Origin: a virus
Taxonomy: Duplodnaviria > Heunggongvirae > Uroviricota > Caudoviricetes
Direction: 5' to 3' (one strand)
DNA length: 6,942 nucleotides
Virus record (IMG/VR): IMGVR_UViG_2541047435_000014
Part shown: piece by piece, positions 1 to 6,942 of the stretch
Layout: each line of letters begins with the position of its first letter
Position numbering within the stretch: position 1 is the first letter of the stretch
Notes under the pieces: model-generated
The model's input: the letters and a program-made list of their open reading frames with translations, nothing else
Database searches by the model: none
Told to the model about the DNA's origin: nothing
Program-made: the position numbers and the translations under genes

Positions 1-1946
1 ATATTCATGTCATTCTCCTGTTCTGCCTGTATCACTGCCCACTTCATCCAGCCCCTTAACATCCTGCCACGGCCCGTCACCAAACCTGACCTGCAAATGC
101 TGAAAAAAACCTGAACCCGTGTGGCATCTTTGGGGTCAAGAAAGGTCAGTCCGGTGATGAGTGCGCCATCTGTATCCGGGAACCAGCCATTGCTGTTTGT
201 CTCAATAATGTTTCCCGGCCCCAGACGGAACCGTATTTGCGTCTCCCCCGGGTCGCCCTTCGGCCCCTGAGGTCCGGTCGCCCCCACCGGGCCTGCCGCA
301 CCTGTTTCTCCTTTCGGTCCCTGTGGGCCTGCCGGGCCTGCCGCACCGGTATCTCCCTTTGGACCCTGTGGACCTGCATTTCCCGTCAGACCGGTCTCTC
401 CCCGCTCTCCCCTGTCACCTTTCGGCCCCTGCGGGCCTGCCGGACCAGCATCACCTGCCGGTCCCCGTTCGCCGGTTGCCCCGACAGGGCCGGTGTCACC
501 GCGCTCTCCCTTATCACCCTTCGGCCCAGCCGGACCTGCTGGCCCCGTGTCCCCTTTATCTCCTTTCGGACCGGGAACACCACCTCCTGCTGCAGCCTCT
601 TCTGCCTTTGTTTTCGCTTCATTTGCCACATCCATTGCCGCTTTCACCGCTTTCGGGGTGGCAGCCTTCGTTTCATCATCACTGTCCGTTGCGCTGCTTA
701 ACTGCACAATTCCCTTCTGTGCCGTCGTTGCATCAGCCACATTTGCAGCGCTGCCTGCCGGACCTGGCTCTCCACGAGGTCCCTGAGGTCCGGTCTCTCC
801 TCGTTCGCCTCTCGGACCTGCAGGACCAGGTTCACCTCGGGGGCCAGTCTCCCCACGCTCACCTCGTGCTCCCATCGGTCCCTGTGGTCCGGCTTCTCCT
901 CGTTCGCCTTTAGGACCTTGCGGGCCTGCAGGACCTCCCGGATCACCTTTCTCGCCTTTTGGCCCCATATCCCCCTGGTCCCCTTTAGGCCCCCGCTCTC
1001 CGGTATCCCCCTTCAGGCCTGGTATTCCCTGCGGTCCTCGCTCCCCCTGTTCGCCCTTCTCACCACGCGGACCAGCAGGCCCTACAGCCCCCTGAGCACC
1101 AACGTCACCACGCTCACCTTTCGGCCCTGCGGGCCCTTGAGGGCCCACTGGACCTGTTTCGCCTTTAGGACCGACATCCCCCTTCGGACCAGTTTCTCCC
1201 TGAGGCCCCCGGGGCCCCCGTGCATTCTCAGCCATACGTCTGGCCTCTTCAGCACTGACAGTGGCAGCCTCTGCCCGCTTAAGGATCTCTCCGGCGCTCT
1301 CCTGCGCCAGCCTGGCCTTTTCAGCATGCTGTCTGGCTTTTTCTGCATCAGCTCCGGCGGCTTTTTCAGACTCTCCGGCACGGGTCGAGCTTTCCTCTGC
1401 ATTCCCCGCTGCTGTGACTGCACGGGTCGCAGCCTCAGTGGCATCAGTCGCTTTTTGTCCGGCTTCAGCCGCCCTGCTGGTTGCCGTCTTTGCACTGTCA
1501 GATGCACTCTTCGCACTGGCTGCTGCACTTTCTTTTGACTGTGTGGCCTGAGTGTTTTTTGTCGCCGTGTCTTCATTCAGGCGACGAATAGTGGCAAGGT
1601 CATCAGCCACATTATTCTGTATCTGCCGGAAATCTGTCAGCAGTTCTCCGGGTATGCTAACCTCAACAAGACTGCGGCGTAACAGCATATTGAGCGTCAC
1701 CGTACTTTCGGTCCCCTCAATACGCACACGTCCGTAGACAGCAGTCTTCCCTTTCACCGTCACCGAAACCGCATACTCCCCCGGATCCATCGTCATTCCG
1801 TAATATCCACCTTCACGGGTCACTGCCGACGCACTGGTGCCGCTGAGCGCATCCGGTGAAACTGTCAGCGCCGTCAGGGTAATATTTGCTCCTGATATCG
1901 CCTCACCATCAGGAGATTTCAGCGTCCCCGAAACAACAACACTCAC
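1..1946 (-). CDS. Phage tail-fibre protein with collagen-like (Gly-X-Y) repeats; 3' end not closed in this frame (runs off the window edge, see frame break at 103-109)
   Basis: Minus-strand frame open from 1946 to the window edge; absent from the ORF track because there is no in-frame stop. GTG start at 1946-1944 overlaps the upstream TGA (GTGTGA), with SD GGAGGT 5 nt upstream. Translation begins [24 protein letters not shown], passes an Ala-rich segment, then [14 protein letters not shown]... Gly-X-Y repeats, a linker [34 protein letters not shown] resembling the phage tail-fibre repeat motif, a second Gly-X-Y block, and ends [48 protein letters not shown]. Confidence 0.85.
243..587 (-). repeat. 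Collagen-like Gly-X-Y tandem repeat block 2 inside the tail-fibre CDS (about 115 codons)
   Basis: Minus-strand translation [115 protein letters not shown]. Near-identical nucleotide sub-repeats such as CCGGGCCTGCCGCACC occur at about 287-302 and 333-348. Confidence 0.9.
753..1217 (-). repeat. Collagen-like Gly-X-Y tandem repeat block 1 inside the tail-fibre CDS (about 155 codons, one register interruption at GDPGGPAG)
   Basis: Manual translation of the minus strand gives [38 protein letters not shown]...[25 protein letters not shown], with Gly at every third residue. The GC-rich, Pro/Arg-rich plus-strand ORFs in the track are the antisense image of this block. Confidence 0.9.
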
Positions 1947-2593
1947 ACTCCACCTCCGTTAAACACTTTTTTACGGGCAGACAATGCACTGTCTGCCCCC
2001 TGTTTGATCCCAAGTTGCTCAACAAAACTCTGATAATGCTGCGCAGCCAGCCCCGATTCTGCGCCACCGGCAGCATCCTTACTGAAAGCGCGAAACAACA
2101 TCCACTCCACCAGTGGGTTAACATAAGCCTCTTCCAGTGGAACTGGCGTATCATCGTCCTGCGTCAGAACATACACTGCCTCCGGTATCCGGCTTACCAC
2201 TGCATCAATACTTATCTCTTTGTCAGGAGTAGGAAACAGCCAGAATACGCGCGGGGACAGGTCGTTGCTGATAAAACATTCAGGAATACCCTTCATTGTG
2301 GGCCACTCAGGATACTGCGCATCCAGCACCTCCCGGGATAATGGTCTGACTGCACTACCGTCACTGAGGCATATCACGTCAAGAAGTTGTATTACACCAT
2401 CGGGCAAAACCTGACGGGCGCCAGGAACACAACTTATTGTTTCCAGGCTTGCGCCAGCATCCGGTCTCGCCAGAATCACTGCCCTCACAGCATCATTGTA
2501 ATAATCGCACAATTCCTGCAGGGGCCAGCGAACCATCATCGGGTCAACCAGTTGTGTATTCACACGTCCGATGATTTCTGTAATCGTCGTCAT
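1943..2593 (-). CDS. Hypothetical phage virion/morphogenesis protein (216 aa), immediately upstream of the tail fibre
   Basis: ORF-track ORF MTTITEIIGRVNTQLVDP...KKVFNGGGV. Its ATG (2593-2591) overlaps the stop of the upstream gene (TGATG), and its TGA (1945-1943) overlaps the tail-fibre GTG start, indicating translational coupling in one operon. No recognisable catalytic motif. Confidence 0.75.
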   Translation of the reverse strand: MTTITEIIGRVNTQLVDPMMVRWPLQELCDYYNDAVRAVILARPDAGASLETISCVPGARQVLPDGVIQLLDVICLSDGSAVRPLSREVLDAQYPEWPTMKGIPECFISNDLSPRVFWLFPTPDKEISIDAVVSRIPEAVYVLTQDDDTPVPLEEAYVNPLVEWMLFRAFSKDAAGGAESGLAAQHYQSFVEQLGIKQGADSALSARKKVFNGGGV

Positions 2594-3156
2594 CAGAAAA
2601 ACCTCTGCCTGCGTACAGGGTTGCGGTATGAAGAGTACGGGCTTGTCGCCAGTGTATGACGATATGCCCGACGGATCCCCTCAGAAAACTGCACAGAAAA
2701 ATACTGTGCGCGTAACGGATCTGACCATGAAACACCAGTCTGCATGAACAACCGCTCAAGTGCCCCCGCAGCCACTTCTTCAGGCCATGTGAGGAGTTCA
2801 TCCGGTATCTGGCTGCGTCCGGCTTTCGGAGCGACGGCATAAAGCACGCTCACCTCACCGGGAGAACAGGCAAATCGCAGGGAGCGTCCGGAGCTGATAT
2901 CCACATCCCGACCGACAAAAAGCTCATGATTATCGTCAGAGATACGGATGATATGAACGCACTCCTCATCATCTTTGTCATACGGAAGCACGATTTCTTT
3001 TCCTGCTACTGGTACAACAGTAACCTCCCGACGGCACACCAACGACTGGCGGCTGAATGCCACGGCAGCCATTGACAGAGCATCCGTCATCATAATGTTC
3101 AGTGGACCGCTGATATGACGACGGACATACGGTAAAAAATCACTCAGTTCCGCCAT
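2593..3156 (-). CDS. Hypothetical phage structural/morphogenesis protein (about 187 aa; the track's ORF 2593..3264 is probably N-terminally over-extended)
   Basis: Same frame as track ORF 2593..3264. Starting at 3264 would overlap the upstream gene by about 125 nt, whereas the in-frame ATG at 3156-3154 (MAELSDFLPYVRRHISGPL...) has SD GGAG about 10 nt upstream and overlaps the upstream stop (3142-3140) by only 17 nt. Start choice is uncertain: in-frame ATGs at 3093 and 3090 lack an SD. Confidence 0.65.
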   Translation of the reverse strand: MAELSDFLPYVRRHISGPLNIMMTDALSMAAVAFSRQSLVCRREVTVVPVAGKEIVLPYDKDDEECVHIIRISDDNHELFVGRDVDISSGRSLRFACSPGEVSVLYAVAPKAGRSQIPDELLTWPEEVAAGALERLFMQTGVSWSDPLRAQYFSVQFSEGIRRAYRHTLATSPYSSYRNPVRRQRFF

Positions 3157-3601
3157 GCTGTTCAGTCTCCGCAACACGACGGCGAAATGCCTCACGCACC
3201 CGGATACGGAATGCCTCAGCCGTTTCTTTCGGGTCTTTGTGAATATCCAGCTCTTCTGCCTCACACAGCGTCGCCAGCCGTGCTGAGGTGAGCTTACTTA
3301 AATCCACCTCCTGCCCGTTAACAGAAACAACAAAACTGTTCTCCGCTTCTGCCAGCGCAGCAAGCACTCTTTCCTGCGCCTGCTGTGCCTGCCGCAACTG
3401 CTCATTCTGTTGTTGCTTTTTCAGAACATCATCAAGCTCTTCATGACGAACCCAGACATCCGGAAACCCCAGCAGTTGCCAGGCCATCGCGCTGTCAACA
3501 TGCACCGGCTCAAGACGTGGGAACAGCGTGCGACTTCCGGTAATGGTGTCCTTTTTCACGGGTTTTGGGCCGATATAGACAACGGCAATTTTCTCACTCA
3601 T
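3140..3601 (-). CDS. Hypothetical phage protein (about 153 aa) with a Gln/Ala-rich predicted coiled-coil segment
   Basis: Track ORF 3140..3628 (MRAFYPGNYMSEKIAVVYIGPKP...). The ATG at 3628 lies inside a GC-rich hairpin; the in-frame ATG at 3601-3599 (MSEKIAVVYIGPKPVKK...) follows a GGGGAA SD-like sequence just outside the hairpin and U-tract, so it is the preferred start. Central segment KKQQQNEQLRQAQQAQERVLAALAEAE. Confidence 0.7.
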   Translation of the reverse strand: MSEKIAVVYIGPKPVKKDTITGSRTLFPRLEPVHVDSAMAWQLLGFPDVWVRHEELDDVLKKQQQNEQLRQAQQAQERVLAALAEAENSFVVSVNGQEVDLSKLTSARLATLCEAEELDIHKDPKETAEAFRIRVREAFRRRVAETEQHGGTE

Positions 3602-3613
3602 ATAATTCCCCGG

Positions 3614-3637
3614 ATAAAAAGCCCGCATGACGCGGGC
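3614..3637 (-). terminator. Intrinsic-terminator-like hairpin plus U-tract between the 129-aa gene and the 153-aa gene (likely partial terminator or RNA-stabilising stem-loop)
   Basis: Minus-strand RNA GCCCGCGUCAUGCGGGC (6-bp GC stem 3621-3626/3632-3637, 5-nt loop) followed by UUUUUAU (3620-3614), directly upstream of the SD and ATG at 3601. Confidence 0.45.
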
Positions 3638-3650
3638 CGGAAGGTTTTAA

Positions 3651-4040
3651 TCAGTATCCCACCACGGTATAACGCAGCAGAACATTCAGGGTGCCGGTTG
3701 CAGCGGCAGTCTTAATGGTGACAGTAACCAGCTCCCCGTCACGCTGTGTGGTGTACGGCTCCACTGGCACATATCTGGCAAATTTTGCAGAAACAGCTTC
3801 GCTGTTATCGATGAGAGCATGCTCACCGGACTTAATGCTGACGGTTGCAGTACCCAGACCACCCGTTGAAACCAGTTGGAGTGAGTTGATACGGATGCCC
3901 ACTGGCAGTGAGAGAAGATGAATAACACTGTCCGCTTCCGCAGCATTCACCGTAAATACGCCTTCTGCCACCGACTCATTACCGTGCGTACCCGTATAGA
4001 CCCGTTCACTCAGTGACGGGGCAAGGATAGTCTTTGCCAT
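3651..4040 (-). CDS. Hypothetical small phage virion protein (129 aa), immediately downstream of the major capsid gene (possible decoration or head-associated protein)
   Basis: Track ORF MAKTILAPSLSERVYTGTHGNESVAEGVF...LLRYTVVGY. ATG at 4040 is preceded by SD AGGAG with a 9-nt spacer. Function is inferred from position only. Confidence 0.75.
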   Translation of the reverse strand: MAKTILAPSLSERVYTGTHGNESVAEGVFTVNAAEADSVIHLLSLPVGIRINSLQLVSTGGLGTATVSIKSGEHALIDNSEAVSAKFARYVPVEPYTTQRDGELVTVTIKTAAATGTLNVLLRYTVVGY

Positions 4041-4055
4041 AATTAATGACTCCTG

Positions 4056-4078
4056 AAAAAGCCGGGCGAAAACCCGGC
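4056..4078 (-). terminator. Intrinsic-terminator-like hairpin plus U-tract immediately downstream of the major capsid gene
   Basis: Minus-strand RNA GCCGGGUUUUCGCCCGGC (stem 4061-4066/4073-4078) followed by UUUUU (4060-4056), 18 nt after the capsid stop at 4098-4096 and just before AGGAG-ATG of the next gene. Confidence 0.5.
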
Positions 4079-4095
4079 ATAGGGAAAGGAAAAAA

Positions 4096-5310
4096 TCAGA
4101 GCTTCACTGCTGTATCAACGGCAATCACGCCGTGATCCTGCATCTTGCCGCTCTTCTCGGGGAAACGGATTTTTTTCAGACCGTTGATCCAGCTGATTGC
4201 TATCTCAGTACGGTTATCCATATCCGTTTTCTTCTCAACCATGTTGAAGTGACCGCCCGCCTTCTGACCGTAAGCATTTGCCAGCGCCTGAGCCCCCAGT
4301 AACATGGCGCGGTCAATATTGGTTGCAGCAGCGACCTCTTTCGTGGTTGCCGTCAGGTTATTCTCTGATACCAGAACCTTTGACCCCTGATAGAAACGGA
4401 TCGGCATACCCGCATACTTACGAACCAGGATATTGCGCCACATCGCACATTCACCTTTGAACAGCGGATGATTAAAACCTTTTGCACGGTTCACGGCACG
4501 AACCATCATCTGGTTCCAGTCCTTACCGGACGTCGAGGTGTACCAGTCATTCCACTGACGCGGCGTGACGTACAGGACGTAATATGGATCTTCTCCGTGA
4601 AGTTCATCACCGGACAGACGAACCGGCTGTAACGGATGCGCCATTTCGTCAATGAACAGGGAGAGATTGTCCACCAGGCCAATAGAAAAAATATCTGCCG
4701 CTTCAATCTGCTCAAAGCTTGTCGCATCACCGCCAAAAAAGTGACGGTCATGTGTCGGAGGCAGTACATCGTTGATCATGATTTTTTTGAATTCAGGGTG
4801 CTCCGCTGTCGGCAGAATAGTGTCGTCAGCAACAAAATCACCACGAGCTCCAGCAAGATGCACTATCGCACACTGGTCCTGCAGGTCATTAAAGTACGTC
4901 CCCAGAAGCGTTCTGGCTGAGGATGCCAGGTTAAACTTCGTGCGCTGCTGACTCATACGTCCGCCTGCATCCACCAGGTGACGTCCCTGATTGATTTTCA
5001 GGGAGAAGTCAGCATGGCTGAGATCCTCACCACGACCTTCAACACGCTCATCTCCCATCGTCGGACGTTTTGAGAGTTTGTGCATGATGCTGAAGGTCAC
5101 TTCATCACCGGCCTGTTTGTTAAGGTCTGTGATACGGACAACCGGCGCACCCGCGCTGGTCTGCTTCGTGCTTTTCTTGTCCGGCGAAACCGCTTTTGGC
5201 GCTTCCTGCTGTTCAGTGAGGATATTTACCATCGAGCGGTTGCGGTTGGCAGCGGTAAAAAGCGCCACCTGATACAGCTTATTCGCCTGGGCTGATGTTA
5301 CAGTCGTCAT
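4096..5310 (-). CDS. Phage major capsid protein (404 aa)
   Basis: Track ORF MTTVTSAQANKLYQVALFTAANRNRSMVNILTEQ...VIAVDTAVKL. Sits directly after an acidic scaffold-like gene (23-nt intergenic, SD AAGGAG) and is followed by a hairpin. Size and position fit a major capsid protein, and the sequence resembles prophage major capsid proteins of enterobacteria by recollection, with no search run. Confidence 0.85.
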   Translation of the reverse strand: MTTVTSAQANKLYQVALFTAANRNRSMVNILTEQQEAPKAVSPDKKSTKQTSAGAPVVRITDLNKQAGDEVTFSIMHKLSKRPTMGDERVEGRGEDLSHADFSLKINQGRHLVDAGGRMSQQRTKFNLASSARTLLGTYFNDLQDQCAIVHLAGARGDFVADDTILPTAEHPEFKKIMINDVLPPTHDRHFFGGDATSFEQIEAADIFSIGLVDNLSLFIDEMAHPLQPVRLSGDELHGEDPYYVLYVTPRQWNDWYTSTSGKDWNQMMVRAVNRAKGFNHPLFKGECAMWRNILVRKYAGMPIRFYQGSKVLVSENNLTATTKEVAAATNIDRAMLLGAQALANAYGQKAGGHFNMVEKKTDMDNRTEIAISWINGLKKIRFPEKSGKMQDHGVIAVDTAVKL

Positions 5311-5333
5311 TACTTCAGTTCTCCTTCAGTAAG

Positions 5334-6341
5334 TTACCCGAGCTTCTCCAGAAGCGCGTCTATTTCAGCATTCGTCATACCGCGCATAATCGCCTCTGCC
5401 TCTGAATGAGAAGCGCCAAGTAACCGTTCAAAATTATCACCGGTTCCGACGGAAGCCGTGGTGCCTAAATCTGACGGGGAAGCAGGTACTGCCTGCTCCT
5501 GTTCAGCGGTCTTCACTTTCTCTTCCGCCGTTTTCCGGATATCCGTTTTGTCTGCCTTGTTGTCAGCAGACGACTCACTGACTTCACCGAAAGCAACCTG
5601 CGTACGACGGGCCACTTCAGCGAAACGTTCAGTGAGCGTTTTGTCTTTCCATGCGGGGTCATTCTGGAGCTTCCCGTCGATGGATACAGCAACCGAGAAG
5701 CGATCTGGATCGGACTCCTGCCACGTTTTCAGCACCGGCACGGCATTCATCGCATCAAGAACCGGTGATAAATCCTCACCACCATTACCTTCTGCCTGCT
5801 GTGCTGATTGCTGAACACGGGACTGGAGATAGTTATTTTTACGGATGAGCGAAGCCACCGCGTCACCAATTTCCGGATACATCTCCCTGATACGGGCAAT
5901 CTGCTCATCAGAAATTTTTTCGTTTTCCGGTAACGGTGTGGGCTTCATACCGGCCTGGTGGATCTGAGACGTCAGCAGTTCCACCCTGCGTTTTTCTTCA
6001 GCTATCTGCCCACGAAGAAGTGCGGCTTCCTGTTCGGCCCGTTGCTTACCGGAACGTTCAGCCTCAAGGACTTCATAGGGAATGACGTGTTTACCGTCGC
6101 GGGTGAGCACCCCCTTCGCTTCCGGCTCCTTCACGTCCTGCGTCTGCTCCACACTGGCATCCGGCGTCGGTGCCACATTGTTATCGCCCGTCTGAGTCTG
6201 TGCTTCCTCATCCGCATGTTTTTCCGTGGTATCTTCCGTCACGACGTCCTGTGCGTGACTGTCAATATCCACATCCCCAAGTCCTTCCAGCATTTTTTCC
6301 AGTTGTTCCGGGGTTTCTTCACCCGTAAATTCAAAATCCAT
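5334..6341 (-). CDS. Phage scaffolding protein (335 aa, highly acidic, predicted coiled-coil)
   Basis: Track ORF MDFEFTGEETPEQLEKMLEGLGDVDIDSHAQDVVTEDTTEKHADEEAQ... is rich in Glu/Asp/Ala/Gln with heptad-like segments (RAEQEAALLRGQIAEEKRRVELLTSQI). SD GGAG is 8 nt before ATG 6341, and the gene lies immediately upstream of the capsid gene, the typical scaffold position. Confidence 0.75.
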   Translation of the reverse strand: MDFEFTGEETPEQLEKMLEGLGDVDIDSHAQDVVTEDTTEKHADEEAQTQTGDNNVAPTPDASVEQTQDVKEPEAKGVLTRDGKHVIPYEVLEAERSGKQRAEQEAALLRGQIAEEKRRVELLTSQIHQAGMKPTPLPENEKISDEQIARIREMYPEIGDAVASLIRKNNYLQSRVQQSAQQAEGNGGEDLSPVLDAMNAVPVLKTWQESDPDRFSVAVSIDGKLQNDPAWKDKTLTERFAEVARRTQVAFGEVSESSADNKADKTDIRKTAEEKVKTAEQEQAVPASPSDLGTTASVGTGDNFERLLGASHSEAEAIMRGMTNAEIDALLEKLG

Positions 6342-6450
6342 AAATAACTCCGCATGGTCTGTTTATCGGACAGATCCGAATGGTTGAGTAAATAAGGCTT
6401 ATCGCTGCCCCCGCGAATAAGCGCACCGCTCCCGGAACGCTTACCTCCGG

Positions 6451-6478
6451 AAACAAAAAACCCCGTACGATGACGGGG
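6451..6478 (-). terminator. Rho-independent terminator (minus strand) upstream of the scaffold gene
   Basis: Minus-strand RNA CCCCGUCAUCGUACGGGG (6-bp stem 6461-6466/6473-6478, 6-nt loop) followed by UUUUUUGUUU (6460-6451), 20 nt after the stop of the short remnant ORF ending at 6499. Confidence 0.55.
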
Positions 6479-6498
6479 TTCAGTTGAAGCCAGAGTTT

Positions 6499-6591
6499 TC
6501 AGAGCGACATTTCATTCATCCGCTGTTGTAACGTATACAGCATCTGTTGCTGAAGAACGTCCTGCTCCTGTTCCATATTCTGTACGCCGGT
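6499..6591 (-). pseudogene. 3' terminal remnant (30 codons plus stop) of a gene apparently truncated by the IS66-family insertion
   Basis: The minus-strand frame is open across the putative IS boundary and reads TGVQNMEQEQDVLQQQMLYTLQQRMNEMSL then TGA at 6501-6499, followed by a strong terminator. No credible SD or start lies in the flank, so a C-terminal fragment is more likely than a complete small gene. Identity of the original gene is unknown. Confidence 0.3.
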
Positions 6592-6592
6592 A

Positions 6593-6942
6593 GTAAGCGT
6601 ACAGCGAGGGCCGTATTGACGGGGATGTGTTATTCAGCTGGCAGTGCTATGCGCCACGGAAGCAGTTCGCTGACCCGGTTGACCGGCCAGTCTGCTATGA
6701 CGCCAAGCACATGGCGAAGGTAGCTTTCTGGATCCACGTCATTCAGTTTGCACGTCCCGATCAGGCTGTACAGTAGCGCTCCCCGCTCACCACCATGATC
6801 AGAGCCGAAGAACAGGAAGTTTTTACGACCCAGACTGACCGCCCGCAGGGCATTTTCAGCGATGTTGTTGTCGATTTCCACCCAGCCATCGTTCGCATAG
6901 TACGTCAGTGCCGGCCACTGGTTAAGTGCGTACGCGAACGCC
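6593..6942 (-). mobile_element. Terminal part of an IS66-family insertion sequence (element continues beyond the right window edge)
   Basis: The plus strand reads GTAAGCGTACAGCGAGGGCCGTATTGAC from 6593; IS66-family termini characteristically begin GTAA. It lies 34 nt outside the stop of an IS66-type transposase C-terminus, with composition changing at the junction. The exact boundary is plus or minus a few bp, and the other end and 8-bp target duplication are outside the window. Confidence 0.6.
6630..6942 (-). CDS. IS66-family transposase (TnpC-like), C-terminal fragment; 5' end beyond the window
   Basis: The minus-strand frame is open from the window edge to TAA at 6632-6630 and translates [103 protein letters not shown]. 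This matches the conserved C-terminal region of IS66-family transposases (LGRKN-[FWY]-LF-GSD-GGER...LPW). The track lists only the GTG-initiated tail 6630..6881. Confidence 0.85.

Follow-up and report, generated by a model that had tools for sequence, protein, structure and literature searches.

The window, meaning the whole stretch of 6,942 nt that was analysed, belongs to a 933W/Sp5-type short-tailed Stx prophage of E. coli. Its late region is nearly identical to, and syntenic with, the late regions of 933W and CEC03102. Across the 6,942 nt it differs from CEC03102 at three places: a base is missing at 110/109, and there are substitutions at 191 and 58. All three fall within the multi-copy 3' end of the tail-fibre gene. 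This 3' part is present at about ten copies per EHEC genome; the N-terminal half of the fibre gene, above about 700, is unique sequence. The portal gene carries an ISEc8 insertion, by which the prophage is already inactivated and which is shared by the lineage of CEC03102, CEC08123 and NCCP 14541.

The tail-fibre gene is the homologue of 933W L0121 and Sp5 ORF67, the fibre of short-tailed Stx phages, and lies where it does in their late region, between the DUF6682/adaptor gene and ORF68. The ORF begins with a GTG at 1946-1944, and its protein equals L0121 through residue 612, with N586 (H in 933W) as the sole exception. Pfam finds phage_tail_N/CarboxypepD_reg (PF08400/PF13620), five stretches of Collagen (PF01391), Phage_fiber_2 (PF03406) and Phage_fiber_C (PfC, PF06820). 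The EPclB-type architecture is thus present (PfN-like, coiled coil, collagen, Phage_fiber_2, collagen, Phage_fiber_C), with PF06820 matched at only 46/64 positions as written. ORF67 is an essential tail fibre, as determined by deletion and immuno-EM (PMC5155283), and PfC is a trimerisation module (PMC3368898). The features of the locus are listed in the table.

Features at the 3' end of the fibre gene (positions in the window; all on the minus strand)
Feature	Position	Strand	Basis or remark
Tail-fibre gene, homologue of 933W L0121 / Sp5 ORF67 (ECs1228), EPclB-type, collagen-like	1..1946	-	sequence comparison, Pfam
PfC part kept in the as-written frame, PF06820 profile positions 1-46 of 64	99..236	-	Pfam
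A; C in 933W and CEC03102 (N586 vs H586); A common in paralogous fibre copies	191	-	comparison
GG run, GGG in nearest relatives; most parsimonious site of the missing base	110..111	-	comparison, junction census
T7 tract (A7 on the plus strand)	103..109	-	length same in 933W, VT2-Sakai and CEC03102
T_TTT_TTC, formal in-frame X_XXY_YYZ heptamer	102..108	-	as-written frame
Last 18 PfC positions, readable in the -1 frame only	46..98	-	translation, Pfam
T; C in 933W and CEC03102 (synonymous, Val); T common in paralogous fibre copies	58	-	comparison
TGA, normal fibre stop in the restored frame, the end of L0121	10..12	-	translation
ATG of the next gene, Sp5 ORF68 homologue (89-aa core of 933W L0122), stand-alone PfC	6..8	-	synteny, Pfam

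The fibre frame is broken at the junction of the G and T runs. On the minus strand, 110-102 reads GTT TTT TTC in the frame of the GTG-1946 ORF. The uninterrupted 645-aa frame that should end in ...GSDTGRTGE is gone after residue 615; as written, the ORF continues across the ATG at 8-6, in frame with it, and runs off the end of the window without a stop. The junction is 9 nt long (G2T7) and that of intact copies 10 nt, and because this one base is missing, residues 616 onward are out of frame and PfC is cut at 46/64. PF06820 matches residues 571-616 of the as-written protein with 71 bits, against residues 571-634 of intact L0121 with 64/64 positions and 120 bits. The domain is complete (64/64) solely in the frame of the intact homologues. 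An earlier note, made from the letters alone, had placed here an A7/T7 tract, the heptamer, two alternative frames, a TGA at 12-10 and an ATG at 8-6, and its coordinates and readings are all correct. It had also suggested that an intact fibre frame is broken at this point, which agrees with the 124 of 126 IMG/VR loci that keep the frame and with the full PF06820 found only in that frame. The ending in the -1 frame, which it likened to a fibre C-terminus, is indeed carried in a single frame by intact homologues (...TGRTGE).

The junction has a length of 10 nt at 124 of the 126 IMG/VR loci (G3T7 at 89, G4T6 at 23, G2T8 at 7, others at 5) and is off-frame at the other two. Paralogues do not conserve the T run: T3, T5, T6, T7 and T8 all occur across the loci, and G4T6, G5T5 or GGGGCTGTTT can stand in place of the run. 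The six in-frame protein clusters whose sequences were read (P0041, P0048, P0050, P0054, P0072 and P0079; about 6,000 member sequences) all have the standard single-frame ending. The allele of the window is private to this sequence. Its exact 38-nt pattern has no match in IMG/VR, in JGI metagenome contigs or in GTDB species-representative genomes, and an exact 81-nt sequence from the window has none at 6,037 places across 5,426 complete E. coli genomes, nor among 293 phage records; the best matches among those listed in the 81-nt searches are all one base longer. A 147-mer repaired to G3T7 matches O157:H7 genomes at 100%. A megablast search of complete E. coli genomes is uninformative: the 39-nt query (G3T7), which served as positive control, matched no more than the 38-nt one (G2T7), and the probable cause is low-complexity masking or the word size.

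The lost base is most simply read as a G. T7 is the normal tract length in the closest relatives, and therefore the missing base would most simply belong to the G run. The paralogues that have the exact flanks of the window point the same way: with the nearest relatives, they are G3T7 (five paralogues), G4T6 (two) or GGGGCTTTTT (one), and never G2T8. The suggestion of the earlier note that the tract is one T short is thus probably wrong, since the closest relatives have GGG followed by T7 and the window has GG followed by T7. It is possible, but unlikely, that a G2T8 ancestor lost one T as its T tract contracted. As a natural allele that keeps the frame, G2T8 occurs at 7 of 126 loci, and the protein that the earlier note had predicted for the repaired gene (VQVFFQHL...) exists as such in P0041, with 308 member sequences. 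One G2T8 locus, L092, shares T58 and T3 with the window, and the other off-frame alleles look like T-run contractions of common 10-nt junctions (G3T6, G4T5 and G3T5). A T8 run is also more prone to slippage than G3. Against this, the closest relatives across the 6.9 kb are G3T7, and the route needs one extra event because no G2T8 locus has the flanks of the window: position 191 is C in L092, and position 136 is different in L090 and L093. A G2T8 paralogue as the donor of the entire 58-191 patch was rejected for the same mismatch of flanks.

ORF68 encodes an 89-aa protein that is a PfC domain alone, with PF06820 spanning all 64 of 64 positions. The loss at the junction deprives the fibre of the last 18 of the 64 positions of PfC, its C-terminal domain for trimerisation and the tip, and shifts the ribosome into the reading frame of ORF68. 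Because the ribosome enters that frame, the product as written is predicted to consist of the fibre, 31 out-of-frame residues and ORF68. The window ends 6 nt into ORF68, so the fusion is a prediction, which would come to about 735 aa with downstream DNA like that of CEC03102. Fusions of this kind are also found in a few further public sequences (P0001, P0002 and P0014), so the fused state does recur, though at low frequency. The normal frame would be regained only by an adventitious fraction of ribosomes at U_UUU_UUC, or in a fraction of the transcripts, by RNA polymerase slippage on U7. Selection that holds the +1 frame open into ORF68 was considered and rejected, since the frame stays open in 42% of cases when the last 36 codons are resampled synonymously. 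The +1 frame of the fibre gene has long open stretches regardless, and its openness is expected by chance (P about 0.3-0.42).

The most probable reading, at roughly 0.92, is a non-programmed loss of a single base in the fibre gene, either an artefact or a real mutation. One base is missing where the G and T runs meet, some 100 nt ahead of the fibre stop, and the loss would be a plain frameshift in the DNA or in the record, not a recoding signal. The deletion lies inside a 134-nt patch (58-191) that also holds two paralogue-type SNPs. There is about an even chance that it originated as an assembly, polishing or sequencing error. Residual assembly errors are expected in multi-copy regions, precisely where the missing base and the two SNPs are found, and both the mosaic and the deletion are private to this record. 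A real slippage deletion, arising with or after a short gene-conversion patch from a paralogous copy, is quite possible at somewhat less than even odds; the fibre gene would then be a fusion allele or a pseudogene of a decaying Stx prophage that ISEc8 has disrupted. Because ISEc8 disrupts the portal gene, selection on the virion genes would be relaxed. At both 191 and 58 the SNP corresponds exactly to a variant of the paralogues, as gene conversion among about ten copies predicts. The other 12 homopolymer runs of at least 6 bases in the window agree with CEC03102, and the remaining 6.8 kb show no further homopolymer error, which argues that the record is not generally error-ridden and is still compatible with errors confined to repeats. 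A real mutation, however, needs two events, conversion and deletion, within one 134-nt patch.

Mechanisms that would make use of the junction fare much worse. The earlier note had offered programmed -1 frameshifting at U_UUU_UUC as one explanation, by which the gene would give two fibre C-termini, the standard PfC ending and a fibre-ORF68 fusion. A slippery X_XXY_YYZ heptamer does lie in the zero frame (T_TTT_TTC at 108-102), both frames are open to sensible ends, and ORF68 offers a second PfC domain. The motif U_UU.U_UU.C is among those found to be shift-prone in E. coli by Sharma 2014, at more than 0.10% without a stimulator (PMC4066793), and since it is genuinely shift-prone, low-level correction of the frame is possible. 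Chance could account for the motif as such: seven in-frame X_XXY_YYZ heptamers occur within the fibre ORF alone, and the window has three homopolymer runs of at least 7 bases. In this register T_TTT_TTC exists only through the deletion, and in this one sequence only; intact G3T7 copies read GGT TTT TTT, i.e. U_UUU_UUU. The standard ending is encoded without a shift in all intact homologues, so that with 124 of 126 loci in a single frame neither the two-frame layout nor the slippery site is conserved. The substitution of the T run among paralogues and the chance expectation for the open +1 frame also count against a programmed site, as does the truncated PfC that the zero-frame product would have. 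The earlier note had proposed a search for a hairpin or pseudoknot 3' of the heptamer. Folding of the 53 and 83 nt past it gave structures no better than those of shuffled sequences (z = -0.52 and +0.11), and an Rfam scan of the whole window found no family. Nor did Mondal et al. 2016 find a sequence that could bring about a programmed frameshift fusing ORF67 to ORF68, and ORF68 is non-essential (PMC5155283). Programmed frameshifting is therefore considered exceedingly unlikely.

It is very unlikely, too, that the G/T tract is a switch, either phase-variable by slipped-strand mutation or acting through transcriptional slippage, between the fibre's own PfC tip and the ORF68 tip. Six independent junction alleles of 8 or 9 nt occur in public data (the window, L118, L124, L127/P0014, L128/P0001 and P0002). 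In addition, E. coli genes contain fewer A7 and U7 runs than expected, which may be a result of slippage (PMC4066793). Off-frame alleles, however, make up only about 2 of the 126 loci, far from a frequent on/off polymorphism of tract length, and fusion proteins number about 7 member sequences vs about 6,000 in the six in-frame clusters that were read. The tract is short (T7 only) and conserved neither in length nor in composition, and the fusion retains a truncated first PfC and the 31-residue out-of-frame linker. The phase-variable allele envisaged by the earlier note does not agree with the distribution of the off-frame junctions, which are sporadic, with further homopolymer frameshifts adjoining two of the three that have readable neighbouring sequence. 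These are L127 (G4T5), which also has A7 changed to A5 in ORF68, and L124 (G3T6), in which ORF68 is frameshifted too; sequencing error is suggested for both copies because of these neighbouring frameshifts. The recurrent fusion alleles were for this reason, and for their great rarity, rejected as evidence of phase variation. Improbable as it is, a low-frequency slippage switch joining ORF67 to ORF68, by mutation, by RNA polymerase on U7 or by the ribosome at U_UUU_UUC/U, would swap the distal tip, which serves trimerisation and receptor binding. In that case the window would represent the fused state, with slippage restoring some standard fibre, and the switch would explain how ORF67 and ORF68 could be fused, an idea that Mondal et al. 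2016 weighed without finding a frameshift signal.

The single-base loss is an ordinary frameshift mutation or sequencing error and has little import beyond annotation hygiene. The fibre gene should be annotated as frameshifted, or its sequence corrected; neither a recoded gene nor a genuine fusion of the fibre with ORF68 should be entered in the annotation. A real deletion would add a further lesion to an Stx prophage that ISEc8 in the portal gene has already crippled, and would bear on the ability of the strain to release infectious Stx phage. The ORF67-ORF68 layout places a spare PfC tip domain one slip away from the fibre frame, a plausible substrate for tip exchange, but what was found speaks for chance and not for design.

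933W L0121 and Sp5 ORF67 share with the window gene the same synteny (scaffold and capsid genes, DUF6682 adaptor, fibre, ORF68) and the same domain order (PfN-like, coil, Col, Pf2, Col, PfC). Unlike them, the window gene is without one base of the G3T7 junction and misses the normal stop. As in 933W, the ATG of ORF68 lies one base past the fibre stop, and the as-written fibre frame is the frame of ORF68, which is also the frame that annotators used for the 129-aa L0122. In intact phages ORF68 is a separate, non-essential gene (PMC5155283), whereas the window predicts a C-terminal extension of the fibre.

The bacterial -1 sites of dnaX, IS3/IS911-type elements and phage lambda G/GT have in common with the window a shift-prone in-frame X_XXY_YYZ heptamer and an alternative frame that leads to a meaningful C-terminus. 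The window differs from them in having no stimulatory hairpin or pseudoknot and in a need for the shift that is conserved in none of its homologues. Its zero-frame product, moreover, is a damaged protein and not a functional short form. The window also resembles frameshift pseudogenes and sequencing errors at homopolymers in prophage genes. They show the same one-base change of length at a homopolymer junction, seen here in one private record, in a multi-copy region, and in a prophage with an IS insertion. The sporadic alleles elsewhere co-occur with further homopolymer indels in the same way. The window stands apart from this class only by the coincidence that the frame entered after the loss runs open into a gene for a paralogous domain.

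The window comes from a short-tailed Stx prophage of E. coli of the 933W/Sp5 type and covers late-region genes, which lie on the minus strand. The fibre ORF is homologous to 933W L0121 (= Sp5 ORF67 = ECs1228), and in Pfam it has a PfN-like N-terminus, collagen repeats, Phage_fiber_2 and Phage_fiber_C (PF06820, PfC). Ghosh et al. (PMC3368898) showed PfC to be a trimerisation module. ORF68, the next gene, encodes 89 aa consisting solely of a PfC domain (64/64 Pfam profile positions), and of the 126 loci examined, nearly all have a similar PfC-only gene downstream of the fibre. The portal gene is interrupted by ISEc8, and the prophage is therefore already defective. This insertion is common to CEC03102, CEC08123 and NCCP 14541; for other Stx prophages the alignment is confined to window 6592 and below.

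The window fibre carries a non-programmed single-base loss at a G/T junction near its 3' end, which truncates the PfC domain and leads the reading frame into ORF68. Compared with CEC03102 across the full 6,942 nt, the window has exactly three differences, of which this loss is one. The junction is CAG GGT TTT TTT CAG (G3T7, three G then seven T; Q-G-F-F-Q) in 933W, VT2-Sakai and CEC03102, and CAGGTTTTTTTCAG (G2T7) in the window. Since these relatives are G3T7, the alignment makes T7 the normal tract length and the missing base, formally, a G.

Features of the window and its differences from CEC03102
Feature	Position	Strand	Remark
ISEc8 (IS66-family) end	6593-6942		Inserted in phage portal gene; right window edge
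Fibre ORF start GTG	1946	minus	From ORF reading
A for C	191		vs CEC03102
One base missing	110/109		vs CEC03102
T for C	58		vs CEC03102
GTT TTT TTC	110-102	minus	In frame of long fibre ORF
A7/T7 tract	103-109	minus (T)	From minus-strand reading of 1-600
Heptamer T_TTT_TTC	108-102	minus	Formal X_XXY_YYZ
TGA ending -1 frame	12-10	minus	One base ahead of ORF68 ATG
ORF68 start ATG	8-6	minus	Read through in frame by as-written fibre

The minus strand of 1-600 was read and all three minus frames were translated, which confirmed every position in the earlier note for the T tract, GTT TTT TTC, the TGA and the ATG. The fibre frame as written has no stop within the window. PF06820 is complete in intact L0121 (64/64 positions, 120 bits), and only positions 1-46 are covered in the window fibre as written (71 bits). 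The six protein clusters read (about 6,000 member sequences) all share the ending ...VQ(G/V)(F/L)F(Q/R)HLQV(R/M)..., and none keeps the readthrough frame in its place. The protein VQVFFQHL..., predicted from an 8-T tract or a -1 slip, exists naturally as a G2T8 allele (cluster P0041, 308 member sequences). Together these show that the frame is indeed broken.

With the flanks fixed and the junction left free, an IMG/VR scan found 126 loci: G3T7 in 89, G4T6 in 23, G2T8 in seven, GGGGCTGTTT in three, and GGGGCTTTTT and G5T5 in one each (all 10 nt), plus single loci with G3T6 (9 nt) and G3T5 (8 nt). The frame is kept in 124. Among the paralogue junctions (window 102-111; L001-L126) the G/T boundary shifts by substitution at a constant 10 nt, and in the six 10-nt forms residue 613 is Gly or Val and residue 614 is Phe, Val or Leu. 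The exact 38-nt G2T7 pattern has no match in IMG/VR, JGI metagenome contigs or GTDB species-representative genomes; 5,426 complete E. coli genomes, with 6,037 places in all, lack the exact 81-nt window allele, and so do 293 phage records. All top matches listed for the window-allele query are one base longer. The original observation is confirmed.

Programmed -1 frameshifting, also proposed, finds no support. Sharma et al. (PMC4066793) list U_UU.U_UU.C, a shift-prone heptamer in E. coli, with the motifs whose stimulator-free frameshifting exceeds 0.10%. The motif on its own is unremarkable, since the fibre ORF alone has seven in-frame X_XXY_YYZ heptamers and the window three homopolymer runs of at least 7 bases. 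The heptamer is in this register solely through the deletion, the T run is not conserved among paralogues in the census, and no homologue requires a shift for the standard ending. As for the suggested 3' hairpin or pseudoknot, the folds of the 53 nt and 83 nt 3' of the heptamer are no more stable than those of shuffled sequence (z = -0.52 and +0.11), and an Rfam scan of the window returned nothing. Any product back in the normal frame would be an adventitious fraction at best.

The as-written frame is that of ORF68 and of the 129-aa L0122 annotated in 933W, so the window allele predicts a fibre-linker-ORF68 fusion of ~735 aa, completed from CEC03102 because the window stops 6 nt into ORF68. 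When the last 36 codons are resampled synonymously, the ORF68 frame stays open in 42% of cases, and its openness is therefore expected by chance. L0122 (933W locus 3274-3663; window ~127 to past the left edge) is in the +1 frame; its ATG lies 16 nt upstream of the T tract, and it shares 119 nt with the fibre. RefSeq has only the 89-aa ORF68 there, starting at the ATG that follows the fibre stop. The CEC03102 fibre (645 aa, L002 7997-9934 = window 1946-10) is uninterrupted. RefSeq/PGAP annotates it as two CDSs, an N-terminal one (7997-8194) marked 'pseudo, missing C-terminus' and another (8708-9934) called 'C-terminal domain'. This reads as an annotation quirk, not a lesion, since the protein matches 933W L0121 exactly.

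Fusion alleles proved only sporadic in a protein search with a query across the junction: P0001 (five member sequences; G3T6, 756-nt contig), P0002 (E. coli DEC4C; an IS66 transposase N-terminus joined to the fibre 3' end, with a G3T6-type fusion into ORF68) and P0014 (G4T5). The P0014 genome (L127; GCA_910593955.1, 5.52-Mb contig) combines at 1501-2416 G4T5, ORF68 A7 to A5 and a scrambled fibre N-terminus; several homopolymer indels at one locus suggest an error-prone assembly. ORF68 is frameshifted too in the G3T6 locus L124. Off-frame and fusion alleles as a switch were rejected, as the P0014 genome and L124 bear the signature of homopolymer sequencing error or random decay. In P0003, another odd fusion from public assemblies, a complete fibre PfC is joined to ORF68 via a shift just ahead of the stop.

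The variants at 191 and 58 are common in paralogous fibre genes of lambdoid prophages. The fibre 3' region has a median of 10 copies per matching genome, and all three differences lie within 134 of 6,942 nt inside this multi-copy segment. With A at 191, residue 586 is Asn, against His in 933W; both are common among paralogues, e.g. P0050 (N) and P0054 (H). Paralogues with the window's exact flanks (195-112, 102-50) are G3T7 (five), G4T6 (two) or GGGGCTTTTT (one), never G2T8, and the repaired G3T7 147-mer has a 100% identity match in O157:H7 genomes. The shortest path would be for a G3T7 paralogue to donate the patch and for a single G to be lost. A G2T8 ancestor that lost one T is possible, and fibre locus L092 has the same T58 and T3 as the window, but it carries C at 191 and this route costs one extra event.

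Of the earlier explanations, a sequencing or assembly error and a genuine frameshifted allele both survive; that the T tract is one short is probably wrong, as it has the normal T7 of its relatives. We infer an artefact with a probability of about 0.5. Mosaic and deletion alike are peculiar to the window record, and residual or mis-polished errors cluster in multi-copy regions. A real conversion with a slippage deletion is a serious candidate, at somewhat below an even chance: selection on the fibre would be relaxed because ISEc8 is already in the portal gene, and the other 12 homopolymer runs of at least 6 bases in the window agree with CEC03102.

In Sp5, deletion and immuno-EM showed ORF67 to be the essential tail fibre, and ORF68 is non-essential; an ORF67-ORF68 fusion was considered, and a frameshift-inducing sequence was reported not found (Mondal et al., PMC5155283). 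The tail-fibre gene of these Stx phages is already well characterised.

Follow-up and report, generated by a model that had tools for sequence, protein, structure and literature searches.

The window, by which is meant the whole 6,942-nt stretch of DNA analysed here, is composed of two kinds of sequence. From position 1 to 6592 it is phage DNA with 99.92% identity to phage 933W (AF125520), from which it differs by four substitutions and one single-base gap; from 6593 to the right end it is the terminal part of an insertion sequence. The long ORFs all lie on the minus strand and, read from right to left, the phage part contains the 3′ end of the portal gene (L0114 in 933W), followed by L0115, the capsid gene L0116, L0117 to L0120 and the tail-fibre gene L0121. 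The encoded proteins are also very close to those of VT2-Sakai/Sp5: of six compared, the counterparts of H0131–H0135 are 100% identical, including the capsid protein (404/404 residues, H0132), and the counterpart of H0136 matches at 214 of 216 residues. The features that bear on the junction are collected in Table 1.

Table 1. Features of the phage–IS junction and the adjoining head genes, in window coordinates
Feature	Position	Strand	Basis or remark
Major capsid protein gene (933W L0116 / Sp5 ORF62)	4096..5310	-	PF13252 Phage_capsid_3, 1.5e-88; phrog_334 major head protein
335-aa head-assembly gene (933W L0115 / Sp5 ORF61)	5334..6341	-	335/335 aa identical to VT2-Sakai H0131
Native terminator-like hairpin with T-run, 3′ of the portal stop codon	6458..6481	-	9-bp stem, 5 GC pairs
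Detached portal 3′ remnant (933W L0114 / Sp5 ORF60), residues 685–714 and stop	6499..6592	-	Identical to the 933W portal C-terminus
One copy of the 8-bp target-site duplication CGCCGGTA	6585..6592	.	Second copy past the far IS end in CEC03102
Terminal 350 bp of ISEc8 (IS66 family)	6593..6942	-	100% identical to phage 1717 ISEC8 and to the CEC03102 IS
ISEc8 terminal inverted repeat, starting GTAAGCGTACAGC	6593..6614	.	Compared with the far-end reverse complement in L001
TnpC (IS66-type DDE transposase), C-terminal 103 codons and stop	6630..6942	-	Pfam, PHROG

The head gene nearest to the junction, the homologue of L0115 and Sp5 ORF61, encodes a protein for which a Pfam search gave no match and which falls in PHROG into phrog_479, a family of unknown function. 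The sequence-only reading of the window had called this gene a scaffold gene; the name was drawn from gene position alone, and is best regarded as putative and unverified. Scaffolding proteins are needed for procapsid assembly but are absent from mature virions, and their deletion leads to aberrant or spiral coat assemblies. In Sp5, ORF61 is essential for head formation, its deletion leaving no head-like particles, and virions are not labelled by an anti-ORF61 antibody (PMC5155283). Mondal et al. 2016 assigned no role to ORF61 and tentatively gave scaffolding to ORF65, and it is the ORF65 deletion that shows the spiral-capsid phenotype typical of scaffold mutants (PMC5155283). The counterpart of ORF65 in the window is the L0119 homologue at 2593-3264. 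The longest minus-strand ORFs for this gene and for the L0118 homologue (3140-3628) overlap by 125 nt, and PGAP chooses starts that make them shorter (564 and 462 nt, respectively). Where these two head genes, one of them the proposed Sp5 scaffolding gene, truly begin is thus uncertain.

The left end of the window has its own peculiarities. Two substitutions and a 1-bp deletion, at positions 58, 109-110 and 191, distinguish it both from 933W and from the three closed genomes discussed below. The deletion, which leaves CC instead of CCC after an A7 run, lies in the tail-fibre gene (minus strand, from 1946 to beyond the left end) and shifts the frame of the last ~34 codons of L0121/ORF67, so that the ORF runs off the window. 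It is found in no complete E. coli genome, the best match being 99.6% with the gap as the sole remaining difference. It may stem from faulty sequencing or assembly where the contig ends within a multi-copy repeat; alternatively, the prophage may have acquired a second inactivating mutation, here in an essential tail gene. In the closed genomes the tail-fibre ORF is intact, 645 aa long and identical to 933W L0121, and PGAP splits the gene there (window 9-1946, corresponding to 2710-4647 of L001, the CEC03102 locus) into two CDSs and a pseudogene fragment. The collagen-like Gly-X-Y repeats of the protein seem to confuse its annotation, and they create many long spurious ORFs on the plus strand of window 1-1600. 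The segment encoding the tail-fibre C-terminus (window 1-260) occurs at a median of 10 places per genome, and the IS at the other end of the window, ISEc8, is present in at least 10 copies in O157. Both window ends thus lie in multi-copy sequence and the contig is bounded by repeats, which suggests that the window is a whole short-read contig broken at repeats.

The change from phage to IS is abrupt. A 643-bp query spanning the junction, in which bases 1-293 are window 6300-6592 and base 294 is window 6593, was compared by megablast with phages and with 5426 complete E. coli genomes, and the homology breaks exactly at 6592/6593. Phages of the 933W type match 6300-6592 at 100% and their match ends at 6592; copies of ISEc8, of which there are thousands in E. 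coli, match at 100% from 6593 onward. With the feature annotated ‘insertion sequence:ISEC8’ in the Stx2 phage 1717 (FJ188381) as the reference, all 350 bases of window 6593-6942 are those of the first 350 bp of the element. The ORF that enters the window from the right, with its stop codon at 6630-6632, matches PF03050 DDE_Tnp_IS66 (2.9e-18) and PF13817 DDE_Tnp_IS66_C (1.8e-17) in Pfam and the transposase families phrog_1631 and phrog_688 in PHROG. Elements of the IS66 family have imperfect terminal inverted repeats starting 5′-GTAAGCG, and one such end lies inside the window.

On the phage side of the junction, a minus-strand frame open across the break (6499-6591) gives 30 codons, TGVQNMEQEQDVLQQQMLYTLQQRMNEMSL, followed by a stop. 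These are portal residues 685–714, the first residue or residues of which come from the duplicated target. The intact 933W portal has 714 aa and matches PF16510 P22_portal over residues 31-648 (1.4e-128, 430 bits against a cut-off of 26.1) and the PHROG portal family phrog_156 (1.8e-254); its nearest solved structure is the portal 8jov (E=1.6e-62). The portal gene directly follows the gene for terminase-L in 933W, Sp5 and CEC03102. Of 193 phage collection records, 192 contain the portal C-terminal region in full length, and the insertion site is uninterrupted in 418 of the 5426 complete E. coli genomes; the ORF end at 6499 therefore belongs to the 714-aa portal gene. The alternative that 6499-6591 is a complete short gene is ruled out, since all uninterrupted relatives read through the site as a 714-aa portal. 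Much of what had been proposed for this end of the window is thus borne out: an IS66-family element with its terminus at 6593 and its transposase ending at 6630, a 30-codon C-terminal remnant followed by a terminator-like hairpin (running from 6481 to 6458 on the minus strand), a head gene within about 250 bp of the IS (its start codon is 251 bp from the IS end) and a landing site inside a phage gene, which can now be named as that of a P22-like portal.

The remnant has also attracted a wrong name. In CEC03102, CEC08123 and NCCP 14541, RefSeq/PGAP calls it a ‘poly(3-hydroxybutyrate) depolymerase’ pseudogene, over a span equivalent to window 6499-6597 (L001 9200-9298); on a portal remnant this label is a misannotation. 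A different portal fragment is present in KP869107.1 (Escherichia coli O157 typing phage 9), where positions 40238-40360 hold only the last 41 portal codons, at 100% identity, as an isolated Stx-phage head gene fragment in an otherwise unrelated phage record.

The whole junction is present in three closed E. coli O157:H7 clade 8 chromosomes, those of CEC03102, CEC08123 and NCCP 14541, with 99.96% identity over the entire window, and these are the only three of the 5426 complete genomes with ISEc8 at the portal site. The window reaches 350 bp into ISEc8, and the far side of the element was read from one of the three, CEC03102 (locus L001), which is 100% identical to the window over 192-6942, all differences falling within 1-191. 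The IS is complete there, with 2442 bp (L001 9294-11735) of which 2441 are those of the phage 1717 copy. It carries tnpA (PF01527 HTH_Tnp_1, 126 aa) and tnpB (PF05717 TnpB_IS66, 115 aa), both beyond the window, and the full TnpC of 512 aa, with LZ_Tnp_IS66, zf-IS66, DDE_Tnp_IS66 (2.1e-106) and IS66_C domains. Its two ends both start with GTAAGCGTACAGC and show an inverted match of 13/13 bases, and of 18/22 over the first 22. The sequence CGCCGGTA flanks the element on both sides (L001 9286-9293 and 11736-11743) and occurs once in 933W, where the site is empty (L002 8286-8293).

Beyond the IS in CEC03102 lies the rest of the portal gene. The upstream portal ORF follows 933W for 686 residues with no mismatch, then continues with GKRTA and a stop, five codons into the IS. 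The net change to the portal is the loss of the last 28 of 714 residues and the gain of five IS-coded ones, so that the entire PF16510 domain and a further 38 residues are kept. The order of genes is terminase-S, terminase-L, portal(1-686), ISEc8, portal remnant, next head gene and capsid gene; this is the canonical order with 2450 bp interposed, and no neighbouring gene has been lost. The sequence-only reading had suggested that the 8 bp at 6585-6592 would recur as a direct repeat past the far IS end and that the interrupted ORF would continue there, and CEC03102 has both. Its further suggestion, that the IS replaces the expected portal and terminase neighbourhood, does not hold, as the two terminase genes and portal(1-686) are directly past the element. 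These genes seem to be missing because the window runs out after 350 bp of a multi-copy repeat; a contig broken off in this way can give the impression of a ‘replaced’ neighbourhood.

Target duplications of 8 bp also flank two other ISEc8 copies that were examined. All three duplications begin with CG (CGCCGGTA at the window site, CGATAACC at locus L007 and CGATGATT at locus L005), which may be chance with n=3.

The structure at this locus is thus very probably the product of a simple transposition, in which a complete ISEc8 entered the 3′-terminal part of the portal gene in a 933W/Sp5-type Stx2a prophage of O157:H7 clade 8. The 2442-bp element (tnpA-tnpB-tnpC) jumped into CGCCGGTA, 28 codons short of the portal gene's end, and the 8-bp staggered target was duplicated on insertion. 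The last 30 portal codons are stranded downstream of the IS, where they are untranslatable; directly past the element come the remainder of the portal gene and the terminase genes. For the genome from which the window itself derives, it is predicted from the near-identical closed genomes that the IS is complete and that portal and terminase follow it.

It could instead be supposed that the IS marks a rearrangement, in which a deletion next to it, or recombination of one ISEc8 copy with another, removed or displaced portal and terminase and so decapitated the head module. The window ends within ISEc8 and so leaves the far side unseen, at least 10 places per O157 genome match the junction query (mostly ISEc8) and could recombine, and the window differs from all three closed genomes at three places in 1-191. 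However, in CEC03102 the insertion is simple: the 8-bp duplication is intact, and terminase and portal follow directly. The window is 100% identical to this genome over 192-6942, and a secondary rearrangement would be an extra and unsupported event. Such a rearrangement is very improbable. Scarcely credible is an assembly chimera, in which a short-read contig wrongly joins phage to ISEc8 where there is no real insertion. Short-read contigs typically end in multi-copy sequence, as the window does on both sides, and the 1-bp deletion seen only here, close to the left end, may be an error, but the same junction is found in three independently closed genomes. A perfect target-site duplication around a full-length IS, as in CEC03102, is not something that a chimera would produce.

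A reading that deserves more attention, though it seems to us somewhat unlikely, accepts the insertion as real but holds it to be near-neutral: a portal lacking 28 residues would still assemble and package DNA, and the prophage would remain inducible and infectious with ISEc8 as a passenger. The full P22_portal domain is kept, the sense strand inside the IS is free of terminator-like sites and ISEc8 is carried by other Stx phage records. By analogy with P22 and Sf6, the lost residues would correspond to the distal tip of a C-terminal barrel-like extension. In those phages the distal barrel is unfolded in the procapsid or without density in the virion, and a P22 portal core of residues 1-602 still assembles into a ring (PMC5290284, PMC9728967). 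With a barrel that is disordered there and dispensable for ring formation, the truncated portal might still work. Against this, the PHROG portal profiles reach to within five residues of the portal end and 184 Stx phage records are 100% identical over the 115 C-terminal residues, which suggests constraint, although records as close as these, all identical, contain too little divergence to judge it. The phage genome is also enlarged by 2450 bp, and Miyata et al. count head genes hit by an IS as inactivated (PMC9997748), a presumptive assignment.

The insertion by simple transposition favoured here would thus leave a portal whose function is plausibly, rather than demonstrably, lost. In Sp5, whose portal is identical in protein sequence, deletion of the portal gene (ORF60) abolishes packaging, plaque formation and lysogenization, and the need for the gene in DNA packaging was established by deletion and complementation (PMC5155283). 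Loss of function is graded only as plausible because ISEc8 removes no more than the distal C-terminal tip. Virion production is probably impaired, and might be abolished, by the combination of a truncated barrel tip and 2.45 kb of extra DNA; a reduced virion output would contribute to fixing the toxin prophage in the chromosome. There are two less expected outcomes: the truncated portal may still work, so that the Stx2a phage spreads ISEc8 as cargo, or the truncation may block a late step, such as headful sensing or ejection. These are unlikely, but if a late step were blocked, the prophage would be a naturally occurring mutant from which the function of the distal barrel tip could be defined for 933W-type portals.

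The IS genes and the phage late genes point in the same direction. An outward promoter at the IS end, or a terminator inside ISEc8, could in principle alter expression of the downstream head genes, and was rejected: consensus scans found no sigma-70-like site in 6250-6942 or in ISEc8, and no terminator-like site on the sense strand inside ISEc8. The hairpin that follows the portal stop codon is phage rather than IS sequence, since the region is 100% identical to 933W-type phages, and in all of these it is part of the late operon, separating the portal gene from the head gene that follows. Late transcription in 933W-type phages presumably passes it by Q antitermination. As this native hairpin is already passed and the IS has no sense-strand terminator-like site, the late operon should still be transcribed through the IS from the Q-antiterminated late promoter. 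The stx2a gene, which lies upstream of the insertion, would be unaffected.

Stx prophages are well known to carry IS insertions in their morphogenetic genes. The presumed effect is that the toxin prophage is immobilised but still produces toxin on induction. An ISEc8 in a Stx prophage portal gene is in this respect an ordinary event that adds little new: the element, the phage and the carrier genomes are already public and the general phenomenon has been published. A full-text literature search for ISEc8 together with Stx2a and portal found no paper. In practice, the junction can conveniently serve to mark one sublineage of O157:H7 clade 8.

The prophage of CEC03102 carries stx2a and is located between yfdC and argW. 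CEC03102 and CEC08123, both sequenced by Miyata et al. 2023, are O157:H7 clade 8 strains of genotype SG8_32 that harbour a delta-subtype Stx2a phage (PMC9997748). In this population-genomics study, every Stx2a phage of the closed genomes carried at least one IS, and five of 14 delta Stx2a phages were reported to have head or tail genes inactivated by IS insertion (PMC9997748). The region covered by the window has been hit independently in sister clade 8 strains. In CEC01302 and CEC01311, ISEc8 lies in the 5′ part of the H0136/DUF6682 gene, in the opposite orientation and with the duplication CGATGATT (L005 2878-5319); in 61_150228 and F690, IS1203 lies between the capsid gene and the next gene (L006 ~4330-5650). 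The ISEc8 of CEC01302 and the IS1203 of 61_150228 are independent insertions.

The locus can be placed among known systems at several levels. Its head module has the gene order of 933W and Sp5, but in both of these phages the 714-aa portal gene is uninterrupted, whereas in the lineage of the window it is split by ISEc8. The delta Stx2a prophages at argW of CEC03102 and CEC08123, and strain NCCP 14541, have the same junction as the window, with the IS and its duplication confirmed in CEC03102, and differ from it only by the two substitutions and the 1-bp deletion at the left end. As no complete E. coli genome matches over all 6942 bases, the window would come from a fourth close relative, or from a draft of one. 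The ISEc8 of phage 1717 shares with the CEC03102 copy its length of 2442 bp, the GTAAGCG... termini, the three ORFs and an 8-bp target duplication, but is located between an HNH endonuclease gene and dnaB rather than in a portal gene; likewise, the ISEc8 of CEC01302 lies in the H0136 homologue. The IS629/IS1203 and ISEc8 hits in other O157 Stx2a prophages represent the same phenomenon in the same head and tail module, but affect a different gene and, in the case of IS1203, involve a different IS family.
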